A stretch of DNA of 64,000 bases, taken from positions 33,929-97,928 of the forward strand of contig MHGF01000034.1 of assembly GCA_001805445.1 (NCBI GenBank), in the 5' to 3' direction. The notes beneath the pieces are model-generated. The model was given only the letters and a program-made list of their open reading frames with translations, was not told where the DNA came from and searched no databases. The translations under genes and the position numbers were made by a program. This stretch comes from Omnitrophica WOR_2 bacterium GWF2_43_52 (GTDB taxonomy: Bacteria; Omnitrophota; Gorgyraeia; Gygaellales; UBA12090). Of this stretch, positions 1-64,000 are shown piece after piece. How positions within the stretch are numbered: position 1 is the stretch's first letter; each line of letters opens with the position of its first letter.

Positions 1-1981
<1,981 letters not shown>

Positions 1982-1987
1982 TTTCCG

Positions 1988-3076
1988 CTATATCCTCATG
2001 GGCAAGACTATATAAACATAGCCGTTATCGCGGATTACCCCCGGTTTCTCTGAATCTGTAACCTCAAAATTGATACTTTCGTCCTGAAGATTTTTTAACA
2101 CATCGATAAGGTATGACGGATTAAACCCAATGGCTAACTCTTTTCCGGCATATTCCGAAAGCAGTTCCTCTCTTGACTCACCAATATCTGGTGTCGATTT
2201 TGAAATCACCAGTTTATTTTTAAAAACCTCCAATTTTACCGCCTGATAATCAAGCGTTGATAAGATCGCGGCTCGCCGCAGCGCGAGTAAGAATTTTTCG
2301 CGGTCAAGCAATAGTGCTTCTTTCTGCCGCTCAGGAATAACTTGGTGATAATCCGGAAATTCTCCTTCTATAAGGCGGGAAATAACCTGGACTGCTCCTA
2401 AGTCGAACAATGCCTGATTTTCTCCTAAGATAAGTGAAAGATCTCCCTCATCTGACAAGTTGCGGCTTAACTCATGGATTGTCTTGAGAGGAACGATCAT
2501 CTGTATTTTTTTGTTGCCGGATGATTTTAATTTTTTCTCAATTAAGGCCAGTCTTCTGCCATCGGTGGCGACAAGGAGAATTTTATCATTTTCTATTTTA
2601 AAGAGTATGCCGTTTAATACATACCGGGTTTCGTCATGTGATACCGCGAAGCTTGTTTTTCCCACCATCTCCTTTAACAGGCTTTGTTCTATTTTTATAA
2701 CTTCTTTTTCCTTAAATTCCGGAAGCTTCGGAAATTCTTCTTTAGGAAGCCCCATAATTTTAAATTCGCAGGTCTCTGTCTGTATGGTTACCATATTATT
2801 TTTCTTTACCGCGATCACTACCGGCCCGGAAGGTAGCTCATGAATGATTTCCGCGAATCTTTTTGAAGGAACCGTGATTGCGCCGTTTTCCACAACTTCC
2901 ACAGGATATTCACATGATATGCCGATATCCAAATCTGTGGTAATAAGCTTTATTTTTCCATCTGTTGCCTCTAAAAGCATATTTGATAAAATAGGCAGGC
3001 TCACCCGTGGAGTAACTATATTCTGGGTGATTTGAATATGGCTGAATAAGTTTTCTTTAGTGGTTTGAAACTTCAT
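1988..3076 (-). CDS. dnaN: DNA polymerase III beta sliding clamp
   Basis: MKFQTTKENLFSHIQITQNIVTPRVSLPILSNMLLEA... is a typical DnaN N-terminus. The start at MKF (3076) is preferred over the upstream in-frame M at 3094. Confidence 0.9.
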   Translation of the reverse strand: MKFQTTKENLFSHIQITQNIVTPRVSLPILSNMLLEATDGKIKLITTDLDIGISCEYPVEVVENGAITVPSKRFAEIIHELPSGPVVIAVKKNNMVTIQTETCEFKIMGLPKEEFPKLPEFKEKEVIKIEQSLLKEMVGKTSFAVSHDETRYVLNGILFKIENDKILLVATDGRRLALIEKKLKSSGNKKIQMIVPLKTIHELSRNLSDEGDLSLILGENQALFDLGAVQVISRLIEGEFPDYHQVIPERQKEALLLDREKFLLALRRAAILSTLDYQAVKLEVFKNKLVISKSTPDIGESREELLSEYAGKELAIGFNPSYLIDVLKNLQDESINFEVTDSEKPGVIRDNGYVYIVLPMRI

Positions 3077-3242
3077 GAAAGGCTCCTTAACCAAAAGTAC
3101 TATTATTAATAGTTTTTAAATAGAATAAATAGTATTGGTAGTAATGGGGTTTCGCTTCTGTTGAAAAACGTAAGGTTTACCCACACCTATATACAACAAA
3201 ACTGGAAAATTATCAACAAGAATCTTTGTATTAGCTGTGGAT

Positions 3243-4574
3243 TTACTGTTTAAGGAGTTGCATAATTTTTTCAATGTCATGCCTTATTTTTGAGTCTTTT
3301 TCTTTACACGTTTTTATTTTGTTATAGGAATGAAGCACTGTCGTATGGTCCTTGCCGCCAAAAAAACCGCCTATTTCCGGAAAAGAAAAACTGGTCAGCT
3401 CGCGGCAGAAATACATGGCGACCTGGCGCGCCAAAACGATATTTTTATCCCTTTTGCTGCCTTTTAAGTCCTGGAGGCCAAAATGATAAAAATCGCTTAC
3501 CTGCTTTTGAATTAACTCAATGGTAATCGTTTTGGTGTTTTCTTTAAGCTGGTCCTTTAATACCTCTTTTGCTAATGCCAGGGTTATGGGTTTATTTTCT
3601 AAGAGCGAATACGCGAGCACCCGGATTAACGCGCCCTCAAGCTCCCGGATATTGGATTTAAGCGTTTGGGCGATAAAAAAGATAACCTCGTCGGGAATTG
3701 TGGTTGATTCATGCTCAATTTTTTTCTTTAAAATCGCGACTCTGGTTTCAAAATCCGGAGGCTGGACATCGGTAATCAGCCCCCAACCGAAACGCGAAAC
3801 GAGGCGCTCTTCAAGGTTAGATATATCTTTCGGCGTGCGGTCAGAGCAGATAATAATCTGTTTATGGGCGTCATGCAAAGCGTTAAAGGTATGGAAGAAT
3901 TCTTCCTGAGTAGCTTCCTTGCCGGCGATAAAATGGATATCGTCAATTACCAAGACATCAATAGTGCGGTATTTCTGGCGGAAACGGTTGGTTGAATGAT
4001 GTTGGATAGCGTCAATAAGCTCATTGGTGAATTTTTCAGAGGTGATATAGCATATTTTCATGTTTTGGCCTTCACGCTTTAAAATAGCGTGGCAGATTGC
4101 CTGCATCAGGTGCGTTTTGCCTAATCCTACGCCGCCATAAATGAAAAGAGGGTTATATGTCTTTGCGGGAGCTTCGCTCACGGCAATAGCCGCGGCATGT
4201 GAAAAACGGTTAGAAGGGCCAACCACGAAGTTCTCAAAGGTATAGCGCGGATTTAAATTTATAGAAGACGCGTTTTTTTCAGAAGGAGCGCTTTTAACAG
4301 AAGATGAAAGTTCCGCCTTAGGAGCAGGACGGCATAAGACCGAGAATTCAATCTGAATCCCCTTGGGGGTAAATCTGTTTAAGGCGTCTTCGATTAACGA
4401 ACGGTAATGTTTCTTTACCCAGTCTTTGGAAAATTCATCCGGCGCGCCTAAAACCAGAGTGTCAGAATTCGACTCTCTGGCTTCTAATCTATTGATCCAG
4501 GCTTCGCAGGCAGCTTCTCCGATGTTTTTTGAAAGAACCTCTTTTGCCTTTACCCAAGATTCTACAAGACTCAT
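3243..4574 (-). CDS. dnaA: chromosomal replication initiator DnaA
   Basis: MSLVESW... (compare E. coli MSLSLWQQ), Walker A GGVGLGKTHLMQAI, AAA+ and a C-terminal DNA-binding domain. The ORF track extends to a GTG at 4586, but the ATG at 4574 fits DnaA N-termini. Confidence 0.9.
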   Translation of the reverse strand: MSLVESWVKAKEVLSKNIGEAACEAWINRLEARESNSDTLVLGAPDEFSKDWVKKHYRSLIEDALNRFTPKGIQIEFSVLCRPAPKAELSSSVKSAPSEKNASSINLNPRYTFENFVVGPSNRFSHAAAIAVSEAPAKTYNPLFIYGGVGLGKTHLMQAICHAILKREGQNMKICYITSEKFTNELIDAIQHHSTNRFRQKYRTIDVLVIDDIHFIAGKEATQEEFFHTFNALHDAHKQIIICSDRTPKDISNLEERLVSRFGWGLITDVQPPDFETRVAILKKKIEHESTTIPDEVIFFIAQTLKSNIRELEGALIRVLAYSLLENKPITLALAKEVLKDQLKENTKTITIELIQKQVSDFYHFGLQDLKGSKRDKNIVLARQVAMYFCRELTSFSFPEIGGFFGGKDHTTVLHSYNKIKTCKEKDSKIRHDIEKIMQLLKQ

Positions 4575-4578
4575 GGTT

Positions 4579-4607
4579 TTTTCCACAGTATCAACAGTTT
4601 ATCCACA
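4579..4607. promoter_or_regulatory. DnaA box pair (TTTTCCACA and perfect TTATCCACA) immediately upstream of dnaA
   Basis: ttttccaca at 4579-4587 and ttatccaca at 4599-4607, read directly from the sequence. Consistent with dnaA autoregulation or part of oriC. Confidence 0.5.
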
Positions 4608-4937
4608 GAAACAAAAGACAAAAATTCTCGCTTTTCCCTAATGGCATAAGAATGTAAAGCACTAGGCTTTATTGTGTACGCAATCGTGAATAGATGGCTA
4701 TAGAGAATAAAACAATTAGGGAATTAGAGTTGCGGGATTAAATACTCTCTTCTCGAACTCCTCAACGTCGCACCCAGGAATTAAGCTTTTCGTATAACCG
4801 GAAAATAATTATAGCAGGAATAGAAACCATTGCAAGTAAAAAATTAATGGTTCTATGAGAAAAAGAGGCTAGATAGAAAAATGGCTTGTTGTTTGTCTGG
4901 AACGTCTTTACTTGCAAATTCCTGAAGGTATGTACTC

Positions 4938-5190
4938 CACTAGTACACCGTGACATAAATTACTGTTATATAGGGCGGAGGTCCTGTCAAGGTTATGTCT
5001 TCGCGGGGACGAACGGCTCAGCTCCTGCGGCAGGCCTCACTCGGCGTAAATTTCTGCACGCCTCGCTCACCGCTCGGCGGCCAAGCTGCAAAAATTTCCG
5101 TACGCCCCGCTCACACATAACCTTGCCACCCCCGCTTTCAAGATAAAGCGCGGTAGCATGAATTTATGTCATAACGCACTAGTGTATAGG
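4938..5190 (+). repeat. MITE-like repeat family A, copy 1 (~250 bp, imperfect terminal inverted repeats, highly structured core)
   Basis: Left end cactagtacaccgtgacataaatt, right end catgaatttatgtcataacgcactagtg (inverted). Core gggcggaggtcctgtcaaggttatgtcttcgcgggg...gcaaaaatttccgtacgccccgctcacacataac shared with 54905-55127 and, inverted, 34271-34513. Confidence 0.6.
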
Positions 5191-5241
5191 TAGGCAAAAT
5201 TCAGAATTAAGGCCGTTGTTTGGGTGCGGATAGAAAAGGGC

Positions 5242-5913
5242 TTATTCGTTGGAAAACGTGTACGCGGTTAAATGCAGGACGATTGCTTGGAGGGGGACAA
5301 TTTCTTTTTTACGTTCAATAGCGATATGTTCAATGGTAATCATTCTTTCCAGGGTATGGATTTTTTGCAATAGCGCAAGCAGTTGAGCATAGGTACCGTT
5401 AAACGTCATTTCAAAACGCAAAGGCTTTAAGGTTTGCGCAGTTGCCTGGTACGAGACCGTTTGCGTTTCTTGGCTAACCATGGTGTCACCTGTTTCTTCG
5501 TCAGCCATCGGTGCCCCCTGGGTTTCAATTCCGAAAGTATTCTCTGCGAGGCTCTCTTCTTTGACGCGAAAACCTGCTTTTTGCAGCCCTAAGGTATCAG
5601 CTATGGTAGTGAGGGTTTTGATGAGGCTAAAAGGGTGTTTTTCATCAAGAGGAACCTGTTTAAGTATCGCCGCTTCTTTTTCGGTTAAGTCCTGGGCCTG
5701 GCGTTCTAATTTTTTTAAATGTTTACTGGTTTTTTGAGCCCTGGCAAGTTCCACCTTTTTTTCAACAAGGGTTTTTTTTAAGCCTATACTTGTTGTCGTC
5801 TGCCACAGGCAGATGGCTACGAGGCCAAGAAGCACTATTACCAGCAGCGTATTTTTGATAAACTGCTTTTTGTCTTTTATTTCTAACTTAAGAGAAATGT
5901 TTGTGTCAAACAC
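5242..5913 (-). CDS. pilO: type IV pilus assembly protein PilO-like (single TM, coiled coil, C-terminal domain)
   Basis: TM segment TLLVIVLLGLVAICLW followed by a coiled coil. Lies directly downstream of the pilM-pilN fusion. Confidence 0.55.
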   Translation of the reverse strand: MFDTNISLKLEIKDKKQFIKNTLLVIVLLGLVAICLWQTTTSIGLKKTLVEKKVELARAQKTSKHLKKLERQAQDLTEKEAAILKQVPLDEKHPFSLIKTLTTIADTLGLQKAGFRVKEESLAENTFGIETQGAPMADEETGDTMVSQETQTVSYQATAQTLKPLRFEMTFNGTYAQLLALLQKIHTLERMITIEHIAIERKKEIVPLQAIVLHLTAYTFSNE

Positions 5914-5923
5914 CGACGACTCC

Positions 5924-7747
5924 TTATTGCGATTGCGCGGGAACGGCTATTTGGGCATTAAGCGAAAATATCCTGGTTTGGGATTTGGTTAACCCGGTTA
6001 CCTTGCCTGTCTGCGTGTTTCTTTGAGGGCTAATCTCTTCTAACTGCAAGTCTGAAGCGGTAATATTTTTTAAATAGGGTATGTTCTCTAAGTTGCCGCG
6101 GAAACGTTTGATGAGGCCAAGCGCTGTTTCATAATCACTCACTACGGCAGCCGAAATGCTTAGACGATACGTTTCGGCAATAGCACCATAAGAAACATCC
6201 GGATTCTCCGCGGCCTCTTGCGCCATATCTGCAGCCTGTCCTTTAGCGATGGTTACGTGGGTTAAAAGAATGGCCTGAGGCGTACTTTTAGCCAAAGAGG
6301 CAAGGATTAAGAAGAAAGGAATTCTTTGGTTATGTATGGCTTCAATGGCCATTGTATCCTGGGTTATCTTTTTTTCCCGCCTGTCGAATTCCTTGAGGGT
6401 TTCGGCAACGTCTCTAACTATTGCCAAATCTGTTTCTATTGTGGCAAGCGCCTTGGTATATATCAGAGTGTGAACGAAGGCTATCGCCGAAAGCGTGGCA
6501 GTGCTACATACCAAAACGATAGCTGCAATAAGAAACCACAGGCGTTTTTTGGCATGTGTTTTTTTGGCTTTTAAATTTGGCGGCAGGAAATTAATTACCG
6601 CGATCTCTTTCTGTCCACAGCTTAAAGCAATGGCCGCGGCATTACTAAAAATAGGCGTCTGCGCATGGTTCTCGATACCGGTGCCATGTATCTGCATATT
6701 CTTAAAAGGATAGACTATCTGCCATTCACCGCCGAGCTGTTTGACCAAGAGCGCGATCAGGTTTTTAATATGGGCGCCGCCGCCTAAAAAGCAGATATGT
6801 TCCACCCTTCTACCTTCGGATTGTTCCTTATAAAACATAAGCGAACGCCTTAACTCATGAAGCATGCGTTCAATATGCGCCTGCCAGAGCGAACGTAATT
6901 CCAGGGCATTAATTTCCTCCAGTTCATTCTTACCGGCAGTATCAACGCTTGCCTCATATTTTTGGCGCATGATTTCTTCGGCAAGGGCAACTTTGTCTTT
7001 TAAATCAAAATCTACCTCAGGAATTCCCTTTTCTAGGAGTACTTCTTCCGTCCGGTTTTCGGAAAGGGCGAGGTTTTTAGCAAGATCTTTGATTATATCA
7101 TTGAGGCCAAACGCGGTATTCCTGAAAAAACTAAGTTTCCCTTCCCGCAGGATAGAGGTGTTGATAGAGAGCATTCCGATATCAACAAACGCGGTATCGG
7201 CATTTTTGTCGGCAAGGGCCTGCGCGGGAAGTAGAGAAAATAAGGCGGAGCTCGAGAATCCAATAAGTTCAGGCTCAAGGTGCAGGTATCCAAAGAGCTC
7301 AAGAAGGTGTTTTACCAGGGATATATCGGAACGGGCAACCATAACCTCATAGCGGGGAATTTTCGCGGTAATTCGCGAGCCAACAAGGAAATTCTCAAAA
7401 ATATGGTTTGGCCCTGACACAGGAATCATTTTACGCTTTGCCTCGGTCGTGGCTATCGCGGTAAGTTCATTTTTAGCAACCCGGGGAAGTAACAGCGTCA
7501 TGGCGCTTACCGCGTTTGAAGGCAAGGTGACGGCAATATGGGCAGCGCGGAGTTTTTCCTGCGGAATATGTTTGGTTGTCTCTTCCCAGAATATTTTTAT
7601 ATCAAGGGGATTCCCGCTTGCGGCGGCTTGTGAGAGATAGGGGGTTTTAAACTCAAGCCACGCGGTAAGCGTAATGGCGGGTTTACGTTCCAGAGCTACT
7701 ATCTTGGTGTAACGGCTTCCGATATCTATGCCGATATAATTTTCCAT
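5924..7747 (-). CDS. pilMN: PilM (actin-like ATPase) fused to PilN-like TM/coiled-coil domain
   Basis: N-terminus IGIDIGSRYTKIVALE (PilM), then TM WFLIAAIVLVCSTATLSAIAFV and a PilN-like periplasmic part; 607 aa. Confidence 0.75.
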   Translation of the reverse strand: MENYIGIDIGSRYTKIVALERKPAITLTAWLEFKTPYLSQAAASGNPLDIKIFWEETTKHIPQEKLRAAHIAVTLPSNAVSAMTLLLPRVAKNELTAIATTEAKRKMIPVSGPNHIFENFLVGSRITAKIPRYEVMVARSDISLVKHLLELFGYLHLEPELIGFSSSALFSLLPAQALADKNADTAFVDIGMLSINTSILREGKLSFFRNTAFGLNDIIKDLAKNLALSENRTEEVLLEKGIPEVDFDLKDKVALAEEIMRQKYEASVDTAGKNELEEINALELRSLWQAHIERMLHELRRSLMFYKEQSEGRRVEHICFLGGGAHIKNLIALLVKQLGGEWQIVYPFKNMQIHGTGIENHAQTPIFSNAAAIALSCGQKEIAVINFLPPNLKAKKTHAKKRLWFLIAAIVLVCSTATLSAIAFVHTLIYTKALATIETDLAIVRDVAETLKEFDRREKKITQDTMAIEAIHNQRIPFFLILASLAKSTPQAILLTHVTIAKGQAADMAQEAAENPDVSYGAIAETYRLSISAAVVSDYETALGLIKRFRGNLENIPYLKNITASDLQLEEISPQRNTQTGKVTGLTKSQTRIFSLNAQIAVPAQSQ

Positions 7748-7763
7748 GCGTTTTAGAGTTTTT

Positions 7764-8972
7764 TCATCCGCCCATCGCGTCTGACATCTTAAACATTGGC
7801 AGAAAGAGCGCGATCGCGATGCCTCCGACGATAAGCCCCATTAAAACAATCATTGCCGGTTCAAAAAAGGAAAACATCGTGCGTATGGTTGCCGGGACCT
7901 CGCGGTCATAAAATTGATTTACTTTTTCCAGAGTCTCGCCAAGCGAGCCGGATTGCTCCCCCACGTTAATCATTCTTAAGACAAGGGGAGGGAATTCTCC
8001 CGAAATCTGAAAGGATGTCCCGAGCTTTTCTCCCACATTTACCGAATCCCGTGCTTTTTCGATAGAGCGTTGGATACGCGTATTGCCCACTACTTCAGCC
8101 GCAAATTCTAAGGCGGTCAATATATTTACCCCTGATTTTAAGCCGAGGCTAAAGGTGTGGCAGAATCTGGAGATGGCGATTTTTCTGAGCAGGCCTCCGG
8201 CAATAGGAATCTTTAATTTTAGGCTGTCCAAGGCGTATTTGCCCTTTGGGGTGGCATTATAGAATTTATACCCGGCAATCAGGCCGATAACTATACCGGT
8301 AATTATATACCAGCTGCTACGGACAAAACGGCTGATATCTAAGACAATCTGGGTAGGCGCGGGAAGGGTTATGCGCATTTCTTTAAATATCGGCTCGAAG
8401 GTAGGGATCATTTTTACTACCAGAAGCGTTACCACCCCCATCATGACGCAAAAAAGAATCAAAGGATAGGTCGCGGCCTCAGTGATTTTTGCCTTTAATT
8501 CTAACTGCCATTCTAAGAGCCTTGCTAATTCATTGAGGCAGGCAGGCAGTTTTCCCGTGGATTCGCCTGCCCCCACGATCGCGGTATAGAGCTTAGGAAA
8601 AGAGCGGTATTGTATAGACAGGGCTTCTTTTAGGGAAGCGCCTGATTCCACGCGATAGCGGATATCGTCAATAAGCTTTTGCATGGTTTGTTTTGTTTCA
8701 TCCTGCGCTAAATCCCGAAGCGCTGCCACTAGAGGCACTCCGGCATCAAGCAGGGTGCCCATATGAATGGTAAAATTAAGCAGCTCTTTTGAGTTGAGGC
8801 GAAACAGCGTCGTGGTTTTACGCGCCTGTTCTTCAGAAAGCGTTTTATACTGGACAAGATAATAACCAAGGTTTGAGATTTTGTTGGAGAGGTCCACATC
8901 GTTATCCGCCATCATGGTGCCGCGGACGACTTTTCCCATAGTGTCCCGCGCGGTATACGAAAAGTTTTGCAT
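7764..8972 (-). CDS. pilC: type IV pilus inner-membrane platform protein PilC/GspF
   Basis: Two T2SS-F repeats, 402 aa, three TM segments, typical PilC layout. Confidence 0.85.
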   Translation of the reverse strand: MQNFSYTARDTMGKVVRGTMMADNDVDLSNKISNLGYYLVQYKTLSEEQARKTTTLFRLNSKELLNFTIHMGTLLDAGVPLVAALRDLAQDETKQTMQKLIDDIRYRVESGASLKEALSIQYRSFPKLYTAIVGAGESTGKLPACLNELARLLEWQLELKAKITEAATYPLILFCVMMGVVTLLVVKMIPTFEPIFKEMRITLPAPTQIVLDISRFVRSSWYIITGIVIGLIAGYKFYNATPKGKYALDSLKLKIPIAGGLLRKIAISRFCHTFSLGLKSGVNILTALEFAAEVVGNTRIQRSIEKARDSVNVGEKLGTSFQISGEFPPLVLRMINVGEQSGSLGETLEKVNQFYDREVPATIRTMFSFFEPAMIVLMGLIVGGIAIALFLPMFKMSDAMGG

Positions 8973-8974
8973 GG

Positions 8975-9415
8975 TTATTGTTCTCTCCAGCTCCAGGCTG
9001 CTTGAATATCGTTTGCAGTATCAATATTAGGAGTCTCGATGTTGGTAATTTGTAGGCTAATTTGTCTTTCGGCTATCGGGTTAGCCGCGGCATCTAAAGT
9101 CTGTCCTGCCGAAATAATGTTCCTATTGACGCCACCAAGAGTATTTACAGTATAGCCATATCTTCCACTGCCAAAGTTTTGCCATGGTGAGTTAAAAGGG
9201 AACAGGCCTCCGGGATTATTCCTGATCCAAATTTTAGCCTCTTCAATTCCAGCCTGCGCCAAATACAAGGCAATCAGCCCGTCCCTGTCAGATGAGCGGG
9301 TGCGTAGCTCCGATTCCCACATTGAAGCAAGCCCTGAGCCTAAAATAGCAAAGACAGCTGTAACAAAGAGGATAAAAATCATGGCCTGGCTTTTTACATT
9401 GCTAAATTGTTTCAT
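8975..9415 (-). CDS. PilX-like minor pilin / pseudopilin (N-terminal hydrophobic segment without canonical G|FTLIE)
   Basis: MKQFSNVKSQAMIFILFVTAVFAILGSG... Its N-terminal region is paralogous to that of the 31488..32597 product. Confidence 0.45.
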   Translation of the reverse strand: MKQFSNVKSQAMIFILFVTAVFAILGSGLASMWESELRTRSSDRDGLIALYLAQAGIEEAKIWIRNNPGGLFPFNSPWQNFGSGRYGYTVNTLGGVNRNIISAGQTLDAAANPIAERQISLQITNIETPNIDTANDIQAAWSWREQ

Positions 9416-9425
9416 TGTTAAATTG

Positions 9426-9797
9426 CTACACAGTTAACCGATCATTAGTAAATTTAATCAAGGAGTTGACTTCTTTAGGTAATCTCTCTAGTTCGCCAGA
9501 GATATGCAGATATTCGTTGTTTCCCAGCAATTTTCTTTTATTTGCTTTTTCCGCCCAATCCACGCTTTCCTCTATTGAACCATAACTGTAGCGATAGAAA
9601 TTAATCTTATCCTTCTTAAAATATCTCCCAAAACCTTCCGCGATATTAGCTGAGATAGAATCGACTGCTTTAACCAGTTGTCTACCCACGGTATCTTTAG
9701 CAAAATAATCCCATTTAATCACTATTCTCCAGATATAATTAGATAAATCAAAAGCAATTCTATAGGAACTCAAGTCTTTTAGCCCCAGATATTTCAT
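9426..9797 (-). CDS. four-helix-bundle protein (TIGR02436 / 23S rRNA IVS protein / Avd-like family)
   Basis: ...RQLVKAVDSISANIAEGFGRYFKKDKINFYRYSYGSIEES... carries the S(I/V).ANIAEG and GS..E signatures of the family; 123 aa. Confidence 0.7.
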   Translation of the reverse strand: MKYLGLKDLSSYRIAFDLSNYIWRIVIKWDYFAKDTVGRQLVKAVDSISANIAEGFGRYFKKDKINFYRYSYGSIEESVDWAEKANKRKLLGNNEYLHISGELERLPKEVNSLIKFTNDRLTV

Positions 9798-9827
9798 AAC
9801 AATTTAACCTTTTGACAATTTAGCAAT

Positions 9828-10418
9828 TTAATTCCTCGGCCTCACCTGCGTGCGCAGGGTGTAATCGCGGTTTTCCCTGCCGATCGGCAGCGTTGGTTGT
9901 GGGCGGACGGTGAGCTCAATAGTATACAATCCTCCTCCGGCATCGGTAAAAAGGGCGTTGCCGCTGGGATTAGGAAGGACAATAAAATTTGCTAATTCTT
10001 CCCAAGCGCTCCAGGCGCTCCAAAGAGGCCCCGGAGGGCCGGTTCTGGTTCTTTGTCTCCTTTGTATCTGCGCAGTCGCCCCTGCGGGCCTTCGAAATTG
10101 TACCTGAATATCTCCAATATCAACGTCATTGTCACCGTCAGAATCTCTGCCGAGCTGTATGCCGTTACCTACGAGGATAATCTGAGTTTGTGCCCATGCA
10201 GGAGCAGCGCTTACAGTGGCGTGTCTTACCTCGTTTGCCATAAATTCCATTGCCCAACGGGCATTCTGGACTAAATCAAGGGTGTTTCTTTGTTTGCGCC
10301 AGGCCTGTTGTACGGAGGAAAATATGCCGCTGGCTCCCGCCATAACCAATCCAAGGACGGCAATGGCGACTAATACTTCAAGTAAGGTAAAACCCTTTTC
10401 ATTGCTACATTGTTTCAT
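9828..10418 (-). CDS. type IV prepilin-like minor pilin
   Basis: MKQCSNEKG|FTLLEVLVAIAVLGLV is a class III signal with Glu at +5; 196 aa. Confidence 0.75.
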   Translation of the reverse strand: MKQCSNEKGFTLLEVLVAIAVLGLVMAGASGIFSSVQQAWRKQRNTLDLVQNARWAMEFMANEVRHATVSAAPAWAQTQIILVGNGIQLGRDSDGDNDVDIGDIQVQFRRPAGATAQIQRRQRTRTGPPGPLWSAWSAWEELANFIVLPNPSGNALFTDAGGGLYTIELTVRPQPTLPIGRENRDYTLRTQVRPRN

Positions 10419-10458
10419 GGCTAAATTGCTAAGCCTGTTAACAGTTTGACCGTTTGTT

Positions 10459-10902
10459 TTAATAATTCGCCTTTAAGGTTGATACGGAGATATTCCTTGC
10501 AATACTCCCATCTGTCCAATCAACAGTGGTATTTAGTAATTTTAGCTGCGCAGGGCTTATCGGGCCATCAGAAATTGTTAACGTAGGAGTATAGATAATA
10601 TTGTTAAGCGTAACTGCAGGGCGTCCGTTTACCTGGTTGGTTACTATACCATCAAGCCCATCTAACTGGTCAAGGCTTGTCCAATCCGAATACTGTTCCA
10701 GAACCGCTCGGGCTAAATTATAGGCAATAGTTTGCTGTTGGGTTTTTCTCGCGGCTTTGGCGCCTGCGGCAAACACACTAACCACAGTCCCTGCTACTAA
10801 TCCCAGAACAGCAATGGCAATGGCGACTTCAATGAGGCTGAAGCCCTTTATAACCATCTTTCTTTTTTTTAGCAGACCTGTGGCTAGTTGATATTGTTTC
10901 AT
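10459..10902 (-). CDS. type IV prepilin-like protein
   Basis: ...VIKG|FSLIEVAIAIAVLGLVAG. Long leader if it starts at MKQ; the alternative start MVIKG gives a 5-aa leader. Confidence 0.7.
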   Translation of the reverse strand: MKQYQLATGLLKKRKMVIKGFSLIEVAIAIAVLGLVAGTVVSVFAAGAKAARKTQQQTIAYNLARAVLEQYSDWTSLDQLDGLDGIVTNQVNGRPAVTLNNIIYTPTLTISDGPISPAQLKLLNTTVDWTDGSIARNISVSTLKANY

Positions 10903-10954
10903 GGTTAAAATGCTATAAGCAATTTAGCAATTGAGCAGTTTGACAGTTTAAGGC

Positions 10955-11479
10955 TTATTGTACCCTCACATAGCCGGTGTTGTTAAAAACCTGCACAGTT
11001 CTGGTTTTGCCTTGGGCGTTGAGCGTAATGGTTGTGGTGCCAGCGCTTGAGGCGTTTCCTTGAGGAAAAAGAAAAGAGAATTGCGTCAAAGGGAGTACTG
11101 ATACTAAATCAATTCCTGCGCTTAATGTTCGCCGTTTTATTTCTTCATTGGCATCAGGCGCGCTATTCGCGTTTAGATCGTCGTAAATGGCATAGCTTTC
11201 GCTTGAGGTATCAAAAACCACAATCTGATTTCGGTGTTTAGCTACTGCCATCTGGCGCATCCAGCAGAGGTCAGCGGCAATTGACCGGGCATCAAGCGTA
11301 AGCCTGTTTCCAGTAAGAGAAGAAAATGAAACCATGCTTAAGGCGCTGAGTGTGGCGATAATGGCAATGACAACCATGAGCTCTATTAGGGTAAACCCCG
11401 TTGGAAACCCTATCTTCTTTGCGGGTCGCCCTGTAGTTTCGAACGGGGTAAAGCTGGTTATATAGTTACATTGTTTCAT
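10955..11479 (-). CDS. type IV prepilin-like protein (long leader)
   Basis: ...GFPTG|FTLIELMVVIAIIATL; 174 aa. Confidence 0.7.
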   Translation of the reverse strand: MKQCNYITSFTPFETTGRPAKKIGFPTGFTLIELMVVIAIIATLSALSMVSFSSLTGNRLTLDARSIAADLCWMRQMAVAKHRNQIVVFDTSSESYAIYDDLNANSAPDANEEIKRRTLSAGIDLVSVLPLTQFSFLFPQGNASSAGTTTITLNAQGKTRTVQVFNNTGYVRVQ

Positions 11480-11508
11480 GGCTACATTGTTAAAACAAAA
11501 GCACCTTT

Positions 11509-11557
11509 AAAAAATTATTTTAAAAAATCCCTCCCTCTAAATACAGAGAGGGAGGGA
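11509..11557 (-). terminator. rho-independent terminator downstream of pilA
   Basis: Minus-strand RNA: ccctccctct-ctgtattt-agagggaggg, followed by auuuuuuaaaauaauuuuuu. Confidence 0.6.
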
Positions 11558-11576
11558 TAAAAAGTAAGGAAAACTT

Positions 11577-12158
11577 TTAATTTGTCGGGCCATCACGGGA
11601 GACTAATATGTTTATGTTGGCGGCAAGACCTCCTGCGTATCTCATCCAGCCAGCGGTACCGGTTTGGGCTTTGTCTATGTCCATATCCAGTTTATTGCGG
11701 TCTGGAAGAGTCATAGTATTTCCGGCAACCGGCGCTACTATAGTTAAATATCTTTCTCCAGAAGTAGCGCAGGCGTTACAAAATAAATTGGTAGCAGGCG
11801 GGGGTAACGTCCCTGTTCTGACCCAGTTATACGTTCCTCCCCACGGCGTAAGAGTTGGCCACCTTTCAAGATACGGGCCATCCCAGTTACCTAGCACAGC
11901 AGGCGGAGTTATGAAACCACCTACAGCGGTAGCGCACGCGTTGCCAATACAGGATGGCGGCCAGCTTCCCATATCAGAAAAATAAGCATTAGCGGCTGTC
12001 TTTACCGTGTTATAAAAGGATTCAGCATTAGAAATCCTGCCTTTTGCAATCTGCCTAAATACCTGCGGCGCAGCTACTGCCGCTAACACGGCAATGATGG
12101 CAATAACCACCATTAATTCAATTAAGGTAAAACCAAGTTTCTTTTTTAGAAACAACAT
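11577..12158 (-). CDS. pilA: major type IVa pilin PilA-like
   Basis: MLFLKKKLG|FTLIELMVVIAIIAVLAAVAAPQ with a short leader; 193 aa. It is the only pilin gene in this block whose own terminator was recognised. Confidence 0.8.
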   Translation of the reverse strand: MLFLKKKLGFTLIELMVVIAIIAVLAAVAAPQVFRQIAKGRISNAESFYNTVKTAANAYFSDMGSWPPSCIGNACATAVGGFITPPAVLGNWDGPYLERWPTLTPWGGTYNWVRTGTLPPPATNLFCNACATSGERYLTIVAPVAGNTMTLPDRNKLDMDIDKAQTGTAGWMRYAGGLAANINILVSRDGPTN

Positions 12159-12281
12159 TTGTTCCTCCTTTCATAAACAGCATACGTAAGAAAAAAGAAT
12201 TCTTTGTTTACAATATAAATGGAGAGCATCCACCTCCTTTCCTAATAGTAGACAAACAGTAAAATGTGTTTTTCATTATTG

Positions 12282-13958
12282 TTACTCGCTAGCCTCTAAG
12301 GTTACCCGCATAACTTCTTCTGGAGTAGTCAGTCCGGCAAGGAGTTTTTGTAAGGCGGCATCACGAAGAGTGCTAAGCCCTTCTTTTATGGCGATCGCCC
12401 GTATATCATCGGCGGAAGACCTTTTTAAAACTGTCTCTTGTACTTTTGGAGAGACTTTCAGTATCTCGTAGATACCCAGGCGCCCTTTATATCCGCTTGA
12501 ATTACAGAGTTTACAGCCAATGCCTTTATTAAAGGTAATATTCTGCCCGATTTTATCGGCTAAGCCGATGTTCCTTAAGGCTTCCTCAGAAGGGGCATAC
12601 GATTCTTTGCATCTTTCGCAGACCCTGCGGATGAGCCGCTGGGCCATGACTCCTAAAATTGAAGAAGAAACCAGAAACGGCTCGATTCCCATATCGATGA
12701 GGCGGCTAAACGCCGAAGAAGAATCGTTGGTGTGCAGGGTTGAAAGCACGAGGTGGCCGGTCAGGGCTGCTTGTATCGCGATTTCCGCGGTTTCATGGTC
12801 GCGGATTTCTCCCAGCATTATGATATTTGGATCTTGGCGCAGGAATGAGCGCAGGGCGGCGGCAAAGGTAAGCCCTGTTTTTACATTAACCGGCACCTGG
12901 CGTATCCCGGGGAATTGGTATTCAACAGGGTCTTCGACGGTCATAATATTCACCGTTTCTTTATTAAGAATCTGTAAGGCTGAATATAAGGTGGTTGTTT
13001 TCCCACTTCCGGTTGGCCCGGTAACCAGGATGATGCCGTAAGGCGAGTGAATCATTTCCTGAAACATGCCAAGTTCCTTTGCCGGAAACCCTAGGGTTTC
13101 CAACCCCAACACAACGCCGCTTTTATCCAGGATTCTTAATACCACATTTTCCCCGTGAATGGTGGGGCATGTGGAAACGCGGAAGTCGATATCTTTGTTG
13201 CCGATTTTCATGATAATCCTGCCGTCTTGAGGAAGGCGCTTTTCCGAAATATCAAGGCCGGACATAATTTTAAAGCGCGAGATAACCGCTCCGGATAGAT
13301 CTTTCGGCAGCGGTGACTGCCTGCGCAGGAGCCCGTCGACGCGGTAGCGTATATTGAGTGTTTTTTCTTCAGGCTCGATGTGGATGTCTGATGCCTTAAG
13401 CTGGACCGCCTGCATAATCAGGTAATTGACAATCTTGATAATCGGGGCTTCTTCCCCTAACTTCTCCCCTTCCGAGAGTTTACTTCGGTCAATAGAGGCG
13501 ACGATTTCTAAAAGCGTGCCCGAGCCCCCGTAATACTGGTCCTGGGATTTTTTGATTTCCAGTTCCTGCGCCAGGACAGGCTCAACCATAAGCTTGGTAA
13601 GCCGCTGTAATTCGTCAATGATAAAGACGTTGGTAGGGTCGGCCATGGCGACGGTGAGGGTGTTTTCGATTAAAAAAACGGGCAGGAGTTTGTACTTTCG
13701 GGCGAAATCTTCCGGGATAAGCTTGAAAAGAGAGGGTTCGATAATGTAATTGGAAAGGTCAAAACGGGCTATTCCTTTTTGCTTGGAAAGAGCAAGTTCA
13801 ATTTCTTCTTGTCCCACAACGCCCTTTTTAACTAAAATCTCGCCAACTTTTTCACCGGTGAGTTTTTGCTCTTCAAGGGCCTCACGCAGCTGCTCCATGC
13901 TGATGAAGCCTTGCTCGATTAAAATCTCGCCTATTTTTTTGTAACTGATTTCAGCCAT
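12282..13958 (-). CDS. pilB: type IV pilus assembly ATPase PilB/GspE
   Basis: N-terminal GSPII_E_N domain, Walker A GPTGSGKTTTLYS, C-terminal tetracysteine motif CERCKESYAPS...CKLCNSSGYKGRLGIYE. Confidence 0.9.
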   Translation of the reverse strand: MAEISYKKIGEILIEQGFISMEQLREALEEQKLTGEKVGEILVKKGVVGQEEIELALSKQKGIARFDLSNYIIEPSLFKLIPEDFARKYKLLPVFLIENTLTVAMADPTNVFIIDELQRLTKLMVEPVLAQELEIKKSQDQYYGGSGTLLEIVASIDRSKLSEGEKLGEEAPIIKIVNYLIMQAVQLKASDIHIEPEEKTLNIRYRVDGLLRRQSPLPKDLSGAVISRFKIMSGLDISEKRLPQDGRIIMKIGNKDIDFRVSTCPTIHGENVVLRILDKSGVVLGLETLGFPAKELGMFQEMIHSPYGIILVTGPTGSGKTTTLYSALQILNKETVNIMTVEDPVEYQFPGIRQVPVNVKTGLTFAAALRSFLRQDPNIIMLGEIRDHETAEIAIQAALTGHLVLSTLHTNDSSSAFSRLIDMGIEPFLVSSSILGVMAQRLIRRVCERCKESYAPSEEALRNIGLADKIGQNITFNKGIGCKLCNSSGYKGRLGIYEILKVSPKVQETVLKRSSADDIRAIAIKEGLSTLRDAALQKLLAGLTTPEEVMRVTLEASE

Positions 13959-13977
13959 GCCAAATGTTTTTGAGAAA

Positions 13978-15243
13978 CTATTTTTGAGTGGGGTGTAATG
14001 ATTTTAAGTTTTTCTTTTCCTCGAGCACCGTTGCTTCCAAATTTTCTTTTTCCTCTTGCAGGGTTTTTTGCTTATCAACGGCTGTTTCTATTTTCTTATT
14101 GAGTTCGTTTTTCTGCTCTTCTTTGCGCAAGGCCTCTGTTTTTAGGAATTCTCTTTGCTTCGCATAGTTTTTGTCCCAAAGTTTCGGCTCTTCCTTTGCC
14201 ATATGGATGAGATCATTGGAGGTAATGATTTTGGGAGATACAAAGATGAGTAATTCCGTCTTTTCGACGATATCCTTTTTGCTTTTAAAAAGATATCCCA
14301 GATAGGGAATATCTCCAAGAAGGGGAACCTTTGACTCTCCCTTGGTAATTTTGTCTTTAATCAACCCGCCGATAATTAAGGTTTGGCCGTTACCAACAAC
14401 AACTTTGGTTGAGGCGCTGCGCGAATCAATGATGGGCACCGTATAGGTTACCGAGGTGCCGCTTGCGGTGGCGGTAAGGGAATAATCGCTGGTTTTTTCG
14501 CTGACCTCAGGGGTAAGCACCATGGTAATGTCGCCGTTTTCATTAATGGTCGGGGTAGTTTTTAAAACAATCCCTACCTCTTCAAAGTTAACCGTCCAGG
14601 TAGTTGAGGCGGTTCCGGCATCATCAATAGTTATTGTCGGTTCCGCCCAGGGAAGCCTTTGGATGATTTTGATTTCTGCTTCGCGGTTATTGACGGTAGT
14701 TACCTTGGGCGCGGAAAGGATATTGGTGTTGAGTTCGCTGGCTAATGTCTGCACTACGATATTAATGTTATCGTCAAAAATAGCAAAGGTAAAGGGAGAT
14801 TCCTGCCCCGTGGTCGTTTGAGCAGGGGGATAAAACGTCGGTTTGTAATTAATCGTCTGTTGCGGCGGCACAGGAGGGCTGCCTAAGGCAGTAGAATAGC
14901 CGAGTTTAAACCTGCCGAAGGGAATATAACCTTTATCCGCGAATGCCTTCCAGTTTACCCCCAAGGCATGCTCTTTCTGAAGCTTTACCTCAACGACCCG
15001 CGCTTCAATAAGCACTTGGGCCGGAGCCACGTCCATTTTATCCAGATAGTCAGCCACCTGCTCGATATTTTCAGGATAGTCAATCACAATGATGGAATTA
15101 GGCTCATCGCCGTATATCGCCTTTCCCTGGCTTGAGAGCAGGTTCTGTATATTATTGCTTATTTCCTGGGCGTCAAGCGGCAGGTTTCCCGCGCAGGCAA
15201 GAAGGAGTGCCGAAAGGAAAAATACAACGCCATATTTTCTCAT
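13978..15243 (-). CDS. pilQ: type IV pilus secretin PilQ with signal peptide and unusual C-terminal coiled-coil tail
   Basis: Secretin core VVVGNGQTLIIGGLIKDK...VPLLGDIPYLGYLF. N-domain motif NSIIVIDYPENIEQVADYLDKMD. C-terminal ~90 aa is a K/E-rich coiled coil. Confidence 0.85.
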   Translation of the reverse strand: MRKYGVVFFLSALLLACAGNLPLDAQEISNNIQNLLSSQGKAIYGDEPNSIIVIDYPENIEQVADYLDKMDVAPAQVLIEARVVEVKLQKEHALGVNWKAFADKGYIPFGRFKLGYSTALGSPPVPPQQTINYKPTFYPPAQTTTGQESPFTFAIFDDNINIVVQTLASELNTNILSAPKVTTVNNREAEIKIIQRLPWAEPTITIDDAGTASTTWTVNFEEVGIVLKTTPTINENGDITMVLTPEVSEKTSDYSLTATASGTSVTYTVPIIDSRSASTKVVVGNGQTLIIGGLIKDKITKGESKVPLLGDIPYLGYLFKSKKDIVEKTELLIFVSPKIITSNDLIHMAKEEPKLWDKNYAKQREFLKTEALRKEEQKNELNKKIETAVDKQKTLQEEKENLEATVLEEKKNLKSLHPTQK

Positions 15244-16133
15244 GAGCCTGTATCTCCTGTTGATGAAGATGAGGCCGACTCTGCTGAAGAAGAAGAGCTC
15301 TCGCTTGAGGAGGTTGTAGTGGAACTTTTCCCGACAACATCCGCGGCCTTTAGATAGTTAAGTTTAAAGACCCTGCGGGCCATTTTTTTATCCATTTCGT
15401 TAAGGTAGGTTTCAACTTTTTCCACGTTTGGGGGATAATCAATGACTACAATAGAATTCGGCTGCTTTCCCAAGAAAACTTTCCCTTTTTCAGAGAGCAG
15501 GTCGCCGAAAACATTGCTTGTTGAGGAGCTTGACGCGTCTTCGGAAGAACTTGATGAATCAAATATTCCTTGTGCCTCAATATATTTTAACCTAAATATT
15601 TTAGTTACAAAATGCGGGCTGACTCTCGTAACATTGCCCTTTTTTTGTAAAATCAGATTTTGGGATTCGGCGATAGTTTCCAGCGCCTCTTCCAATGAAA
15701 CATTGGCAAGGCTCGCGGTAACCGTGCCGTCAACCTCTTTGTCAACCAGCAGATTGAGCTTATAGTCATGGGCTAATGCCCGGAAGAGATCGCCTATGGC
15801 AACATCCCGCAACTCAAAGGAATAAAGAGATTCTTCGGTTTCTGAGCGTTTTATCTCCATCACTGGAGCTGCTTCCGGAAGCGCGGTTTCTGTGTTGGTA
15901 TCATCTAAAGGTGCTGGTGAGTTTTCTGCTTCGGAGATTGGCAGGTCTTGAGAGATAGCTTCTTGGGCAAAAATATATGCGGCCTTCCAGCAAAGGCTCA
16001 GGCAGAGAAAAAGTAACAAACATCCCGATATTTTTCCTGCCGGTAGAACAGGGGTATCTTTGTTTCGGTGTTTTCGCTGAAAGATGGTTTTTGACAATTG
16101 CCCAACCGGAATCAGAATCAATAAGAGCGCCAT
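15240..16133 (-). CDS. secretin N-domain-only protein with Ser-rich tail
   Basis: NSIVVIDYPPNVEKVETYLNEMD and FKLNYLKAADV parallel the PilQ N-domains. It lacks the secretin C-domain. Ends SSTTTSSSESSSSSAESASSSSTGDTGS. Overlaps the pilQ start by 4 nt. Confidence 0.5.
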   Translation of the reverse strand: MALLLILIPVGQLSKTIFQRKHRNKDTPVLPAGKISGCLLLFLCLSLCWKAAYIFAQEAISQDLPISEAENSPAPLDDTNTETALPEAAPVMEIKRSETEESLYSFELRDVAIGDLFRALAHDYKLNLLVDKEVDGTVTASLANVSLEEALETIAESQNLILQKKGNVTRVSPHFVTKIFRLKYIEAQGIFDSSSSSEDASSSSTSNVFGDLLSEKGKVFLGKQPNSIVVIDYPPNVEKVETYLNEMDKKMARRVFKLNYLKAADVVGKSSTTTSSSESSSSSAESASSSSTGDTGS

Positions 16134-16141
16134 ATTTTCGG

Positions 16142-16597
16142 TTATTCCCTTAATTTCACCAGGTATTCGTTTCCATCATCTTTGAGGGTAACGGTTTCCG
16201 GCTGAATTTTGGTAACCTGCTTATTATCTATGCTGTCTCCTGTTTCTATAATCTGGCCGTTAATGATCGCCTTGCTTGTGCCTCTCTCCGAATAAAGAAT
16301 TGCCGACGCGCTCAGATAGTCAATAAGTATTGTTTTCTTTGCCTCAGCGGGGACGGTATTCTCTGCTTCGGTTAAAAATGGATTGCGGGTTATTTCGTTA
16401 AGCGAAAACTCTGCCTTTTGTTGAGGTGCCTCTCCTTGAGTTTGAACGGCAGCCTGCGTATCTGCCGCGGGTTCATTGTGGCTTTGCGCTATTTCTTTTT
16501 TCGCGCATCCAGTAAAAGACAGCGCGCATAAAAAAAACAAAAATAGTTTATTCACTATGCCCCCGCATAATTTCTTTGAGCTTGACGATATCTTCAT
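16142..16597 (-). CDS. PilP-like lipoprotein
   Basis: Lipobox LSFTGC|A. C-terminal beta domain AIINGQIIETGDSIDNKQVTKIQPETVTLKDDGNEYLVKL fits the PilP pattern. Confidence 0.5.
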   Translation of the reverse strand: MKISSSSKKLCGGIVNKLFLFFLCALSFTGCAKKEIAQSHNEPAADTQAAVQTQGEAPQQKAEFSLNEITRNPFLTEAENTVPAEAKKTILIDYLSASAILYSERGTSKAIINGQIIETGDSIDNKQVTKIQPETVTLKDDGNEYLVKLRE

Positions 16598-16739
16598 GTG
16601 TGTATTGCCGCCAGCGGTTTATCGCGTTACGCTGGGGCTTGGGAAAAACACCCTTTTTTTCATAGCGATAGAGCGTCTGTTTGGAAATGCCTAATTCTTG
16701 AGCAGCCCGCTCAATGGTAAGAAATTTATTGTTAATCAT
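16548..16739 (-). CDS. small MerR/excisionase-like HTH DNA-binding protein
   Basis: LTIERAAQELGISKQTLYRYEKKGVFPKP is a HTH; 63 aa. Overlaps the 5' 50 nt of the PilP-like ORF. Sits 47 bp from MITE-B copy 1. Confidence 0.45.
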   Translation of the reverse strand: MINNKFLTIERAAQELGISKQTLYRYEKKGVFPKPQRNAINRWRQYTHEDIVKLKEIMRGHSE

Positions 16740-16785
16740 AGTTTTTAGGTTATCAGAAATAGAGAATCTGTATCATAATAATGGT

Positions 16786-17099
16786 TCATTCGTAAATTTT
16801 GTGGATAGTGTGCTTCACGAAACTAATACTTTTTTCGCTCAGGACGATTTTTTCACGTCAAAAAGTCTCTCACAGTTTCGGCGACTGCGGAACTCGCCCG
16901 TCAGCTTGCGCCAGGACGGGCTCAAACATCCTCGTCGTCCGCTATTACATTAGTGGCGGATTCCCGAAACTGTTCGGACTTTTTGACTAAAATCGTCATT
17001 CGCTGAAAAAACCATTAGTTTCATTGCGCACAGTAATTTTAGCGTTTCTCTTTTACTATTAAATAGTTACGATAACTGCTCCACATTATTTGCGAATGA
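16786..17099 (+). repeat. MITE-like repeat family B, copy 1 (~314 bp, 16-bp TIRs tcattcgtaaattttg / cattatttgcgaatga)
   Basis: About 90% identical to 31156-31469 in the same orientation. The interior folds as nested inverted repeats (gacgatttt/aaaatcgtc, gtcaaaaagtc/gactttttgac, cagtttcgg/ccgaaactg, gcccgtc/gacgggc). Confidence 0.65.
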
Positions 17100-17273
17100 T
17101 TCATACTATCAATAGGTTAAAGCAATGCCTCAGAAAGCGCAGATTTTTTGGCTATCTTGTATATGTTTGATAGTATTTAGCTATATCTTAAGCTATTAAA
17201 TAGTATCTGTCAAGCTTATTTAGTTAGTGCTGAAAAACTCATTCCTATTCTAAAATACCTTTTTCAGTGGAAA

Positions 17274-18110
17274 CTATTTAGGCGTTGCTAATTTAAATAG
17301 TTGTTCCCGTGCCTCGGAAGTGATTTCAGTAAATTTTATCCCTAAAAAATACTGCCGGCCCTTCTCCATTCGGCAGTAAACGATTTCTCCTTTTGTTTTG
17401 ATGCTGTACCCGGAGGAAAAGAGCGATGCCTCTGGCCTGAATTCCAAAGCGATGTTGACGCCTTTTGGTAAATACAAAAATACCTCTAATCCTATTGCCG
17501 TGCCGTTATGGGAAATATCGCGGGTATATCCGTCAATAGGCGTGGCATACGGCAGGGATAAGGCCTCATCTTCGATGCTTAAGCTCATGGGGATAGTAAG
17601 CGGCAGCCTTTGAGATTCTCGCCAAAAGGTAAGCCCTTGTAGAGGCTTCTGCTGGACAATGGATTTTTCTAAGATAAACGTTTTTTCTTCAGGGCCCCAG
17701 GAGGCATCTAAGGCGGCGGCTATTGAGCGAGGAGGTGCCAGAAGAAATTCTATCGCGCAGCCAAGAGTTTTGGGAAGCGTATCCGTTAATTCGGCATCGA
17801 AAGGGTTGGTGCAGGCAAGATATACCGTATCTTTTATTTTAAAAAGCGGAATAAGGATATACTGGCGGCAGAAATCTTCATCTAATAAAGCAAGCACCTC
17901 AGGCTTAATTTTATAATCGGAAATTCGCACATAAGGAATACCGCTTTCCTGCGCGAAGAATATACTTAAGTCATCAAGTGACAGGTAGCTTGCTTTTACC
18001 AGCATTGACCATACCGATTTATTCGTTTTCGCGGCCTCTTGGCGTGCCGCTTCAAACTGCTCTTTCCTGACCCAGTGGCCGTCGACAAGTTTATTTTCTA
18101 GAGATTCCAT
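17274..18110 (-). CDS. T2SS-E N-terminal (MshEN-like) domain fused to PilZ-like domain; candidate c-di-GMP effector
   Basis: N-terminal GSPII_E_N-like fold (..LDDLSIFFAQESGIPYVRISDYKIKPEVLALLDEDFCRQYILIPLF...VYLACTNPFD). C-terminal RESQR and DISHNG motifs (RxxxR / DxSxxG). Confidence 0.55.
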   Translation of the reverse strand: MESLENKLVDGHWVRKEQFEAARQEAAKTNKSVWSMLVKASYLSLDDLSIFFAQESGIPYVRISDYKIKPEVLALLDEDFCRQYILIPLFKIKDTVYLACTNPFDAELTDTLPKTLGCAIEFLLAPPRSIAAALDASWGPEEKTFILEKSIVQQKPLQGLTFWRESQRLPLTIPMSLSIEDEALSLPYATPIDGYTRDISHNGTAIGLEVFLYLPKGVNIALEFRPEASLFSSGYSIKTKGEIVYCRMEKGRQYFLGIKFTEITSEAREQLFKLATPK

Positions 18111-18154
18111 AAGGTTTGTAGCATGGCGTACTCAACCTACGAGGTTGAATACGG

Positions 18155-18724
18155 TTATTTTGACCCGTCAGGATAATATTTTTTCATGAAATCTTCCAGG
18201 GTTTCTGAAATCCGCTGCTCGTCAATAATATAGAGGCCGGTTTTATCGATTTCATTCGGCGAGAGCTGCGGATATTTTTTTTGAACATAAGAAAGAAAAT
18301 CCCTTTGCTGTTTGGCAATCTTGAGGAGCTCTCGGTTATCTTTGAGTATGGCCGAATAGTCCAATGCCTGTTTCACCAACAGCTTAAACTCTTCGTTTTG
18401 CCAGGGTTTGGTAATAAAACGGTAGATTTGGCCGTTATTGACGGCTTTAATCACCGATTCCAGGTCTGGATAGCCGGTGATAAGAACGCGGATGGTGTCA
18501 GGGTATAATTGCTTTACCTTGATGAGAAACTCCACCCCGGACATATTCGGCAGCTTGTTATCCGAAATGACCAAATCCGCGCCCTGGTTGTTTTTTAGTT
18601 TTTCTAAAGCCTCTGCGGCGTCAAGCGCCGTTATTATCTCGCGGTCGTCGCTGCGCAAAAGCCTCGAGAGGCTGTTTAAAATATTTTGCTCATCATCTAA
18701 CAATACAATACAATGTTTTTGCAC
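18155..18724 (-). CDS. response regulator, receiver domain with C-terminal extension
   Basis: CIVLLDDEQNILNSL...ADLVISDNKLPNMSGVEFL...RFITKPW; 189 aa. Confidence 0.8.
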   Translation of the reverse strand: MQKHCIVLLDDEQNILNSLSRLLRSDDREIITALDAAEALEKLKNNQGADLVISDNKLPNMSGVEFLIKVKQLYPDTIRVLITGYPDLESVIKAVNNGQIYRFITKPWQNEEFKLLVKQALDYSAILKDNRELLKIAKQQRDFLSYVQKKYPQLSPNEIDKTGLYIIDEQRISETLEDFMKKYYPDGSK

Positions 18725-18727
18725 GTC

Positions 18728-19102
18728 TTATCCTCCGCTATTCTTTATCATATCATCAATAAATTGTTTTGAGAGAAAGGGGGTGATTTTGGTGAACATG
18801 ATTCCCATGCCCGCCGGAAGGACCTCGCCATCTGCAGTTTTGATTGATTGGGTTCTGTTCCATGCCACGACCCCTTCTGCACGGATGGTTTTCTTATTTT
18901 CTTTGCCAAGCTCAAACATGACCTCTATTTTTGTCTGTGCCGGCTCGACTTTTTCAGTGGCGATAAACATGCCTCCCGCGGAAAGGTCCTGGGCCTCGAC
19001 CATTTGCCAGAAACTTTTCCCGCGGTATTCAACCTTCAGTTTGACCAACGCGCGTTTATGCTTTCTTTTTTCATTTTCATTCATCGTATCTGCTCCTTCC
19101 AT
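18728..19102 (-). CDS. PilZ domain protein (c-di-GMP receptor)
   Basis: RKHKRALVK (RxxxR) and DLSAGGMFI (DxSxGG); 124 aa. Confidence 0.7.
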   Translation of the reverse strand: MEGADTMNENEKRKHKRALVKLKVEYRGKSFWQMVEAQDLSAGGMFIATEKVEPAQTKIEVMFELGKENKKTIRAEGVVAWNRTQSIKTADGEVLPAGMGIMFTKITPFLSKQFIDDMIKNSGG

Positions 19103-19108
19103 ATGCCT

Positions 19109-19999
19109 TTATAGGAATGGGGTATTTTTTTCGTTTTTAGTTTCCTTGCTTCTTTTGGGCAATTGTATGGTAAAGGTTGTTCCCTGCCCCGGCGAACTGT
19201 CAACGTTTATATCGCCGTGATGCTGTTTTATAATGTTATAACTTACCGAAAGCCCGAGGCCGGATCCTTTCTTTTTCGTTGAAAAAAACGGGTCAAAAAT
19301 TTTTGGCAGGACTTCTTTCGGGATGCCGCAGCCGTTATCTTTTATTATTACAAAAAGGTTATTCTGATCCTCCCGAGTAGATAAATTGATGGTGCCTTTT
19401 TCGGTAATCGTTTGAGAGGAATCAATTGCCTGTGAGGCATTGAGGAGGATATTCAGGAATACTTGTGAGAGCTGGGTGGCATCGGCTAAAATCTCCGACT
19501 GCGCCTGATACTCTTTTGTCAGCGAAACTTTGTATTTTATTTCGTTCCAGATAATCGAGAGCGTGGAATCGAGCACCTGATGGATATCGGTTAAAACCTT
19601 TTCCGTCTCATTTTGGCGGCTGAAGGTGCGCAAGTCAGAAACGATTTTTTTAATGCGTAAAGCCCCTTCCAGGGATTCTTCGGTCATGGGCAGGAAATCC
19701 TCAAGAATGGTTTTGGCATGCGGGCTTTCCGCGGGTAATTCCCGCGCGAAGCTTTTTACGTAATCCCGCAGGCTCTCGAGGTTACTGATAAGAAACCCCA
19801 GGGGATTATTGATTTCATGGGCAATGCCGGCAGCAAGCGTTCCTATGGATGCCATTTTTTCCATCTGGATAAGCTGTGCCTCGGTTTCCTTGATCAGCTT
19901 GACCTTTTCATGAATGGTTTTTCCCAAGCGCCGGTTCACCATAAAGGCGTAGCCAATAAAGACACAGATTGAAACAATTAAAACTATCGTAATTACCAT
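19109..19999 (-). CDS. membrane-anchored sensor histidine kinase
   Basis: N-terminal TM, H-box IAHEINNPLGFL, HATPase G-box GSGLGLSVSYNIIKQHHGDI. Confidence 0.85.
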   Translation of the reverse strand: MVITIVLIVSICVFIGYAFMVNRRLGKTIHEKVKLIKETEAQLIQMEKMASIGTLAAGIAHEINNPLGFLISNLESLRDYVKSFARELPAESPHAKTILEDFLPMTEESLEGALRIKKIVSDLRTFSRQNETEKVLTDIHQVLDSTLSIIWNEIKYKVSLTKEYQAQSEILADATQLSQVFLNILLNASQAIDSSQTITEKGTINLSTREDQNNLFVIIKDNGCGIPKEVLPKIFDPFFSTKKKGSGLGLSVSYNIIKQHHGDINVDSSPGQGTTFTIQLPKRSKETKNEKNTPFL

Positions 20000-20018
20000 A
20001 GATTCCTTTCCTGAAGCA

Positions 20019-21251
20019 CTAGCCTCCTCCTTTCATTACCGAAATCATTTCCCAGAGCGGCAGGAATATCGCAAGGCACATGGTCATAACAACGATACCG
20101 AGCGTCGCGGTCATAATCGGCTCAATCAAACCGGTGAGGCCTTTAACCGCGGCTTTGACTTCCAGGCTAAAATACTCGCATACCGAATCAAGCATCGTTG
20201 GTAACGATCCGCTTCTTTCGCCGACGGAAATCATGAATCCGACGATGCGGGGGAAATATTTGCTGCTAAGTACCGCCGTGGAAATGCCTTTCCCGTCAGC
20301 CAGGGCCTGTTTCATTGTGGCAATTTCCTGGGATAAGACCACATTACCGATAGTCAGGCCGACGATATCCATGGTTTTGAGTACCGGCAGGCCCGCTTGG
20401 TAAAGGACGCTCAGCATTGAAGTGAAACGCTGCATCGTAATTTTGGTGTAAATTTCACCGATCAGGGGAGTTTTAAATTTAAGGCCGTCCCACCAAAACC
20501 GGCCTTTTTTGGTATTGATATGATGGTTGAACATAAAGAAGCCGCCGATACAGGAAGGGATAAGAAGATACCAATAGTGCTTCATAATGGTGCTGATAAG
20601 GATCATAATCTGGGTCGGCAGGGGAAGTTTCATCTTAGCGTCAATATAAATTTTAGCAAACTGCGGAACGACAAAAATAGAAAGGACAAATACCGCTATC
20701 ACCAAGGCAATCATAACCATAATGGGATAACGCATCGCCTCATTGATTTTGGCGCGGGTTTCAAAATCATCTTCAAGCATACGCGAAAGCTTGGCAAGGA
20801 CGGTTTCCAGGACGCCCGCGCTTTCTCCGGCGACAATGGTATTGACGTAAAGTTCGTTAAAGACATTAGGATGGCGCATCATTGCCTGGGAAAGGCTAAT
20901 GCCGCCTTTGACTTCGTTGACAATATTTTGGAGCGCCTGTTTTAAGGCAATGTCCTCGGTTTGCTCGGATAATACCGTCAGCCCGTCGACGATAGGAATG
21001 CCGGCCTTGATAATGGTTGAGAATTGGCGGGAAAATATAATAATTGATTGGGTGCTTGCTTTCCCCGCCTTTTTTACCGCTGTTTCGGAAACCTGCTTGG
21101 TTTTTACGGTTTTAAAGCTTATGCTTATACTGATAGGCATGTACCCTATCTTGGCAAGATGGGTGGTTACTTCCATTTCGTTGGCAGCTTCTAATTCGCC
21201 TTTTACCAGTTTACCGCCTGCGTCTGCCGCTTTATAAAGGTAGAGGGGCAT
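20019..21251 (-). CDS. PilC/GspF/MshG-family platform protein (second copy)
   Basis: Two T2SS-F repeats, 410 aa; paralog of the 7764..8972 product. Confidence 0.85.
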   Translation of the reverse strand: MPLYLYKAADAGGKLVKGELEAANEMEVTTHLAKIGYMPISISISFKTVKTKQVSETAVKKAGKASTQSIIIFSRQFSTIIKAGIPIVDGLTVLSEQTEDIALKQALQNIVNEVKGGISLSQAMMRHPNVFNELYVNTIVAGESAGVLETVLAKLSRMLEDDFETRAKINEAMRYPIMVMIALVIAVFVLSIFVVPQFAKIYIDAKMKLPLPTQIMILISTIMKHYWYLLIPSCIGGFFMFNHHINTKKGRFWWDGLKFKTPLIGEIYTKITMQRFTSMLSVLYQAGLPVLKTMDIVGLTIGNVVLSQEIATMKQALADGKGISTAVLSSKYFPRIVGFMISVGERSGSLPTMLDSVCEYFSLEVKAAVKGLTGLIEPIMTATLGIVVMTMCLAIFLPLWEMISVMKGGG

Positions 21252-21315
21252 GTATAGTGTGTAAGTTTATAAGTGTAAAGTGAGTAAGTATATAGGTATA
21301 AAGTGTGTGCATTTT

Positions 21316-22146
21316 TCAGCTTAGATTAAAATCCTTGATTACCGAACTTACTAAGGCGGCATCAACCGTTTCCGCTTTTTGCGCGAAGCCGGACATCAAG
21401 GCAAAATCGCAGAGGGTGTTGATGCGCCGGGGAATACCCCCCGAATATTGAAACACCGCCTTTAACGCGTCTTTATTAAAAACAGGGTTTCCAGATTCCG
21501 GCCGTCCCGCGACCTTAAGGCGGTGGCTGATATATTTATCCACATCTTCCTCAGAGAGCGGCCCGAGTGAACAGCGTATCGCTACCCGCTGGTCCAGCGG
21601 CTTATTGTTCTCTACCTTCTCCTTTAATTCCGGTTGGCCAAAAAGCAGGAGGGTTAAGAGAAATTTGTTCTCCATCTGGAAATTTAAAATCATGCGTAAT
21701 TGTTCAAATAATTTCGCGTCTTCTATGGTGTGCGTCTCATCGATAATGACGATATTTTCTTTTCCGTCCCGCGCGTTATCTACGAGAATGGCGTTAAGTT
21801 TTTCTAAGAGTGAGTCGGCAAGCAAATCGCTTTTTTTATCCGGCAGAGGCTGAGGGCTTAAGCCCCGCACTATAGCCCTCAGTAATTCAGCCGGTTCGCT
21901 ATATGAGGGGCTGGAAACAAAGGCGGAACGCACCTTATCTTTACCCAAATCATTGAGCAGGGCCTTGCCCAAAAGCGTTTTCCCGCAGCCAAAGACTCCC
22001 ATAAGCATGCCGCAGCCTAACCCCTGGGTAACGCAATAGCTGAGCTTCATAATCGCGTCTTCATGCTGGGCGGATAAATACAGGTACCGCGGGTCAGGCG
22101 TATTTTGAAAAGGTTTTTCCTTAAACTGCCAGTGTTGTTCGTACAT
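21316..22146 (-). CDS. ExeA/MshM-like AAA ATPase
   Basis: Walker A GVFGCGKTLLGKAL; sits in the MshM position of an msh-like operon. Confidence 0.6.
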   Translation of the reverse strand: MYEQHWQFKEKPFQNTPDPRYLYLSAQHEDAIMKLSYCVTQGLGCGMLMGVFGCGKTLLGKALLNDLGKDKVRSAFVSSPSYSEPAELLRAIVRGLSPQPLPDKKSDLLADSLLEKLNAILVDNARDGKENIVIIDETHTIEDAKLFEQLRMILNFQMENKFLLTLLLFGQPELKEKVENNKPLDQRVAIRCSLGPLSEEDVDKYISHRLKVAGRPESGNPVFNKDALKAVFQYSGGIPRRINTLCDFALMSGFAQKAETVDAALVSSVIKDFNLS

Positions 22147-22198
22147 TAAATGAGCACACAGCTTACGGAACGTAGTGAACGTAAGTTGTTGTGCGAAT

Positions 22199-24019
22199 TT
22201 ACTTCTTTCTGCTGAGCCAATTCGCTACGCGTTTTTGGTATTCCTCAAAATCGGTAGTTTTGACGTCTACTTTTTCGCTTCCCGCGGCTATCGGCGCCTG
22301 AGCGCCTCGTGTTAAAGGCTCAACCTTTACCTCATGAGAGGGTTTGAGTTCAATATGCTCTTCGCAGACCCTGGCGATTTCTTCGATGGTCGTCATGCCT
22401 TTTAAGGCTTTGGCAACGCCGTCTTCAGCCAAAAGGAGCATTCCTTTCTCCTGGGCTTTTTTACGCAGTACCATGGTAGAGGCTTCAGCGATAATCAATT
22501 CGCGCAATTCATCGTCAAGCACCATTAATTCAAATACCCCCAGCCTTCCTTTATAACCGGTCCCTTTACATTTATCGCAGCCTTTTCCCCGGTAAAGCTT
22601 AATGCCTTCCTTGCCTTTGAGCCCCCATTTGTCTAAAAGCGCCTTTGACGGCTCATAGGTTTCTTTGCAATCGGAGCAGATGAGCCGTATCAGGCGCTGC
22701 GCCATAATACCCATTAAGCTCGCGGAGATAAGAAACGGCTCTATCCCCATATTGACTAATCGTGTTATTGAAGAGGGCGCGTCATTGGTGTGCAGGGTGG
22801 AAAATACCAAATGGCCGGTAAGCGCTGCTTGTATGGCAATGGTCGCGGTTTCCAGGTCACGGATTTCTCCTACCATGATAACATCGGGGTCCTGCCTGAG
22901 AATCGCGCGTAAACCTCCGGCAAAACTGATGCCTGCCTTGGGGTTTACCTGTATTTGGCGGATGAGCCCTAAGCGGTATTCAACAGGATCCTCGATGGTG
23001 ATAATATTGCGGTCAATGGTATTAATTCTCATAAGCGCCGAATACAGCGTTGTTGTTTTTCCGCTTCCCGTTGGCCCTGTAGAAAGAATAATGCCGTAGG
23101 GCTTCGCGATAAGTTCTTCGTATTTTTTAAGGTGTTCATAGCTGGAAAAGCCTAATTTTTCAAGGCCGATCATGACCGACGCGGTATCCAAAATACGAAG
23201 AACCAGATTTTCTCCATAGATAGTCGGGATAGTCGCGACGCGGAAGTCAATGATTTTATCTTCTGTCTTTGCCTGAAAATGGCCGTCTTGAGGAATCCTG
23301 CTTTCGGCAATATCCATACCCGATAATACCTTGATGCGGGAAATTATCGCCACTTCCCAAGGTTTTGGAGGCGAAGGAATTTCATGGAGGATGCCGTCAA
23401 TCCTGAAGCGTATGCGGGTTAATTCTTGCTCCGGCTCGATATGGATGTCAGAGGCATGGTCCCGTACTGCTTGAGCGAGGATTAAATCCACAAGCTTGAT
23501 AATGGAGGAGCCTTCCGCCATCATTTCTTTAGCCGATGTTTGGGGGCCTCCCTTATGCAAATCGGATAATAAATCAGCGATAGCGGAACGTTCCTCGTAT
23601 ATCCTGTTTAAGGCATCGTTGATTTCCTGGGGGCTTGAAAGCGCGATATCTAAAGGCATGCCGGTTTGCATTTGGATTTGGTCTATAGAGTAGAGGTCAG
23701 TGGGGTCGGCCATGGCAATCTGCAGGGTGCCGTTTACTATTTTTACCGGTACAGCCAGGGTCTGGCGCGCCAAGGCCGCCGGCATAACCTTGGTAAGTTC
23801 TTCGTCGGCTTTATTGAGCCCCTCAAGGCTTAGGTATACAAAACCCAGGTGTTTGGCAATTGCTTCATAGAGAGCGGCCTTGGACAAAAGGCGGTTTTCG
23901 ACAACGATTTTCTCAAGCGGCCGTTTTAATTTTTTAGTTTCTTCAATAGCCTTATTGAGTTCGTCTTGATTAATCAGATTACGTTCAAATAATAAGTTTT
24001 GCAGCTGCTCGTCGTTCAT
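22199..24019 (-). CDS. PilB/GspE/MshE-family secretion ATPase (second copy)
   Basis: GSPII_E_N domain, GPTGSGKTTTLYSAL, CSDCKETYEPS...CDKCKGTGYKGRLGVFE. Confidence 0.9.
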   Translation of the reverse strand: MNDEQLQNLLFERNLINQDELNKAIEETKKLKRPLEKIVVENRLLSKAALYEAIAKHLGFVYLSLEGLNKADEELTKVMPAALARQTLAVPVKIVNGTLQIAMADPTDLYSIDQIQMQTGMPLDIALSSPQEINDALNRIYEERSAIADLLSDLHKGGPQTSAKEMMAEGSSIIKLVDLILAQAVRDHASDIHIEPEQELTRIRFRIDGILHEIPSPPKPWEVAIISRIKVLSGMDIAESRIPQDGHFQAKTEDKIIDFRVATIPTIYGENLVLRILDTASVMIGLEKLGFSSYEHLKKYEELIAKPYGIILSTGPTGSGKTTTLYSALMRINTIDRNIITIEDPVEYRLGLIRQIQVNPKAGISFAGGLRAILRQDPDVIMVGEIRDLETATIAIQAALTGHLVFSTLHTNDAPSSITRLVNMGIEPFLISASLMGIMAQRLIRLICSDCKETYEPSKALLDKWGLKGKEGIKLYRGKGCDKCKGTGYKGRLGVFELMVLDDELRELIIAEASTMVLRKKAQEKGMLLLAEDGVAKALKGMTTIEEIARVCEEHIELKPSHEVKVEPLTRGAQAPIAAGSEKVDVKTTDFEEYQKRVANWLSRKK

Positions 24020-24681
24020 TTAGTCTCAAGCTCTTTTTTTATCTGCCGTACCCACTCCCTAACCTCGTTTCCTGCTTCCTTAGGCGAGATAAATTTAAGG
24101 TAGCGGTTGTAGTAGGTTAAGGCCATTGATTTATCCTTAAGATAGCTTTCATAGAGCACGCCCAAATTATAATAGGCATCAGTATCCTTAGGGTGTAACT
24201 GGATCACTTTCTTCAAAAATTCCGCGGCTATTTTGTATTCACGGGCCTTGAGGTAGAGCATAGCGAGGTTATAATAAAGATTCGGATTTTGCGGAGCGGC
24301 TTCTATGGCTTTGGTGTAAAAGGCAAGAGACGTAGGAAGAAGCGTGTTTTCCGGTTTTTCAATGGCCGTATTCGGCAAAGCCCTTTCGGCTTTTGTTTGA
24401 GCAGGCAGATTTTGAGGCGCGTCCGGAATGTCTGCCGCGGAAACCGGAATATCTGAGGTGCCGGTAAGCAGGAACTGCGCTTTTTTAAAAGATTCGTTAG
24501 CTCCGGTATAGTTACCCTGCTCAAGGAGTTTTTTACCGGCCAGATGATATTCCCGGGATTTTTTGATTTTGTCTTCAGGGGAAATTTCCGCTTCCTGCTG
24601 GCAAAAGCAGTCACTCGCCGCGAAAAGAAAAATGATACCCGCGGTAAAAAACAAAGGCAGTAATTTATTTTTCTGTCGCAT
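24016..24681 (-). CDS. TPR-repeat protein with signal peptide (PilF/MshN-like)
   Basis: TPR-like helices (YYNLAMLYLKAREYKIAAEFLKKVIQL, YYNLGVLYESY). Confidence 0.55.
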   Translation of the reverse strand: MRQKNKLLPLFFTAGIIFLFAASDCFCQQEAEISPEDKIKKSREYHLAGKKLLEQGNYTGANESFKKAQFLLTGTSDIPVSAADIPDAPQNLPAQTKAERALPNTAIEKPENTLLPTSLAFYTKAIEAAPQNPNLYYNLAMLYLKAREYKIAAEFLKKVIQLHPKDTDAYYNLGVLYESYLKDKSMALTYYNRYLKFISPKEAGNEVREWVRQIKKELETK

Positions 24682-26323
24682 TGTTTTGTTCTAAAAGCAT
24701 GGTTTCTTGGTTTGGCGTTTCTTGTCGTGGCGGCTCTGAAGGTTCAGTATCTTTTACCGGAGTAATCTCAAGCTTTATCTTTTTAGTTTCATGGGATAGT
24801 GGTGGTTCAGGAGGTTTTGTGTTTTGTAAGATAGTGGTGATGAGCGAGGCCTGGCCTTCAAGCTCGCTGAGCCTTTGCGTTACCCGGGCAAGCTGTGTTT
24901 TCGCCGTTTCTTTTTCTATTTGTACTGCTACATTTTGTTCCCGCAACAGGGCGCTTTCCCTTTCCAGTTCTTTAGCCCGAGCCTGAACTTCGGACAGTTT
25001 ATAGTGGGCATCAACCTGTTTTTCTTCGGCAGACAAAATTCTGTTTGCGCGTTTTCCCAGCTCAATTTCATTGTTGGAGAGGGTTTCTTTTACGGCGGTG
25101 TAGGCATTCTGCAGCTGGGCGTAGGCATCAGTAAGCTGGGTAAGCTGCTTCTGAAGCGCCGCAGCCTCATTTTGCAGTTTTTGGGTATTAGTAAGTGAAT
25201 TTCGCGCGTCGGCCAAGCTTTTTACCAAAACTTGTTTTTCCTCATCCGTGTTTGCTAAGTGCCTTTGCGAGGATTCCTGCAGGTTTTTTAAGGATGCGTT
25301 ATAGTGCGTGGTAAGCGTTTCTTTTTCTTTCTCAAAAGCCGCAAGCCGGCGTTGCGCCTCGTTGACGGTTTTTTCTAAACGCGTGTTTTCTCTTGCGAGA
25401 GCGGCATTTGCTTGCGCGAGTTCCGCGCGCACGTTTTCCAAGCCGGTAATTTTCTTGTCGAGGCCCTCGCGATCCTGCCGCATTTTCTTAAGTTCTTCAG
25501 GTATGTTGAGCGCATCTGTTTTTGATGGTTGATTTTTCTGAGCCTTAGCCGCGGCCTGATTCTCTAATTCCTGGATACGAGTTTCTTTTTGGGAAAGCAT
25601 AGCCTGCAAATTTTCCGCCCTTTGCTTAGAGGAGGCATTTTCTTTAAGGGAAAGCGGTGCTTGGGAATCTAGGGCGTCTAATTTTTTATGTATATCCTTC
25701 AGGATATGCTTAAGCTCATTTTTTTTAGGGCCGGTAGCCGAAGACTGATCAAGCGATGATTCAATAGCTGTAATTTTCTGTCGGAGAGGCTGGGTTGCCG
25801 TAACTTCTGCTTTTGCCTGAGCGAGTTCTTTTAAGAGCGATTGTTGTTGTTGGGCAAGCACACGCTGTTGATCGAGAAGGGATTGTTTTTGCTCAACCAG
25901 CGATTGTTGCTGGGCAACCAGCGATTGTTGTTGAGCGTTCGCATCGTTTAAGGCTTGTTCCAGGCGTACCCGCTCTTTTTTTTCTTCTTGCAATGAGCCG
26001 TCGATTTTTCGGTTGATCTGTACAATGGCCTGAAAGGAATCTTTTAGCTGCTCGAGTTGCCGCGTCGTTTCGGCGGCTTCCTGAGGCTTTATGTGGGTTG
26101 TGCGAATAGTCTTTTTACGCGCAGGGCTGCCAAGGTATGCCAGTACTATAGCGCTAAAGATAAGCGCCAAAAGAACAAACAACAGGGTTTTTTTATCTTT
26201 CATAATGCGAGGCCTTATGATTTTACCGGAAGGGGCATTATTTTTAGCTGTCTCGGGAGACTCCGGTACGAAAGCGGCATTTTGTTCTTTGTGTTCGATA
26301 TCGTCCATCGAGGTATTCCTCAT
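24665..26323 (-). CDS. membrane-anchored long coiled-coil protein (Q-rich heptads)
   Basis: TM segment LLFVLLALIFSAIVLAYLG followed by ~450 aa of coiled coil (QQQSLVAQQQSLVEQKQSLLDQQRVLAQQQQSLL). No recognisable catalytic domain. Confidence 0.4.
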   Translation of the reverse strand: MRNTSMDDIEHKEQNAAFVPESPETAKNNAPSGKIIRPRIMKDKKTLLFVLLALIFSAIVLAYLGSPARKKTIRTTHIKPQEAAETTRQLEQLKDSFQAIVQINRKIDGSLQEEKKERVRLEQALNDANAQQQSLVAQQQSLVEQKQSLLDQQRVLAQQQQSLLKELAQAKAEVTATQPLRQKITAIESSLDQSSATGPKKNELKHILKDIHKKLDALDSQAPLSLKENASSKQRAENLQAMLSQKETRIQELENQAAAKAQKNQPSKTDALNIPEELKKMRQDREGLDKKITGLENVRAELAQANAALARENTRLEKTVNEAQRRLAAFEKEKETLTTHYNASLKNLQESSQRHLANTDEEKQVLVKSLADARNSLTNTQKLQNEAAALQKQLTQLTDAYAQLQNAYTAVKETLSNNEIELGKRANRILSAEEKQVDAHYKLSEVQARAKELERESALLREQNVAVQIEKETAKTQLARVTQRLSELEGQASLITTILQNTKPPEPPLSHETKKIKLEITPVKDTEPSEPPRQETPNQETMLLEQNNATEK

Positions 26324-27732
26324 TTTATTGCCCGGAGATCCATTTTAAGCGGCCGCGCCGGCGAAGTGACAATATTGCTCTCATACGCCAGGAGCTGTTC
26401 ATCGGTATCTTTAATTATACGGGCGGTAACGAAAATTAGCAAGTCTGTTTTTTCCTGCGGGTTTGAGCTTGAGCCAACCTCTTTTCGGCTGAAGAAAAAG
26501 CCAAGAAGAGGAATATCCCCCAAGAAAGGAACCTTGCTTACTTTTGTAAATGATTCATCTTTAACCAAGCCGCCGATTACCACGGTTTGTCCGTCACGAA
26601 TGAGCACTTCGGTTTCTACGGTTCTCGTTGAAGTAATAGGCGCGGCGTCTTCGCCCTCGATCTTTATAAAATCGCTAATGCTGCTTACCGCGGGTTTAAG
26701 CTTTAATTTAATATGGCCATCAGGCGAGATTTGCGGAGTGACTTCTAATTCTACGCCGACCTTTTTATCTTCGGACCATCCGGTAATCTCCATTTTTCCC
26801 GTAGTATCATTTCTTTCATAAACTGGAATGGGGACATCTTTGCCTACGTGGATGAGCGCTTTTTGATTATTAAGGGTAACGACTCGCGGATTGGCGATGA
26901 GTTTCGTATCGTTACGGTTCTTCAAGAAATCCAGGATCAATTTTAAAGAGCTTGCATCAAGGGTTCCAAGGGTAAAATCACCTTTAACCGCGGTAGGAAA
27001 ACCATAGGGATGGCCAGTAGGGAAATCGGAGCCCGATGCCGGATTCGGCGGGAAGACATTTTCCATCCACCCTCTGTCTCCCTTGGGAGAAAACGGTAAT
27101 GTCATTGGCCTTTTAGCGCCGCTGGCACTCAAGGTTGTGGTCCAGTCTATGCCTAATTTATCGCTTCTGGTTAATGAGGTTTCGATAAGCTTGGTTTCAA
27201 TCAAAACCTGAAGCGTAAGCCCGTCAAGGGTGGGGAGTATTTCGGCAACTTTATTGATAACTGAGAGGATATCGGTAACAATAATAGAATTAGAACGGGA
27301 GTCCGCTTCAATAGAGCCGTCAGGAGTTAAGACTTTGGAAAGGGTCCCTTTCAAGGTCATAGCATCCGCGTTATTGAGCCGGAATAATTTAGTTTGTTTG
27401 CCTTCACGTTCTGCTTCGTCGGGAGTCGTTACCTTAATCACATTGTCTTTTTTGGCGTAGACAAAACCGTTAACCGTAATAATGGAATCAAGCGCCTCTT
27501 CAATAGAAACATTGCTCAGCTGGACGGTAACCAGGCCGCTTACTTTTTCGGAGAAGACGATGTTAAGGTTATACTGCTTGCTGAGCTGGCGCAGCACGTC
27601 TTTGATATCAAGCTCACGGAATTCCAACGATTCAATGATGTTGTCTTCGCCGGTTGCCTGCTGGCTATGAGTAAACGCCGCAGGTAAGAGCAGCGCGTAG
27701 ATGAATGCAGCTACTACCGCATACTTTTTCAC
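26320..27732 (-). CDS. secretin (GspD/PilQ/MshL-family), second copy
   Basis: Signal peptide, N-domains, secretin core VVIGGLVKDE...VPFLGDIPLLGFFF. Confidence 0.85.
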   Translation of the reverse strand: MKKYAVVAAFIYALLLPAAFTHSQQATGEDNIIESLEFRELDIKDVLRQLSKQYNLNIVFSEKVSGLVTVQLSNVSIEEALDSIITVNGFVYAKKDNVIKVTTPDEAEREGKQTKLFRLNNADAMTLKGTLSKVLTPDGSIEADSRSNSIIVTDILSVINKVAEILPTLDGLTLQVLIETKLIETSLTRSDKLGIDWTTTLSASGAKRPMTLPFSPKGDRGWMENVFPPNPASGSDFPTGHPYGFPTAVKGDFTLGTLDASSLKLILDFLKNRNDTKLIANPRVVTLNNQKALIHVGKDVPIPVYERNDTTGKMEITGWSEDKKVGVELEVTPQISPDGHIKLKLKPAVSSISDFIKIEGEDAAPITSTRTVETEVLIRDGQTVVIGGLVKDESFTKVSKVPFLGDIPLLGFFFSRKEVGSSSNPQEKTDLLIFVTARIIKDTDEQLLAYESNIVTSPARPLKMDLRAIK

Positions 27733-27765
27733 CTTTTCACCTCGTTTTGTATTTACTTCAATAGG

Positions 27766-28239
27766 TTATTCTTCAGGCAAAGTTATGTAAAAACTCTGCT
27801 CGCCTTTACGTAAGAGTACCTTGTCTTTTTCGATTTCCACCACTTCATACGCTCCCAAGGTGTCTCCCTGCTTGACAATCTCAGTATTGATAAAGGCCAA
27901 TGCTTTTTTATCTTTACCCACTGAAATGCCTTTTAGTTCAAGATGGGCTTTTTGGAATTCCTGGCTTACCTTCAGCGCGCTGAAAGGGTTTCTTCCCCAG
28001 GCTATTTGAGCGCGCTCTTTTTGCAGGGTGTCCATTTTTTTGGCCGCGTTTTCGTCTTTAACTTCCGGCATAGGGGCAGCCTTTGGCAAGCCTTGCGGTT
28101 GCGCGGGTTTTATCGCCTCTTCCGGGGCCTCGGCAACAGGCTTTTTTTTTGCCTTTCCTTTGAGGCTCCCAACAACGAGTAACGCCAAGACGCCAATAAG
28201 TACTGCGGTAATGACAATTTCCGTTTGTTGCTTGCTCAT
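27766..28239 (-). CDS. PilP-like protein (TM anchor plus PilP-type beta domain)
   Basis: C-terminal ALAFINTEIVKQGDTLGAYEVVEIEKDKVLLRKGEQSFYITL parallels that of the 16142..16597 product. Confidence 0.45.
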   Translation of the reverse strand: MSKQQTEIVITAVLIGVLALLVVGSLKGKAKKKPVAEAPEEAIKPAQPQGLPKAAPMPEVKDENAAKKMDTLQKERAQIAWGRNPFSALKVSQEFQKAHLELKGISVGKDKKALAFINTEIVKQGDTLGAYEVVEIEKDKVLLRKGEQSFYITLPEE

Positions 28240-28862
28240 ATCTCTACCACCGTAAAGGTGCTGATTAAAAGCGCTGCCACGAGTTTTTCTTCTTGCTCAG
28301 CGGTTTTATTAAAAGGTTTTTCTGCCGCAACGGATTCTTGGGAGGTGTCAGTTTTTTCCATGGTTAAACGCTCGATGATAAAGGTATTGGGCAGCTCGCT
28401 TAAGGCCTTGGTGTATTCGGCGATAGCTTGATAAGAGCCGCTTAAGATAAGTTCGATATATACTTTATTTACTCCCGGCGGCAGGATCTCGGCGCCTAAA
28501 GGTATATCCTGGCGCGGCTTGATGGAAATAACGGTAGCGTTCAATTTATTTGCCGGAAGCGCCAATAACTGGATAAGCCTCGGGATTTGGCGGCTCGTTG
28601 CCCCCATTTCTTTTAATTCCTCCGCCTTTTTTTCTATTTCTTCGCTTGCCTTTTGAGGGTTTGGAAAGCGCCGGATAAGCTCTTCTGCTTCTTTAAGCTT
28701 ATCCTGAGAAAGGGTAAATTCAGCCTTGAGTTTCTCTTGGTATTTCATGATCGGCGTGCGGATAAAAAAATAAGCAAGGGCCAAAACAATAACGCACATA
28801 ATAGCGGTAAGAGCTACTTGTATCATTTTATTCGTTTTTATTCGCGCGATAAAGGCTACCAT
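28236..28862 (-). CDS. PilO/MshJ-like bitopic protein
   Basis: Single TM, coiled coil, C-terminal domain; positioned between PilM/N-like and PilP-like genes. Confidence 0.45.
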   Translation of the reverse strand: MVAFIARIKTNKMIQVALTAIMCVIVLALAYFFIRTPIMKYQEKLKAEFTLSQDKLKEAEELIRRFPNPQKASEEIEKKAEELKEMGATSRQIPRLIQLLALPANKLNATVISIKPRQDIPLGAEILPPGVNKVYIELILSGSYQAIAEYTKALSELPNTFIIERLTMEKTDTSQESVAAEKPFNKTAEQEEKLVAALLISTFTVVEI

Positions 28863-28866
28863 AGAA

Positions 28867-30654
28867 TTAATACGTTAAGAGGCAGACAATTTCAAAGCTT
28901 GCCGTGGGAATTGCCGAATACATATCCTGTTTGGTTTTTTCCGGGACCTGGCGCACCTGCTCAAAAAACGGGGAGTCTTCAAGGGTCAGCACATACTGTG
29001 ATAGTTCCAGGTCCACGATGGTATATTTCGCCGATATTTTTCCCTCAATATGCATTTCCTTGGTGTTGACAACGGTTATTTTTGAAAAGACGACTTCCTC
29101 GGGCGTTATCGTGCCTAATTCCTTAAACGCCCCCCACCACAGCGGCTGATGGCTGCTGGTTTGCTCTAAAAGCTTTTTTCTCTGCTCGAGTTTTATATAG
29201 GTGTCGCGGTACTCGCGCGCCTTTGCCACAATGGGTTCTAATTGGCGCAACTGGATATTAATGCTATTAACGGAAGCCTTGTGTTTACGCGCATTCTTGA
29301 GAAGAATCCCGTAATACAACATGCTTAAGCCAAGGATTATCGGAACGACGATTTTTAATATGGTAATAAGAAAAAAGGCTTGCTGCTCTATTTTTTCCTT
29401 GAGCGGGAGAAGATTGATTTTAGCCCCTTTCCCCAGGCAAAGGCCAAAAGCAGCCGCCAGATGCGGCACTGCCTGCTCCATCATTAATTCCTGCCTGTAG
29501 ATGCCGGTATCTTTCCAGCCCTTGACCGCCTTTAAGGCATCGAGATTCTCAATCTTTTTTAATTCCTTTAAATTATCGAGAAAAAATTTATTGATATTCT
29601 TAAGGCGCGATGAGCCTCCGGTAAGAAATAATTCCTCTATCGCGCTCGCCTTGAAGGTAGAGGTGTAATAGGCGAGGGTACGGTTAATTTCCATGACCAG
29701 CCGTTCTAAAAGCGAGCGGAGCATTGATGAAATTTGTTCGCCTAGTATGGTGCCGAAATCGGTGAGGAATTCTATCTTTGCTTCTTCCGCGGAAGGGATG
29801 CCGCATTGGCGTTTAATCTTTTCCGCGTCTTCCTGGCTTATGGTGACGCTGCCGCTGGGAGTAGTTATGGTCCTGGCCAAGGCGCCGGTAAGATGGTCTC
29901 CGCCGACGGGTATTTCACGGGAAAAACTCAAGATACCGCCTTTATAGAAATTAAGCGTAGAGCTGTTTGCCCCCATATCCAGAATGGCTATGGATTTTTG
30001 GGGATTGATTTTTACGCAGTGAGAAAGCAGGTTACCGATGGCATCAGGGATAACGCAGAGGCCAAGCGGCCTTAGCCGCATGTCTTTTAAAAGCTGGACC
30101 TGTTCCTCAAGGGTGAAACGGTCGCAGGCAATACAGGTTACCTGGAGAATGGTGATGCCCTTTTCATCGCGCTGCTGGCCGGTAACAAAAAAATCAAAAG
30201 AAATCGTATCTAAATTAAGCTGAAACGGCAGGCGTTTTTTTAACTCCATACTGACCGCCCCGCGCAGGTCTTTTTTGTTTAACAAAGGGACATTGAGCGA
30301 AAAGATAAAAACGCCTTTACCCCAGATGGCTAAACGGCCAAGAGTGGTTTTTATCCGCGAGTTTTTAATGAATTCCTTGATAAATTCCTGAATAATCCTT
30401 TTTTTCTCGGCAGGATTGTCTTTTATCGAGCGGGGGATCGCGCGGGTAATATAATTGGCAATCAGGTAGCCTTTCGCGGTTTTCTGAAGCTGGACTATTT
30501 TAAAGGTATTTGAGCCGATATCAATACCGATGATATTCTGGGTCGCGCTAAAAAAGCTTGTGATGGGGGAAAGAATCGCTCCGAGAGAAAATTTTACCGC
30601 GGGCTTAGCGGCGGACGGATGGGCTTTTGCTTCCGTGGCATTTGGGCTATCCAT
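28867..30654 (-). CDS. PilM-like actin-fold ATPase fused to PilN-like domain (MshI-like)
   Basis: IIGIDIGSNTFKIVQLQ (PilM), then TM FFLITILKIVVPIILGLSMLYYGILL and a periplasmic domain; 595 aa. Confidence 0.7.
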   Translation of the reverse strand: MDSPNATEAKAHPSAAKPAVKFSLGAILSPITSFFSATQNIIGIDIGSNTFKIVQLQKTAKGYLIANYITRAIPRSIKDNPAEKKRIIQEFIKEFIKNSRIKTTLGRLAIWGKGVFIFSLNVPLLNKKDLRGAVSMELKKRLPFQLNLDTISFDFFVTGQQRDEKGITILQVTCIACDRFTLEEQVQLLKDMRLRPLGLCVIPDAIGNLLSHCVKINPQKSIAILDMGANSSTLNFYKGGILSFSREIPVGGDHLTGALARTITTPSGSVTISQEDAEKIKRQCGIPSAEEAKIEFLTDFGTILGEQISSMLRSLLERLVMEINRTLAYYTSTFKASAIEELFLTGGSSRLKNINKFFLDNLKELKKIENLDALKAVKGWKDTGIYRQELMMEQAVPHLAAAFGLCLGKGAKINLLPLKEKIEQQAFFLITILKIVVPIILGLSMLYYGILLKNARKHKASVNSINIQLRQLEPIVAKAREYRDTYIKLEQRKKLLEQTSSHQPLWWGAFKELGTITPEEVVFSKITVVNTKEMHIEGKISAKYTIVDLELSQYVLTLEDSPFFEQVRQVPEKTKQDMYSAIPTASFEIVCLLTY

Positions 30655-30870
30655 AGTTTATATAATTCTATCAGTTTATCTGATTATGTCAAGGTAATCA
30701 ACGGGGTATTCTGTAATCGGCCGATAAGCGGGGGAAATGGGTGGCCCCGCCGTAGGCGGGGACAGGACCCATTTTCTTGGATGCGCGGAAATAAGAAAGA
30801 AACCGTGTCTAACGCGGTAATTAAAAAACCGCTTCTTTTTGACCTTGTCAATGACCAAGCCTTCTTTGGA

Positions 30871-31122
30871 TTAGCGGCTGGCTCGCACTTTGATAATTCC
30901 CAGCTCCGCGATGATTTTCTCTTGGTTGCTCAAGACGCGGTCTAATTTTTTATCCAAGTCCTTTTGTGAGCGCGTGATGGCTGTCAGCTCTTCGAGCCTT
31001 GATTCTATATGTTGCAGGGTTTGCGGCGGTTCCGCGGGTTCTTTCTGCGCGCATAAAGTACGCAGGCTGAGCCCGGCGACACATATCAAGAAAATAACGA
31101 CAAGAAAAATTTTTTTTATCAT
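30871..31122 (-). CDS. small secreted/membrane coiled-coil protein
   Basis: Signal/TM IFLVVIFLICVAGLSL; 83 aa. Its start lies 34 bp from MITE-B copy 2. Confidence 0.3.
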   Translation of the reverse strand: MIKKIFLVVIFLICVAGLSLRTLCAQKEPAEPPQTLQHIESRLEELTAITRSQKDLDKKLDRVLSNQEKIIAELGIIKVRASR

Positions 31123-31155
31123 GGCCCATTCTCCTTCTTTAGGTAATTTAAGGTC

Positions 31156-31469
31156 CTTTCGTGAATTTTGTGATTAGAGTAGTTTGCGAAACTAATAATT
31201 TTTTCGCTCAGGACGATTTTTTCACGTCAAAAAGCCTCTCATAGTTTCGGCGACTGCGGAACTCGCCCGTCGGCTTGCGCCAGGACGGGCTCAAACATCC
31301 TCGTCGTCCGCCACTATTGCACAGTGGCGGATACCCGAAACTATTCGGGCTTTTTGCCTAAAATCGTCATTCGCTGCAAAAACTATTAGTTTCGCTATGC
31401 ACAGTGATCTTAGTGATGCCCTTGATTATCAAACAGTTATGTTACTTGCTCCACATTATTTACGAATGA
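31156..31469 (+). repeat. MITE-like repeat family B, copy 2
   Basis: Collinear with 16786-17099, including the terminal cattatttacgaatga. Confidence 0.65.
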
Positions 31470-31487
31470 ATTTAATTTCGCGTATCT

Positions 31488-32597
31488 TTATTGTTCCTGC
31501 CAGGTTGTTGACGAGAAATTCCCGGAAATGCCCATGCCGGTAGTGTCTACATACCTATCGGCATATTTAAGTTCAATATTGCCTCTGAGGTAAATAGCGG
31601 CTCCCATCAGGCCGCCTTCATTGTGTATACAATTAAAATCTATCGTTCCGTATTGCGTATAAATCAGGCCAGTAAAGTCGCGGCTTGAAGAAAGGTCCCC
31701 ATCTGGCGCAGAAGAAATAATGTTTCCGTTTTGTGTAGCCAAATTCGGAAAAGTTTCCGGCCCACCTTGTTTATTATGGGCAGAGATACTCATTTTTCCA
31801 ATTCCAATAATGGTAATGTTTCCTTCGGCAACGATACTTGTTTTTGAAAAAGTGATTTTATTGTTTCGATTAGTGCCGGTATCAATAGTGACATTTCCCG
31901 TAACGTAATAAAATTTGTTGTTATAACTGTTCTCTGCAAAAGTAGAAGAGCCGTTAGTGTAGTTGCATTGATTGCCGCAGGTTTTAGCATAATCTTCAAA
32001 ATACGTCATATTAATCGCGGGGATGCTGGTTGGCCCGACAATAGCAGTTGCATTTGAAGGCGGAGGAAAGGTCCAATCTTCGTCTTCATTGATCGTTGCA
32101 TCACTATCATCCCCTTCAAAATTTGGCGAGGCGATAGTTCCGTTGACGCTTATAGAATAACCGCTGGTATTATTCCAGTCAAACCTGTCTCCTCCTGCCG
32201 CGACGTTACTAAAGCCTCCCTGGGTAAGCGTAAGGTTTACCTGCCGCAGCGCGCGGTAGTTTGCCTGAGAAGGAACGTAACCTGTTGTAATAACAGTGAG
32301 TGCGTTGCCTGAGGAGGTGCAGTTACAGGCGTATTGCCCTGGCCCAAATGTGTGAGTTACATTGGTAATATTCGTGCAGTTAAAATTCCGGGAGAGTTGG
32401 TTTTGCGCCCATTGCGCTCCGGCCTCGGCTATATTGAGTGCTTGTTCAGAATTAAGGGTACGCAGGTTTATTTCAAAATCGCCGGACTCAAGATTGAGTA
32501 ATGCCCAGCCCAGAATGCTAAAAACCAGCATCGCGAAGATGACGATGATCAGGGCGGCCGCTTTATTATTACCGTGTATATTGCTAAATTGATTCAT
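31488..32597 (-). CDS. PilX-like minor pilin, Asn-rich with many N-x-S/T sequons
   Basis: MNQFSNIHGNNKAAALIIVIFAMLVFSILGWALL is paralogous to the N-terminus of the 8975..9415 product. About 15 NxS/T sequons in 369 aa. Confidence 0.45.
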   Translation of the reverse strand: MNQFSNIHGNNKAAALIIVIFAMLVFSILGWALLNLESGDFEINLRTLNSEQALNIAEAGAQWAQNQLSRNFNCTNITNVTHTFGPGQYACNCTSSGNALTVITTGYVPSQANYRALRQVNLTLTQGGFSNVAAGGDRFDWNNTSGYSISVNGTIASPNFEGDDSDATINEDEDWTFPPPSNATAIVGPTSIPAINMTYFEDYAKTCGNQCNYTNGSSTFAENSYNNKFYYVTGNVTIDTGTNRNNKITFSKTSIVAEGNITIIGIGKMSISAHNKQGGPETFPNLATQNGNIISSAPDGDLSSSRDFTGLIYTQYGTIDFNCIHNEGGLMGAAIYLRGNIELKYADRYVDTTGMGISGNFSSTTWQEQ

Positions 32598-32639
32598 TGT
32601 TAAATTGTTAAACGATCATTGGTAAATCTAATAACCTTA

Positions 32640-32745
32640 ATTAATTGTTTGCCCACAGTATCCTTGGCAAAATAATTCCATTTAAGCATAGTTTCCCGCA
32701 TATAATTTGATAAATTAAAAGCAATTATATGCGTACGTATATCTT
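32640..32745 (-). pseudogene. truncated remnant (N-terminal ~35 codons) of a four-helix-bundle gene paralogous to 9426..9797
   Basis: Nucleotide collinearity between 32640-32745 and 9690-9800 (ttgtttgcccacagtatccttggcaaaataattccattt.. versus ttgtctacccacggtatctttagcaaaataatcccattt..). Minus-frame translation ..LKDIRTHIIAFNLSNYMRETMLKWNYFAKDTVGKQLIK, then a stop. Confidence 0.5.
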
Positions 32746-32999
32746 TTAACTCCAGCAGTTTAGCAATTTAACCATGTAACAATTTAATTCCATCACTTTA
32801 ACTCCAGCAGTTTAACAATGTAGCCATGTAACAATTTAATTCCGTCACTTTAACTCCAGCAGTTTAACAATGTAGCCATGTAACAATTTAATTCCGTCAC
32901 TTTAACTCCAACAGTTTAACAATGTAACCATGTAACAATTTAATTCCGTCACTTTAACTCCAGCAGTTTAACAATGTAGCCATTTAACAATTTAATTAA
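32741..32999. repeat. tandem array, 5 copies of a 52-53-bp unit carrying the pilin 5' motif
   Basis: Unit ctttaactccagcagtttaacaatgtagccatgtaacaatttaattccgtca starts at 32745, 32798, 32850, 32902 and 32954. It contains catggctacattgttaaa (minus strand), identical to the start-codon region of the 10955..11479 gene. Confidence 0.8.
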
Positions 33000-33553
33000 A
33001 GGTTTCTCGGATACACCTTTGTTTTTATTGTCTTAGACTGCGTGCCCGACTGAAACGTCGCGTTAATATCTATCCGATAGACATCGGTCGCGGTAGGCGC
33101 GACAAGCGGCGTCGTAATAAGCTGGTTAGTTTTATTGTAATAACTAAAGGTGAAATTGTTTACCCCTGCGGCAAGGATGTCGGTATTACGCAGTAAATTA
33201 TTGCCTGATACTTGATAGGAAATTGACGTGCTCTTGGTGTCAGTAAACTGTAATTGCCAGGCGCTGGCGGCTGCAAGCGAGTCGGCATCCCGCATCTGCC
33301 GTATTTCCCTTGACATTCTCATCAGCGCCAGCCTTCCCTGCGAAATCACTTCATTACGAAAGGAAAGGAAACGCCAGAGATTAACGGTTTCTCGGATATA
33401 GAGCGACGAGATGCCGGTTAAGATTCCCACGATAACGATTACCGTAATCAGTTCAATCAGGGTTACGGCTTTGGTTGAGTTTTTTTTACTCGTTTTCTTT
33501 TGTGTTGTCATATAAAGATACAGAGAGTACTGAAAAAATACCTTTTTACACAA
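32996..33553 (-). CDS. type IV prepilin-like minor pilin (FimT/PilW-like)
   Basis: ...NSTKA|VTLIELITVIVIVGILTG. The likely start is the internal MTTQKK at about 33511. Confidence 0.65.
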   Translation of the reverse strand: MCKKVFFQYSLYLYMTTQKKTSKKNSTKAVTLIELITVIVIVGILTGISSLYIRETVNLWRFLSFRNEVISQGRLALMRMSREIRQMRDADSLAAASAWQLQFTDTKSTSISYQVSGNNLLRNTDILAAGVNNFTFSYYNKTNQLITTPLVAPTATDVYRIDINATFQSGTQSKTIKTKVYPRNL

Positions 33554-33602
33554 AGTCGTGTTTACCTTAATTTTTCAGCAACCTCATACATTAAGTTTGC
33601 GC

Positions 33603-34199
33603 TTAATGCGCGCTTATAATTGTAGTCATCGCGGTATCATTAGTAAGGCCGCGGCCTGATACCGAAACCGTTACCTGTTTATAACAACATTCATTACAGC
33701 TGGTGCAATTGTTTATTGCTCCGCAGGTAGCCGTGGTGCAGGCTTGCCAGGCGGTATTATTGAGTACTGCGTACTGGATGTTTACTGTTCGATTGTATCC
33801 TGTGACCGGGATATCCGTAGCGTTACGGAAATCATCAATATCATCCCAATTGTCTCTTGCCGCGGCGGTTTCATTAGTCACATTGTTTAAGCCTTTTGTG
33901 GTGTTGTCGATTCCAAGGTTCGTGCTCCAGGGAGCGGCCGTATTCTCGTCAAAGCGTTTTGTTCTTATTTCTTCCATAAGCTCTTGGGTGTAAAATGCCG
34001 CGTCCGCGAGCGCCTCCGAACGACCCGAGCGCCAGGCGACATTTGCCCACATATTCAGTAGCGGAGGAATAGCCACCCCCAGGACAACAATGATAACGAT
34101 AATTTCAATAAGGGTGAGGCCGCTTGCTTTTTTTTTCCGCGATTTTAAATTCAAAAAGGTAATCCTCATAGAATATGTTTTCTGTAAGTTAATCACCAA
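33603..34199 (-). CDS. type IV prepilin-like minor pilin, Cys-rich and sequon-rich C-terminal domain
   Basis: ...KKKASG|LTLIEIIVIIVVLGVAI. Eight NxS/T sequons; cluster CTTATCGAINNCTSCNECC. Confidence 0.65.
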   Translation of the reverse strand: MVINLQKTYSMRITFLNLKSRKKKASGLTLIEIIVIIVVLGVAIPPLLNMWANVAWRSGRSEALADAAFYTQELMEEIRTKRFDENTAAPWSTNLGIDNTTKGLNNVTNETAAARDNWDDIDDFRNATDIPVTGYNRTVNIQYAVLNNTAWQACTTATCGAINNCTSCNECCYKQVTVSVSGRGLTNDTAMTTIISAH

Positions 34200-34270
34200 T
34201 AATCAAGATACAATAACCATATAATAAACAATCACCAATTTACCAATATTTAAATAGTTTTGTTGTTTGG

Positions 34271-34513
34271 ACATTAGTACATTGTTACATAAGTTTTTAA
34301 AATAGCTGTAAAAATGGGTGGCCGGGTTGTGTTTGAGCGGGGCGTACGGAAATTTCTGCGGCTTGGACTCCGCCGCAGGCGGAGCGCAGAAATTTACGCC
34401 GAGTGAGGCTTGCCGCAGGAGCAAGCCGAACGTCCCCGCGAAAACATAACCTGGACAGGACCCATTTTTACCATCATATCTATCAAAGAACTTATGTAAC
34501 AATGCATTAGGTA
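34271..34513 (-). repeat. MITE-like repeat family A, copy 3 (inverted orientation)
   Basis: Core is the reverse complement of the 4973-5150 core (gagcggggcgtacggaaatttctgcg...). TIRs cattagtacattgttacataagtt / aacttatgtaacaatgcattagg are homologous to the copy 1 TIRs. Confidence 0.6.
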
Positions 34514-34609
34514 TTGGAATTTATTTGGTAATTGTATTTTGGTTATTGATTATTGTATACTCTTATAATTTCTTTTCCATTTTAACCTGCAACCTGTGGC
34601 CTGTGGCGG

Positions 34610-35143
34610 TTATTCCACCCGCACCCTTCCCGTGTTAGGGTTTACATAGAGTGTAGAATTGTTTCCCTTATAGATAAAATTTACCCAACCATCACTGCTT
34701 AAATTTGTTCCGGTCGCGTTTTGAGGAATCCCTTCCCAGTTAAAACGCAAGGTAGCTCCTCCTCCAAAGTTAGCCGCGGTGATGTTGATGCCGTTATAGT
34801 AAGGGTCTATTCTAAAATTCACCGTAAGATTAGCCTTAGTGAAAGGATCGGGAATTGCCACCCAGGCATTGCTTCCCTGGGGAGATTCCTCCTCAGCCGC
34901 ATAGGTATCGATTGTTTCGTCAAAGATAATCCTGCAATTGGTATGCTTAGCGATAGCGATTTGCTGGACAAAACGGACATTTTGGGTGATTTTTTTGAGC
35001 GCGCCGCTAAACTGAATCATGGCAAAGCCGGCGATACGGGGAAGCGCTATCATGGCGATGATGCCGATAATGACTATCACCATAATAAGCTCAATAAGGG
35101 TAAAAGCGCCGGGAAGGGTTTTCTTTTTTATCCTAAGGTTCAT
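34610..35143 (-). CDS. type IV prepilin-like protein
   Basis: MNLRIKKKTLPGA|FTLIELIMVIVIIGIIAMIALP; 177 aa. Confidence 0.7.
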   Translation of the reverse strand: MNLRIKKKTLPGAFTLIELIMVIVIIGIIAMIALPRIAGFAMIQFSGALKKITQNVRFVQQIAIAKHTNCRIIFDETIDTYAAEEESPQGSNAWVAIPDPFTKANLTVNFRIDPYYNGINITAANFGGGATLRFNWEGIPQNATGTNLSSDGWVNFIYKGNNSTLYVNPNTGRVRVE

Positions 35144-35239
35144 AATTACTTTATTTTATGTTGTTTACGCGTAAATAGCAAGCAAAAAAGGCAAAAAAAT
35201 ATTACAAAACGCGGTATTTATGGTATAGTATCTTTCACT

Positions 35240-36352
35240 ATGGCGGAAAAACAAAAAAATATCATGGAAGATATCGCCCGCGATTTTATCAAGCATTCTC
35301 TGACGATGCGCTATGATATTTGCACCTGTGGGCAATGCAAAGAGGATATGGTTGCGTCAGCGCTTACCACTCTTCCTGTTGAGAATGTTCCGCTACAGGC
35401 GGTATCGGCTTCGCTCATAGACGAGACAAAGCTTAAGTATAAGGCAGAGCTTGCCCGGGCAATGTTTAACGCTATAGATATGGTAAGTAAAAACCCCAGC
35501 CATAAGCTTACCGAAGACAGAATTGAATCATTTCGGTTGTTGCTTAATAATATTCTTGAAGATAGAGGCCTTGATTTCAGGCAGTATAACCAGGGGGTAA
35601 TCAGGCGCAAGGTCGGATATAGAATGCATATGAACGGAGTAAGTTCTTATGGCGAATACGCGCGGTTTTTAAGAAAAAGCCCTGATGAGTATGAAAAAAT
35701 GCTAGAGGCCTTATGTATTAACGTCACCGAATTTTTCCGCGATATGGAGGTGTGGGTAACCATACGCTATCTTTTGGAAACCCTCATTAATCAAAAAAAA
35801 CTCAAAGGCCATAACACCCTGCGCATATGGTCGGCGGGCTGCTCAAGCGGCGAAGAACCGTATTCTCTGGCCATTGTGCTTAAGGAATTATTAAAGGCGG
35901 GGCTCAAAAATTTCTCTTTTGAACTCTACGCCACCGATATTGACAAAAAATGTTTATTGATGGCCAGCGATGGGGTGTACCCAAAAAATAACCTGAAGAA
36001 TGTGGAGGAAAAATATCTCAAGAGTTATTTTACCCTTCTTGGCGACGGAAATTACCGCATAAAAGAAGAAATAAAAAACATGGTGAAATTTCAGTATCTG
36101 GATTTGATAAAGCAGGATTTTTTAAGGGAAACCGATGTTATTGTGTGCCGGAATGTCTTTATTTATTTTAACCGCGAGCTCCAAGAGCAATTGCTGAAGA
36201 AATTCTATTTTTCGTTATGCCCCGGAGGGTATTTAATTAAAGGTAAGGCCGAGACCATTATCAATGAGGCAAGTGGATACCATTTTGAGGATGTGGACAC
36301 CAATGCCCGTATTTATAGAAAGCTCATACCTACAGATAGCCTAGTAAAGTAA
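35240..36352 (+). CDS. ComFB-like domain fused to CheR-type SAM-dependent methyltransferase
   Basis: N-terminus MAEKQKNIMEDIARDFI...YDICTCGQCKEDMVASALTTLP..KNPSH has the ComFB Cys cluster and ALN.LP motif. Then a CheR fold (VTEFFRD..LRIWSAGCSSGEEPYSLAIVL..ELYATDID..VIVCRNVFIYF). The ORF-track start at 34721 is a spurious upstream extension. Confidence 0.7.
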   Translation: MAEKQKNIMEDIARDFIKHSLTMRYDICTCGQCKEDMVASALTTLPVENVPLQAVSASLIDETKLKYKAELARAMFNAIDMVSKNPSHKLTEDRIESFRLLLNNILEDRGLDFRQYNQGVIRRKVGYRMHMNGVSSYGEYARFLRKSPDEYEKMLEALCINVTEFFRDMEVWVTIRYLLETLINQKKLKGHNTLRIWSAGCSSGEEPYSLAIVLKELLKAGLKNFSFELYATDIDKKCLLMASDGVYPKNNLKNVEEKYLKSYFTLLGDGNYRIKEEIKNMVKFQYLDLIKQDFLRETDVIVCRNVFIYFNRELQEQLLKKFYFSLCPGGYLIKGKAETIINEASGYHFEDVDTNARIYRKLIPTDSLVK

Positions 36353-36491
36353 CGGCGCGCTCTCTTAGGTGTGTGTATTAAAAGATGCAAAAACTTTTCT
36401 CACAAGGCTCGCTTTAGAGGTTACTGAAAAATTAAGGTAAACACGAATTTGTGTAAAAAGGTATTTTTTCAGCACCCTCATTCTATTTTGC

Positions 36492-36520
36492 TTGACAAAA
36501 AATGCTTTAATTTTATAATG
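36492..36520 (+). promoter_or_regulatory. consensus sigma70-type promoter TTGACA-17-TATAAT
   Basis: ttgaca at 36492-36497, 17-nt spacer, tataat at 36515-36520. About 205 nt upstream of the REC-GGDEF start. Confidence 0.5.
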
Positions 36521-36725
36521 AAAAGATATGTTGTTTTCTTTTTGAAAGAAAATGTTTTATTAAGACAGCGATTTTTTTAGCAAGAAAATGCGCTTTTGGG
36601 AAAATAGGATTGTAACACTATGGTTTGCAGCGTATTGTAACTCAAAGGAAACAGAAATCGCCAGAACTTATTTTTACAAAAGTATAGTGTTATAAGCGAT
36701 TTGATGCTTCAATAACGGGATTACT

Positions 36726-37661
36726 ATGAGCGATTCTGATGGCAGCATCTTAGTTTTAGTAGAAGATAACCCTACGCAAGAATTATTATCGGGGCTTCTT
36801 CAGGGTGAAGGTTATGCTATAATTACCGCGCATAGCCAAATCGAGGCGTTAGATATTTTGAGCCGGCAATCCTTTAGCCTGGTAATTTTGGATTTTGAAA
36901 GTTCGCGTATTAAAGGGATTGAGTTTTGCAAAACGATACGTAAAAATTTCAGGCTGCGCCATATCAATTTGATCCTTTTAATGGCCAATAAAGACCCTTT
37001 AAATAAAATTAAGGGTATTTACGCGGGAGCGGATGATTATATCGATAAACCAATCGATTCCGCGGAATTTTTAGCGCGGGTAAAGGCCTCGCTTGTGCGC
37101 ATGACCAGGGATTTGGACGCGAATCCTTTAACGAAGCTGCCCGGTAATTTCTCCTTATTGAGGGAATTGGAAGAAAGGACAAAAGCCCATGCCCCTATGG
37201 CAGTAGGGTATTTGGACTTAAGCAAATTTAAGGAATTCAACGACCGCTATGGTTTTGAAAAGGGAGACCATGTCATTGCCCATACGGCAAGCATTATCAG
37301 TAAAACCTTGGAGGAAATGGGCAATTCCACGGACTTCTTAGGCCATGTTGGAGGCGATGATTTCATTTTCATTACCACTCCTGATTGCCTGGACGCGGTG
37401 TGCAAGAAGATCATCGGCGATTTTGATACAAGTATCCTCTCTTTTTATGATGAAGAGGACAGGAAGCGGGGTTATATTGTTACCAAAAACAGAATGGGCC
37501 AAATATCCAAAGTTCCTATTATGACCGTTTCTATTGGTATCGCAACCAACGAATGCCGGAAATTTTCTCATATCGGCGAGATAATTCAGGTGTTTACAGA
37601 GCTGAAAAATTACGCCAAGACCTTAGGCAAAAGTATCTATGTAAAGGACAGGCGCAAATAG
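36726..37661 (+). CDS. response regulator receiver fused to GGDEF domain (motif GGDDF)
   Basis: REC domain ([20 protein letters not shown]), GGDEF fold ([30 protein letters not shown]). Confidence 0.8.
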
Positions 37662-37850
37662 GAAGATACTGTAAATATCCCGCCTCGCCTGCCTCGCCGG
37701 CAGGCGGGTAAGCTGTGCTAAAATTTCGATTCGATGATTTTAGCGCATTCGGCGGGATCAATTCCGGCAAACAACTTATGACGCTCGTACAAAAATAAAG
37801 GTTTCCCGTTTAACGGCAGGCATAAGTTGTGTCGTCATTGAGGAGGCGCG

Positions 37851-38156
37851 ATGGACGAAAAGCGTAAATACAGAAGGACTCCCGCCAGGGAAAAGGCATT
37901 TTTAAAATGCAAAGAAAATAATTCGCACGAGGGTGAGCTTATGGATGTCAGCTCGGGAGGCTTGCGTATGCTTTCGGCAGATAAGGTTAAAGTGGGAAGC
38001 ACGCTTACCGGGAAGTTTAAAATTATGCCGCAGATGGGAAGTTTTTATATATCAGGCGAGGTTATATGGGTGAAGCCGATGGCCAGTGAATCAAATCAGG
38101 CAGTGTATGAAGTAGGGATAAAATTTAATAAAGTAAGCACAATTCCTTCAGAATAA
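37851..38156 (+). CDS. PilZ domain protein
   Basis: RKYRRTPAR (RxxxR) and DVSSGGLRM (DxSxGG); 101 aa. Confidence 0.7.
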   Translation: MDEKRKYRRTPAREKAFLKCKENNSHEGELMDVSSGGLRMLSADKVKVGSTLTGKFKIMPQMGSFYISGEVIWVKPMASESNQAVYEVGIKFNKVSTIPSE

Positions 38157-38249
38157 CCTTTTTTATAGATACACTAAAAATCCATAAAAAGAAACTCCGT
38201 TAGAAAAAAACTAACGGAGTTTCTTTTTTACAACGTCATTGAAAGCGCG

Positions 38250-39584
38250 TTAGAACGCGTATATTGCTTCTAAAGCTATAGTATCCTGATGATCGCCGGA
38301 TTTAGGCGGCGTGTAAGGGCTAAAGATATTAGAGCTTGATTCATCATAGCGGTACTCTAAGCGGGTAATCAGGTCTTTATACGGCCTTAGCTCAAAGGTA
38401 AAGGTCGTTTCCCAGATGTCCTGGGGATTTCCCGCGGTAAGCCTCAGGCCCTGAGGGTCGCTGAAGAATTCAGTCCTGCTGATGAGGCTTATCTTATCGG
38501 TCATATCGTACTTTACATACCCTGCCACCCCGCTCCATGCGCCGTCTTTTCCCGCGGTTACGGCATCTTCATCATGGGCGTAATCGGCATTGAGCATAAG
38601 GGTCCACTTCGGATGCAGCTTATAGATGGTAACGAAGTCTATAAGTGCTCGTTGGGAATGGTTATTGGTGGTTTGTTCCGGGCCGTACATCCCGGCTAAG
38701 TTAAAAGAAAGCTTATCGGTCGCTGTCCAGCCAAGAGCGGCTTCTACGGACTTAGCGTTATTATTATCTTTGACATTATCCCAGCCGTTGACTAACCCTA
38801 GATAACTACTTAATTTTTCAGTAAGCTGATACCCAGCGCGGATACCGGTATGGGTAAACGGTATGGCATAGCCGAAGAGGAGCCCCCGGCTAAAGTTCCA
38901 GTTGTCTTTTGCCTCAATTACCTCAGAGCCGTGCATCGTCACGAATTTCCCAATCTTTATCCACTGCCAATGCCCAAAAGGCAGGTTAAAACCATTAGGC
39001 TTTAACTGGATATACGCCTGTTCAAGGTCAAATTGATCCCTGGCTGAACCATTGGGAGTGATAACCTCCGCGTCTGAACCAAAGTAGAGGTCAGTGCGAA
39101 AACCTGCCCCTCCTTCATCAGGCGGAAGCTTTTCCATAACCAGCTCAGCGGCACGCACATTGAAATTATTGGCTTCGGTATCAAACACCCGGGCAGGATT
39201 GGTAGCGCCGGTCGTTGAGCTTGTGTCGGGATTTTGGGCGTTATAGGTATAGCTGGTATCCACAAATCCGCTTATGTTGATACCCTTTAACAGATCCATC
39301 GTCTGGGTTACCGCTTCTTTTCTTTTATCAAGCGCTGCCTGCACCTTCTTTTCAACGATCTCTTCCCCGATTTTGCTTGCCTCAAGGGTAGACTGCATCT
39401 CCAGCTTCCTGTTTAAGGACTCTACCTTTTTCTCTAAGGCGTCAATCCTGTTTAGAAGTGTTTTTGTTTTTTCGTCTGCCTCATCGGCAAAGGCAAAAAC
39501 CTGCATTGATACCACAAGAGCGATAATAAGTAGAAGCTTCTGTTTAAAGAAAAAACCATGGGATAATACTTTTTGTTTTTTCAT
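38250..39584 (-). CDS. outer-membrane beta-barrel protein (porin-like) with N-terminal coiled coil
   Basis: Signal peptide, coiled coil, alternating amphipathic strands, C-terminal ...ALEAIYAF. Confidence 0.5.
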   Translation of the reverse strand: MKKQKVLSHGFFFKQKLLLIIALVVSMQVFAFADEADEKTKTLLNRIDALEKKVESLNRKLEMQSTLEASKIGEEIVEKKVQAALDKRKEAVTQTMDLLKGINISGFVDTSYTYNAQNPDTSSTTGATNPARVFDTEANNFNVRAAELVMEKLPPDEGGAGFRTDLYFGSDAEVITPNGSARDQFDLEQAYIQLKPNGFNLPFGHWQWIKIGKFVTMHGSEVIEAKDNWNFSRGLLFGYAIPFTHTGIRAGYQLTEKLSSYLGLVNGWDNVKDNNNAKSVEAALGWTATDKLSFNLAGMYGPEQTTNNHSQRALIDFVTIYKLHPKWTLMLNADYAHDEDAVTAGKDGAWSGVAGYVKYDMTDKISLISRTEFFSDPQGLRLTAGNPQDIWETTFTFELRPYKDLITRLEYRYDESSSNIFSPYTPPKSGDHQDTIALEAIYAF

Positions 39585-39617
39585 CGTGTTTTTAACCCTC
39601 CTTTTCTCGCGTTTTAG

Positions 39618-40100
39618 TTAGCGGATAATTGTTTTAATAGCCTCGATTTCTTCGGAAGAAAGTACCTCCGCCAAATCTATTAAAATAAGCAGGCGCTCAT
39701 TTCCTAATTTCCCTATTCCCTTGATACAGCCATGCTGGCTAATGCCGCCAAGGATATGGGGAATGTCTTCAATATCATCTTGGGGAAGCCGCAGGACCTC
39801 GGTAACTTCGTCAACAATCATTCCCACAATATTCTTTTCTATCTCTACAACGACAATCCTCGTTTTTTCCGAATGAGGCTTGCCTTTAAGATTGAGCCGT
39901 TTGGCAAGGTCTATAATAGGCAGTATCCTGCCGCGCAGGTCTATAAGCCCCTCAACAAAACTGGATACTTTGGGCAGGGGGGTTATAGCGGTAAGCTTGA
40001 TAATCTCAATTACCTGGCGTATCTCTACGCCAAAATCCTCATTGCCGATAGCAAAGATGGCTAATTGCAATTCGTGGGATTCCGCGGAAGATTTCTCCAT
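39618..40100 (-). CDS. cheW: chemotaxis coupling protein CheW
   Basis: EDFGVEIRQVIEIIKL..LIDLRGRILPIIDLAKRL..GMIVDEVTEVLRL. Confidence 0.85.
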   Translation of the reverse strand: MEKSSAESHELQLAIFAIGNEDFGVEIRQVIEIIKLTAITPLPKVSSFVEGLIDLRGRILPIIDLAKRLNLKGKPHSEKTRIVVVEIEKNIVGMIVDEVTEVLRLPQDDIEDIPHILGGISQHGCIKGIGKLGNERLLILIDLAEVLSSEEIEAIKTIIR

Positions 40101-40168
40101 CAGGGATTTTTTTATACTCCTTGATTATCAATAAATCTTTTATAACTGCCGCTCGTATACGCTAAGGC

Positions 40169-41914
40169 TTACAGCTTAAATTTGGTCACCATGTTTTTAA
40201 GTGATAGAGAAAGATTAGAAAGCTCCTGCGCGGACGCTGACATTTCTTGCATTGAGGCAGTCTGTTCCTCGGTTGAGGAAGAAACCTCTTCCGCGGTTGC
40301 CGCTGATTCTTTGGCAATGCTGGAGACGTCGTTAACAGCCTTAGAAACGAGCTCATTATCTTTTACCTGCTGCTGCATAGAAGTAGATATCTGATTTGCC
40401 ATGGCGTTGACTTCTTGCACAGCCTTGTTGATCTCGCCGAGGATATCGGTTATCTTGGTTACTTCGGCTCTGCCTTCCTGCACTTCTTTGGAACTTGCCT
40501 GTATGGCGCTGACTGCTTCCTGAGTCTCTGACTGAATGGATTTAATGAGTTTTCCAATCTTTCGCACTGCCTCGGCAGAGCCTTCGGCAAGCTTTCGCAC
40601 CTCTTCGGCGACAACCGCGAAGCCGCGTCCTGCTTCACCGGCTCGCGCTGCCTCGATGGCCGCGTTTAATGCCAGAAGATTGGTTTGGTCGGCGATAGAA
40701 GTAATGGTATCGGTGATTTCACCGATAGCCTGGGATTTTTCTCCCAAGCCCTGGATGACTTTCGCGGTTGAGACAACCGTGTCCGCGAGCCGGGTGATCT
40801 TTTCCACCGCTTCCTGGGCCGCGGTTTTTCCGTTCTGGGCGTAATTTGAGGCTTGGTTTACCGCGCTTGAAGTGCTTTGGGCATTAGCTACCGCTTGTTT
40901 TAAGTTTACCGATGACCTTTCCATTGCCAGGGAAGTCTGCGAGCTCTTTTCTGCCTGGGTGCTGGCGCCTTTGGCAACATTGTTGATGGCGGTAGATACT
41001 TCCTGGGTTGAGGCATTCATTTCTTCCGCAGAGCTGGATAGTTCTTGCGATGACGAGGCAACTTTATCCGCGGTTGAGCGCACCTCAAGGAATATCGCGC
41101 GGAGTGAGTCTAAAAGTTTGTTGAACACCTCGCCAAGCCTGCCGAGTTCGTCTTGAGAGCTTATCTTTATCTTATCCGCGGTCAGGTCTCCCTGGGCTAT
41201 TCGTTCCGCGGTAGCAACTACCTGTTGCAAAGGAAGCGTAATTTGGCGGATGATTAACACGCAGATGATGAGGATTAAGACAATGTCTCCAAGGCCAATC
41301 ATAATCAAAAGGAAGGTCCTCCATCTGATGGTAGCTGTCCCGCGCTGCTCATCAACTTTGTTTCTTTCGATGGACATAGAAACCACCTTGTCAACGCCGA
41401 CGCGGTGCTCTTCGTATTTTTCATTGAGAAAAGTTTTGGCTAATTCCCGCGCCTTATCCTTTTCACCCTTTTGAATGAGAGGAATGAATTCATCAAAGAA
41501 TTTCTTATGGAATTCAATAGCCGGATTATACGAAAGGCTGATGATCGCGTCTCTGAGTTCTTTATCCGTTGCCAGATCTCCAAAACTTTCAGAGATCCAG
41601 TACTCATGGCGGGTGTCGTATTCGCTTTTTAAGAATTTGGCATTTTCAATGAGCTTCTCAATCTTTACGGAATTTGTTTCATCAAGAAGCTGAAGGCTGA
41701 TGAGATAGGTTTCAATGATATATTCAGGTGGAGGAAGGACATCCGCGATAAGGTCTTTTCCCTGCACAATCCTCTTATAGAGGGGGCCGTTGACCTTTAC
41801 CGTGTTCAATGTCCAATACGACATTATCCCAAAGATAAAAAACCCTAGTATTGATACCCCAGCCAGCAGCATCAGGCGCAGCTTTATGCTAAGGCCTTTG
41901 ATTACATTCATCAT
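40169..41914 (-). CDS. methyl-accepting chemotaxis protein (TM, HAMP, MA domain)
   Basis: [25 protein letters not shown]; signalling hairpin [33 protein letters not shown]. Confidence 0.9.
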
Positions 41915-42233
41915 GGCGTTCCTCCTCCTTTTTCGGGAATGGTATCCCGTTACTTATTAGTATAAGTAAAATCGCGGTGTCTTTGGTAACTGCCGCCTTT
42001 AAAGTTACCCCTTTAATTGCAAGAGGTTAACATGATTCAGATTTTACAATATCATACGATGTTGAAAAGTCAAGAATTATTTTGACGCGAATTTTTAGCA
42101 TGCTCATCGGCGTAGAGAAAATGCCTCGCTGACTTAGTGGAGGGTATGCTTTTTAGTAAAATAGCTTGATAAGCGGAAATCAAGATGTTACTATGATGAA
42201 CGCGAAAAAAAGATTTTAGAATATCTCTCACAA

Positions 42234-43013
42234 TTGAAGGTATGCTCACATAAAAGGAATATGAAGAAATCTGCGAAGGATTCTTTTGTACGCTTGTTTT
42301 GTTCAATAAAGTTCGTTGTTACGCTCTTAGCGTTGATTATTCTCACGATTATTAGCGGTACGCTCATACCTCAAGGGGCTTTGGCGCAGGCGTATAGTGC
42401 CCGGTATGGAGAGCGGTTCTATCGCGTTCTTTCTTTTCTGCGGTTAACCGATGTGTATCATTCCTGGTGGTTTATCGGTTTGGTATTTTTTCTGTGGCTG
42501 AGCCTTTTAACCTGTACCCTGCGCCAAGTAAAAACATGGAAAAAATCACTGGCTTCCCTTATTGCTCATCTGGGGCTTTTAATAATTATCGTCGGAAGCC
42601 TCGTTACCTGTATTTTCGGCCACACGGGTTTCTTGGTAGTATATAAAGGCCATTCCCAGGATACCTTTATAACCGCGGGCAACACCTTAAAGCCGTTAGG
42701 TTTTAGAATATACCTTGATGATTTTGAGATTGAATGGTATGATGCTACCCGTAGCCATATAAAAGATTATAGGAGTAAAGCGGTAATCCTTGATGGGAGC
42801 GGCAGGCCTGTTTTTGCTAAAATAATAAAGGTGAATCATCCCTTGAGCTTTAAGGGGTATACCTTATGCCAGGCAAGTTATGATGAGAAGCATGGCCTTT
42901 GGACAGGGCTGCAGGTATCCAAGGACCCAGGGGTACAGATAGTATACGCGGGCTTCATTTTTCTTAATATAGGGGTAATCTTTATCGTCAGCGGCAAATC
43001 AAAGCACAAGTGA
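42234..43013 (+). CDS. ccsB: ResB/CcsB-like cytochrome c biogenesis protein (short form, system II)
   Basis: Membrane protein directly upstream of ccsA; 259 aa with TM-loop-TM topology. Alternative start at MKKSAKD (42261). Confidence 0.55.
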   Translation: MKVCSHKRNMKKSAKDSFVRLFCSIKFVVTLLALIILTIISGTLIPQGALAQAYSARYGERFYRVLSFLRLTDVYHSWWFIGLVFFLWLSLLTCTLRQVKTWKKSLASLIAHLGLLIIIVGSLVTCIFGHTGFLVVYKGHSQDTFITAGNTLKPLGFRIYLDDFEIEWYDATRSHIKDYRSKAVILDGSGRPVFAKIIKVNHPLSFKGYTLCQASYDEKHGLWTGLQVSKDPGVQIVYAGFIFLNIGVIFIVSGKSKHK

Positions 43014-43274
43014 GGTAGTAACATGTTAAAAGCGCCTGCCTGCCGCAGGCAGGGATATCTGGGTATCAGGGAATTGGGATTTTCCCGCTATAGTCTTTGA
43101 TGAGGCGGGATCCCGCCTTGGGCGGGAGGGTATCGGGAAATCGGGAGATTAGGGAAAACCCGATATTTTGTTCCCAATATCCTGATATCCTAATTACCAA
43201 ATCCTAATCTCCCGATCACCTAATCCCCGCATTTAACATGCTCAATTACATATATTATACGAGGAGTAAAGGCC

Positions 43275-44060
43275 ATGAATTTCACTTTGATTAATGTGGT
43301 AATGGGCGCGTATCTTTTTGCCGGCATAGGCTTTTTTTTATACACAAACTTCCAAAAAATAATTTTTAAAAGTTTCGCAATCGCTTTATTATCAATAGGT
43401 TTTGCTTCTCATACCGGATTCCTCATTCAACGCTGGATAAGCGCGGGCCATTTTCCTATTATCGGCTTATATGAATCCCTGCTTTTTTTTAGCTGGTCAA
43501 CGGTGTGTGTGTTTTTCATCCTCTTAAGAAATTTCAAGCTTGAGTTTTTGGCTATGCCCGTGAGTATCGGCGCCGCCCTGATTGTAGGATATACCTCAAT
43601 TCTTGACAAAACCCTAAAGCCTCTTATGCCGGCATTAAAGAGTAATTGGATTGTTATCCATGTGGTAAGCTATTTTCTCGGCTATGCTTCGGTCGCGATT
43701 TCTTGTATTGTCAGTATCAAATACCTTGTCAATGCCCGTAAAGCTTCTCCTGATTCGTTGACAGCTTTAGATACGCTTAGTTATCGTCTCATCGCCTTTG
43801 CCTTTCCTTTTTTGACTATCGGGCTTACTACCGGAGCGGTATGGGCAAAGACCGCCTGGGGCAGCTATTGGAGCTGGGACCCTAAAGAGACCTGGGCGCT
43901 GATTACTTGGTGCGTCTACGCGGCGTATTTACATTTGCGCCTGCTTAAAAACTGGCATGGCCGTCGAGGCGCCTATATTAATATCATAGGGTTTTTTTGC
44001 GTTCTTTTTACCTTTATCGGGGTAAATTATCTTTTTAAAGGCTTGCACAGTTATTTATAG
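43275..44060 (+). CDS. ccsA: cytochrome c assembly protein CcsA/ResC
   Basis: W-rich haem-handling motif WAKTAWGSYWSWDPKETWAL plus conserved His residues. Confidence 0.8.
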   Translation: MNFTLINVVMGAYLFAGIGFFLYTNFQKIIFKSFAIALLSIGFASHTGFLIQRWISAGHFPIIGLYESLLFFSWSTVCVFFILLRNFKLEFLAMPVSIGAALIVGYTSILDKTLKPLMPALKSNWIVIHVVSYFLGYASVAISCIVSIKYLVNARKASPDSLTALDTLSYRLIAFAFPFLTIGLTTGAVWAKTAWGSYWSWDPKETWALITWCVYAAYLHLRLLKNWHGRRGAYINIIGFFCVLFTFIGVNYLFKGLHSYL

Positions 44061-44062
44061 CT

Positions 44063-44120
44063 TTCAGCCTTCAGCCTTCAGCTTTCAGCTGATTGCTGAT
44101 AGCTGATAGCTGAAGGCTTA
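44063..44120 (+). terminator. GC-rich hairpin after ccsA (gccttcagc...gctgaaggc) containing repeated TCAGCTGA units
   Basis: agctttcagccttcagccttcagctttcagctgattgctgatagctgatagctgaaggc. The 22-mer ctttcagctgattgctgatagc recurs at 47507-47528. Confidence 0.4.
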
Positions 44121-44125
44121 TTTCT

Positions 44126-46765
44126 ATGCGTCTTAGGACAAAATTCCTTCTTACGTTTCTGGCCATTTCCATCATTCCCCTTATTTTCATTAGTGCCTTA
44201 AGCTTTTCTTACGCGAAAAAGTCGTTAGAAGCGACTGCCTTAAAAGGCCTGAATATTGTGGCTCTGGCCAAGAAGGCCGAAGTCCTGGAGTATTTAAGCG
44301 GTAAAAAAGGCAGGACCATTGATTTTGCCTCCGACGGTTTTATCAGAGATCAGGCAGAAGCTATCTTTAAGAGCGCCGCCGCAGAGAAAACACGCTTAAG
44401 CAGGTCTTTAAATGAGCATCTTAGGGTTAATAAAAAACCTCTCGATGAGGAAATTTTAGAAATCCGCGTCCTTGATATAACCGGTAAGATTATCGGCGAT
44501 AGCGAGGGCGAGGCCCTACTAGGGCTTGCCACAGGCAAGACGCAAGCCTATTTTCTTGAAGGGCAGCATACGGCCTATATTCAGGATAGCGGTATTTTTA
44601 TGCATTGGGGCGCGGAAGAAGAAATTATTGCCATTGGCACGCCTTTAAAAAGCAGAACGACGAATACACTCATCGGAGTCTTGGTTAATTTTTATACCTT
44701 AGCCAATGTTCAGGATGTCCTTCTGGGAATAAAAGGCCACCGCTGGGATAAACAGAGTATTGTCGGCGGCCAAGAAACCACCATGGATATATTCTTGGTG
44801 AATCAGCAAGGCCTGCTTTTAACCCCTTCCAAAAAGCTCGATACCTATAGGCCGTTAAAAACGAAAATAATCACCGAGCCTGTTCTCCAGGCAACGGCAG
44901 ATTTTGGCGTTCTTAATAGATCGTGGGTAGATATGCGGGGAAACAATGTATTGGGCGCATCGGTGCTTTTAGATATTGAGGAGGACTGGAAGTGGCTTTT
45001 AATCATAGAGCAAGACCAAAAAGAGGTACTTTTGCCGGTGTATGAATTAAGGAATTTTTTGGCAACGGCAGCGGTCATTATATGGCTTTTTGTAGGGTTC
45101 ATCGCGGTAGCAATAGCTGAATCAATTACGGCGCCGGTACGCAAGCTTACCAGGGTTGCCGATAGGATTAGCAGGGGTGAAGCAGGATTACGCATAGAGA
45201 ATACGTCAAAGGATGAAATCGGGACACTCGCCTCTTCCTTTAACCGGATGGTAGAGATCCGCCAAAGTGTCGAAGACGAGTTGAGGCTGGCTAAGACGCG
45301 CATCAGCGAAGAAAAAACCAAGTGCGAGCTTGTCCTGGCGAGTATCGGCGAGGGTATGATTGTCATTAGCCAAGATGCCAAGGTGATGATGATGAATAGC
45401 GAAGCCGAGCATATGTTCGGCTGGGAGCTGATTGAGTTGGTAGGAAAAAATTTTGGCGAAGCGCTTATTTGTGAAGATGAAAAAGGCAACCCGGTTCCCG
45501 AAGCAGAGAGAATTATGGCCCGTCCGCTTGAGGATAATAAAACTATCCATGTCAACGCGTACTATTATCGAAGAGATGCGACGAGGTTTCCTGTTTCCGT
45601 GACGGCCTCCCCTATCCTTTTTGAAAGCAAGGTCATCGGGGCAATCGGGATATTCCGCGATATTACCAAAGAGAAAGAAATAGACAGAATGAAAACTGAT
45701 TTTATCTCGACGGTTTCGCATGAAATCCGCACACCCCTGACGACGATACGCGAGGGGGTTTCTCAGGCGCTTGACGGCCTTTTGGGAGGTATTACCGAAA
45801 AACAAAGAGAAATATTTTCCATTGTCCTTGAGGATTCCGACCGTCTCAAGCGTATTATTGACAGCCTCTTGGATATAGCGAAAATAGAAGCCGGGAAAGT
45901 AGAATTAAAAAAAGAGTTAGTCGATATTGCCGCCGTAGCTAAAACCGTAGCCGCTGCCTTCGGCCTGCAGGCGCAAGAGAAGAAACTGCAAATCCGCACG
46001 CATTTTTCTAAGCCAAAAATCAAGGCATACGTTGATAGAGATAGGATTAACCAGGTTTTTATAAATCTGGTGGGAAATGCCCTTAAATTCACGGAAAATG
46101 GCAGTATTACTATTTCAGTAGAGGATACCGCCGCGTCGATAGAATGTTCGGTTGCCGATACGGGGAAAGGCATTGCCAAGGAGGACCAGCCGAAATTATT
46201 CAGTAAATTTCAGCAGTTTGGCCGGGCGCACGGCCCGGGAGAAAAAGGAACCGGCCTGGGGCTTTCCATTTCTAAGGGCATCGTTGAACTGCATAAAGGA
46301 AAGATTTGGGCTGAGTCCCAACCGCGTAAAGGGACAAAAATCAGTTTCACGATTCCGCGCTATAGCCAAGAACAGCTCTTTAAAGAATATGTGGCAGGCG
46401 GGATAAAAAAGGCTATGCGCCAGAACAATGTTTTATCTCTGGTGCTTTTTAGCCTTTGGGATGTATCGGATACGCCCTTAAGCGATAGTGACGCGCTGGC
46501 CGATAATTTAACGGATTTTATCAGAAAAAAGATCCATTGGGACTCTGAGGCCATTGTGGAAAGCGGCAATCGTATTCTTATGCTTTTTCCCGGGGTTACA
46601 AAAGAAAACGCGCGGGTGATCGCCGGAAAGATCCGTAACATATTCGTCCACTACACGGCACGGCAAGGCGGGGAAAAACATATAACAATTTCTTTTAAAG
46701 TCATTACCTATCCTCAAGACGGCTCGCACGAAGAAGGCTTGGTCTTGGGGATATTGAATATATAA
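44126..46765 (+). CDS. sensor histidine kinase with periplasmic Cache-like domain, HAMP, PAS, HisKA, HATPase and a ~130-aa C-terminal domain of unknown type
   Basis: H-box SHEIRTPLTTI; G-box GTGLGLSISKGIVELHKG. The N-terminal sensor region is paralogous to that of the MCP at 50694..52799 (KKGRTIDFASDGFIRD versus [16 protein letters not shown]). Confidence 0.85.
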   Translation: MRLRTKFLLTFLAISIIPLIFISALSFSYAKKSLEATALKGLNIVALAKKAEVLEYLSGKKGRTIDFASDGFIRDQAEAIFKSAAAEKTRLSRSLNEHLRVNKKPLDEEILEIRVLDITGKIIGDSEGEALLGLATGKTQAYFLEGQHTAYIQDSGIFMHWGAEEEIIAIGTPLKSRTTNTLIGVLVNFYTLANVQDVLLGIKGHRWDKQSIVGGQETTMDIFLVNQQGLLLTPSKKLDTYRPLKTKIITEPVLQATADFGVLNRSWVDMRGNNVLGASVLLDIEEDWKWLLIIEQDQKEVLLPVYELRNFLATAAVIIWLFVGFIAVAIAESITAPVRKLTRVADRISRGEAGLRIENTSKDEIGTLASSFNRMVEIRQSVEDELRLAKTRISEEKTKCELVLASIGEGMIVISQDAKVMMMNSEAEHMFGWELIELVGKNFGEALICEDEKGNPVPEAERIMARPLEDNKTIHVNAYYYRRDATRFPVSVTASPILFESKVIGAIGIFRDITKEKEIDRMKTDFISTVSHEIRTPLTTIREGVSQALDGLLGGITEKQREIFSIVLEDSDRLKRIIDSLLDIAKIEAGKVELKKELVDIAAVAKTVAAAFGLQAQEKKLQIRTHFSKPKIKAYVDRDRINQVFINLVGNALKFTENGSITISVEDTAASIECSVADTGKGIAKEDQPKLFSKFQQFGRAHGPGEKGTGLGLSISKGIVELHKGKIWAESQPRKGTKISFTIPRYSQEQLFKEYVAGGIKKAMRQNNVLSLVLFSLWDVSDTPLSDSDALADNLTDFIRKKIHWDSEAIVESGNRILMLFPGVTKENARVIAGKIRNIFVHYTARQGGEKHITISFKVITYPQDGSHEEGLVLGILNI

Positions 46766-46900
46766 AGAGCAAAGGTAAACCCTTAAGAAGAATGTTGTTT
46801 GTGAAGTGTAGAGTGAAAAAAAGTCAAGGGTTTCCTTCGCGCGTGTAACGCAAGGTGTGTGTGAGAAATTTGCAGGCGCCACCGCCTGCGTTCTGTGGTT

Positions 46901-47049
46901 ACTAGTACACTGTAACAAAAGTTTTTAACTCTTCCCCTCCCTTGATGGGAGGGGTTAGGGGAGGGAGATGCCCGACTAATATCACCCCCACCTATCCTCC
47001 CCCATTAAGGGGGAGGAAATTCAATAACTTATGTTATACTGTACTAGTC
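46901..47049. repeat. small element bounded by family-A-type TIRs (actagtacactgtaaca / tgttatactgtactagt) with a G/C-rich hairpin core
   Basis: The TIRs are read directly from the sequence. Core ctcttcccctcccttgatgggaggggttaggggagggag...cccccattaagggggagg. Confidence 0.4.
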
Positions 47050-47064
47050 ATTCTAAGGAGGTAG

Positions 47065-47454
47065 ATGCGTATGGCAAAGAAAAAGATTTTAGTTGCTGAT
47101 GATGACCCTAATATCGTGAAGCTGATTAAGGCGCGGCTGGAAGCGAATAATTACGAAGTAATTACTGCCGCTGATGGCGAGGAATGCCTGCAAAAGATTT
47201 CCGCGGAAAAACCTGATTTGTTGATTTTAGATGTCCTGATGCCTAAGGCCGACGGCTATAATGTCCTTATCGGCATGAATGAAATCAAGGCCCTTACCGG
47301 AGAGATGCCCATTGTTCCGGTTATTGTCTTGACCGCTTTAAGCGACCCCAGGGTTAAAAATATGATTGAAAAGGAAGAAATCAAAGATTATGTGGTTAAG
47401 CCTTTTGAATCCGAAGAACTCTTATCAAAAATAAGAAAGGCTTTGGGAGAATAA
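47065..47454 (+). CDS. single-domain response regulator (CheY/DivK-like)
   Basis: KKILVADDDPNIVKLI...LLILDVLMPKADGYNVL...VKPF; 129 aa. Confidence 0.85.
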   Translation: MRMAKKKILVADDDPNIVKLIKARLEANNYEVITAADGEECLQKISAEKPDLLILDVLMPKADGYNVLIGMNEIKALTGEMPIVPVIVLTALSDPRVKNMIEKEEIKDYVVKPFESEELLSKIRKALGE

Positions 47455-47628
47455 CGTATAGCTTTCTCCGCCGCAGGCGGATACGCCTACGGCGTAAGCT
47501 TTCTGCTTTCAGCTGATTGCTGAGAGCTTTTTATGCGCGGTTTTACCTGTAGTAGCCATGTGTCGGCAGTACGCCTTGCAGGGGGCAAAACCAAACTGCG
47601 GAAATTGGGATAATAAGGATAAAAAACA

Positions 47629-48009
47629 GTGCCAAAGAAAATACTGCTGGCGGATGATGACCCGAATATTTTGAAGCTGGTAAAGCTGCGGTTAGAGGCA
47701 AATGGCTATGAAGTAGTTACCGCCAGCGATGGAGAAGAATGTATGGCGAAGGTTTTTTCAGAGAAGCCGCAGCTTATCCTTTTGGACCTTATGATGCCTA
47801 AGGTTGACGGTTATGCCGTGCTCGTGGGCTTAAAAGAAATGCATGGTCTCCAAGAGGGAATTCCCGATATCCCGGTGGTCGTGCTTACGGCTATGGGAGA
47901 TTCCCGGGTTAAGGATTTGGTGCAAAAGGAACATATTGCTGACTATGTCCTCAAACCGTTTAATTCCCAGGATCTATTGGCAAAGGTTAAAAAGGCCTTA
48001 GGCGAGTGA
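47629..48009 (+). CDS. single-domain response regulator, tandem paralog of the 47065..47454 product
   Basis: KKILLADDDPNILKLV...LILLDLMMPKVDGYAVL...LKPF. Confidence 0.85.
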   Translation: MPKKILLADDDPNILKLVKLRLEANGYEVVTASDGEECMAKVFSEKPQLILLDLMMPKVDGYAVLVGLKEMHGLQEGIPDIPVVVLTAMGDSRVKDLVQKEHIADYVLKPFNSQDLLAKVKKALGE

Positions 48010-48204
48010 GTTTATCCCGACGCTTCAAAACTGCGGCCTTCAGGCCGCGGATGGAGTTCCGACGTTTTCGGTCGGAACAAGTCGGTCGGGATTCCGCCCC
48101 GAAGGGGCAAGAAGAAAAGGAACTTCAGGCTTTAGCCCGGGTGGGCTCCATTTTATTATTTATTTATTACCAAGTAGTTACAAAAATATTTTTTGAAAAA
48201 ATAC

Positions 48205-48233
48205 TTGACAAAGCTATAGATTGAAGCTATATT
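48205..48233 (+). promoter_or_regulatory. sigma70-like promoter TTGACA-17-TATATT with AT-rich upstream region
   Basis: ttgaca at 48205-48210, tatatt at 48228-48233. About 230 nt upstream of the 48461 gene. Confidence 0.4.
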
Positions 48234-48460
48234 TAAACCTAACTTTAGTTAATAATTGTTCGTTGAAATTTTGTTTAATTGTGTCTACAATGAACCTCTT
48301 TACCTTGGAGTTTTAAAAAAAGGCTAAAAAAGAAAGCTTCAAAAGGTAAAGCTATCTTATCCCTTATCTATAACATATAATACAAATATCTATAATTTAT
48401 AGAAAGGGATAGGATAATAGTTAGGCGCAGAGCTTGCGTGGGCAGGTGTTCACGTAGGAT

Positions 48461-49852
48461 GTGCCTTATATAAAGGAAAGGAGAGCGAAAAAGATGAAAC
48501 GGAAAAGACAGAGTTGTCTTTTGGCAATGTTGCTTGCTCTTGCGGTAGTAATGGTTACGCAGGCCCATGCAGGAGCTACCAGTGAAGGGTTTTTTATTCA
48601 AAATTATCTTCCCAAGGAATTAAAAGAAAAGCTTAAAGTAAGCCTCGAAATGCGCTATCGGCTTGAGGCGCGCGATGATTTTGATTTTAGCGAAACTGCC
48701 GATAGGACTACGAACGAAACCGATACCTTCCATCTCTTAAGAACCCGCCTTATGCTTGATGCCACTATTTCAGAATCTCTGCGCGGCTTTGTGCAGCTGC
48801 AGGATTCCCGTATTTTTGGCACTACTCCGGCAAATAGATGGAGCATTGCTTTTCGTGATGAGTTTGACGTGCGCCAGGCGTATATTGATTATAAGATAAA
48901 GCAAATTTCAGACGCGCTCACCCTGCGCTTAGGAAGGCAGGAGCTTTCCTACGGTGACCAGCGGTTAGTCGGAGGTTTTGACTGGTCAAATGTGGCGCAG
49001 TCTTTTGACGCGGCAAAGGTTATCTTCGCGCAAAAGCAGTTTACCATTGAAGGTTTTCTTTCGGAAAAAGTAAATATCGACCTTGCCAATCCTAATAATT
49101 GGTATGATGATAATGAAGGGTTTCACGGAGTGTACACCAGCTATAAAGGTTTAGATAAGCATGTTCTTGACATGTATTATCTTTATCGGAATAGCTCGGA
49201 ACCGGTTTCCTTTGGCCCCAGCGGGTCAAGGAAATTAAACGAGTTAACTTCAGGTATCAGATTAAAAGGCGATAAGGTGAATAATTTTGATTATACCTTG
49301 GAATACGCCTATCAGTCTGGTGAATTCGGCTCTCAGGATATTAACGCCTATGCCCTTATCCTGCAGGCAGGCTATACCTTGAGTGATATTCCCTGGACGC
49401 CGCGCCTTGGCCTGGAATGGGATTTTGCCACTGGCGATGAGGATTCAACCGACAACGAAAGAAACACCTTTGATAATCTCTGGCCTACGAACCACCTCTT
49501 CTATGGTTATATTGACTTCGTGAGCCTGCAGAATATCAATGCCTATAACCTCAGGTTAAATCTTAGCCCTACCAAGAAACTCAGCCTGCAGGGAGATTAT
49601 TGGCTGTTTTATCTTGACGAGACAACCGACGCGTTATATAATGCGGGAAGAGCCCAGCTAAGAGCGGCTAATCAAAGGGTTGGCAGCGGCTACGTGGGTT
49701 CTGAGGTGGATTTCCTGCTTAAATACGCCTTCAATAAAAATATCAATCTCTTAAGCGGCTATTCCCATTTCTTTGCCGGGACATTCTTAGCCCGCACCGG
49801 CGCCAATGACGACGCGGATTTCTTCTATCTGCAGAGTCTTTTGAAATTTTAA
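48461..49852 (+). CDS. outer-membrane beta-barrel protein (alginate-export/porin-like), C-terminal Phe
   Basis: Signal peptide MKRKRQSCLLAMLLALAVVMVTQAHA, beta-strand-rich, ends ...FFYLQSLLKF. Confidence 0.5.
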   Translation: MPYIKERRAKKMKRKRQSCLLAMLLALAVVMVTQAHAGATSEGFFIQNYLPKELKEKLKVSLEMRYRLEARDDFDFSETADRTTNETDTFHLLRTRLMLDATISESLRGFVQLQDSRIFGTTPANRWSIAFRDEFDVRQAYIDYKIKQISDALTLRLGRQELSYGDQRLVGGFDWSNVAQSFDAAKVIFAQKQFTIEGFLSEKVNIDLANPNNWYDDNEGFHGVYTSYKGLDKHVLDMYYLYRNSSEPVSFGPSGSRKLNELTSGIRLKGDKVNNFDYTLEYAYQSGEFGSQDINAYALILQAGYTLSDIPWTPRLGLEWDFATGDEDSTDNERNTFDNLWPTNHLFYGYIDFVSLQNINAYNLRLNLSPTKKLSLQGDYWLFYLDETTDALYNAGRAQLRAANQRVGSGYVGSEVDFLLKYAFNKNINLLSGYSHFFAGTFLARTGANDDADFFYLQSLLKF

Positions 49853-49867
49853 CTTAAGGGTCAGTTC

Positions 49868-49901
49868 GTCCTTCCTGTTTCTTCAATGAAACAGGAAGGA
49901 C
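49868..49901. other. perfect 14-bp stem hairpin (gtccttcctgtttc / gaaacaggaaggac) between the porin and haem-sensor genes
   Basis: Read directly from the sequence. It is followed on the plus strand by an A-run rather than a U-run, so it is not a canonical terminator. Confidence 0.4.
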
Positions 49902-49940
49902 GAAAAAAGATAAAAAACAGATGCGCGAAAGGAGGAAACA

Positions 49941-50573
49941 ATGTTAAAAAAGGTGAGCGTAACAATGGTTTTATTTGCCTTCATCATAGGTTGTGTAGGC
50001 ATTCTTCCGGCAATGGCTGCCGAGAAGATAGATGTGCGTAAGGTGGCCGAGGATTTAGCCCAATACCTGGTTTCTACCCGCCGTATGATTTCGCAAATGG
50101 TAGATGTTATTAATACCCATGGGGCAAAGGTTGAAGAACCTCTTCCTAAGGATGCTCCTTATGCCTTTAAAGGGGTTATTCCCGCGTATATGGGAAGAAT
50201 TATCGGCGACGATTTCTTTAAAAATAGCGGTATCCGGGTAAAACAGACCACCTTAGGTAAGGGCGAATACGGTGTACGTAACACCTATAACACGGCCGAT
50301 GACTGGGAAAAAGAGGTGTTAACCCGTTTCTATGAGCCATCATATCCTAAAGGAAAAGGCTATGGTGAAGAAGCTGACTGGGAAGGCAAAAAAGTGTACC
50401 GTTATATGCTTCCCCTCTATATTGAAAAGAGCTGCCTGAAATGCCATGGGGACCCTGCCACCTCTCCTACCGGAGACGGAAAGGATATGGCGGGAAAGCC
50501 TATGGAGAATTATCTGGAAGGCGAAATACGAGGCGGGATTAGCGTTATTATACCTTTAGAAGAGAAAACCTAA
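49941..50573 (+). CDS. periplasmic c-type haem protein, DUF3365 (Tll0287-like) sensor domain
   Basis: Signal peptide; CXXCH as SCLKCHGDP near the C-terminus, preceded by VYRYMLPLY. Immediately upstream of the MCP gene. Confidence 0.6.
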   Translation: MLKKVSVTMVLFAFIIGCVGILPAMAAEKIDVRKVAEDLAQYLVSTRRMISQMVDVINTHGAKVEEPLPKDAPYAFKGVIPAYMGRIIGDDFFKNSGIRVKQTTLGKGEYGVRNTYNTADDWEKEVLTRFYEPSYPKGKGYGEEADWEGKKVYRYMLPLYIEKSCLKCHGDPATSPTGDGKDMAGKPMENYLEGEIRGGISVIIPLEEKT

Positions 50574-50693
50574 TACCGAAAAGCTAAAAATAAAACATAT
50601 GGCGGGGGTAGATACGGTATAAAGAATCTACCTCCGCATAGTTTTAGGAAACCATAGCATAAGAATTTCTACTAAAAAAGGAGCTGAGAAAGG

Positions 50694-52799
50694 ATGGGGA
50701 AAAAATCATATACCAGTATACGGGTGAAGCTGTTGAGGTGGTTTATCCTTATCTCTATAGGGCCTCTATCGTTAGCTAGTATCCTTATCTACCTTAACAG
50801 CCGTACCATAGTAACCGAAAGAATCGCCAGCGAATTAAATATCTTGACCAAAGGTATTGAAGGAAAGGTAGCGGCATTTATCGAAGGTAAAAAAGGCAGG
50901 ACCCTTGATTTCTGTTCAGATGGTGTGGTCAAAGACGGCCTTACCTATTACGATCCTGATGATTCTGCCGTAGCGACTCTGGTCAAAAATACCAATAATC
51001 ATTTAATTAAAAACAAGATGTCCTTGGATAGTTATTTAGTGGATCTTATGATAATTAATCTCAAGGGAAAAGTCGTTTTTGCCACGAATGATAAGCTTCT
51101 GGGAAGGGATGAATCAAAGAAGGAATATTTTATTAATATCAGTAAATATTTTAAAGATAAGGCAATGCAGGAGAAACTAAAAAAAGATCCTACAGTCTTA
51201 GTCTATGCTACGGATTTTTATATGGCAGAAGATTTAGGCAAGCCGGTATTAGCCATAAGCAATGTGGTTACCGCGCGGGCAACATCGCTTCCTTTGGGGG
51301 TATTGGTTAACCGCTATAAGGGCGATATGCTTAATCAGGTGCTTGCGGAAGAAGGCGATACCTTAGGAACGGGCGGAAAGTCCTATGTGGTAAATAAGGA
51401 TGGTTTTCTATTGACCATACCTAAATTTATGGAAGGAAAAGGCGATCAGGTTATTCTTAAGGAACAGCTTAAGAGTTTTCCCATCATTCAGGCGCAGAAA
51501 AAGTCAGTAGGAACAGACGCGAAAACGTATCAGGATTCTACCGGAAAGACTGTTTTGGGCTCGGCTATGATTGATAAGGCAAAAGGCTGGATTATTCTGG
51601 CAGAACGGGACGTTAAGGTGGCATTCGCCCCTTTAAACAGCTTAGTAAGTCTCTTATGTATCATAGGTATTATAGCGCTGGTGATTGTAATCTTATTGTC
51701 AATCTTTATCTCAGGACGGATTGCCAGCCCTATTCTAAAACTTTTAGGTATTTCTGAGGTGATTACCAAGGGAGACTTAACGACAGAGGTTAACGTTCAC
51801 AGTAATGATGAAATAGGCCGTTTAGCGGATTCTTTTAAAAGTATGGTTGGCGCTATGCACGATATGGTTTCTCAGGCGCTGAGTACCGCGGATAAAGTTG
51901 CTTCGTCAGCACAAGAGCTATCCAGCTCTTCGGAAGAAATGAATGCCTCTACCCAGGAGGTATCCACGGCGATTCAGAATGTGGCAAAAGGCGCGATAAC
52001 CCAGGCTGAACGCGCGGCCCAGACTTCAGAGGCAATGGAGCAGGCATCGGTAACCTTAAAAGAAGTGGTCGCGAATGCCCAGAGTACGACAAACGCGGTA
52101 AATCAGGCAAGCGCGCGCGTGCAAAAGGGTAAGGCCACTGCTCAGGAAGCAGTGAATAAGATTACCGGTTTGACCGATACGGTTGTCTCAACCGCGAAAG
52201 TCATCCAGGGCTTAGGAGAAAAATCCCAGGCTATCGGTGAAATCACTGATACTATCACTTCTATTGCCGACCAGACCAATCTCCTGGCATTAAACGCGGC
52301 CATAGAGGCGGCGCGTGCCGGTGAAGCAGGCCGCGGCTTCGCGGTTGTTGCCGAAGAGGTGCGAAAACTTGCCGAAGGTTCTGCCGAGGCAGTGCGAAAG
52401 ATTGGAAAACTCATTAAGTCCATTCAGTCAGAGACTCAGGAAGCAGTTAGCGCGATACAGGCAAGTTCCAAAGAGGTGCAGGAAGGGCAGGCTGAGGTAG
52501 CCAAGATAACCGATATCCTCGGTGAGATCAACAAGGCAGTGCAGGAAGTCAACGCCATGGCTGGCCAGATTACGACTTTAATTCAGCAGCAGGTTAAGGC
52601 TAACGAACAGGTTACTAAGGCAGTCAATGATGTTTCGGTAATTGCCAAAGAATCAGCGGCAACCGCGGAAGAGGTTTCTTCCTCAACCGAGGAACAGACT
52701 GCCTCTATGCAGGAGATGTCCGCCTCAGCCCAGGAGCTTTCCAACCTCTCGATGAGCCTGAAGAATTTGGTTGGAAGATTCAGGGTGCGCGGAAAATAA
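50694..52799 (+). CDS. methyl-accepting chemotaxis protein with periplasmic Cache-like sensor domain
   Basis: TM-sensor-TM-HAMP-MA architecture. The C-terminal ~300 aa are nearly identical to the 40169..41914 product. Confidence 0.9.
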
Positions 52800-52861
52800 A
52801 ATAGTAGCAAGAAAAAACACTTTTAAGATTGTATATAAAGATTGTTGGTAGCTGTCAAAAA

Positions 52862-52908
52862 AATATATACCCTGCCGGAGATTACTCTGGCGGGGTATAT
52901 TTTTCCCC
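52862..52908 (+). terminator. rho-independent terminator after the MCP gene
   Basis: ataccctgccggagattactctggcggggtat followed by atttttcc. Confidence 0.5.
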
Positions 52909-52914
52909 AAGAAA

Positions 52915-52990
52915 GCCTCTAGTACACAGTAAAGATAGTTTTTATGAAAAATATACTGTGCACTAGTAGAACGTGACATTACTTATTGCA
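52915..52990. repeat. TIR-only remnant of MITE family A (ctagtacacagt ... actgtgcactagtagaacgtgacattacttattg)
   Basis: Palindromic pair read directly from the sequence. The right half matches the copy 1 left TIR (actagtacaccgtgacataaattactg). Confidence 0.35.
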
Positions 52991-53125
52991 AAATAACCAA
53001 ACATCAATTTCCAATAATCAAATAATAACCAATATGCCAATGACCAAACGATTTGGTTATTGGGTATTGTTACGAGAAGCTGGTCTCTTGCCTCTATAAG
53101 ATAATAGGCAGGTGACTTTATTGTA

Positions 53126-53689
53126 ATGAGATATTATCCTATTCTTTTAGATTTAAAAGGCAAAGAATGTGTCGTCGTTGGGGGGGGGAGCGTAGCGCAA
53201 AGAAAGGTTTATGCTCTGCTTAAAGCCGGCGCGCGCGTTAAGGTAATCAGCCCTAAACTTACGAAAGGCCTAAGGGAGCTAAAAAAAAAGAAGAAGATTG
53301 CTTGCCTATCTTCAACCTACACCAAAGGTTCTCTTCAGGATGCTTTCTTAGTTATTGCCGCAACCAATAGCCAAGTAACCAATAAACAAGTAGCGCTTGA
53401 TGCGGCATCGCGCGGCAGTTTGATTAACGTGGTCGACGCCTCTGTTTTAAGTAATTTTATTGTTCCTTCAGTAATAGCAAAAAAAGATTTGATTATTAGT
53501 ATCTCGACAAGCGGTAAAGCTCCTTGTTTAAGTAAAAGAATACGCAAAGATTTAGAAAAGCTTTTGGTTCCGGAATATGCCATCTTCTTGAGCCGGTTAA
53601 AGGAAATCCGCGGTAATATAAAGTTGCGATGCCTCAACGCAAAGCAAAAGGCGCAAGTATTACATAGCCTGGTTGAGGCAAAGGTATAA
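53126..53689 (+). CDS. sirC: precorrin-2 dehydrogenase / sirohydrochlorin ferrochelatase (SirC/CysG-N-like)
   Basis: YPILLDLKGKECVVVGGGSVAQRKVYALLKAGARVKVISP Rossmann N-terminus; 187 aa. Confidence 0.65.
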   Translation: MRYYPILLDLKGKECVVVGGGSVAQRKVYALLKAGARVKVISPKLTKGLRELKKKKKIACLSSTYTKGSLQDAFLVIAATNSQVTNKQVALDAASRGSLINVVDASVLSNFIVPSVIAKKDLIISISTSGKAPCLSKRIRKDLEKLLVPEYAIFLSRLKEIRGNIKLRCLNAKQKAQVLHSLVEAKV

Positions 53690-53692
53690 CGC

Positions 53693-54742
53693 ATGCATTT
53701 TCAAATCGTCGGTATAAATCATAAGAGTGCCCCCATAGGGATACGGGAAAAGGTTTCTTTCTCCGCTAAAGAGCTTGGTAGCGCCCTCAGGCAGTTAGCG
53801 GCAAGCGAGGCTATAGCAGAAACCCTGATTTTATCTACCTGTAACCGTGTCGAGCTTTATAGTATCACCGGTGACCTGCATCAAGGTTTTCAATCCGCGG
53901 TTGAGTTTTTATGCGGCTTCCATAAGATTGAGAATGACTATCTCAAGAAGCACCTCTATTGCTTACATGATACCCATGCCTTGAGGCACCTTTTTAAGGT
54001 AGTGTCTTCTTTAGATTCTATGGTAGTAGGAGAAACCCAAATCTTTGGCCAGGTTAAGGATGCGTTAGCCAAGGCAAAAGAATCGGCTACCATAGGCAAA
54101 CAGCTCAATAAAATCTTTGAAGAAGCCATCCGCGTGGGTAAAAAGGCCCGCGCCGAAACCGCGATCGGAAAGGGCGCTGTTTCTATAAGTTCAGCGGCGA
54201 TAGTATTAGCCAAGAAGATTTTTGGAAACCTTAACAACAAAAAGATATTGATTATCGGCGCGGGGAAAATCGCGGAACTTGCCGTGGATAATCTCTACGC
54301 CAAGGGCGTAAAGACCGTCATCGTCGCAAACCGCACCTTTGATAAGGCTAAGGAATTAGCGTCTTTATTTGGAGGACAAGCCGTCGGCTTTGATCAAATC
54401 TTTGGCTGCCTGCAGGACGCGGACATCCTGATTAGCTCAACCAGCGCGCCTCACTACATTATTACCTATAAGCATATCGCGGAAGCTATGAAGCTAAGAA
54501 ACCATCGGACGCTCTTTCTTATTGATTTGGGGCTTCCCCGTAATATTTCTCCTGAAGTTTCTGAGCTTGAGCAGGTGCATCTTTATAATATCGATGGTTT
54601 AACCAGTGTGTGCGACGCGAATATCAGAGAAAGGCTTTTAGAGGTCAAGAAGGTAGAGCAGATTATAGAGCGGCGCATGGCGCGCCTTGAGAAAGAATTG
54701 TTTTCCCCACAGCAAGAAGCATTATCGGAGTCCGTAGCATAA
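53693..54742 (+). CDS. hemA: glutamyl-tRNA reductase
   Basis: LSTCNRVELY, HLF.V.S.LDSMVVGE.QI.GQVK, IIGAGKIAELA. Confidence 0.85.
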   Translation: MHFQIVGINHKSAPIGIREKVSFSAKELGSALRQLAASEAIAETLILSTCNRVELYSITGDLHQGFQSAVEFLCGFHKIENDYLKKHLYCLHDTHALRHLFKVVSSLDSMVVGETQIFGQVKDALAKAKESATIGKQLNKIFEEAIRVGKKARAETAIGKGAVSISSAAIVLAKKIFGNLNNKKILIIGAGKIAELAVDNLYAKGVKTVIVANRTFDKAKELASLFGGQAVGFDQIFGCLQDADILISSTSAPHYIITYKHIAEAMKLRNHRTLFLIDLGLPRNISPEVSELEQVHLYNIDGLTSVCDANIRERLLEVKKVEQIIERRMARLEKELFSPQQEALSESVA

Positions 54743-54904
54743 ACCCGCATTGTAGTTTCTTACGCATTCCCTTATGAAACTTTCATGCCCCGCTAAAGGC
54801 GCGGGGCACTAAAGAGAATGAAAATTAGGATACCCCCGAGGTGCAACGTGTTGCTCTTTTGGGGTGAATGATGGTTATATCGGTGATTATGGTAATCCGG
54901 ACAG

Positions 54905-55127
54905 AAGTGCACTACTGTCATAGATTTCTCTTAGGCAGGGCGGAGGTCCTGTCAAGGTTATGTCTTCGCAGGGACGTTCGGCTTGCTCCTGCGGCAATCC
55001 TCACTCGGCGTAAATTTTCGCGCCCGCCACTAAAAGCGATGGCGGGTCCAAGCCGCAAAAATTTCCGTACGCCCCGCTCACACATAACTTTGCCACCCCC
55101 GCTTTCGAAGGTAGTGACTAGTTCAAT
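54905..55127 (+). repeat. MITE-like repeat family A, copy 2
   Basis: Core gggcggaggtcctgtcaaggttatgtcttcgcagggacg...gcaaaaatttccgtacgccccgctcacacataac, collinear with copy 1. TIRs partly degenerate. Confidence 0.6.
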
Positions 55128-55154
55128 GCGGGTTTAGAATAAGGAGATTTTCGA

Positions 55155-56102
55155 GTGAAAAAACAGGAAATAATAGTCGGCGCCAGGGGAAGCCTGCTCT
55201 CGGTTACTCAGGCCCAAGGGCTGATTCGTTCTCTGAAGAGAAAATTGCCGCGCCATAGCTTTTTGCTCAAGAAAATCACAACATTTGGAGATAAGGCTAA
55301 AGACTGGCAGCGTTTGGAGGTAGGGATATTTGTCAAGGAATTAGAAGACGCACTTTTGCGTCATGAAATAGATCTTGCCGTTCATAGCGTTAAGGACTTG
55401 CCTTCCAGCCTTCCTAAAGGGTTATCGTTAGCGGCAATTCCTCGACGGCAAGACCCGCGAGATTGCGTCATTACGAGGCGAAGGGCTACCCTTTTAAAAC
55501 TTAAAAGAAACGCTATTATCGGTACCAGCAGCCTGCGCAGGGCCGCGCAGTGTTTAGCCCTGCGTCCAGATATACAGATTAAAGATTTACGGGGAAATGT
55601 AGATACCCGGATTAAGAAATTGTTGTCCGGTGAATATGAGGCACTTATAATAGCCTTAGCCGCTCTTAAGCGGCTTGGATATAAGGCTCCTTTGGCGTAT
55701 ATGGGGAAAGAGCGATTTTTTATCCAGCCTCTCCCTATTGGGTTGATGACTCCTGCCTGCGGGCAGGGCGCTTTGGGAGTTGAAATACGAAGCGATAATC
55801 AAAAGGCGCGCTTTGTGGCAAAAGCAATCAATGACGATAAAAGTTTTCTCCGCGTCCAGTGCGAACGGGTATTTTTAAAAGAGTTTGGCGCTGGATGCCG
55901 TATCCCTTTAGGGGCTTTGGCTAAGATTAGGGGCAGGCAGATTCATTTGTCAATAATGGTTGCACGTAGCGATGGTAAGAAAATAGTCCGTTTCAGCCGT
56001 AAGGCGGATATAAAAGACGCGAAAATATTAGCAAAGCAGGCAGCGCGTGAAGTCTTTAAAAGAGCGGATAAGGACATCTTAGAAGGGGTGGACAAGCTTT
56101 GA
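55155..56102 (+). CDS. hemC: porphobilinogen deaminase (hydroxymethylbilane synthase)
   Basis: IIVGARGSLLSVTQAQ..., GTSSLRRAAQ; 315 aa. Confidence 0.85.
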   Translation: MKKQEIIVGARGSLLSVTQAQGLIRSLKRKLPRHSFLLKKITTFGDKAKDWQRLEVGIFVKELEDALLRHEIDLAVHSVKDLPSSLPKGLSLAAIPRRQDPRDCVITRRRATLLKLKRNAIIGTSSLRRAAQCLALRPDIQIKDLRGNVDTRIKKLLSGEYEALIIALAALKRLGYKAPLAYMGKERFFIQPLPIGLMTPACGQGALGVEIRSDNQKARFVAKAINDDKSFLRVQCERVFLKEFGAGCRIPLGALAKIRGRQIHLSIMVARSDGKKIVRFSRKADIKDAKILAKQAAREVFKRADKDILEGVDKL

Positions 56103-57616
56103 AAAAGACAGGTAAAGTATATTTGGTAGGGGCAGGCCCGGGCGATCCTGGCTTACTTACTATCAAAGGCCTTGAGTGCTTACAGGGTGCCCAGGTTGTT
56201 ATCTATGACCGGCTGGTGAATCCATACTTACTTACGCTTGTATCTCCTTTAGCAGAGCGTATTTACGCGGGAAAATCTCCCCGCAGGCATACCCTCTCAC
56301 AGGAGGATATCAACGCGCTTTTGGTGAAAAAAGCCAAGGCAGGTAAAATAGTCGTGCGGCTTAAATGCGGAGACCCTTTTTTATTCGGCAGAGGCGCTGA
56401 AGAGGCATTAACCTTGGCGTGTTGCCATATTCCTTTTGAAGTGGTTCCGGGAGTTTCCAGCGCTTTCGCGGTGCCTTCGTACGCGGGCATTCCCCTTACC
56501 CACCGAGGCCATACCTCATCCGTAGGCATATTTACCGGCCATGAAGATGCCGCTAAACAGTGTTCGGCTATAGACTGGGAAAAGGTTTCGTGTGGTTTGG
56601 GAACGCTTGTTTTTTTAATGGGCGTAGAGAACCTTTCAGAAATTGTAAAAAATCTCATTCGCTATGGCAGGCCGCGGCAGACCCCCTGCTGTGTGATTCA
56701 ACAGGGCAGCCTCCCGGAACAAAAAACTGTGAGCGCTGATTTGGCAACTATTGTTGATAAGGCCATAAAAGAAAACATTACTCCTCCTGCGATATGCGTG
56801 GTTGGCGAGGTTGTCTCGTTAAGAAAAGAAATTAATTGGTTTGAAACCAAGCCGCTTTTTGGCAAAAAGATTTTAATCACCCGTCCCTCCGAGAACGAGG
56901 AGCACGCGTTATCAAGGCTTTTAACGGCATACGGGGCATCGTGTACGGAATTTCCGGTGGTTGAAATTAAGCCGCTTGCTTCCTATGTGTCGCTTGATAG
57001 GATTATTAAACAGATAGACAGGTTTGATTGGGTGATCTTTACCAGTCAAAACGGAGTCCGGTTTTTTAATACACGATTAGCTTTTCAAAAAAAAGACTGG
57101 CGAATACTGCAGGATATAAAGCTTGCCGCGATAGGCCCAAGAACCGCCGCGGCCATCAAAGCTTTCGGTATTCGGGTTGATTCTGAGGCACGCACTTTTT
57201 GCCAGGAAGGTTTATTGGAACAATTTAGGAAAATAAAAGTAAAAGGGAAATCTATCGCCTTGGTCAGGGCCCAAGAAGCGCGGGATATTCTTCCTCAAGG
57301 CCTTAAAAAAATGGGAGCGGCAGTTACTCTTGCTCCGGCCTATCGGACCGTTGCCAAAAGCTCTCCTAAAGCCGCCGTGGGCTTTCTCGCTGATTTTGAT
57401 AGTATCAGTTTTACCAGCTCATCGTGTGTTCAGGGTTTTTTTAACATTTTTTCTACAAAAGCTATCAAGAGCCGAAAGAATAAATTTAAGGTTGCAAGTA
57501 TTGGCCCGATTACCTCAAAAACCGCGCGTGGCTTTGGGCTTAAGGTAGATATTGAAGCTACAGAGTATACGTTCGACGGCCTGGCACAGGCGATTGCAGG
57601 ATATTATAAAAAATAA
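56099..57616 (+). CDS. cobA-hemD: uroporphyrinogen-III C-methyltransferase fused to uroporphyrinogen-III synthase (CobA/HemD)
   Basis: VYLVGAGPGDPGLLTIKGLECLQGAQVVIYDRLV (SUMT) plus a C-terminal HemD-like half; 505 aa. Confidence 0.8.
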   Translation: MKKTGKVYLVGAGPGDPGLLTIKGLECLQGAQVVIYDRLVNPYLLTLVSPLAERIYAGKSPRRHTLSQEDINALLVKKAKAGKIVVRLKCGDPFLFGRGAEEALTLACCHIPFEVVPGVSSAFAVPSYAGIPLTHRGHTSSVGIFTGHEDAAKQCSAIDWEKVSCGLGTLVFLMGVENLSEIVKNLIRYGRPRQTPCCVIQQGSLPEQKTVSADLATIVDKAIKENITPPAICVVGEVVSLRKEINWFETKPLFGKKILITRPSENEEHALSRLLTAYGASCTEFPVVEIKPLASYVSLDRIIKQIDRFDWVIFTSQNGVRFFNTRLAFQKKDWRILQDIKLAAIGPRTAAAIKAFGIRVDSEARTFCQEGLLEQFRKIKVKGKSIALVRAQEARDILPQGLKKMGAAVTLAPAYRTVAKSSPKAAVGFLADFDSISFTSSSCVQGFFNIFSTKAIKSRKNKFKVASIGPITSKTARGFGLKVDIEATEYTFDGLAQAIAGYYKK

Positions 57617-57747
57617 CATAACTGTCAAAAATAGCGCAGTCGAACCATCGAATCTCGTCCGCGGCCTTACCGCCAGCTAGAGGGCAGTGCCAAGGCGCAG
57701 CCTTAAGAATGTAAGTAACTTTCTAAGGCCGCGCCTTGATTAAATAA

Positions 57748-58905
57748 ATGATTAACATCACCAAACTACTCTATAACGTCTCTTCCTACGGGGATGAATT
57801 GCGGTACCGTAAGGATTTAAGCCTTGGCGAACGAAAGCCTATTGTCGTCTGGAATACCTCCCGCCGATGCAATCTTTCTTGCGTTCATTGCTATTCAGAC
57901 TCGGGCAATCAAAGCTATAGCGGTGAACTAACTACCGAAGAAGCGCAAACGATGATTAAGGATTTAGCTGTTTTTAAAGTTCCGGTACTGCTTTTTTCGG
58001 GAGGTGAACCTCTGCTGCGCAAAGATATATTTATCCTCAACGCCTTAGCTCGAAGCCTTGGGATTCGCAGTGTTATTTCAACTAATGGAACGCTGATAAC
58101 CGAGGCAATGGCCAGGAAGATTAAAAAAGAAGGCTTTGATTACGTGGGGGTTAGCCTCGATGGGATTGGTAAAAATAATGACCGTTTCCGTGGCAAAAGG
58201 GGGGCATTCACGCAAGCCGTACGAGGGATACGAAACTTAGTTGCTGCTGGACAAAAAGTTGGCCTGCGTTTTACGATCACGCGGCATAACTACCATGATC
58301 TATCGGCTATTTTTAAGCTTGTTGAAGATGAAGCTATTAACCGGGTTTGTTTTTATCATTTAGTGTATGCCGGCAGGGGCAGCTCTATGATTGAAGATGA
58401 TGTAAGCCATAGAGAAACGCGACAGGCTATTGATTCTCTTTGCGCGTGGACGGACTACCTGAATACTAAGGGCCTGCAGAAGGAAATCCTGACGGTTGAT
58501 AATCACGCGGATGGGCCCTATATTTATTTGCGGTTGCAGAAAGAAAATCCCCGGAAGGCAGAGAAAGTTTTAGAGCTTTTGCGCTGCAATGGCGGAAACA
58601 GTTCCGGTATCGGCATTGCCAATATTGATACTCAGGGCAATGTCCACGCGGACCAGTTTTGGCAAAGCTATTCTTTTGGAAATATCCGCGAAAATACTTT
58701 TGGCGCGATCTGGCTTGACACCAGTGATGAACGTATGCGTAAGCTCAAAGACAGAAAGGCTTTTATAAAGGGCAGATGTTCTTCTTGTAGGTTTTTGGAT
58801 ATTTGTAACGCTAATTTCCGGGTGCGCGCGGAAGCAGTCTATAACGATATTTGGCAAGAAGATCCCGCCTGTTATTTAACCGACGAGGAGATAACCAAGC
58901 CTTAA
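57748..58905 (+). CDS. radical SAM / SPASM protein, AhbC/AhbD/NirJ-like (candidate alternative haem biosynthesis enzyme)
   Basis: WNTSRRCNLSCVHC (CxxxCxxC); C-terminal Cys cluster CSSCRFLDICNANFRVRAEA. Confidence 0.55.
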   Translation: MINITKLLYNVSSYGDELRYRKDLSLGERKPIVVWNTSRRCNLSCVHCYSDSGNQSYSGELTTEEAQTMIKDLAVFKVPVLLFSGGEPLLRKDIFILNALARSLGIRSVISTNGTLITEAMARKIKKEGFDYVGVSLDGIGKNNDRFRGKRGAFTQAVRGIRNLVAAGQKVGLRFTITRHNYHDLSAIFKLVEDEAINRVCFYHLVYAGRGSSMIEDDVSHRETRQAIDSLCAWTDYLNTKGLQKEILTVDNHADGPYIYLRLQKENPRKAEKVLELLRCNGGNSSGIGIANIDTQGNVHADQFWQSYSFGNIRENTFGAIWLDTSDERMRKLKDRKAFIKGRCSSCRFLDICNANFRVRAEAVYNDIWQEDPACYLTDEEITKP

Positions 58906-58911
58906 AGGAAA

Positions 58912-59010
58912 AGGGGTCACACCTATTTTTTCGCTTTTCTCTTCGTTGTCTGAACTACTGTAAAAGATATATTGTGAGGAAAAAGTGAATAAAAATAGGT
59001 GTGACCCCTT
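58912..59010. other. long-range perfect inverted repeat (17-bp arms ggggtcacacctatttt / aaaataggtgtgacccc) between convergent genes
   Basis: Read directly from the sequence. The ~60-nt loop is AT-rich. Confidence 0.4.
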
Positions 59011-59024
59011 TTCTCTCTAAAGTT

Positions 59025-59555
59025 TTAAACTTCTGCCTTCTGTCCGGAAACGACTTTTTCTACATGCTGAATTTCCGTAGGAGTCAAAACTTTCTTTAAA
59101 TCTAAGAGAACCAGCAGCCTGTCCTTGAGTTTCCCTACGCCGGAAATATAGTGCTCCTGAACCTCGGTTTGGATAACCGAAGGAACTTCTTCCACATGCT
59201 CGGAAGAAAGCCTTAAAACCTCAGAAACAGAGTCTACAATCATTCCCATGGTTAGCCCTTCGATTTCCACAATAATAATCCGCGTGTTCTCACCCCGCTG
59301 CTTAGAGGGAATTGATAGCCGTTTTGCCAGATCAATAACCGCGACTACCTGGCCTCTAAGGTTAACTACGCCTTCAATAAAGTCCGGGGCCTTGGGCAGA
59401 TAGGTGATGGCGATAAGCCGCACAATTTCCCGTACCTGGCTGATATCAACCCCGAATTCTTCATCGCCGATGGCAAATACTACTAATTGATATTCTTTCT
59501 GCTTGTCTTTAGCCATGTTCTCCTCCTTAGCGTTAATGTAATCCCAGCGACTCAA
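59025..59555 (-). CDS. cheW: CheW
   Basis: EEFGVDISQVREIVRL..VVNLRGQVVAVIDLAKRL..GMIVDSVSEVLRL. Confidence 0.85.
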   Translation of the reverse strand: MSRWDYINAKEENMAKDKQKEYQLVVFAIGDEEFGVDISQVREIVRLIAITYLPKAPDFIEGVVNLRGQVVAVIDLAKRLSIPSKQRGENTRIIIVEIEGLTMGMIVDSVSEVLRLSSEHVEEVPSVIQTEVQEHYISGVGKLKDRLLVLLDLKKVLTPTEIQHVEKVVSGQKAEV

Positions 59556-60141
59556 AGATACGTTTCAGTGAGTCGGTGGAAGGGAAAAATAAAAATAGGC
59601 CTTCTAAGTTTACGTCGCTTACTTTTAAATCTGTTTTTATTATAAGCGCCTCTTCTGAATATTGGGCAATTTGGATAAAGATAAAATCCAGGATCGCCCC
59701 TACCATATCTAAAGCTAAAGATGGCGAGGAAATAAGCATATTTAAATTCGTCATATCGGCAAGTGCCGAGATATACGAGCCGCAAAGAATATTAGCGCAT
59801 TCTTTAATGGATGATTGCAGCATTTCATCTTTTAAATCTATTTCCTCCTGAGGCTTGCCTAAGAGATTATTGGCTAAGAGTTTCGCGTCTTGCGGAGAAA
59901 AGAGGAGAAAGATTCTTCCGGAGATATCCCCTGTGATTTCCATATCAATGACAAAAAAGGTGCGGTCTCTGGCGGTTAATAAAGTAGAGATATTTTCTAT
60001 AGGGATGAGATTTACCTGCGGCACCGTAATCTGGACTTTTTTAGAAATTAAGTCCGCCAAGGCCGTTGCCGCCCTTCCGGCTCCGATGGTGCCCGCTTCT
60101 TTCAAAGCGTCAAGCTGGGTAAGTGATAGTTTTCTGTCCAT
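59533..60141 (-). CDS. cheC: CheC-family CheY-P phosphatase
   Basis: LDALKEAGTIGAGRAATALADLI and a second ..ECANILCGSYISALADM repeat. Confidence 0.7.
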   Translation of the reverse strand: MDRKLSLTQLDALKEAGTIGAGRAATALADLISKKVQITVPQVNLIPIENISTLLTARDRTFFVIDMEITGDISGRIFLLFSPQDAKLLANNLLGKPQEEIDLKDEMLQSSIKECANILCGSYISALADMTNLNMLISSPSLALDMVGAILDFIFIQIAQYSEEALIIKTDLKVSDVNLEGLFLFFPSTDSLKRIFESLGLH

Positions 60142-60144
60142 GGA

Positions 60145-61194
60145 TTATTTAGAGATTTCCCTAACTATAGCATCGGCAATTTTTGAAACGGGTAAGACCT
60201 TATCAGCAAGCTTTGCCTCATAGACTGCTTTGGGCATACCCCAGACTACCGAGCTTTCTTCATTTTGGATGATAACCGTGCCGCCTTCTTCTTTGATCCT
60301 GCGGCAGCCTTCCAAACCATCTTTTCCCATGCCGGTTAAGATAACGCCGATAACATCTTTTCCAAAGAGCTCTGCTGCCGAACGCATGGTTACATCAACG
60401 GATGGCCTGACGAAATTAACCAGCGCCTCCTGATTAAGCTGAATTTTAATTTGGTCGCCGTCTTCGGCCAACACCATATGGTAACCGGCAGGGGCAACAA
60501 AGGCTTTATCCGCCAACAGGATATCCCCTTCTTCGGCCTCCTTAGTTTTAATCCCCGATTGCCAGGAAATCCGTTCCGCGAAACTTAAGGTAAAGCCCTT
60601 AGGCATATGCTGGACAATCAAGAAAGCGGCGGGGGTTCCCGATTTTATTTCATGCATGACGTCAAGGACCGCTTTTGGCCCGCCGGTAGAAGCGCCGATA
60701 ACTACCAGTTTTTCAATCGCTACCGTTTTCTTTTTTACTCGGCTTGCCGCGGTAGGCGCGATGCTTGTCAAGAATTTATCAAGATCTATTTTTGCCGCTA
60801 ATTTTATTTTAGAGATAATTTCATCTTTTAATTTGTAGATATCTAAGGAAATTTCTCCCGAGGGCTTGGCAATAAAATCTATGGCGCCTAATTCCAGCGC
60901 CTTCATGGTCGCGGTTGTGCCTTCACGGGTATAGGCTGAGAGCATAACGATACGCGTGGGCTGTTTTTTCATTACCTCTTCCAGGACGCTTATCCCGTCT
61001 ACTAAAGGGATATTAATATCCAGGGTGACGACATCGGGCTTTAAGGAGAATATTTTTTCCAATGCTTCATGGCCGTTTTTTGCCTTATCGATGACTTCTA
61101 AGTCAGGGTCGCTTGAGATGCTATCCGCTATAATTTTACGCATTAACAGCGAATCGTCAACCACCAGTACCCGGATTTTTTCTGTATTTTCCAT
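60145..61194 (-). CDS. cheB: chemotaxis methylesterase CheB (REC plus esterase)
   Basis: IRVLVVDDSLLMRKII..VVTLDINIP; esterase VVIGASTGGPKAV. Confidence 0.9.
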   Translation of the reverse strand: MENTEKIRVLVVDDSLLMRKIIADSISSDPDLEVIDKAKNGHEALEKIFSLKPDVVTLDINIPLVDGISVLEEVMKKQPTRIVMLSAYTREGTTATMKALELGAIDFIAKPSGEISLDIYKLKDEIISKIKLAAKIDLDKFLTSIAPTAASRVKKKTVAIEKLVVIGASTGGPKAVLDVMHEIKSGTPAAFLIVQHMPKGFTLSFAERISWQSGIKTKEAEEGDILLADKAFVAPAGYHMVLAEDGDQIKIQLNQEALVNFVRPSVDVTMRSAAELFGKDVIGVILTGMGKDGLEGCRRIKEEGGTVIIQNEESSVVWGMPKAVYEAKLADKVLPVSKIADAIVREISK

Positions 61195-61682
61195 TATACC
61201 TCTTTTCTTCCCCAGGAAATCGTATCCACAATAACTTTGCCGTTCTCAAGATTTAACTCAATGGTTCTTCCAAAGGTCCCCCCGACTTCTTCAGCGATCG
61301 TCTTTAAGCCCAGTTCTTCAAAGACAGCCCTTGCCATAACAATATTTTTCTCGCCTACATTTAACGCGCTGTCGGCGTTGATAAAACTGAACATGTGCGC
61401 CCCGCCAAAGATTTTTACGGCGAGGTTAGCGCGAAGGTTGCCCGCGCTCTCAAGCTCTTCAAGCATTTTTCTGATGACGTAATTGACGTAGCGGTTAGGA
61501 TTAAGTTTTGTCCGCGATTTGTCAATGTCGGGAAGCATAGGGTGTGCCATTGCCCCTATTTTTTTAAAAGGATTGTAAATGGTAATGCCTAAACAGGAGC
61601 CGAGCGCTCTGGTCACTAAGCGCCCCGGGGCAGTGCCTTTTTGCATGTCTCCCATGCGGACTTCGATAATAGTTTCTTCCAC
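61194..61682 (-). CDS. cheD: chemoreceptor glutamine deamidase CheD
   Basis: ALGSCLGITIYNP..GAMAHPMLP. Confidence 0.8.
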   Translation of the reverse strand: MEETIIEVRMGDMQKGTAPGRLVTRALGSCLGITIYNPFKKIGAMAHPMLPDIDKSRTKLNPNRYVNYVIRKMLEELESAGNLRANLAVKIFGGAHMFSFINADSALNVGEKNIVMARAVFEELGLKTIAEEVGGTFGRTIELNLENGKVIVDTISWGRKEV

Positions 61683-61695
61683 GGTAGGGTTCCTG

Positions 61696-62067
61696 CTAGC
61701 CGTTTAAGGTGCGATTAATTGCCTCAACAACTCGTGAGGGTTGAAATGGCTTCGTAACGAAGTCTTTTGCTCCTGCCTGAATTGCCTCTACCACCAGCGA
61801 ATGCTGGCCCATTGCCGAAACCATGATAATCTTTGCCTTGGGGTCAAACTTTACAATCTCTTTGACCGCGCCAATGCCGTCAATCTCATTGACCTTCGGC
61901 ATGACAATATCCATGGTCACCACATCCGGTTTTAGCTGCTGGTATTTGTCAAACGCGTCTTTTCCGTTTTCCGCCTCCGCGCAGATCTCGAATCCCTCTT
62001 TCTTCAGGATATCCGAAAGCATCTTACGCATAAATAACGCATCATCTACAATCATTACTTTCGCCAT
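61696..62067 (-). CDS. cheY: CheY
   Basis: KVMIVDDALFMRKML..VVTMDIVMP..FVTKPF. Confidence 0.9.
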   Translation of the reverse strand: MAKVMIVDDALFMRKMLSDILKKEGFEICAEAENGKDAFDKYQQLKPDVVTMDIVMPKVNEIDGIGAVKEIVKFDPKAKIIMVSAMGQHSLVVEAIQAGAKDFVTKPFQPSRVVEAINRTLNG

Positions 62068-62079
62068 GTCTTCCTCCTT

Positions 62080-62928
62080 TTATTCCTTCTCTATTAGTGA
62101 TGCCTTTTGATAGATCTTTGCCCTGAGGTCTACAGGGATAAATAAGGCCCTTTCCCACAAACTTTCCACTTTTCCCAGCACTAGGAATCCTCCCGGATTT
62201 AAGAGCTGGTGGAATTTCTTAAAAAGCTCTATCATCTGCTGGCGGCTTAAATAAATCATGATGTTGCGGCAGAAGATAACGTCTATATTTTTAAATCCCG
62301 GGGTATGGAAGATATTATGCTGCTGGAATTTTACCATCTGTTTTATTTCATCAGTAAGATAATATGTTTCGCTGTCAACAGTTGTGAAGTATTTTTTTAA
62401 GATATCCCTGGGTATTTTTTTTAGTTCTTTTAAGGGATACGCGGCTTTTTTGGCTTTTTCCAAGGCTTGGGCGTCAATGTCAGTTGCTAAAATTTTTACC
62501 ACAAGGTGACGGTTGTCTTTAAGCTCTTCTTTGATTAAAATAGCTAAAGAGTAGGCTTCTTCTCCGCTTGCGCACGCAGACGACCAGATGCGCAGCGACC
62601 GAAAATCAGAAGCTGCTTTGCGCGTTATGAGCCCCGCGAGCACATTCTTTTTAAATGCTTCAAAGACATCGGGGTCGCGGAAAAACTCAGTGACATTTAT
62701 AGAAAGAGCGTCTAAGAAAAGGGCATATTCCTCAGGGCTTTTTTCAAGTAATCCGATATATTCATACGCCCCTAAAACTTTGGTTGTTTGCATCCTAAGG
62801 CGCAGCCGCCGGTAAAGAAAATTATCGCGGTATGAATGGAGGTCTAATCCTTTATTTTGATGAATGAATTTCAGTATTTTCTTTAGGCTTTCTTCATCAG
62901 CGATAGTATGTGTGTTTACCAAGGTCAT
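62080..62928 (-). CDS. cheR: chemotaxis methyltransferase CheR
   Basis: VTEFFRD..LRIWSSACASGEEAYSLAILI..ILATDID..VIFCRNIMIYL. Confidence 0.9.
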   Translation of the reverse strand: MTLVNTHTIADEESLKKILKFIHQNKGLDLHSYRDNFLYRRLRLRMQTTKVLGAYEYIGLLEKSPEEYALFLDALSINVTEFFRDPDVFEAFKKNVLAGLITRKAASDFRSLRIWSSACASGEEAYSLAILIKEELKDNRHLVVKILATDIDAQALEKAKKAAYPLKELKKIPRDILKKYFTTVDSETYYLTDEIKQMVKFQQHNIFHTPGFKNIDVIFCRNIMIYLSRQQMIELFKKFHQLLNPGGFLVLGKVESLWERALFIPVDLRAKIYQKASLIEKE

Positions 62929-62939
62929 TTTTTAAAAAA

Positions 62940-63203
62940 TTAATGCTGTGGCTTCTTGCTGATGTATAAAATTGCTTTGGTCAATTCCCGTATCACATCA
63001 ACCTGAAATTGCACGTTCTGTTCGGTGATCTTAGTAAAGACCCTGCCTTTTTCCGAAACGATGTACTTCGGAGGCAGCCGGTTGAGCGCCCAGGCAAGCA
63101 TATCTAATTTGCATTTCTGGCATTTACAGATATCTTTGGTATCTTCAAGGAGCCTTTCTAATTCATTGGCCGCGATATCTTCCATATAATTGAGCAGTTT
63201 CAT
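62940..63203 (-). CDS. comFB: standalone ComFB-family protein (cyclic-dinucleotide-binding family)
   Basis: MKLLNYMEDIAANELERLLEDTKDICKCQKCKLDMLAWALNRLPPKYIVSEKGRVF..KKPQH closely follows the ComFB pattern (C.C..C, ALN.LPPKYIV). Confidence 0.65.
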   Translation of the reverse strand: MKLLNYMEDIAANELERLLEDTKDICKCQKCKLDMLAWALNRLPPKYIVSEKGRVFTKITEQNVQFQVDVIRELTKAILYISKKPQH

Positions 63204-63232
63204 GTTTAACCCCCTTATGCGAACCGCACCCT

Positions 63233-64000
63233 TTATGCTTCCATTTTCCTATCTTCAAACAAGATGTTTACTCTTGAGCCTTCGGCTAAAGGAGTAGTAA
63301 AGCCGGCAGGCATATCGTTAACCAGGATGGTCATTTTCTTGCCAAAAGCTTTGCGGGGATCAAAGTCGATATACCTGAATATTTCAGAAAGCATCACTGA
63401 GCGTTCTTTTAAATAATACACCTTAATGTCTGCTCTATCAATAAGAAATTCTTGCGAATTTACCTGTTGGCCATTCATGAAAATTTGGACCGGCTCAATA
63501 GGCATTTCAATTTCTTTGCCGGATACGGTAACGCGCATTTTTTCGCGGCTTTCAGGCAGGTCTATGATATCGCTTATCCTGTAGGCAGTTGGTGTGGAGC
63601 GTGAAAAGGTAACCGTATCCCCCGCGCCGAGTGGTGCCGTGAGCCCTGCGGCTTGGCCGTTGAGTAAAAGGGTAAAATTTCGTTGGGTCAGCACCCTAGG
63701 GTTTGCGTTAAGGTTAACCAGAATCTGGCGCTCGAAAAGTTCTTCTAAAACAACTCCTTGAGAGGCAAGCAGATGTTCTATGGTAAGGGCTGGGGTGCGG
63801 ATTACCGCGCGGTCCTCAAGCGGGGTATCAATGCTCACCACTTTTTCATTCATGGCTACCGGTGGTATTACGTCTAAGGTTTCTTGGTTATAGGTTATGG
63901 GAATAAACTTAAGTTTCAGCAAGTCTTTTAATAGGCAAAAGCCGTTTTCTCCATCAACAGCCTCAGAAAATTCTAATCTATCGCCGGGCTCCACTTTTTC
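63233..64000 (-). CDS. hypothetical protein with three similar ~60-aa repeats (beta-grasp-like NG..AG.T.PL..GD.V), 5' end probably beyond window
   Basis: LLLNGQAAGLTAPLGAGDTVTF / IFMNGQQVNSQEFLIDRADIKV / ILVNDMPAGFTTPLAEGSRVNILF. The frame is still open at position 64000. Confidence 0.3.
   Translation of the reverse strand, partial: EKVEPGDRLEFSEAVDGENGFCLLKDLLKLKFIPITYNQETLDVIPPVAMNEKVVSIDTPLEDRAVIRTPALTIEHLLASQGVVLEELFERQILVNLNANPRVLTQRNFTLLLNGQAAGLTAPLGAGDTVTFSRSTPTAYRISDIIDLPESREKMRVTVSGKEIEMPIEPVQIFMNGQQVNSQEFLIDRADIKVYYLKERSVMLSEIFRYIDFDPRKAFGKKMTILVNDMPAGFTTPLAEGSRVNILFEDRKMEA

What the first reader, a model, noticed from the sequence alone, without database searches (positions are those of the whole stretch)
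4938..5190. MITE family A: three ~240-bp copies with a conserved, highly structured core, plus TIR-only variants
Copies lie at 4938-5190 (+), 54905-55127 (+) and 34271-34513 (inverted). They share a ~170-bp core full of nested hairpins. One example is ggcgtacggaaatttctgcg..cgcagaaatttacgcc with an inner ctccgccgcaggcggag stem. They also share homologous ~24-bp terminal inverted repeats (cactagtacaccgtgacataaatt / cattagtacattgttacataagtt). The same TIR sequence also bounds a different G/C-hairpin core at 46901-47049 and an almost empty TIR pair at 52915-52990. This points to a non-autonomous element family that has picked up different cargo. All copies are intergenic: upstream of dnaA, between hemA and hemC, between pilin genes, upstream of the CheY-like pair, and after the MCP. 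The long ORFs that the six-frame track calls inside them (4886..5146, 54868..55137, 34203..34502) are artefacts of the repeat.
Basis: seen in the sequence. Interest (0 to 1): 0.5.

Follow-up and report, generated by a model that had tools for sequence, protein, structure and literature searches.

The report
Omnitrophota MITE carrying conserved hairpin module
These are real miniature non-coding transposons in an uncultivated Omnitrophota bacterium that duplicate a 4-bp NTAN target as IS5-type elements do, and three of them carry a strongly folded ~150-nt module that also occurs, without the transposon ends, in distant members of the phylum.

Summary
The window holds three copies of a ~150-nt GC-rich core: 4980-5131 (+), 54945-55098 (+) and 34316-34462 (-). 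Two of them sit inside intact 229-235-bp elements with ~18-bp terminal inverted repeats (TACACYGTRACATAARTT). The same repeats bound a 138-bp element with other cargo (46906-47043) and a 40-bp near-empty element (52923-52962).

All four intact elements are flanked by perfect 4-bp direct duplications: CTAG three times and TTAG once. Related contigs add GTAG and CTAC. The non-palindromic cases rule out a TA-only duplication. The 229-bp element is 99-100% identical at four or more loci with different flanks, so it moved recently. The MITE reading is supported, with an IS5-like YTAR/NTAN target. No autonomous parent was found.

The core is a separate module. It occurs without these repeats in other Omnitrophota, with at least 8 copies in MAG JAZDOX01. 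It folds as a three-way junction: 96% of cells are paired and 19 of 46 pairs show compensatory changes (0 of 500 shuffles reach this). Its loops are nearly invariant.

It matches no Rfam family. It shows no strand bias, no fixed orientation and no associated gene. It is best read as a REPIN-like selfish hairpin repeat nested in MITE shells. A functional RNA is not excluded.

The parts
4940..4943 (.). Target-site duplication CTAG, left of element A1
   Evidence: The same tetranucleotide recurs at 5179-5182.
4944..4961 (+). Left TIR of A1 (TACACCGTGACATAAATT)
   Evidence: 0 mismatches to the motif.
4980..5131 (+). Core copy A1: three-way-junction hairpin module
   Evidence: Covariance model R1, 140.5 bits, E 1.5e-33. 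Alignment.
5161..5178 (-). Right TIR of A1 (reverse complement TGCGTTATGACATAAATT)
   Evidence: It matches the left TIR at 13 of 18 positions.
5179..5182 (.). Target-site duplication CTAG, right of A1
34274..34277 (.). Target-site duplication TTAG, left of element A3
   Evidence: This is a non-palindromic direct repeat.
34278..34295 (+). TIR of A3 (TACATTGTTACATAAGTT)
34316..34462 (-). Core copy A3
   Evidence: Model R1, 171.3 bits, E 1.8e-41.
34489..34506 (-). Second TIR of A3 (TGCATTGTTACATAAGTT)
   Evidence: 15 of 16 match between the two TIRs.
34507..34510 (.). Target-site duplication TTAG, right of A3
54910..54928 (+). Decayed left TIR remnant of A2 (7-nt deletion relative to A1)
   Evidence: Alignment; sequence.
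54945..55098 (+). Core copy A2
   Evidence: Model R1, 160.8 bits, E 9e-39. Present in all public assemblies of the species.
55110..55121 (-). Truncated right-end remnant of A2, ending in CTAG
46902..47047 (.). MITE shell with different cargo: CTAG + element 46906-47043 (G/C hairpins CCCCTCCC..GGGAGGGG) + CTAG
52919..52966 (.). Minimal TIR-only element: CTAG + 40-bp element 52923-52962 + CTAG
52967..52984 (+). Solo TIR-like sequence abutting the mini element (TAGAACGTGACATTACTT)
   Evidence: 4 mismatches. It resembles the tandem arrangements seen in L004, L001 and L005.

Best explanation
This is a family of non-autonomous DNA transposons (MITEs) in a Candidatus Omnitrophota genome.

The shell is a pair of ~18-bp terminal inverted repeats plus short subterminal sequence. 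I infer that a DDE transposase encoded elsewhere binds these repeats and cuts and pastes the element into NTAN tetranucleotides, preferring CTAG. Repair then duplicates the four bases, as IS5-group elements do.

New insertions often land on the tetranucleotide next to an existing copy, which produces tandem MITEs.

The shell carries exchangeable GC-rich hairpin cargo. In three window copies the cargo is a ~150-nt module that folds as a three-way junction:
- P1, an outer stem;
- P2, GCGGSG/CSCCGC;
- P3, a side hairpin GGCYTGC-UCCUGCG-GCARGCC;
- P4, GCGUAAAUUUYYGCG pairing with CGCRRAAAUU-(UCCG bulge)-UACGC;
- a variable apical hairpin P5, next to a UCCRAGCC loop.

This module is an interspersed repeat in its own right across Omnitrophota. 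It occurs without the MITE ends, and its stems are kept by compensatory change while its loops stay nearly invariant.

Most likely the module is a REPIN-like selfish hairpin element whose single-stranded fold is what gets recognised and copied, and it became nested in MITE shells. The shell then moves it as passive cargo.

Shown: the repeats, TIRs, target duplications, recent multi-locus copies, covariation, and independence of core from shell. Inferred: the transposase family, the nesting order, and how the core itself spreads.
For: Target duplications:
- All four intact window elements have perfect 4-bp direct duplications.
- Non-palindromic pairs occur as TTAG/TTAG (window), GTAG/GTAG/GTAG (L004) and CTAC/CTAC (L023, L027).
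- The 229-bp A3-type element is 99-100% identical in window/L009, L004/L012, L011 and L014, with different flanks and different duplicated tetranucleotides. This excludes a TA-only duplication.
- CTAG is eightfold depleted in the window (30 observed against 243 expected), and 7 of those 30 lie at MITE ends.
- IS5 duplicates Py-T-A-Pu, most often CTAG (PMC5493358). The IS5-derived MITEPsy1 duplicates CTAG or YTAA (PMC3189936).

Shell and core are separable:
- L004 has an A1-type shell (95-98% identical) that lacks P2-P4.
- JAZDOX01 has shells with other cargo, plus 8 cores without shells.
- L003, L007, L013 and L026 carry the core without intact TIRs.

Core structure:
- 96.1% of cells are paired.
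- 19 of 46 pairs show changes on both sides, against a shuffle mean of 11.4 (0 of 500 shuffles reach 19) and at most 7 for the slid controls.
- P3 and P5 are local hairpins on one arm, so what is kept is a single-strand fold, not mere symmetry between the two ends.

The inner core is 85-90% identical between genomes whose orthologous proteins share only about 50% identity.

Neighbouring genes are unrelated housekeeping genes, and no protein family recurs beside the core.
Against: - No autonomous IS with these TIRs, and no transposase, was found in the window or in any fetched locus.
- GTAG/CTAC targets fall outside the strict YTAR consensus.
- I found no boundaries or target duplications for the shell-less cores, so their mobility is inferred only from being dispersed.
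- The near-invariance of unpaired core positions (23 of 36 interior unpaired columns invariant) is more than hairpin stability alone would need. It could instead reflect an RNA or protein-binding function.
- No presence/absence polymorphism was seen among public assemblies of the species.
Confidence: 0.75

Rival explanations
1. The core is a functional, strand-specific structured RNA, such as a protein-titrating sRNA or an RNA-processing or stability element. In this view MITE shells spread it and the host keeps it.
For: - Strong covariation, with invariant junctions, bulges and loops.
- The inner core is 85-90% identical between genomes whose orthologous proteins are about 50% identical.
- Four conserved unpaired UCC motifs, which read GGA on the other strand: the CCUGUC bulge, the P3 loop, the UCCRAGCC loop and the UCCG bulge (alignment).
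Against: - No strand signal: 20 G-T/T-G cells against 23 A-C/C-A cells at variable pairs.
- Orientation relative to flanking genes is mixed, mostly sense in the window lineage and mostly antisense in JAZDOX01.
- No promoter or terminator consensus inside or beside the copies beyond the shuffle expectation.
- No Rfam match even at E up to 10.
- Multi-copy, with insertions and deletions tolerated in P3 and P5 (L017 and L027).
Confidence: 0.15
2. The whole element, core included, is ordinary MITE interior. On this reading the shell-less cores elsewhere are just MITE copies with decayed ends, and the covariation reflects subfamily structure rather than selection on folding.
For: - A2 in the window, and L003-type copies, show remnants of degenerate TIR and subterminal sequence next to the core.
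- Cells count sequences, not events, so related copies inflate the counts (note).
Against: - The eight JAZDOX01 cores have different P1 stems and flanks and no TIR remnants, while intact shells with other cargo exist in the same genome.
- At least 5 independent compensatory events occur in P4 alone, and a G-C to C-G swap occurs in P2.
- The shell sequence between TIR and core is unrelated in A1-type and A3-type elements, while the core is 84% identical.
Confidence: 0.07
3. The MITE is mobilised by an IS630/Tc1-mariner-type transposase that duplicates only TA within an NTAN target. On this reading it is Correia-like, not IS5-type.
For: The central TA is invariant in every flanking tetranucleotide, and IS630 is known (from my own knowledge) to target CTAG and duplicate TA.
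Against: Under a TA model the first and last element bases would have to differ between 99-100% identical copies, and would have to match the opposite flank each time (window CTAA..CTAA against L004 GTAG..GTAG; also CTAC..CTAC in L023 and L027).
Confidence: 0.03

Closest known systems
IS5-family-derived bacterial MITEs, e.g. MITEPsy1 of Pseudomonas syringae (PMC3189936)
   Same: Small, non-coding, ~18-bp TIRs. A 4-bp duplication of CTAG or YTAA-type targets. Multiple near-identical copies in intergenic DNA.
   Different: - The TIR sequence is unrelated.
- GTAG/CTAC targets are also used.
- No parent IS has been identified.
- Size varies from 40 to 260 bp because the cargo is modular.
- Insertions often lie in tandem, sharing one tetranucleotide.
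REPINs (REP doublets forming hairpins, mobilised by RAYT tyrosine transposases; PMC3116915)
   Same: For the core only. It has two conserved inverted arms around a variable spacer or tip. It forms a long hairpin in single-stranded form, and compensatory changes keep the pairing. It is dispersed in extragenic space between housekeeping genes, and it persists across lineages.
   Different: - The core is longer (~150 nt) and asymmetric, with a side hairpin and bulges on one arm only.
- It has no GTAG-headed REP unit.
- No RAYT gene was seen.
- It is found nested inside DDE-type MITE shells.
Correia elements (Neisseria) and ERIC/BOX-type mosaic palindromic repeats (from my own knowledge)
   Same: Intergenic palindromic repeats of 100-250 bp with TIRs. 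They fold into long hairpins when transcribed, and they have modular or mosaic variants.
   Different: Correia elements duplicate TA, whereas here the duplication is 4 bp. There is no sequence similarity. No promoter or IHF-site evidence was found here.

Membership tests
Prokaryotic MITE (non-autonomous DDE transposon) | Short (under about 300 bp) and without coding capacity | tested here: met
   Elements are 40-259 bp. The ORFs over the three copies are in different frames.
Prokaryotic MITE (non-autonomous DDE transposon) | Terminal inverted repeats shared by family members | tested here: met
   18-bp motif: 5 matches against 0.18 expected. TIR pairs are also present in related loci.
Prokaryotic MITE (non-autonomous DDE transposon) | Direct target-site duplication flanking each copy | tested here: met
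   4 of 4 intact window copies have one. Non-palindromic TTAG, GTAG and CTAC duplications were found.
Prokaryotic MITE (non-autonomous DDE transposon) | Several near-identical copies at unrelated loci | tested here: met
   The A3-type 229-bp element is 99-100% identical at four or more loci with different flanks.
Prokaryotic MITE (non-autonomous DDE transposon) | An autonomous partner IS with the same TIRs and a transposase gene | tested here: inconclusive
   None was found in the window or in about 0.35 Mb of related loci. The whole genome was not available.
IS5 family (IS5 group) derivative | 4-bp duplication of Py-T-A-Pu, CTAG preferred | tested here: met
   CTAG dominates, and CTAA/TTAG are present. 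GTAG/CTAC also occur, which is slightly outside the consensus (PMC5493358).
IS5 family (IS5 group) derivative | TIRs matching those of an IS5-family IS with a DDE_Tnp_1-type transposase | not testable with these tools
REPIN / REP-RAYT system (core only) | Inverted conserved arms plus a variable spacer forming a hairpin kept by compensatory change | tested here: met
REPIN / REP-RAYT system (core only) | Arms are REP units: a short GC palindrome with a conserved GTAG/GGAG head | tested here: not met
   The core arms have no such unit. GTAG-headed REP-like palindromes do exist elsewhere in the JAZDOX01 flanks.
REPIN / REP-RAYT system (core only) | A single-copy RAYT (Y1 HUH) gene flanked by the repeats | not testable with these tools
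   No transposase was found among the nearest neighbours of 22 copies. The whole genomes could not be scanned.
Any Rfam RNA family | A covariance-model match at or near the gathering score | tested here: not met
   No match at the gathering threshold in the window. Only chance-level hits (E 0.67 or higher, 9.6-14.4 bits) on three copies.
Correia-like / IS630-type MITE | TA dinucleotide duplication | tested here: not met
   The duplication is 4 bp.

The most novel reading that the evidence does not exclude
The ~150-nt core may be a previously undescribed class of structured nucleic acid specific to Omnitrophota. It is a three-way junction with invariant loops and bulges, including four unpaired UCC/GGA motifs, and it is kept by compensatory evolution across genomes whose proteins are only about 50% identical. 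On this reading it has a sequence-specific job: either a protein-binding or regulatory RNA, or the recognition fold of an unknown single-strand mobilising enzyme. It would then use MITE shells only as one of several vehicles.
Probability: 0.25. Interest if true: 0.6.

Novelty: new member of a known kind. Interest (0 to 1): 0.4.

Why it matters
Omnitrophota are an uncultivated phylum, and two searches of the held paper library found no paper describing MITEs in them.

This family shows active IS5-like MITEs with modular hairpin cargo and a habit of inserting next to one another. That habit explains why public MAGs of this species break, or carry N-gaps, exactly at these sites.

The core is the more useful lead. 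It is a well-supported covarying structure shared by distant members of the phylum. It could serve as a marker for these genomes. It is also a test case for whether structured selfish repeats of the REPIN type exist outside Proteobacteria and Cyanobacteria, or whether it is instead a new ncRNA.

Tried and rejected
- Exact look-ups of DnaA failed twice, probably because of a start-codon difference.
- The first genome-collection scan, with a 21-mer from the right arm, found nothing. The second, with the left-arm 19-mer, found JAZDOX01 and MHHA01.
- Viral contigs, plasmids and phages gave no match to the core or the element.
- Rfam at the gathering threshold and at E up to 10 on three copies gave nothing meaningful. 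There are no tRNA or tmRNA genes.
- Protein coding is rejected: the frames differ between copies, and a 17-codon ORF ending at the conserved GCGTAA has no conserved start (reading).
- A promoter or terminator role is not supported: no sites beyond the shuffle expectation, and the A/T runs flank the stems in the wrong order for a terminator.
- The strand of function could not be determined: 20 G-T against 23 A-C cells.
- Gene association is rejected: the neighbours are unrelated housekeeping genes.
- The empty-site search among public assemblies of the same species failed. The apparent length differences in the hemA-hemC spacer are N-gaps, and the pilin-CheR spacer is the same length in both assemblies shown.
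- A relative with 79% identical DnaA has a PilO-dnaA spacer 272 bp shorter, consistent with absence of A1. However, the DNA covering that site was not retrievable.
- I considered that the core inserts into pre-existing palindromes, which would explain copy-specific P1 stems. I dropped this because P1 variants are shared within subfamilies and differ by ordinary compensatory changes.

Full report
**Observation**

The three ~240-bp copies are real. Alignment of 4920-5200 (+), 54890-55140 (+) and 34260-34530 (-) shows a shared ~150-nt GC-rich core (57-63% GC, against 44.6% for the window). Blastn between copies gives 83-85% identity with E 1e-39 to 1e-52.

The TIR motif TACACYGTRACATAARTT occurs five times at 3 or fewer mismatches, against 0.18 expected. 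Whole elements fold at -98.7 and -106.8 kcal/mol, with z-scores of -6.2 and -9.2 against shuffles.

The element with other cargo at 46906-47043 and the 40-bp TIR-only element at 52923-52962 are also as described.

Pfam confirms most of the stated gene context:
- PilO | A1 | dnaA
- HemA | A2 | HemC
- histidine kinase | cargo-B | two CheY
- MCP | mini | sirohaem synthase

The 34.3-kb copy lies between a pilin-like gene (N-terminal GLTLIE motif) and a ComFB-CheR gene, not between two pilin genes.

The ORFs laid over the copies read the shared core in different frames in the three copies, so they are artefacts.

**The shell is a transposon**

Every intact element in the window is flanked by a perfect 4-bp direct repeat:
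- CTAG at 4940 and 5179
- TTAG at 34274 and 34507
- CTAG at 46902 and 47044
- CTAG at 52919 and 52963

CTAG is palindromic and could have been part of the TIR. TTAG/TTAG cannot be. Related contigs add GTAG/GTAG/GTAG (two tandem elements in L004) and CTAC/CTAC (L023, L027).

The 229-bp A3-type element is 99-100% identical in window/L009, L004/L012, L011 and L014. Similarity stops exactly at the TIR ends, and the flanking tetranucleotides differ between loci. That shows recent transposition. It also excludes a TA-only duplication, because under that model the terminal bases of near-identical copies would have to change in step with the opposite flank.

CTAG is eightfold depleted in the window (30 against 243 expected), and 7 of the 30 sit at MITE ends.

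A 4-bp Py-T-A-Pu duplication with CTAG commonest is the signature of IS5 (PMC5493358). The IS5-derived MITEPsy1 behaves the same way (PMC3189936).

Insertions often abut an earlier copy and share its tetranucleotide. This is seen in L004, L001, L005, L011, L014 and at window 52919-52984.

No transposase-bearing parent was found in the window or in any fetched locus.

**Host**

DnaA homologues place the window in Candidatus Omnitrophota. Exact HemA and CheR matches show the same species in public MAGs DMEX01, MHFW01 and MHHL01 and in Rifle aquifer scaffolds. Those assemblies carry N-gaps or contig ends inside the hemA-hemC core copy, as expected for a multi-copy repeat.

**The core is a module of its own**

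A metagenome scan with a 21-mer from the core returned 14 true loci. A genome scan with an independent 19-mer returned 8 copies on 6 contigs of Omnitrophota MAG JAZDOX01 and one in Omnitrophica WOR_2 MHHA01.

The JAZDOX01 copies, and L003, L007, L013 and L026, lack intact TIRs. JAZDOX01 does contain shells of the same TIR type, with CTAG/CTAC duplications, but they carry other hairpin cargo. Conversely, L004 has an A1-type shell, 95-98% identical to A1, from which P2-P4 are absent. Shell and core therefore assort independently.

The sequence between TIR and core is unrelated in A1-type and A3-type elements, although their cores are 84% identical.

**Core structure**

RNAalifold on 15 distinct copies gives a three-way junction. 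On 19 distinct copies aligned to model R1:
- 96.1% of cells are paired;
- 19 of 46 pairs show changes on both sides, against a shuffle mean of 11.4, and 0 of 500 shuffles reach 19;
- the slid controls give at most 7.

The changes include at least five independent events in P4 (CU/AG, UU/AA, UC/GA, GCG to AUG, GCG to GCA). There is a G-C to C-G swap in P2, a U-A to C-G swap in the one-armed P3 hairpin, and a wholesale but complementary replacement of P1 between lineages.

P3 and P5 are local hairpins, so what is conserved is a single-strand fold, not just symmetry of two ends. Unpaired interior positions are as conserved as paired ones (23 of 36 invariant).

The inner core is 85-90% identical between genomes whose orthologous CobD or RecG proteins are only 38-52% identical. 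That implies either constraint or horizontal spread.

**What the core is not**

- It has no Rfam match at the gathering threshold or at E up to 10.
- There are no tRNA or tmRNA genes in the window.
- It does not code for protein.
- Promoter and terminator patterns do not exceed the shuffle expectation.
- It is absent from viral contigs, plasmids and phages.
- Its neighbours are unrelated housekeeping genes such as alanine racemase, CobD, BirA, RecG, DnaE, GlyS, HisRS and PPDK, and no protein family recurs next to it.
- Its orientation relative to flanking genes is mixed.
- The three window copies lie on one replichore in both orientations. GC skew turns positive near 4-5 kb, next to dnaA.
- G-T and A-C intermediates are equally frequent, 20 against 23, so no functional strand can be named.

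**Mechanism**

The best-supported account is a composite. An IS5-like DDE transposase acting in trans moves the TIR-bounded shell into NTAN sites. The shell carries passive, exchangeable hairpin cargo. The A-type cargo is a REPIN-like selfish hairpin repeat of Omnitrophota whose single-strand fold is what selection, or its own mobilising enzyme, sees. REPINs show the same pattern of conserved inverted arms, a variable spacer and frequent compensatory changes (PMC3116915).

The core fails the REP-unit criterion, and no RAYT gene could be looked for genome-wide, so I do not file it as a REPIN.

A functional RNA remains possible. The conserved loops and the four unpaired UCC/GGA motifs point that way, but nothing strand-specific supports it.

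**Novelty**

The MITE is a new member of a known kind, in a phylum where two searches of the held paper library turned up no paper describing MITEs in Omnitrophota. The core is an undescribed covarying motif whose role is open.

Noticed in passing
window 32693-33004; also 9383-9429, 9798-9835, 10386-10432, 11447-11493, 32565-32611: Five tandem 52-nt units. A related AT-rich motif (CATTGYTAAATTGYT...) recurs near pilin-like genes. This may be a shared regulatory region or another repeat family.
   Followed up: no
window 16783-17099 and 31152-31469: A direct repeat of about 320 bp at 81-90% identity, 14.4 kb apart.
   Followed up: no
window 40188-40837 and 52122-52771: A 650-nt inverted repeat at 86% identity. 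The second arm lies in the MCP signalling domain of the gene at 50694-52799, so this is probably a paralogous MCP.
   Followed up: partly
whole window: CTAG is eightfold under-represented (30 observed, 243 expected from base composition). Seven of the 30 sites are at MITE ends.
   Followed up: yes
L030, L031, L035, L037 (hemA-hemC spacer of public MAGs DMEX01 and MHFW01 and of ENA contigs): Public assemblies of the same species have N-gaps or contig ends exactly inside the core copy. This mimics length polymorphism.
   Followed up: yes
L004 10781-11166; L001 about 1960-2262; L005; L011; L014; window 52919-52984: MITEs of this family often sit in tandem, sharing one flanking tetranucleotide. 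This suggests a preference for inserting at the edge of an existing copy.
   Followed up: partly
L017 about 7350-7410 (minus strand): One JAZDOX01 core carries a 41-bp mini-palindrome (GTTAGAGAAAA..TTTTTTCTAAC) inserted in P3, flanked by a 10-bp direct repeat GGCTTGCTCC. This is a second, unrelated tiny mobile element.
   Followed up: no
L022, L024, L028 flanks: GTAG-headed GC-rich palindromes (e.g. GTAGGGGCGACCCTTGCGGTCGCCC) resembling classical REP units. A further repeat, ATTGATTTTTATCTTCGCYGCAC, also occurs in the JAZDOX01 Omnitrophota MAG.
   Followed up: no
window 4579-4607 and the 4-5 kb region: Two DnaA-box matches (TTTTCCACA and TTATCCACA) lie just upstream of dnaA, and GC skew changes sign here. 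MITE A1 therefore sits about 340 bp from a likely origin or dnaA-promoter region.
   Followed up: partly
core alignment (A2/A3), all copies: Four conserved unpaired UCC motifs, which read GGA on the other strand: the CCUGUC bulge, the P3 loop UCCUGCG, the UCCRAGCC loop and the UCCG bulge. They resemble either CsrA-type GGA sites or anti-Shine-Dalgarno sequence. The enrichment is only marginal.
   Followed up: no

What the first reader, a model, noticed from the sequence alone, without database searches (positions are those of the whole stretch)
8975..11500. Pilin and pseudopilin genes share a conserved ~40-bp 5' module that spans the start codon (MKQxSN leader)
At least five minus-strand genes begin ATG AAA/AAT CAA T(G/T)T AGC AAT and encode MKQCSN, MKQFSN, MNQFSN, MKQCNY or MKQYQL. 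They start at 9415, 10418, 10902, 11479 and 32597. Each is preceded by closely related upstream sequence, for example ggcttagcaatttagccATG, ctgtgtagcaatttaacaATG, ttaacaatgtagccATG, gtttaacaatttaacaATG. The module contains direct repeats of AACAAT/ATTGTT spaced about 16 bp apart, and the string ttagcaat recurs both upstream and inside codons 4-6. Conservation that runs across the promoter, RBS and first six codons of otherwise divergent pilins suggests a shared cis-regulatory or translational-control element. It could also be a recombination substrate for cassette exchange.
Basis: seen in the sequence. Interest (0 to 1): 0.55.

Follow-up and report, generated by a model that had tools for sequence, protein, structure and literature searches.

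The report
Hairpin repeat element supplies pilin starts
The sequence shared at the start of five pilus genes is one arm of a hairpin-forming repeat element, found in several bacterial phyla and often carrying a small four-helix-bundle gene, that has settled between the genes and now supplies their start codons and first six amino acids.

Summary
Five minus-strand genes (starts 9415, 10418, 10902, 11479, 32597) share a ~35-nt module from about -16 to +19 around the ATG. The 23-nt core has 10 matches against 0 expected.

It is not a pilin signal peptide or a pilin-specific operator. It is an array of 8-nt units (NTARCAAT). The same array occurs inverted and non-coding in the window. Inverted pairs enclose an intact PF05635 four-helix-bundle gene (9426..9797) and a deleted copy of it (about 32600..32755), which is preceded by a 52-bp tandem repeat.

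Of 80 metagenomic relatives of that gene (62-81% identity), 70 have both arms. Nearly all lie between two co-directional genes. The arrays also occur without the gene in Bacteroidota, Patescibacteria, Omnitrophota and other groups.

Three orthologous operons have an empty pilW/pilX junction with a different pilX start. A fourth carries two 94%-identical, ORF-deleted copies at two junctions, each encoding MKQFNNVKG.

The architecture matches the 23S rRNA intervening sequence (ORF in a stem-loop, tandem short repeats, ORF deletions), but it sits in mRNA operons. RNase III processing, an effect on translation and the way the element spreads are inferred, not shown. I found no published description.

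The parts
9391..9438 (-). Right (3') arm of element 1: an array of 8-nt units (TGTAGCAA TTTAACAA TGAAACAA TTTAGCAA). It contains the pilX-like start codon (9415-9413) and codons 1-7 (MKQFSNV), and also the TAG stop of the four-helix-bundle gene.
   Evidence: Inverted repeat 9394-9428 / 9797-9831: 35 nt, 80% complementary, 368 nt apart. In the MFE fold the AUG lies in a 6-nt internal loop between two helices of the closing stem.
9426..9797 (-). Intact four-helix-bundle gene (123 aa; PF05635 23S_rRNA_IVP, TIGR02436). It fills the loop of element 1.
   Evidence: Pfam E 1.8e-20, 73.6 bits against a cutoff of 33.8. TIGR02436 E 8.8e-22. 65-66% identical to the arm-flanked genes in L060 and L047.
9795..9834 (+). 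Left (5') arm of element 1. It reads as an array on the + strand. On the mRNA strand it is AATTAAATTGCTAAATTGTCAAAAGGTTAAATTGTTATG. It starts at the TAA stop of the pilW-like gene and ends at the ATG of the four-helix-bundle gene.
   Evidence: Long-range stem present in both the MFE and centroid structures, z = -1.96.
10402..10433 (-). Solo right-arm module that provides the start (10418) and the leader MKQCSNEKG of a prepilin-type gene (G|FTLLE).
   Evidence: N_methyl domain. No local hairpin, z = 0.02.
10893..10954 (.). Decayed element at the GspH-like / pseudopilin junction. A left-arm-type array lies at 10915-10954 (reads on +) and a right-arm module at 10893-10915 (-) carrying the start at 10902 (MKQYQL).
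   Evidence: The fold is weak, z = 0.8. The orthologous junctions in L224 and L132 hold better-preserved copies.
11455..11494 (-). Solo right-arm module that provides the start (11479) and MKQCNY of the GspH-like pseudopilin. It lies just downstream of the major-pilin terminator.
   Evidence: Its sequence TTAACAATGTAGCCATGAAACAAT matches the + strand unit of the 52-bp repeat except for ATGAAA against ATGTAA.
32573..32612 (-). Right arm of element 2. It carries the start (32597) and MNQFSN of the 369-aa PilX-like gene.
   Evidence: Inverted repeat 32585-32613 / 32758-32786: 29 nt, 86% complementary. Closing stem in the MFE and centroid structures, z = -1.86, with the AUG paired to CAU.
32600..32755 (-). 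Internally deleted remnant of a four-helix-bundle gene (LELKDIRTHIIAFNLSNY...KVI / RFTNDRLTI*). About 230 bp are missing and the start codon is lost.
   Evidence: Aligned with the intact orthologue in L134, which has the same flanks (PRNL* upstream, MKQFNNEKGVALIIVIFAMM downstream).
32745..32997 (+). 52-bp tandem repeat, 4.9 copies, 95% matches. Each unit is a left arm plus the first codons of the four-helix-bundle gene. On the + strand it reads TTTAACAATGTAGCCATGTAACAATTTAAT, which is the pilin-start module in non-coding, inverted orientation.
   Evidence: TRF. The copy number is 3, 4 or 5 in other assemblies of the same species. Assembly collapse is not excluded.

Best explanation
The shared 5' module is the right-hand arm of a palindromic repeat element. 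Each arm is a tandem array of 8-nt units: NTARCAAT on one side and its complement ATTGYTAN on the other.

In its full form the two arms close a stem around a PF05635 four-helix-bundle gene. This is the layout of the ORF-bearing intervening sequence of 23S rRNA, but here it is inserted in the sense orientation between genes of an mRNA operon. Copies that have lost the ORF, and solo arms, persist.

Such elements have colonised the junctions of the two minor-pilin operons in this Omnitrophota genome. The right arm contains ATG (from CAATG) every 8 nt, so in all three reading frames. Where an insertion removed or displaced the original start, the downstream gene now initiates inside the arm. The start unit has ATGAAA or ATGAAT instead of the start-stop ATGTAA seen in non-coding copies. 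As a result the first 6-7 codons (MKQ[F/C/Y][S/N]N) are encoded by the element. A short basic leader ending in Gly is all a prepilin needs, so pilin genes tolerate this well.

Shown: the anatomy; the gene-arm association; presence or absence at orthologous junctions; replacement of the ancestral pilX start; duplication of a deleted copy within one operon.

Inferred: the operon transcript forms the arm-arm stem; the stem is cut by RNase III as in rRNA intervening sequences; this uncouples or tunes expression of the flanking genes; the four-helix-bundle protein (a pentameric, RNA-binding fold in Avd) recognises the arms. How the element spreads is unknown.

The confidence of 0.8 applies to the identity of the module and to start-codon capture. 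I put the RNA-processing step at about 0.35.
For: Anatomy in the window:
- 11 arrays against 0.07 expected, all inside the two minor-pilin clusters and on both strands.
- Arms of 35 nt (80% complementary) and 29 nt (86% complementary) enclose the intact and the deleted PF05635 gene.
- Both enclosed regions fold with a long-range closing stem in the MFE and centroid structures, z about -1.9.

Association seen from the gene side:
- 343 metagenomic relatives were found. Of the best 80 distinct loci (62-81% identity), 72 have a left arm, 77 a right arm and 70 both.
- 67 of 69 have a co-directional ORF ending a median 63 nt upstream. 67 of 71 have a co-directional ORF starting within 260 nt downstream.
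- Cognate arms pair better than non-cognate arms: -36.1 against -29.6 kcal/mol, p = 3e-7; shuffled arms give -21.4.

Spread:
- The 23-nt module occurs in at least 120 loci of species-representative genomes from Bacteroidota, Patescibacteria, Gammaproteobacteria MAGs, Ignavibacteria and others. Most are hairpin pairs without the gene.
- Arm-flanked genes of 65-66% identity lie in a Falkowbacteria MAG (L060) and a Gammaproteobacteria-labelled MAG (L047).

The N-terminal tag is encoded by the element:
- 51 of 60 occurrences of the ATGAAACAATTTARYAAT-type motif in all fetched loci open ORFs of at least 60 codons. These belong to pilins and to unrelated enzymes.

Gain and loss:
- Orthologous operons L130, L223 and L225 have an empty pilW/pilX junction.
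- In L223 the junction reads AGGAATTAAAAGTGCGCTTACACACTAAAAAAAGCCAGGCCATG. The window shares AGGAATTAA and AAAAAGCCAGGCCATG, with the element in between.
- L131 and L132 carry hairpin arrays at their junctions, z from -6 to -7.6 in L132.
- L224 carries two ~117-bp ORF-deleted copies, 94% identical with unrelated flanks, each supplying MKQFNNVKG.

Precedent:
- The Coxiella 23S intervening sequence has the S23p ORF in a stem-loop cut by RNase III, 2-4 tandem heptamers before the ORF, and a 176-bp ORF deletion in one strain (PMC4990558).
- Avd is a pentameric, S23-like barrel, and that paper's methods screen DGRs for putative Avd-binding RNA stem-loops (bioRxiv 10.1101/2023.10.23.563531).
Against: - There are no expression, cleavage or binding data. 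The RNA role is inferred from folding alone, and the z-scores for the two gene-containing elements are modest (about -1.9).
- The three solo modules (10418, 10902, 11479) form no significant local hairpin.
- No transposase, clear target-site duplication or other mobility signature was found.
- Only 3 of 195 arrays in the genome sample keep a recognisable trace of the four-helix-bundle gene. Most arrays may therefore be an independent repeat class that the gene merely inhabits.
- Arm complementarity is imperfect (77-86%) and is not always compensated. A population SNP at 9823 breaks a pair.
- The architecture is not universal in PF05635. A Pseudanabaena plasmid member (31.6% identity) has no arms.
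Confidence: 0.8

Rival explanations
1. The module is a conserved prepilin leader (signal peptide) inherited by paralogous pilin genes. The upstream similarity would be a shared ribosome-binding region.
For: Three of the five genes are prepilin-type with G|F(T/S)L(I/L)E directly after the leader. MKQxxN(E/V)KG is a plausible leader. Similar leaders occur on pseudopilins in L132, L171, L179 and L224.
Against: - The same 23 nt occur on the opposite strand in non-coding DNA (five copies in the 52-bp repeat, plus 9795-9834).
- Two of the five genes are PilX-like and have no prepilin cleavage motif.
- The same DNA and peptide head unrelated cytoplasmic enzymes in other phyla.
- Orthologues in L130, L223 and L225 have different leaders and no module.
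- The module contains no Shine-Dalgarno sequence, although the major pilin has AGGAGG.
Confidence: 0.03
2. The arrays are operator or translational-control sites dedicated to minor-pilin expression, bound by a regulator encoded nearby.
For: In this 64-kb window all 11 arrays lie in the two minor-pilin clusters. Arrays recur at the same operon's junctions in L131, L132 and L224. About 10 of 71 gene-containing elements precede pilin-like genes. In L131 the hairpin encloses the Shine-Dalgarno sequence and the GTG start.
Against: The arrays are widespread next to unrelated genes and in phyla where the neighbouring genes are not pilins. They are absent from three orthologous operons. Promoter-like sites are not enriched. 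No regulator is linked to them.
Confidence: 0.08
3. The arrays are slipped-strand (contingency) repeats. Gain or loss of 8-nt units shifts the frame between the in-array ATG and the gene, switching minor pilins on and off.
For: The 8-nt unit is not a multiple of 3. ATGs lie inside the arrays. Long perfect arrays (up to 28 units) exist in other genomes. The copy number of the 52-bp repeat differs among assemblies.
Against: The units at the pilin starts are heterogeneous and number only 3-4. No length variation was seen at any gene-start array among 9 (cluster 1) and 10 (cluster 2) independent assemblies of the species. The variable 52-bp repeat lies upstream of the start and does not affect the reading frame.
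Confidence: 0.05
4. The arrays mainly serve as homology tracts for recombination that moves leaders or cassettes between pilin genes (cassette exchange).
For: L224 has two 94%-identical copies, including the leader-coding part, at two junctions with unrelated flanks. Both paralogous clusters in the window carry an element at the same relative site, after the PRN(L)* stop of the pilW-like gene.
Against: The two element copies in the window are only about 62-75% identical and have different closest relatives. The pilin bodies are not shuffled between clusters. Duplication of the element explains the L224 case equally well.
Confidence: 0.12

Closest known systems
ORF-containing intervening sequences (IVS) of 23S rRNA (Coxiella burnetii, Leptospira, Xanthomonas/Brucella; S23p = PF05635)
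   Same: - The same protein family sits in the loop of a long stem made by terminal inverted repeats.
- Short tandem repeats lie next to the ORF start (heptamers GACAGAT x2-4 in Coxiella, octamers here) and vary in copy number.
- The ORF has a poor or absent Shine-Dalgarno sequence and decays by internal deletion.
- The ORF is in the sense orientation relative to host transcription.
- Distribution is sporadic and looks horizontally spread (PMC4990558).
   Different: - These elements sit between protein-coding genes of mRNA operons. There is no rRNA in the window.
- The arms are long multi-unit arrays that also exist in large numbers without the ORF.
- The right arm donates start codons and N-terminal residues to the downstream gene.
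- RNase III excision is demonstrated for the rRNA intervening sequences and only inferred here.
Miniature palindromic intergenic repeats (MITE/REP-like: Neisseria Correia/NEMIS, ERIC, REP/BIME). The comparison is from my own knowledge.
   Same: They are short, hairpin-forming, multi-copy and sit in intergenic regions inside operons. They are co-transcribed. Some are known RNase III substrates or mRNA stabilisers. They can create or alter gene 5' ends. ORF-less copies outnumber any coding copies.
   Different: The arms here are tandem 8-nt arrays of variable length, not a fixed consensus. The coding form carries a four-helix-bundle gene, not a transposase. No clear target-site duplication was seen. 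Closely similar arrays are shared across phyla.
Avd, the accessory variability determinant of diversity-generating retroelements
   Same: It has a homologous four-helix-bundle fold forming a pentameric, positively charged barrel described as similar to S23 proteins. The paper's methods screen DGRs for putative Avd-binding RNA stem-loops downstream of the template repeat. DGR surveys note that PF05635 resembles Avd.
   Different: No reverse transcriptase or template/variable repeat pair lies near any of the elements examined. The gene is embedded in its own hairpin between housekeeping or pilus genes.
Integron gene cassettes with attC sites (comparison from my own knowledge)
   Same: They are small promoterless cassettes bounded by imperfect inverted repeats, inserted co-directionally and dependent on read-through transcription.
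   Different: No integrase or attI was seen. The repeats flank both sides and are tandem octamers. The pilin genes are in canonical operon order shared with relatives that lack the repeats.

Membership tests
PF05635 / TIGR02436 four-helix-bundle protein (23S rRNA IVS protein, S23p) | Full-length match to the family profile above the curated cutoff | tested here: met
   Pfam 73.6 bits against a cutoff of 33.8, covering profile positions 1-105 of 106. TIGR02436 77.4 bits against a cutoff of 24. No solved structure is detectable by sequence alone.
23S rRNA intervening sequence (IVS) | Inserted in a 23S (or 16S) rRNA helix | tested here: not met
   No Rfam family reaches its gathering score anywhere in the window. 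The element lies between a pilW-like and a pilX-like gene.
23S rRNA intervening sequence (IVS) | ORF enclosed in a stem formed by terminal inverted repeats | tested here: met
   Arms of 35 nt (80% complementary) and 29 nt (86% complementary). The closing stem is present in both MFE and centroid folds. 70 of 80 relatives have both arms.
23S rRNA intervening sequence (IVS) | Excision of the stem-loop from the transcript by RNase III | not testable with these tools
   This needs transcript end-mapping or an in vitro cleavage assay.
MITE-like non-autonomous mobile element | Terminal inverted repeats, several copies per genome, and present/absent at orthologous sites | tested here: met
   Inverted arms. 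11 arrays in the window. Two 94%-identical copies in L224. Empty junctions in L130, L223 and L225 against filled junctions in the window and L224.
MITE-like non-autonomous mobile element | Target-site duplication and a cognate transposase-encoding parent element | tested here: inconclusive
   No transposase is associated; the only cargo is the four-helix-bundle gene. The filled-versus-empty comparison shows that about 19 nt of ancestral sequence was replaced, with no clear duplication. The compared species are too diverged (67-72% GspF identity) to be sure.
Prepilin-type leader (type IV pilin / pseudopilin N-terminus) | Short leader ending in Gly, followed by F/M-x-x-x-E and a hydrophobic helix (N_methyl motif) | tested here: met
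   N_methyl hits for the genes starting at 10418, 10902 and 11479. The motif is not met for 9415 and 32597, which are PilX-like (PilX_N 23.9 bits, just under the cutoff; no hit for the 369-aa protein).
Slipped-strand phase-variation repeat | Repeat-number polymorphism within the population that changes frame or spacing | tested here: not met
   No length variation at the gene-start arrays in 9 and 10 assemblies. Only the upstream 52-bp repeat varies, and that may be assembly collapse.

The most novel reading that the evidence does not exclude
The octamer-array hairpins and their PF05635 gene would form a previously unrecognised class of operon-dwelling genetic element, in effect an 'intervening sequence for mRNAs'.
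- It spreads between junctions and between phyla without a conventional transposase.
- It is removed or neutralised at the RNA level through its own stem, with the pentameric four-helix-bundle protein recognising the repeated units.
- It rewrites the 5' ends of host genes by donating stop codons on one side and start codons plus ready-made N-terminal leaders, including complete prepilin leaders, on the other.
Probability: 0.3. Interest if true: 0.8.

Novelty: new variant of a known kind. Interest (0 to 1): 0.62.

Why it matters
If this is right, a protein family known for thirty years only as the unexplained ORF of rRNA intervening sequences (and, distantly, as Avd) has a much commoner habitat. 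That habitat is hairpin cassettes inside ordinary operons, in Omnitrophota, candidate-phyla-radiation bacteria and Bacteroidota.

- It gives a concrete, testable model for what these proteins act on, namely their own repeat arms.
- It explains a recurrent array-encoded N-terminal tag (MKQFNN / MKQFSN) that gene callers report on unrelated proteins. Annotators should know these residues come from a repeat.
- It shows a way in which selfish repeats create new translation starts and leader peptides.
- For pilus biology specifically, the minor-pilin leaders in this lineage are recent, repeat-derived and interchangeable.

Tried and rejected
- Rfam, at permissive thresholds on both loci and at gathering thresholds on the whole window: nothing relevant.
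- Literature search for the repeat strings: no hits. Searches for PF05635, TIGR02436 and S23p found only the rRNA intervening-sequence, CPR rRNA-insertion and DGR papers.
- Local hairpins at the three solo modules: not significant.
- Sigma-70-like promoters in the arrays: not enriched.
- Slippage polymorphism at the gene-start arrays: none.
- 'An in-array ATG opens a long ORF' against random windows: 13.2% against 10.6%. The control was uninformative because random windows fall inside genes, so I replaced it with the motif-specific count.
- Traces of the four-helix-bundle C-terminus next to arrays in the genome sample: only 3 of 195. Most arrays therefore cannot be shown to derive from gene-containing copies.
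- Generalising the arms to all of PF05635: two other subfamilies have arms made of different units (L065 with a 43-nt inverted repeat; L012 with only an 11-nt perfect one), but a Pseudanabaena plasmid member has none. In L025, which carries the L065 subfamily, the repeat finder reported no flanking inverted repeat.
- DNA for the two closest orthologous operons (81% and 75% GspF identity) could not be fetched. Their gene maps show no four-helix-bundle gene.
- An integron attC reading was considered and dropped: the operon order is canonical and the repeats flank both sides.
Full report
**Observation.**
Pfam identifies 10418, 10902 and 11479 as prepilin-type (N_methyl; GspH for 11479). 9415 is PilX_N-like, and 32597 has the same N-terminal layout but no Pfam hit. 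An alignment of 80 nt around each start shows a conserved core from about -16 to +19. The major-pilin and GspF starts do not share it.

The similarity is far above chance and is not confined to the coding part.
- The pattern of 13 upstream nt plus ATG has 12 matches against 0.01 expected.
- The 23-nt core has 10 matches against 0 expected.
- Arrays of four or more 8-bp-phased units number 11 against 0.07 expected.

**What the module is made of.**
It is a tandem array of 8-nt units with consensus NTARCAAT, for example TGTAGCAA TTTAACAA TGAAACAA TTTAGCAA. TRF reports period 8, or 16 where unit variants alternate. The same array also occurs on the other strand in non-coding DNA: at 9795-9834, at 10915-10954, and five times inside a 52-bp tandem repeat at 32745-32997. 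Copies at gene starts read ATGAAA or ATGAAT. The non-coding copies read ATGTAA (start-stop) or ATTTAA.

**What the arrays enclose.**
The ORF at 9426..9797 is a PF05635 / TIGR02436 four-helix-bundle protein, the family first described from the ORF of 23S rRNA intervening sequences. It is bounded exactly by inverted arrays.
- The left arm starts at the TAA of the upstream pilW-like gene and ends at the gene's own ATG.
- The gene's TAG stop is the first unit of the right arm, which then carries the pilX-like ATG.
- The arms are 9394-9428 and 9797-9831: 35 nt, 80% complementary, 368 nt apart.

Upstream of 32597 lies an internally deleted copy of the same gene between arms 32585-32613 and 32758-32786 (29 nt, 86% complementary). 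There the left arm plus the first codons has been tandemly multiplied, which produced the 52-bp repeat.

Folded as RNA, both regions close with the arm-arm stem in the MFE and centroid structures (z = -1.96 and -1.86). In the first, the pilX AUG sits in a 6-nt internal loop between two helices. In the second, the AUG is paired. The three other modules are solo or decayed arms with no significant local fold.

**Is the gene-arm association general?**
An alignment of the window protein with two relatives was used to scan metagenome contigs. It found 343 relatives. Among the best 80 distinct loci (62-81% identity):
- 72 have a left arm, 77 a right arm and 70 both;
- 67 of 69 have a co-directional ORF ending a median 63 nt upstream;
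- 67 of 71 have a co-directional ORF starting within 260 nt downstream.

The cassette therefore lives inside operons in the sense orientation. Cognate arms pair better than non-cognate arms: -36.1 against -29.6 kcal/mol, p = 3e-7, with shuffled arms at -21.4. The downstream genes are diverse (SdhB-like, HlyD-like, Fmt, ArgG, KsgA and others). About ten are pseudopilin or PilX-like genes whose leaders are array-encoded, for example MKQFNNFLQRG|FSLVE and MKHFNNISSG|FTLVE. L134 is the orthologue of the window's second locus and still has an intact gene.

**Are the arrays wider than the gene?**
Yes. The hosts are Bacteroidota (including cultured Chryseobacterium), Patescibacteria, Gammaproteobacteria-labelled MAGs, Ignavibacteria, Nitrospinota and others. 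Arrays have 3-28 units, and very often an inverted array lies a few nt away, giving hairpins such as L127 with z = -9.3.

Only three of those loci keep the four-helix-bundle gene or its C-terminus (L060 Falkowbacteria, L047, L089 Bacteroidetes). In L060 and L047 the gene lies exactly between the arms. In L089, which is cut at the contig start, only the right arm can be seen.

Two other PF05635 subfamilies in the sample show the same layout with different repeat units:
- Chryseobacterium L065: a 43-nt inverted repeat of GGTTGCAGGT-type units.
- L012: a much weaker case, with only an 11-nt perfect inverted repeat (GCACGTCAACA) reported, within CAACAGCA-type repeats.

L025 carries the L065 subfamily with an internally deleted gene. 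Repeats of the L065 type are visible by eye on both sides, but the repeat finder reported no flanking inverted repeat there. A cyanobacterial plasmid member has no arms, so the layout is common but not universal.

**The N-terminal tag is repeat-encoded.**
In all fetched loci, 51 of 60 occurrences of the ATGAAACAATTTARYAAT-type motif open ORFs of at least 60 codons. These include unrelated cytoplasmic enzymes in other phyla, such as MKQFNNSITVSAPGKLML... and MKQFSNILYIDTRD.... Other in-array ATGs likewise head PurA-like (MKQSLIVVGLQWGDEGKG...) and SerB-like (MKQLTYYIIDFDSTF...) proteins. MKQFxN is therefore not a pilin signal.

**Gain and loss in the same operon.**
The organism is an Omnitrophota bacterium (names attached to the hits). 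The window locus is found in GCA_001806055.1, GCA_003451255.1 and many groundwater assemblies. Orthologous operons were fetched using GspF as anchor.
- L130 (70%), L223 (72%) and L225 (68%) have an empty pilW/pilX junction and different pilX starts.
- L223 reads ...AGGAATTAAAAGTGCGCTTACACACTAAAAAAAGCCAGGCCATG. The window reads ...AGGAATTAA[element]...CAATGTAAAAAGCCAGGCCATG.
- The element therefore replaced the ancestral GTG start region, and the gene now starts at the in-arm ATG.
- L131 and L132 carry arrays or full hairpins at several junctions, with leaders MKQFNNVKG, MKPFNNIKG and MTIKQYNNIRRRG.
- L224 (69%) carries two ~117-bp copies of an ORF-deleted element: left arm, then MKKYLELK (the first eight codons of the four-helix-bundle gene), then the right arm encoding MKQFNNVKG. 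The copies are 94% identical, have unrelated flanks, and sit at two junctions of one operon.

The L224 case is the clearest sign that deleted derivatives persist and duplicate.

Within the species, the gene-start arrays show no length polymorphism. The 52-bp repeat has 3, 4 or 5 arm copies in different assemblies, which could be real or could be assembly collapse.

**Comparison with what is known.**
The Coxiella 23S intervening sequence has the homologous S23p ORF in the loop of a stem cut by RNase III. It has two to four tandem heptamers just before the ORF, with strain-variable number, a weak ribosome-binding site, and a 176-bp ORF deletion in one strain. It has long been suspected to be a remnant of a mobile element (PMC4990558). 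PF05635 ORFs also occur in rRNA insertions of candidate-phyla-radiation bacteria. Avd of diversity-generating retroelements is a pentameric, positively charged barrel described as similar to S23 proteins, and the cited preprint's methods screen DGRs for putative Avd-binding RNA stem-loops.

The element here has the same architecture but fails the defining location test for an rRNA intervening sequence. There is no rRNA in the window, and it lies between protein-coding genes. I found no description of the octamer arrays or of operon-resident, arm-flanked PF05635 cassettes. The literature available to me is limited to open-access papers and preprints.

**Mechanism.**
Shown: the anatomy, the association, start-codon capture and turnover.

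Inferred:
- The operon transcript forms the arm-arm stem.
- The stem is an RNase III substrate, as in rRNA.
- Cleavage or unfolding frees the downstream AUG, which in the stem is either looped out or paired.
- The four-helix-bundle protein recognises the repeated units.

I put about 0.8 on the module being an arm of this element family with element-encoded starts, and about 0.35 on the RNA-processing mechanism. The means of spread is unknown.

**Verdict.**
The interpretation as a pilin-specific regulatory module is not supported. The idea of a shared cis element or cassette is partly supported.

Noticed in passing
window 4578-4608, next to dnaA (3243..4586, minus) and dnaN (1988..3094, minus): Three tandem copies of TTTATCCACAG, which contains the DnaA-box consensus TTATCCACA, lie just upstream of dnaA. 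Pilus cluster 1 therefore probably sits next to the replication origin. The same pilMNO-dnaA-dnaN-gyrB synteny is seen in relatives, where gyrB carries an intein.
   Followed up: partly
window 32745-32997; loci L213-L222: The 52-bp tandem repeat has 5 arm copies in the window and four other assemblies, 4 copies in four assemblies and 3 in two. The spacing between the upstream stop and the ATG is 404, 352 or 300 nt. This is either real population variation or short-read assembly collapse.
   Followed up: partly
window 11527-11558 (minus): A strong intrinsic terminator (12-bp stem with 7 G-C pairs, then a T run) follows the major pilin gene (11577..12158). The minor-pilin genes that start in the repeat modules are therefore probably a separate, read-through or re-initiated transcription unit.
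   Followed up: no
contig of P0004; L224 1301-2101: Other small selfish-looking cassettes occupy the same operon in relatives. A DUF4258 gene plus an 82-aa gene lies between two minor pilins. A nucleotidyltransferase/HepT-like fusion lies between the ATPase and the major pilin.
   Followed up: no
window 21251-21308; L223 about 2820-2880; L131 about 5490-5527 and 3095-3150: Unrelated short tandem repeats also sit at operon junctions. The window has 23-bp units TGTAAAGTGTGTAAGTATATAAG (2.5 copies), L223 has GTGTAAG-type repeats before gspF, and L131 has GTCATG-type and CAGTG-type repeats. Junction repeats may be a general habit of these genomes.
   Followed up: no
L065 1797-2282; L012 4576-4985; L025 6480-6880: Other PF05635 subfamilies are flanked by inverted repeats built from different short units. 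L065 has GGTTGCAGGT-type units in a 43-nt inverted repeat (77% complementary). L012 has CAACAGCA-type repeats but only an 11-nt perfect inverted repeat. This suggests protein and repeat may co-vary. L025, of the L065 subfamily, has an internally deleted gene like the window remnant, but the repeat finder reported no flanking inverted repeat there.
   Followed up: partly
L226 (Pseudanabaena sp. PCC 7367 plasmid NC_019690.1, 43488-43868): An annotated four-helix-bundle protein (31.6% identical), located between a ParA-adjacent hypothetical gene and dcm, has no flanking inverted arrays. The hairpin architecture is therefore not universal in the family.
   Followed up: yes
arrays in general, e.g. 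L021, L025, L047: The canonical unit GTAACAAT gives ATGTAA (a start codon directly followed by a stop) every 8 nt, and TAA in all three frames on both arms. Any reading frame that enters an arm is closed within 24 nt, and any frame can restart in the right arm.
   Followed up: partly

What the first reader, a model, noticed from the sequence alone, without database searches (positions are those of the whole stretch)
9426..9797. Avd-like four-helix-bundle gene embedded in the pilin operon; a truncated second copy marks a segmental duplication
A 123-aa TIGR02436-family (four-helix-bundle / 23S IVS / DGR-Avd-like) gene sits between the PilX-like gene and the first prepilin gene. The same arrangement recurs at 31488-33553: PilX-like gene, then four-helix-bundle sequence, then prepilin. 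There the four-helix-bundle gene is reduced to its first ~35 codons (32640-32745), roughly 75-80% nucleotide-identical to 9690-9800 by eye, and followed by the tandem array. So a pilin / four-helix-bundle / pilX module was duplicated and one copy is decaying. Four-helix-bundle proteins are the accessory (Avd) component of diversity-generating retroelements, but no reverse transcriptase is present here. A conserved association of this family with minor-pilin genes has not been described.
Basis: partly seen in the sequence, partly recalled or inferred. Interest (0 to 1): 0.5.

Follow-up and report, generated by a model that had tools for sequence, protein, structure and literature searches.

The report
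Repeat-flanked four-helix-bundle gene cassette
The small four-helix-bundle gene in this pilin operon is not a pilus or DGR component but an inserted, self-contained gene cassette bracketed by mirror-image arrays of 8-base repeats, and this layout holds for the protein's relatives in many bacterial phyla.

Summary
The gene is real. ORF 9426-9797 (-) is a 123-aa TIGR02436 / PF05635 four-helix-bundle (4HB) protein with a confident model matching Xcc0516, BT_0352 and, more distantly, Avd. A decayed second copy lies at 32603-32761. It is an internal deletion that has lost its start codon, not a 3' truncation.

The two pilin clusters resemble each other only inside the 4HB element (76-80% nt). The flanking pilins are 23-31% identical, so there was no recent module duplication. 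Pilin linkage is not conserved: 0 of 83 homologous loci carry a prepilin motif, and three orthologous pilin operons have prepilin next to PilX with no 4HB gene.

The 4HB ORF is bracketed by inverted arrays of four 8-nt repeats (TTNNATTG / CAATNNAA; element 9394-9831). About 80% of 79 homologous loci from many phyla share this layout, against 0.3-0.6% of background windows. These genes are co-oriented with their neighbours, fill the intergenic gap, and are under purifying selection (dN/dS about 0.13). A second 4HB clade carries 7-nt arrays instead.

I read it as a rRNA-IVS-like or REP/RAYT-like selfish cassette. How it moves, and whether the arrays act as RNA or DNA, remains open.

The parts
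9426..9797 (-). Intact four-helix-bundle (TIGR02436 / PF05635) ORF, 123 aa. It is the cargo of cassette 1.
   Evidence: AlphaFold2 pLDDT 94 with four helices. Foldseek 2GSC TM 0.85-0.90, 2RLD, Avd 4DWL/8UBE TM ~0.7-0.8.
9800..9831 (-). 5' (upstream) array of cassette 1: four in-phase 8-nt units TTAAATTG CTAAATTG TCAAAAGG TTAAATTG. The first unit contains the stop codon of the upstream prepilin gene (9830-9828). The 4HB ATG follows 2 nt after the last unit.
   Evidence: It is one arm of the 35-nt inverted repeat I1 (9797-9831).
9394..9425 (-). 3' (downstream) array of cassette 1: CAATTTAA CAATGAAA CAATTTAG CAATGTAA. It starts right after the 4HB stop codon. The ATG of the PilX-like gene (9415) lies inside unit 2, so MKQFSNV is encoded by the repeats.
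   Evidence: arm 9394-9428, 80% complementary to 9797-9831. Duplex -28 kcal/mol, z = -7.7. MFE and centroid folds both close the cassette with this long-range stem.
32603..32761 (-). Decayed 4HB gene of cassette 2. It keeps N-terminal codons ~2-45 and the last ~10 codons. About 200 nt are deleted internally, and 11 nt including the ATG are lost.
32745..32997 (-). Tandem array, 52 nt x 4.9 (95% matches). Each unit is four forward octamers plus 4HB codons 4-7 plus GTGACGGAA. This is an amplified copy of the 5' junction of cassette 2, made after the start codon was lost.
32576..32607 (-). 3' array of cassette 2: CAATTTAA CAATGAAT CAATTTAG CAATATAC. It overlaps the remnant's stop codon and the ATG (32597) of the second PilX-like gene (MNQFSNI).
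10920..10951 (-). Solo forward octamer array (TTAAACTG TCAAACTG CTCAATTG CTAAATTG) in the junction upstream of the 147-aa prepilin gene.
   Evidence: It pairs with 10397-10428 at -25 kcal/mol, z = -3.2. It does not form a significant local hairpin.
10397..10428 (-). Solo reverse array (CAATTTAG CCATGAAA CAATGTAG CAATGAAA). It supplies the start codon and the MKQCSNEK leader of prepilin 9828..10418.
11466..11489 (-). Solo reverse array (CAATGTAG CCATGAAA CAATGTAA) at the start of the GspH-like prepilin gene 10955..11479.
   Evidence: 93% match to the cluster-2 array units in inverted orientation.
9828..10418 (-). Host gene upstream of cassette 1: prepilin (N_methyl; GspJ/PilW-like). Its 3' end GAGGAATTAA is conserved in orthologues that lack the insert.
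8975..9415 (-). Host gene downstream of cassette 1: PilX_N-like protein, 146 aa.
   Evidence: Orthologues are listed.

Best explanation
Window 9394-9831 is an intact copy, and 32576-32997 a decayed copy, of a self-contained gene cassette. The cassette is a promoterless ~125-aa four-helix-bundle (S23p / 23S-IVS-protein, Avd-like) gene bracketed by inverted arrays of short tandem repeats, here four 8-nt units TTNNATTG upstream and CAATNNAA downstream.

Shown:
- The cassette lies between genes of a host operon, in the same orientation, and fills the intergenic gap.
- It is an insertion relative to orthologous operons.
- The same layout holds for about 80% of this protein's relatives across many phyla.
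- A different 4HB clade carries 7-nt arrays instead.
- The protein is under purifying selection.
- Cassettes decay by ORF deletion.
- Arrays without an ORF are far commoner than arrays with one.

Inferred:
- The cassette is a selfish or semi-selfish element. It is of the kind known from 23S rRNA intervening sequences (same protein family, terminal inverted repeats, ~430 nt), and organised like REP/RAYT or an autonomous element with MITE-like derivatives.
- It is expressed by read-through from the host operon.
- The two arrays can pair into a 25-100-bp stem that loops out the ORF and buries the 4HB start and the downstream gene's start. Translation would then be relayed from the upstream gene to 4HB to the downstream gene, and the stem would be an RNase III substrate as in rRNA IVSs.
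- The pentameric 4HB protein binds the arrays, typically 3-5 units, as Avd binds RNA stem-loops in DGRs.

Unknown: the enzyme or route of mobility.

The pilin context is incidental.
For: Family and fold.

Inverted arrays around the ORF in the window:
-.
- Duplex -28 to -41 kcal/mol, z = -7.7.
- Long-range stem present in both the MFE and the centroid fold.

Generality over 79 loci from Omnitrophota, Bacteroidota, Ignavibacteriota, Patescibacteria, Planctomycetota, Gammaproteobacteria, Bdellovibrionales and Chlorobiota:
- At least 3 in-phase units upstream in 82% and downstream in 78%.
- 5-6% for the opposite arrangement and 0.3-0.6% for background windows.
- Period 8 is the strongest autocorrelation in 64/79 upstream and 61/79 downstream flanks.
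- The modal array is 4 units.

Locus-specific complementarity: matched flanks -31.7 kcal/mol, flanks from other loci -24.4, shuffled -18.4, p = 2e-7.

Operon embedding: same strand as the upstream neighbour in 72/78 and the downstream neighbour in 65/74. Median gaps are 52 and 43 nt.

Insertion: orthologous pilin operons L093, L094/L095 and L096 lack the gene. The boundary falls right after the prepilin stop codon.

Functional protein: pN 0.25 vs pS 0.82 (saturated); dN/dS ~0.13 where measurable.

Co-variation of repeat with protein clade:
- A second clade (37% identical over 38 aa) is flanked by inverted heptamer arrays (GTGAAAA... / ...TTTTCAC). Period 7 is top in 4/6 upstream and 6/6 downstream flanks.
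- This holds even in the very junction that octamer-type cassettes occupy in other Ignavibacteria.

Decay and ORF-less derivatives: window copy 2; extra arrays in 29/82 loci; strong ORF-less hairpins in L017 and L022.

Precedents:
- The Coxiella IVS is a 428-444-nt element with an S23p ORF and a 28-bp terminal stem cut by RNase III (PMC4990558).
- 23S_rRNA_IVP genes have been noted inside cas operons (PMC3936711).
- Avd is a pentamer that binds RNA stem-loops (bioRxiv 10.1101/2023.10.23.563531).
- Paired inverted arrays of 3-5 tandem 7-9-mers sit in Geobacter metallireducens operon junctions (PMC2700814).
Against: - No recombinase, nuclease or RT is encoded in the cassette, so mobility is inferred only from distribution, empty sites and junction re-use. 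No target-site duplication was identified.
- Synonymous sites between cassettes are saturated. The spread across phyla is therefore old, and recent transfer is not shown.
- Pairing strength is the same on the sense and antisense strands (-31.7 vs -31.9 kcal/mol, p = 0.89; equal G-U counts). Nothing singles out RNA as the level at which the stem acts.
- The whole-cassette fold is not unusually stable (z = -1.3).
- The solo arrays in the window do not form significant local hairpins.
- The reverse test is weak. Of 80 metagenome loci holding (ATTGTTNN)3ATTG, only one has a 4HB gene and only 12/60 have a nearby reverse array. Many arrays may be unrelated microsatellites, or may have a life of their own.
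- Protein-array binding is untested.
- Within one population (L088-L092) the arrays are invariant.
Confidence: 0.72

Rival explanations
1. First reader's reading. A pilin / four-helix-bundle / PilX module was segmentally duplicated, and the 4HB protein is a conserved accessory of minor-pilin operons.
For: Both copies lie at the same relative junction (prepilin | PilX-like) in two type IV pilus clusters of one genome. The tandem units of copy 2 carry GGAATTAA, which resembles the 3' end of the cluster-1-type prepilin gene.
Against: - Flanking proteins are 23% and 31% identical, with no nucleotide similarity outside the element.
- The remnant is equally close to cassettes of other genomes.
- 0/83 homologous loci are near prepilin genes.
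- Three orthologous pilin operons lack the gene.
Confidence: 0.05
2. An orphan or degraded diversity-generating retroelement. The 4HB gene is an Avd whose RT and template repeat were lost or lie elsewhere and diversify a pilin C-terminus.
For: The fold resembles Avd (4DWL, 8UBE; TM 0.7-0.8). The family is the usual DGR accessory (PMC10053308). Pilus and adhesin proteins are common DGR targets.
Against: - No RT-type YxDD motif in any ORF of the window.
- No repeat pair with A-specific mismatches.
- Sequence and structure are closer to the non-DGR members 2GSC and 2RLD.
- The Pfam bAvd model does not hit the protein.
- Relatives sit in housekeeping operons such as sdhA|sdhB.
Confidence: 0.03
3. 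A host-beneficial regulatory module rather than a selfish element. Two versions:
- The paired arrays are binding sites for a host nucleoid or global regulator, as proposed for Geobacter.
- The arrays are operon-internal mRNA processing or stability signals, and the 4HB protein is a domesticated RNA-binding factor that tunes expression of the genes it sits between.
For: - Strong purifying selection on the protein.
- Long vertical retention at some junctions: sdhA|sdhB in seven Chitinophagaceae-type loci, and the aconitase/leuC-like junction in Ignavibacteria.
- Arrays overlap the stop and start codons of neighbours.
- The Geobacter authors' hypothesis (PMC2700814).
- A family member was reported in a study of genes differentially expressed in Flavobacterium biofilm (PMC5787105, listing only).
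Against: - Host contexts are unrelated to one another.
- Orthologous operons function without the insert.
- Copies decay (window copy 2; L043, L048, L080, L037).
- Different clades replace one another at the same junction.
- The family also occurs inside rRNA genes, where a regulator makes little sense (PMC4990558; bioRxiv 10.1101/2024.02.27.582315).
Confidence: 0.15
4. The octamer arrays are slipped-strand phase-variation switches for the downstream (pilin) genes, and the 4HB gene is a passenger.
For: - The unit length of 8 is not a multiple of 3.
- Start codons and the first codons of PilX-like and prepilin genes lie inside arrays.
- Unit number differs between near-identical contigs L003 (3 units) and L004/L005 (5 units).
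- The 52-nt unit is amplified in cluster 2.
Against: - Arrays are identical in six contigs of this population.
- Most arrays lie outside coding sequence, next to housekeeping genes for which ON/OFF switching is implausible.
- Arrays are only 3-5 units long, with units differing in sequence, which slips poorly.
Confidence: 0.05

Closest known systems
23S rRNA intervening sequences carrying an S23p ORF (Coxiella burnetii, Leptospira; PMC4990558)
   Same: - Same protein family (PF05635 / TIGR02436).
- Same size class: 438 nt here, 428-444 nt in Coxiella.
- The ORF is bracketed by terminal inverted repeats that can form a stem of about 28-35 bp.
- Sporadic phyletic distribution, and decay of the ORF.
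   Different: - It lies between protein-coding genes of a pilin operon, not in helix 25 or 45 of 23S rRNA. No rRNA is present in the window or in 19 relatives' loci.
- The arms are tandem arrays of 8-nt units. Whether classical IVS stems are built this way could not be checked.
- RNase III cleavage is not shown here.
REP elements with their RAYT gene (REPtrons/REPINs), and autonomous element / MITE pairs such as Correia elements (own knowledge)
   Same: - A protein gene is flanked in inverted orientation by the same short repeats that also occur, far more often, without the gene.
- The repeats sit in intergenic junctions of operons.
- The repeat type co-varies with the protein clade.
   Different: - The protein is a ~125-aa helical bundle with no HUH/Y1 or other known catalytic motif.
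- The repeats are tandem arrays of 7-8-mers rather than single palindromes.
- Mobility is not demonstrated.
Paired 'global regulator binding sites' of Geobacter metallireducens (Aklujkar et al. 2009, PMC2700814)
   Same: - Pairs of sites on opposite strands.
- Each site has 3-5 tandem 7-9-nt repeats: GTTGCTYN x4; TCTCCGTS[Y] x3; MTYCTGA x5.
- They lie in intra-operon junctions (nifD|nifK, trpC|trpB2, proB|proA), at variable distance within a pair.
   Different: - Different unit sequences.
- Described as ORF-less and attributed to IHF/HU-type regulators.
- No link to four-helix-bundle genes was made, and I could not test that genome.
Avd, the accessory protein of diversity-generating retroelements (PDB 4DWL, 8UBE)
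   Same: Four-helix-bundle fold (TM 0.7-0.8). Solved homologues are pentamers. Avd binds RNA stem-loops encoded next to its own gene.
   Different: - 6-9% sequence identity.
- No RT, template repeat or variable repeat here.
- The window protein is not hit by the bAvd Pfam model.

Membership tests
TIGR02436 / PF05635 four-helix-bundle (23S rRNA IVS protein, S23p) family | Profile HMM score above the curated cutoff | tested here: met
   TIGR02436 77.4 bits (cutoff 24), E 8.8e-22. PF05635 73.6 bits (cutoff 33.8).
TIGR02436 / PF05635 four-helix-bundle (23S rRNA IVS protein, S23p) family | Up-down four-helix bundle like Xcc0516 (2GSC) and BT_0352 (2RLD) | tested here: met
   AF2 pLDDT 94.2 with helices 10-26, 31-56, 61-87 and 93-120. 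Foldseek 2GSC TM 0.85-0.91, 2RLD TM 0.7-0.83.
TIGR02436 / PF05635 four-helix-bundle (23S rRNA IVS protein, S23p) family | Conserved helix-2 motif (R)xxxSxxxNxxE, reported by Zhang and Ye 2013 (PMC3936711) | tested here: met
   S47-x3-N51-x2-E54 are invariant in 57 relatives. The window has K43 where the relatives' consensus is R.
Diversity-generating retroelement (Avd component) | Adjacent DGR-type reverse transcriptase | tested here: not met
   Only two [YF]xDD matches occur in all ORFs of at least 70 aa in the window. Both are in non-RT proteins: a 124-aa PilZ-like protein and a ResB-like protein. This was a motif scan only, not an HMM scan.
Diversity-generating retroelement (Avd component) | Template/variable repeat pair differing at adenines | tested here: not met
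   Self-blastn lists all repeats. The only long direct pair (31152-31469 / 16783-17099) differs mostly by transitions.
23S rRNA intervening sequence (IVS) element | Inserted in 23S rRNA helix 25 or 45 | tested here: not met
   No Rfam family, rRNA included, reaches gathering score in the window. None is found in 19 relatives' loci.
23S rRNA intervening sequence (IVS) element | S23p-family ORF enclosed by terminal inverted repeats that form a stem | tested here: met
   35-nt arms, 80% complementary. The long-range stem appears in the MFE and centroid folds. Duplex z = -7.7.
23S rRNA intervening sequence (IVS) element | Excision from the transcript by RNase III | not testable with these tools
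   Needs transcript end mapping or an in vitro cleavage assay. The strand-symmetry test gave no RNA-specific signal.
REP/RAYT-type system | Gene flanked by inverted copies of a repeat that is dispersed without the gene | tested here: inconclusive
   Met in form. It is unknown whether the dispersed arrays lie in the same genomes as the cognate gene. In the window, arrays occur only in the two pilin clusters.
REP/RAYT-type system | HUH/Y1 transposase | tested here: not met
   The protein is a 123-aa four-helix bundle, and PF05635 is its only Pfam hit.
Type IV pilus minor-pilin operon component | Conserved co-occurrence with prepilin/PilX genes in relatives | tested here: not met
   0/83 loci. 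Orthologous operons lack it.

The most novel reading that the evidence does not exclude
Four-helix-bundle (S23p/IVP) proteins are sequence-specific binders of the short tandem-repeat arrays that flank their own genes. Each protein clade has its own unit (8-mer TTNNATTG, 7-mer GTGARAN, possibly the Geobacter GTTGCTYN, TCTCCGTS and MTYCTGA classes).

Together they would form a widespread, previously unrecognised class of bacterial selfish repeat system. It would resemble REP/RAYT but lack any known nuclease, perhaps borrowing a host RNase III, recombinase or RT.

This reading would jointly explain rRNA intervening sequences, the 4HB genes scattered inside operons, and orphan paired arrays in intergenic junctions.
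Probability: 0.3. Interest if true: 0.8.

Novelty: new variant of a known kind. Interest (0 to 1): 0.6.

Why it matters
TIGR02436 / PF05635 is a very large family with no assigned function. One search here gave at least 3,900 relatives and another at least 7,900. At least 507 stretches matched across one-genome-per-species contigs. The family is known mainly for sitting in rRNA intervening sequences and for its kinship with DGR Avd.

A fixed, clade-specific repeat architecture around these genes gives a concrete, testable handle: does the pentamer bind its arrays, and as RNA or DNA? It links rRNA IVSs to operon-embedded copies. It also offers an origin for the paired tandem-repeat 'regulator sites' noted in Geobacter.

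For annotation, it warns against reading function from neighbours. Here that means pili; elsewhere it has meant CRISPR-Cas.

The cassette also rewrites host genes slightly. The first six or seven codons of the PilX-like and prepilin genes in this operon are made of the repeats.

Tried and rejected
- Metagenome scan with the PilX-like protein found no relatives. Orthologues came from the protein search instead.
- Viral contigs gave one weak relative (34% identity), so there is no sign of phage carriage.
- Plasmids gave one distant relative (32% identity, Pseudanabaena) with no arrays. The arrays are therefore a clade trait, not a family-wide trait.
- Rfam gave nothing in the window, nothing for the 4951-5139 repeat, and no rRNA in 19 relatives' loci.
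- DGR reading rejected.
- Idea that the solo arrays in the window's other pilin junctions are local hairpins: rejected, z = +0.5 to +0.8.
- Test for RNA-specific selection of the stem (sense vs antisense duplex energy, G-U counts) showed no difference.
- Reverse association, array to 4HB: only 1 of 80 array-bearing metagenome loci has the gene. I dropped the claim that the arrays mark 4HB genes; the association is one-directional.
- Array-length polymorphism within the window's own population: none, six contigs identical.
- Literature searches by family names, by 'Avd-like' / 'IVS-like' and by literal repeat strings found no description of the arrays around these genes. The search on octanucleotide or octamer tandem-repeat phrases turned up the Geobacter paper.
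- The Leptospira IVS papers (PMC47033, PMC196815) are not held.
- I did not test protein-residue co-variation with the ATTG vs ATGG core variants. The sample was too small and phylogenetically confounded.
Full report
**1. Observation**

ORF 9426..9797 on the minus strand encodes 123 aa. [quoted passage not shown]

- An AlphaFold2 model built on 57 relatives is confident (pLDDT 94) and shows four long helices.
- Foldseek puts it closest to Xcc0516 (2GSC, TM 0.85-0.91) and BT_0352 (2RLD).
- Bordetella phage Avd comes next (4DWL, 8UBE; TM 0.7-0.8, 6-9% identity).
- Upstream in gene order is a prepilin (9828..10418, N_methyl). Downstream is a PilX_N-like gene (8975..9415).
- By exact protein look-up, the window comes from Omnitrophica WOR_2 bacterium GWF2_43_52 / GWC2_44_8, where this gene is annotated as hypothetical.

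A second copy exists, but it is not a simple truncation.

- tblastn aligns codons 2-45 to 32761-32630 (57% identity, 1.4e-13).
- The last 16 codons align separately to 32650-32603.
- At the DNA level, 9670-9822 matches 32637-32786 (76%) and 9395-9458 matches 32577-32632 (80%).
- About 200 nt of the middle are therefore deleted.
- An 11-nt gap removes the ATG.

The 52-nt x 4.9 tandem array at 32745-32997 is built from the cassette's own 5' junction. Each unit holds four octamers, then 4HB codons 4-7 (CTGGAGTTAAAG), then GTGACGGAA. All units lack the ATG, so the amplification followed loss of the start codon.

**2.

The clusters were not recently duplicated as a module.

- The two prepilins flanking the 4HB sequences are 23% identical over 56 aa.
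- The two PilX-like proteins are 31% identical.
- blastn between 5-14 kb and 28-36 kb finds nothing beyond the 4HB element, its repeats and one unrelated 130-nt repeat.
- The remnant is as close to cassettes from other genomes (L003 77% / 85%, L006 79% / 82%) as to copy 1 (76% / 80%).

The pilin association is not conserved.

- The closest relatives (81-84% identical) lie between an LTD-domain protein and a rotamase, or inside a radical-SAM/ScmC operon.
- None of 83 loci has a prepilin N-terminal motif within 3 kb.
- Three orthologous pilin operons (PilX 44-55% identical) have the prepilin and PilX genes 5-47 nt apart with no 4HB gene.
- The alignment shows conservation up to the prepilin stop codon (GAGGAATTAA) and then the insert.

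There is no RT-type motif in any ORF of the window. The repeats present do not show adenine-specific mismatches. A DGR is therefore not supported.

**3. What brackets the ORF**

Reading the minus strand, the ORF is preceded by TTAAATTG CTAAATTG TCAAAAGG TTAAATTG (9831-9800). It is followed by CAATTTAA CAATGAAA CAATTTAG CAATGTAA (9425-9394).

- These are inverted arrays of four 8-nt units.
- The repeat finder reports them as 35-nt arms, 80% complementary, 368 nt apart.
- The first upstream unit contains the prepilin stop codon.
- The 4HB ATG follows the last unit by 2 nt.
- The downstream array begins right after the 4HB stop codon.
- The PilX-like ATG lies in the second downstream unit, so MKQFSNV is encoded by repeats.
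- Both the MFE and the centroid folds of 9385-9845 close the cassette with a long-range stem, although the overall fold is not unusually stable (z = -1.3).
- The arm-arm duplex is -28 kcal/mol, z = -7.7.

Copy 2 has the same downstream array (32607-32576), again containing the PilX-like start codon (MNQFSNI).

Further solo arrays lie at three other junctions of cluster 1: 11466-11489, 10920-10951 and 10397-10428. They supply the MKQC... starts of two prepilins. They do not form significant local hairpins.

**4. Generality**

A scan of one genome per species returned at least 507 relatives. The best 80 (56-75% identical) come from the following groups:

- Omnitrophota
- Planctomycetota
- Bacteroidota
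- Ignavibacteriota
- many Patescibacteria
- Gammaproteobacteria
- Bdellovibrionales
- Chlorobiota

Results over the 79 loci with usable flanks:

| Measure | Result |
|---|---|
| At least 3 in-phase units with an ATTG/ATGG core upstream | 82% |
| At least 3 in-phase units with a CAAT/CCAT core downstream | 78% |
| Opposite arrangement | 5-6% |
| Random 100-nt windows from the same loci | 0.3-0.6% |
| Period 8 is the top autocorrelation, upstream flank | 64/79 |
| Period 8 is the top autocorrelation, downstream flank | 61/79 |
| Unit consensus | TT-N-N-ATTG / CAAT-N-N-AA |
| Units per array | mode 4, range 3-11 |
| First downstream unit overlaps the last codons and stop, or abuts the stop | 22 of 65 |

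Further points:

- The variable positions are locus-specific and match between the two sides. Matched flanks pair at -31.7 kcal/mol, against -24.4 for flanks of different loci and -18.4 for shuffled flanks (p = 2e-7).
- The gene is on the same strand as its upstream neighbour in 72/78 loci and its downstream neighbour in 65/74. Median gaps are 52 and 43 nt, so the arrays fill the spacers.
- Some junctions are conserved within lineages: sdhA|sdhB in Chitinophagaceae-type contigs, and upstream of an aconitase/leuC-like gene in Ignavibacteria.
- The protein is under purifying selection: pN 0.25, pS 0.82 (saturated), dN/dS about 0.13 where measurable.

**5. Co-variation with the protein clade**

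Some contigs carry a different 4HB clade in the same Ignavibacteria junction. This clade is only ~37% identical over 38 aa and also hits Pfam bAvd.

- Members of this clade were fetched from Balneola, an unnamed 5.2-Mb genome and others.
- They are again co-oriented inserts: FixC|FixX-like, HD|aconitase, and inside an efflux operon.
- They are flanked by inverted arrays of 7-nt units: GTGAAAA / GTGAGAC / GCGAGAA upstream and TTTTCAC / GTCTCAC / TCTCGCT downstream.
- Period 7 is the top autocorrelation in 4/6 upstream and 6/6 downstream flanks.
- A distant cyanobacterial plasmid member (32% identical) has no arrays.

Two different clades in the same junction carry different repeats. The repeats therefore belong to the cassette and not to the site.

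**6. Arrays without the gene**

- 29 of 82 loci hold additional arrays within a few kb. These are often forward-reverse pairs 15-60 nt apart in neighbouring junctions. Some fold strongly (L017 z = -3.1; L022 z = -7.6) and others do not.
- The exact pattern (ATTGTTNN)3ATTG was searched in metagenome contigs. Only 1 of 80 loci read has a 4HB gene. 12 of 60 have a reverse array within 150 nt. The rest are solitary or microsatellite-like.
- The association is therefore strong from the gene's side and weak from the repeat's side, as for RAYT genes and REPs.

The Geobacter metallireducens genome paper described the same kind of object. It reported 24 pairs of sites on opposite strands, each with four tandem octanucleotides (GTTGCTYN). 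Two further classes had three TCTCCGTS[Y] units or five heptanucleotides. The sites lie in junctions such as nifD|nifK and trpC|trpB2. The paper proposed them as global-regulator sites and made no link to this protein family (PMC2700814).

**7. Mechanism**

Shown:

- An inserted, co-oriented cassette with no room for a promoter.
- Inverted arrays that can pair.
- A selected protein.
- Decay to ORF-less forms.
- Clade-specific repeats.

Inferred from the known biology of the family:

- rRNA IVSs carrying S23p ORFs are ~430-nt elements whose terminal inverted repeats form a stem cut by RNase III (PMC4990558).
- Solved homologues are pentamers, and Avd binds RNA stem-loops encoded beside its gene.

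From this I propose three steps:

- The cassette is transcribed with the host operon.
- The stem buries the 4HB start and the downstream start, so translation is relayed through the cassette or the stem is processed.
- The pentamer binds the 3-5-unit arrays.

The RNA level is not established. Pairing is equally strong on both strands, with equal G-U use, so a DNA-level role remains equally possible. Such a role could be end-binding sites like the subterminal repeats of some transposons. No catalytic partner or target duplication was identified.

**8. Comparison and novelty**

The gene is an ordinary member of a known family. Its presence inside unrelated operons has been remarked before for cas loci (PMC3936711).

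What I could not find described is the following:

- the fixed architecture of clade-specific tandem-repeat arrays in inverted orientation around these genes;
- the link of that architecture to orphan paired arrays.

The searchable library lacks most subscription journals. I file it as a new variant of a known kind, an IVS-like or REP/RAYT-like element. The finding as originally framed (pilin association, module duplication) is not supported.

Noticed in passing
window 4951-5139 (+), 54916-55106 (+), 34316-34462 (-): Three copies (~84% identical) of a ~150-190-nt GC-rich element. It folds into a long imperfect hairpin, and 7 predicted pairs keep pairing through changes on both sides. It has no Rfam match. 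Two copies lie beside the two pilin clusters.
   Followed up: partly
window 31152-31469 and 16783-17099: A 320-nt direct repeat (86% identical), non-coding and internally palindromic. Differences are mostly transitions, so it is not a DGR template/variable pair. One copy lies just downstream of the second PilX-like gene.
   Followed up: partly
window 10397-10951: The native 147-aa prepilin gene (10459..10902) is itself bracketed by a forward octamer array upstream and a reverse array downstream, which can pair (-25 kcal/mol, z = -3.2). A host gene thus occupies the position the 4HB ORF has in a cassette. Unexplained.
   Followed up: partly
window 32745-32997: Each 52-nt tandem unit contains GTGACGGAATTAA. 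This resembles the conserved 3' end of the cluster-1-type prepilin gene (GTGAGGCCGAGGAATTAA) rather than cluster 2's own prepilin end (CCGAGAAACCTTTAA). It may be a trace of where cassette 2 came from.
   Followed up: no
L094 3750-5040 (orthologous pilin operon, GCA_023247945.1): Three consecutive minor-pilin-region genes share the first 12 codons. Two of them also share an identical ~75-nt upstream region, and the third has a similar one. This suggests gene conversion or repeated 5' modules. The preceding gene starts inside CAAT-type octamers (CAATAGCA CAATATGG ...).
   Followed up: no
L078 995-1393, L059 2497-2889 vs L017, L024, L025, L037: In Ignavibacteria, the same junction (after ...HHADFVSFDPFK*, before MSQTLIEKIAQK...) holds either an octamer-type or a heptamer-type 4HB cassette, depending on the contig. 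This is an insertion hot spot or a case of cassette replacement.
   Followed up: partly
L221 2501-3297 (CP070762.1): Two heptamer-clade 4HB genes lie in tandem, sharing the array between them. They sit between fragments of an efflux (MFP / ABC) operon.
   Followed up: no
L003 vs L004/L005, upstream of the 4HB gene: Near-identical contigs differ by two octamer units (3 vs 5), so array length can change quickly. The window's own population (L088-L092) shows no variation.
   Followed up: partly
window 51885-52750 and 40209-41074: Two methyl-accepting chemotaxis protein genes on opposite strands share an 872-nt segment at 84% identity.
   Followed up: no
window 36417-36479 and 33523-33585: A 63-nt inverted repeat (94% identical) flanks the region holding the upstream part of pilin cluster 2 and a CheR-like gene.
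   Followed up: no
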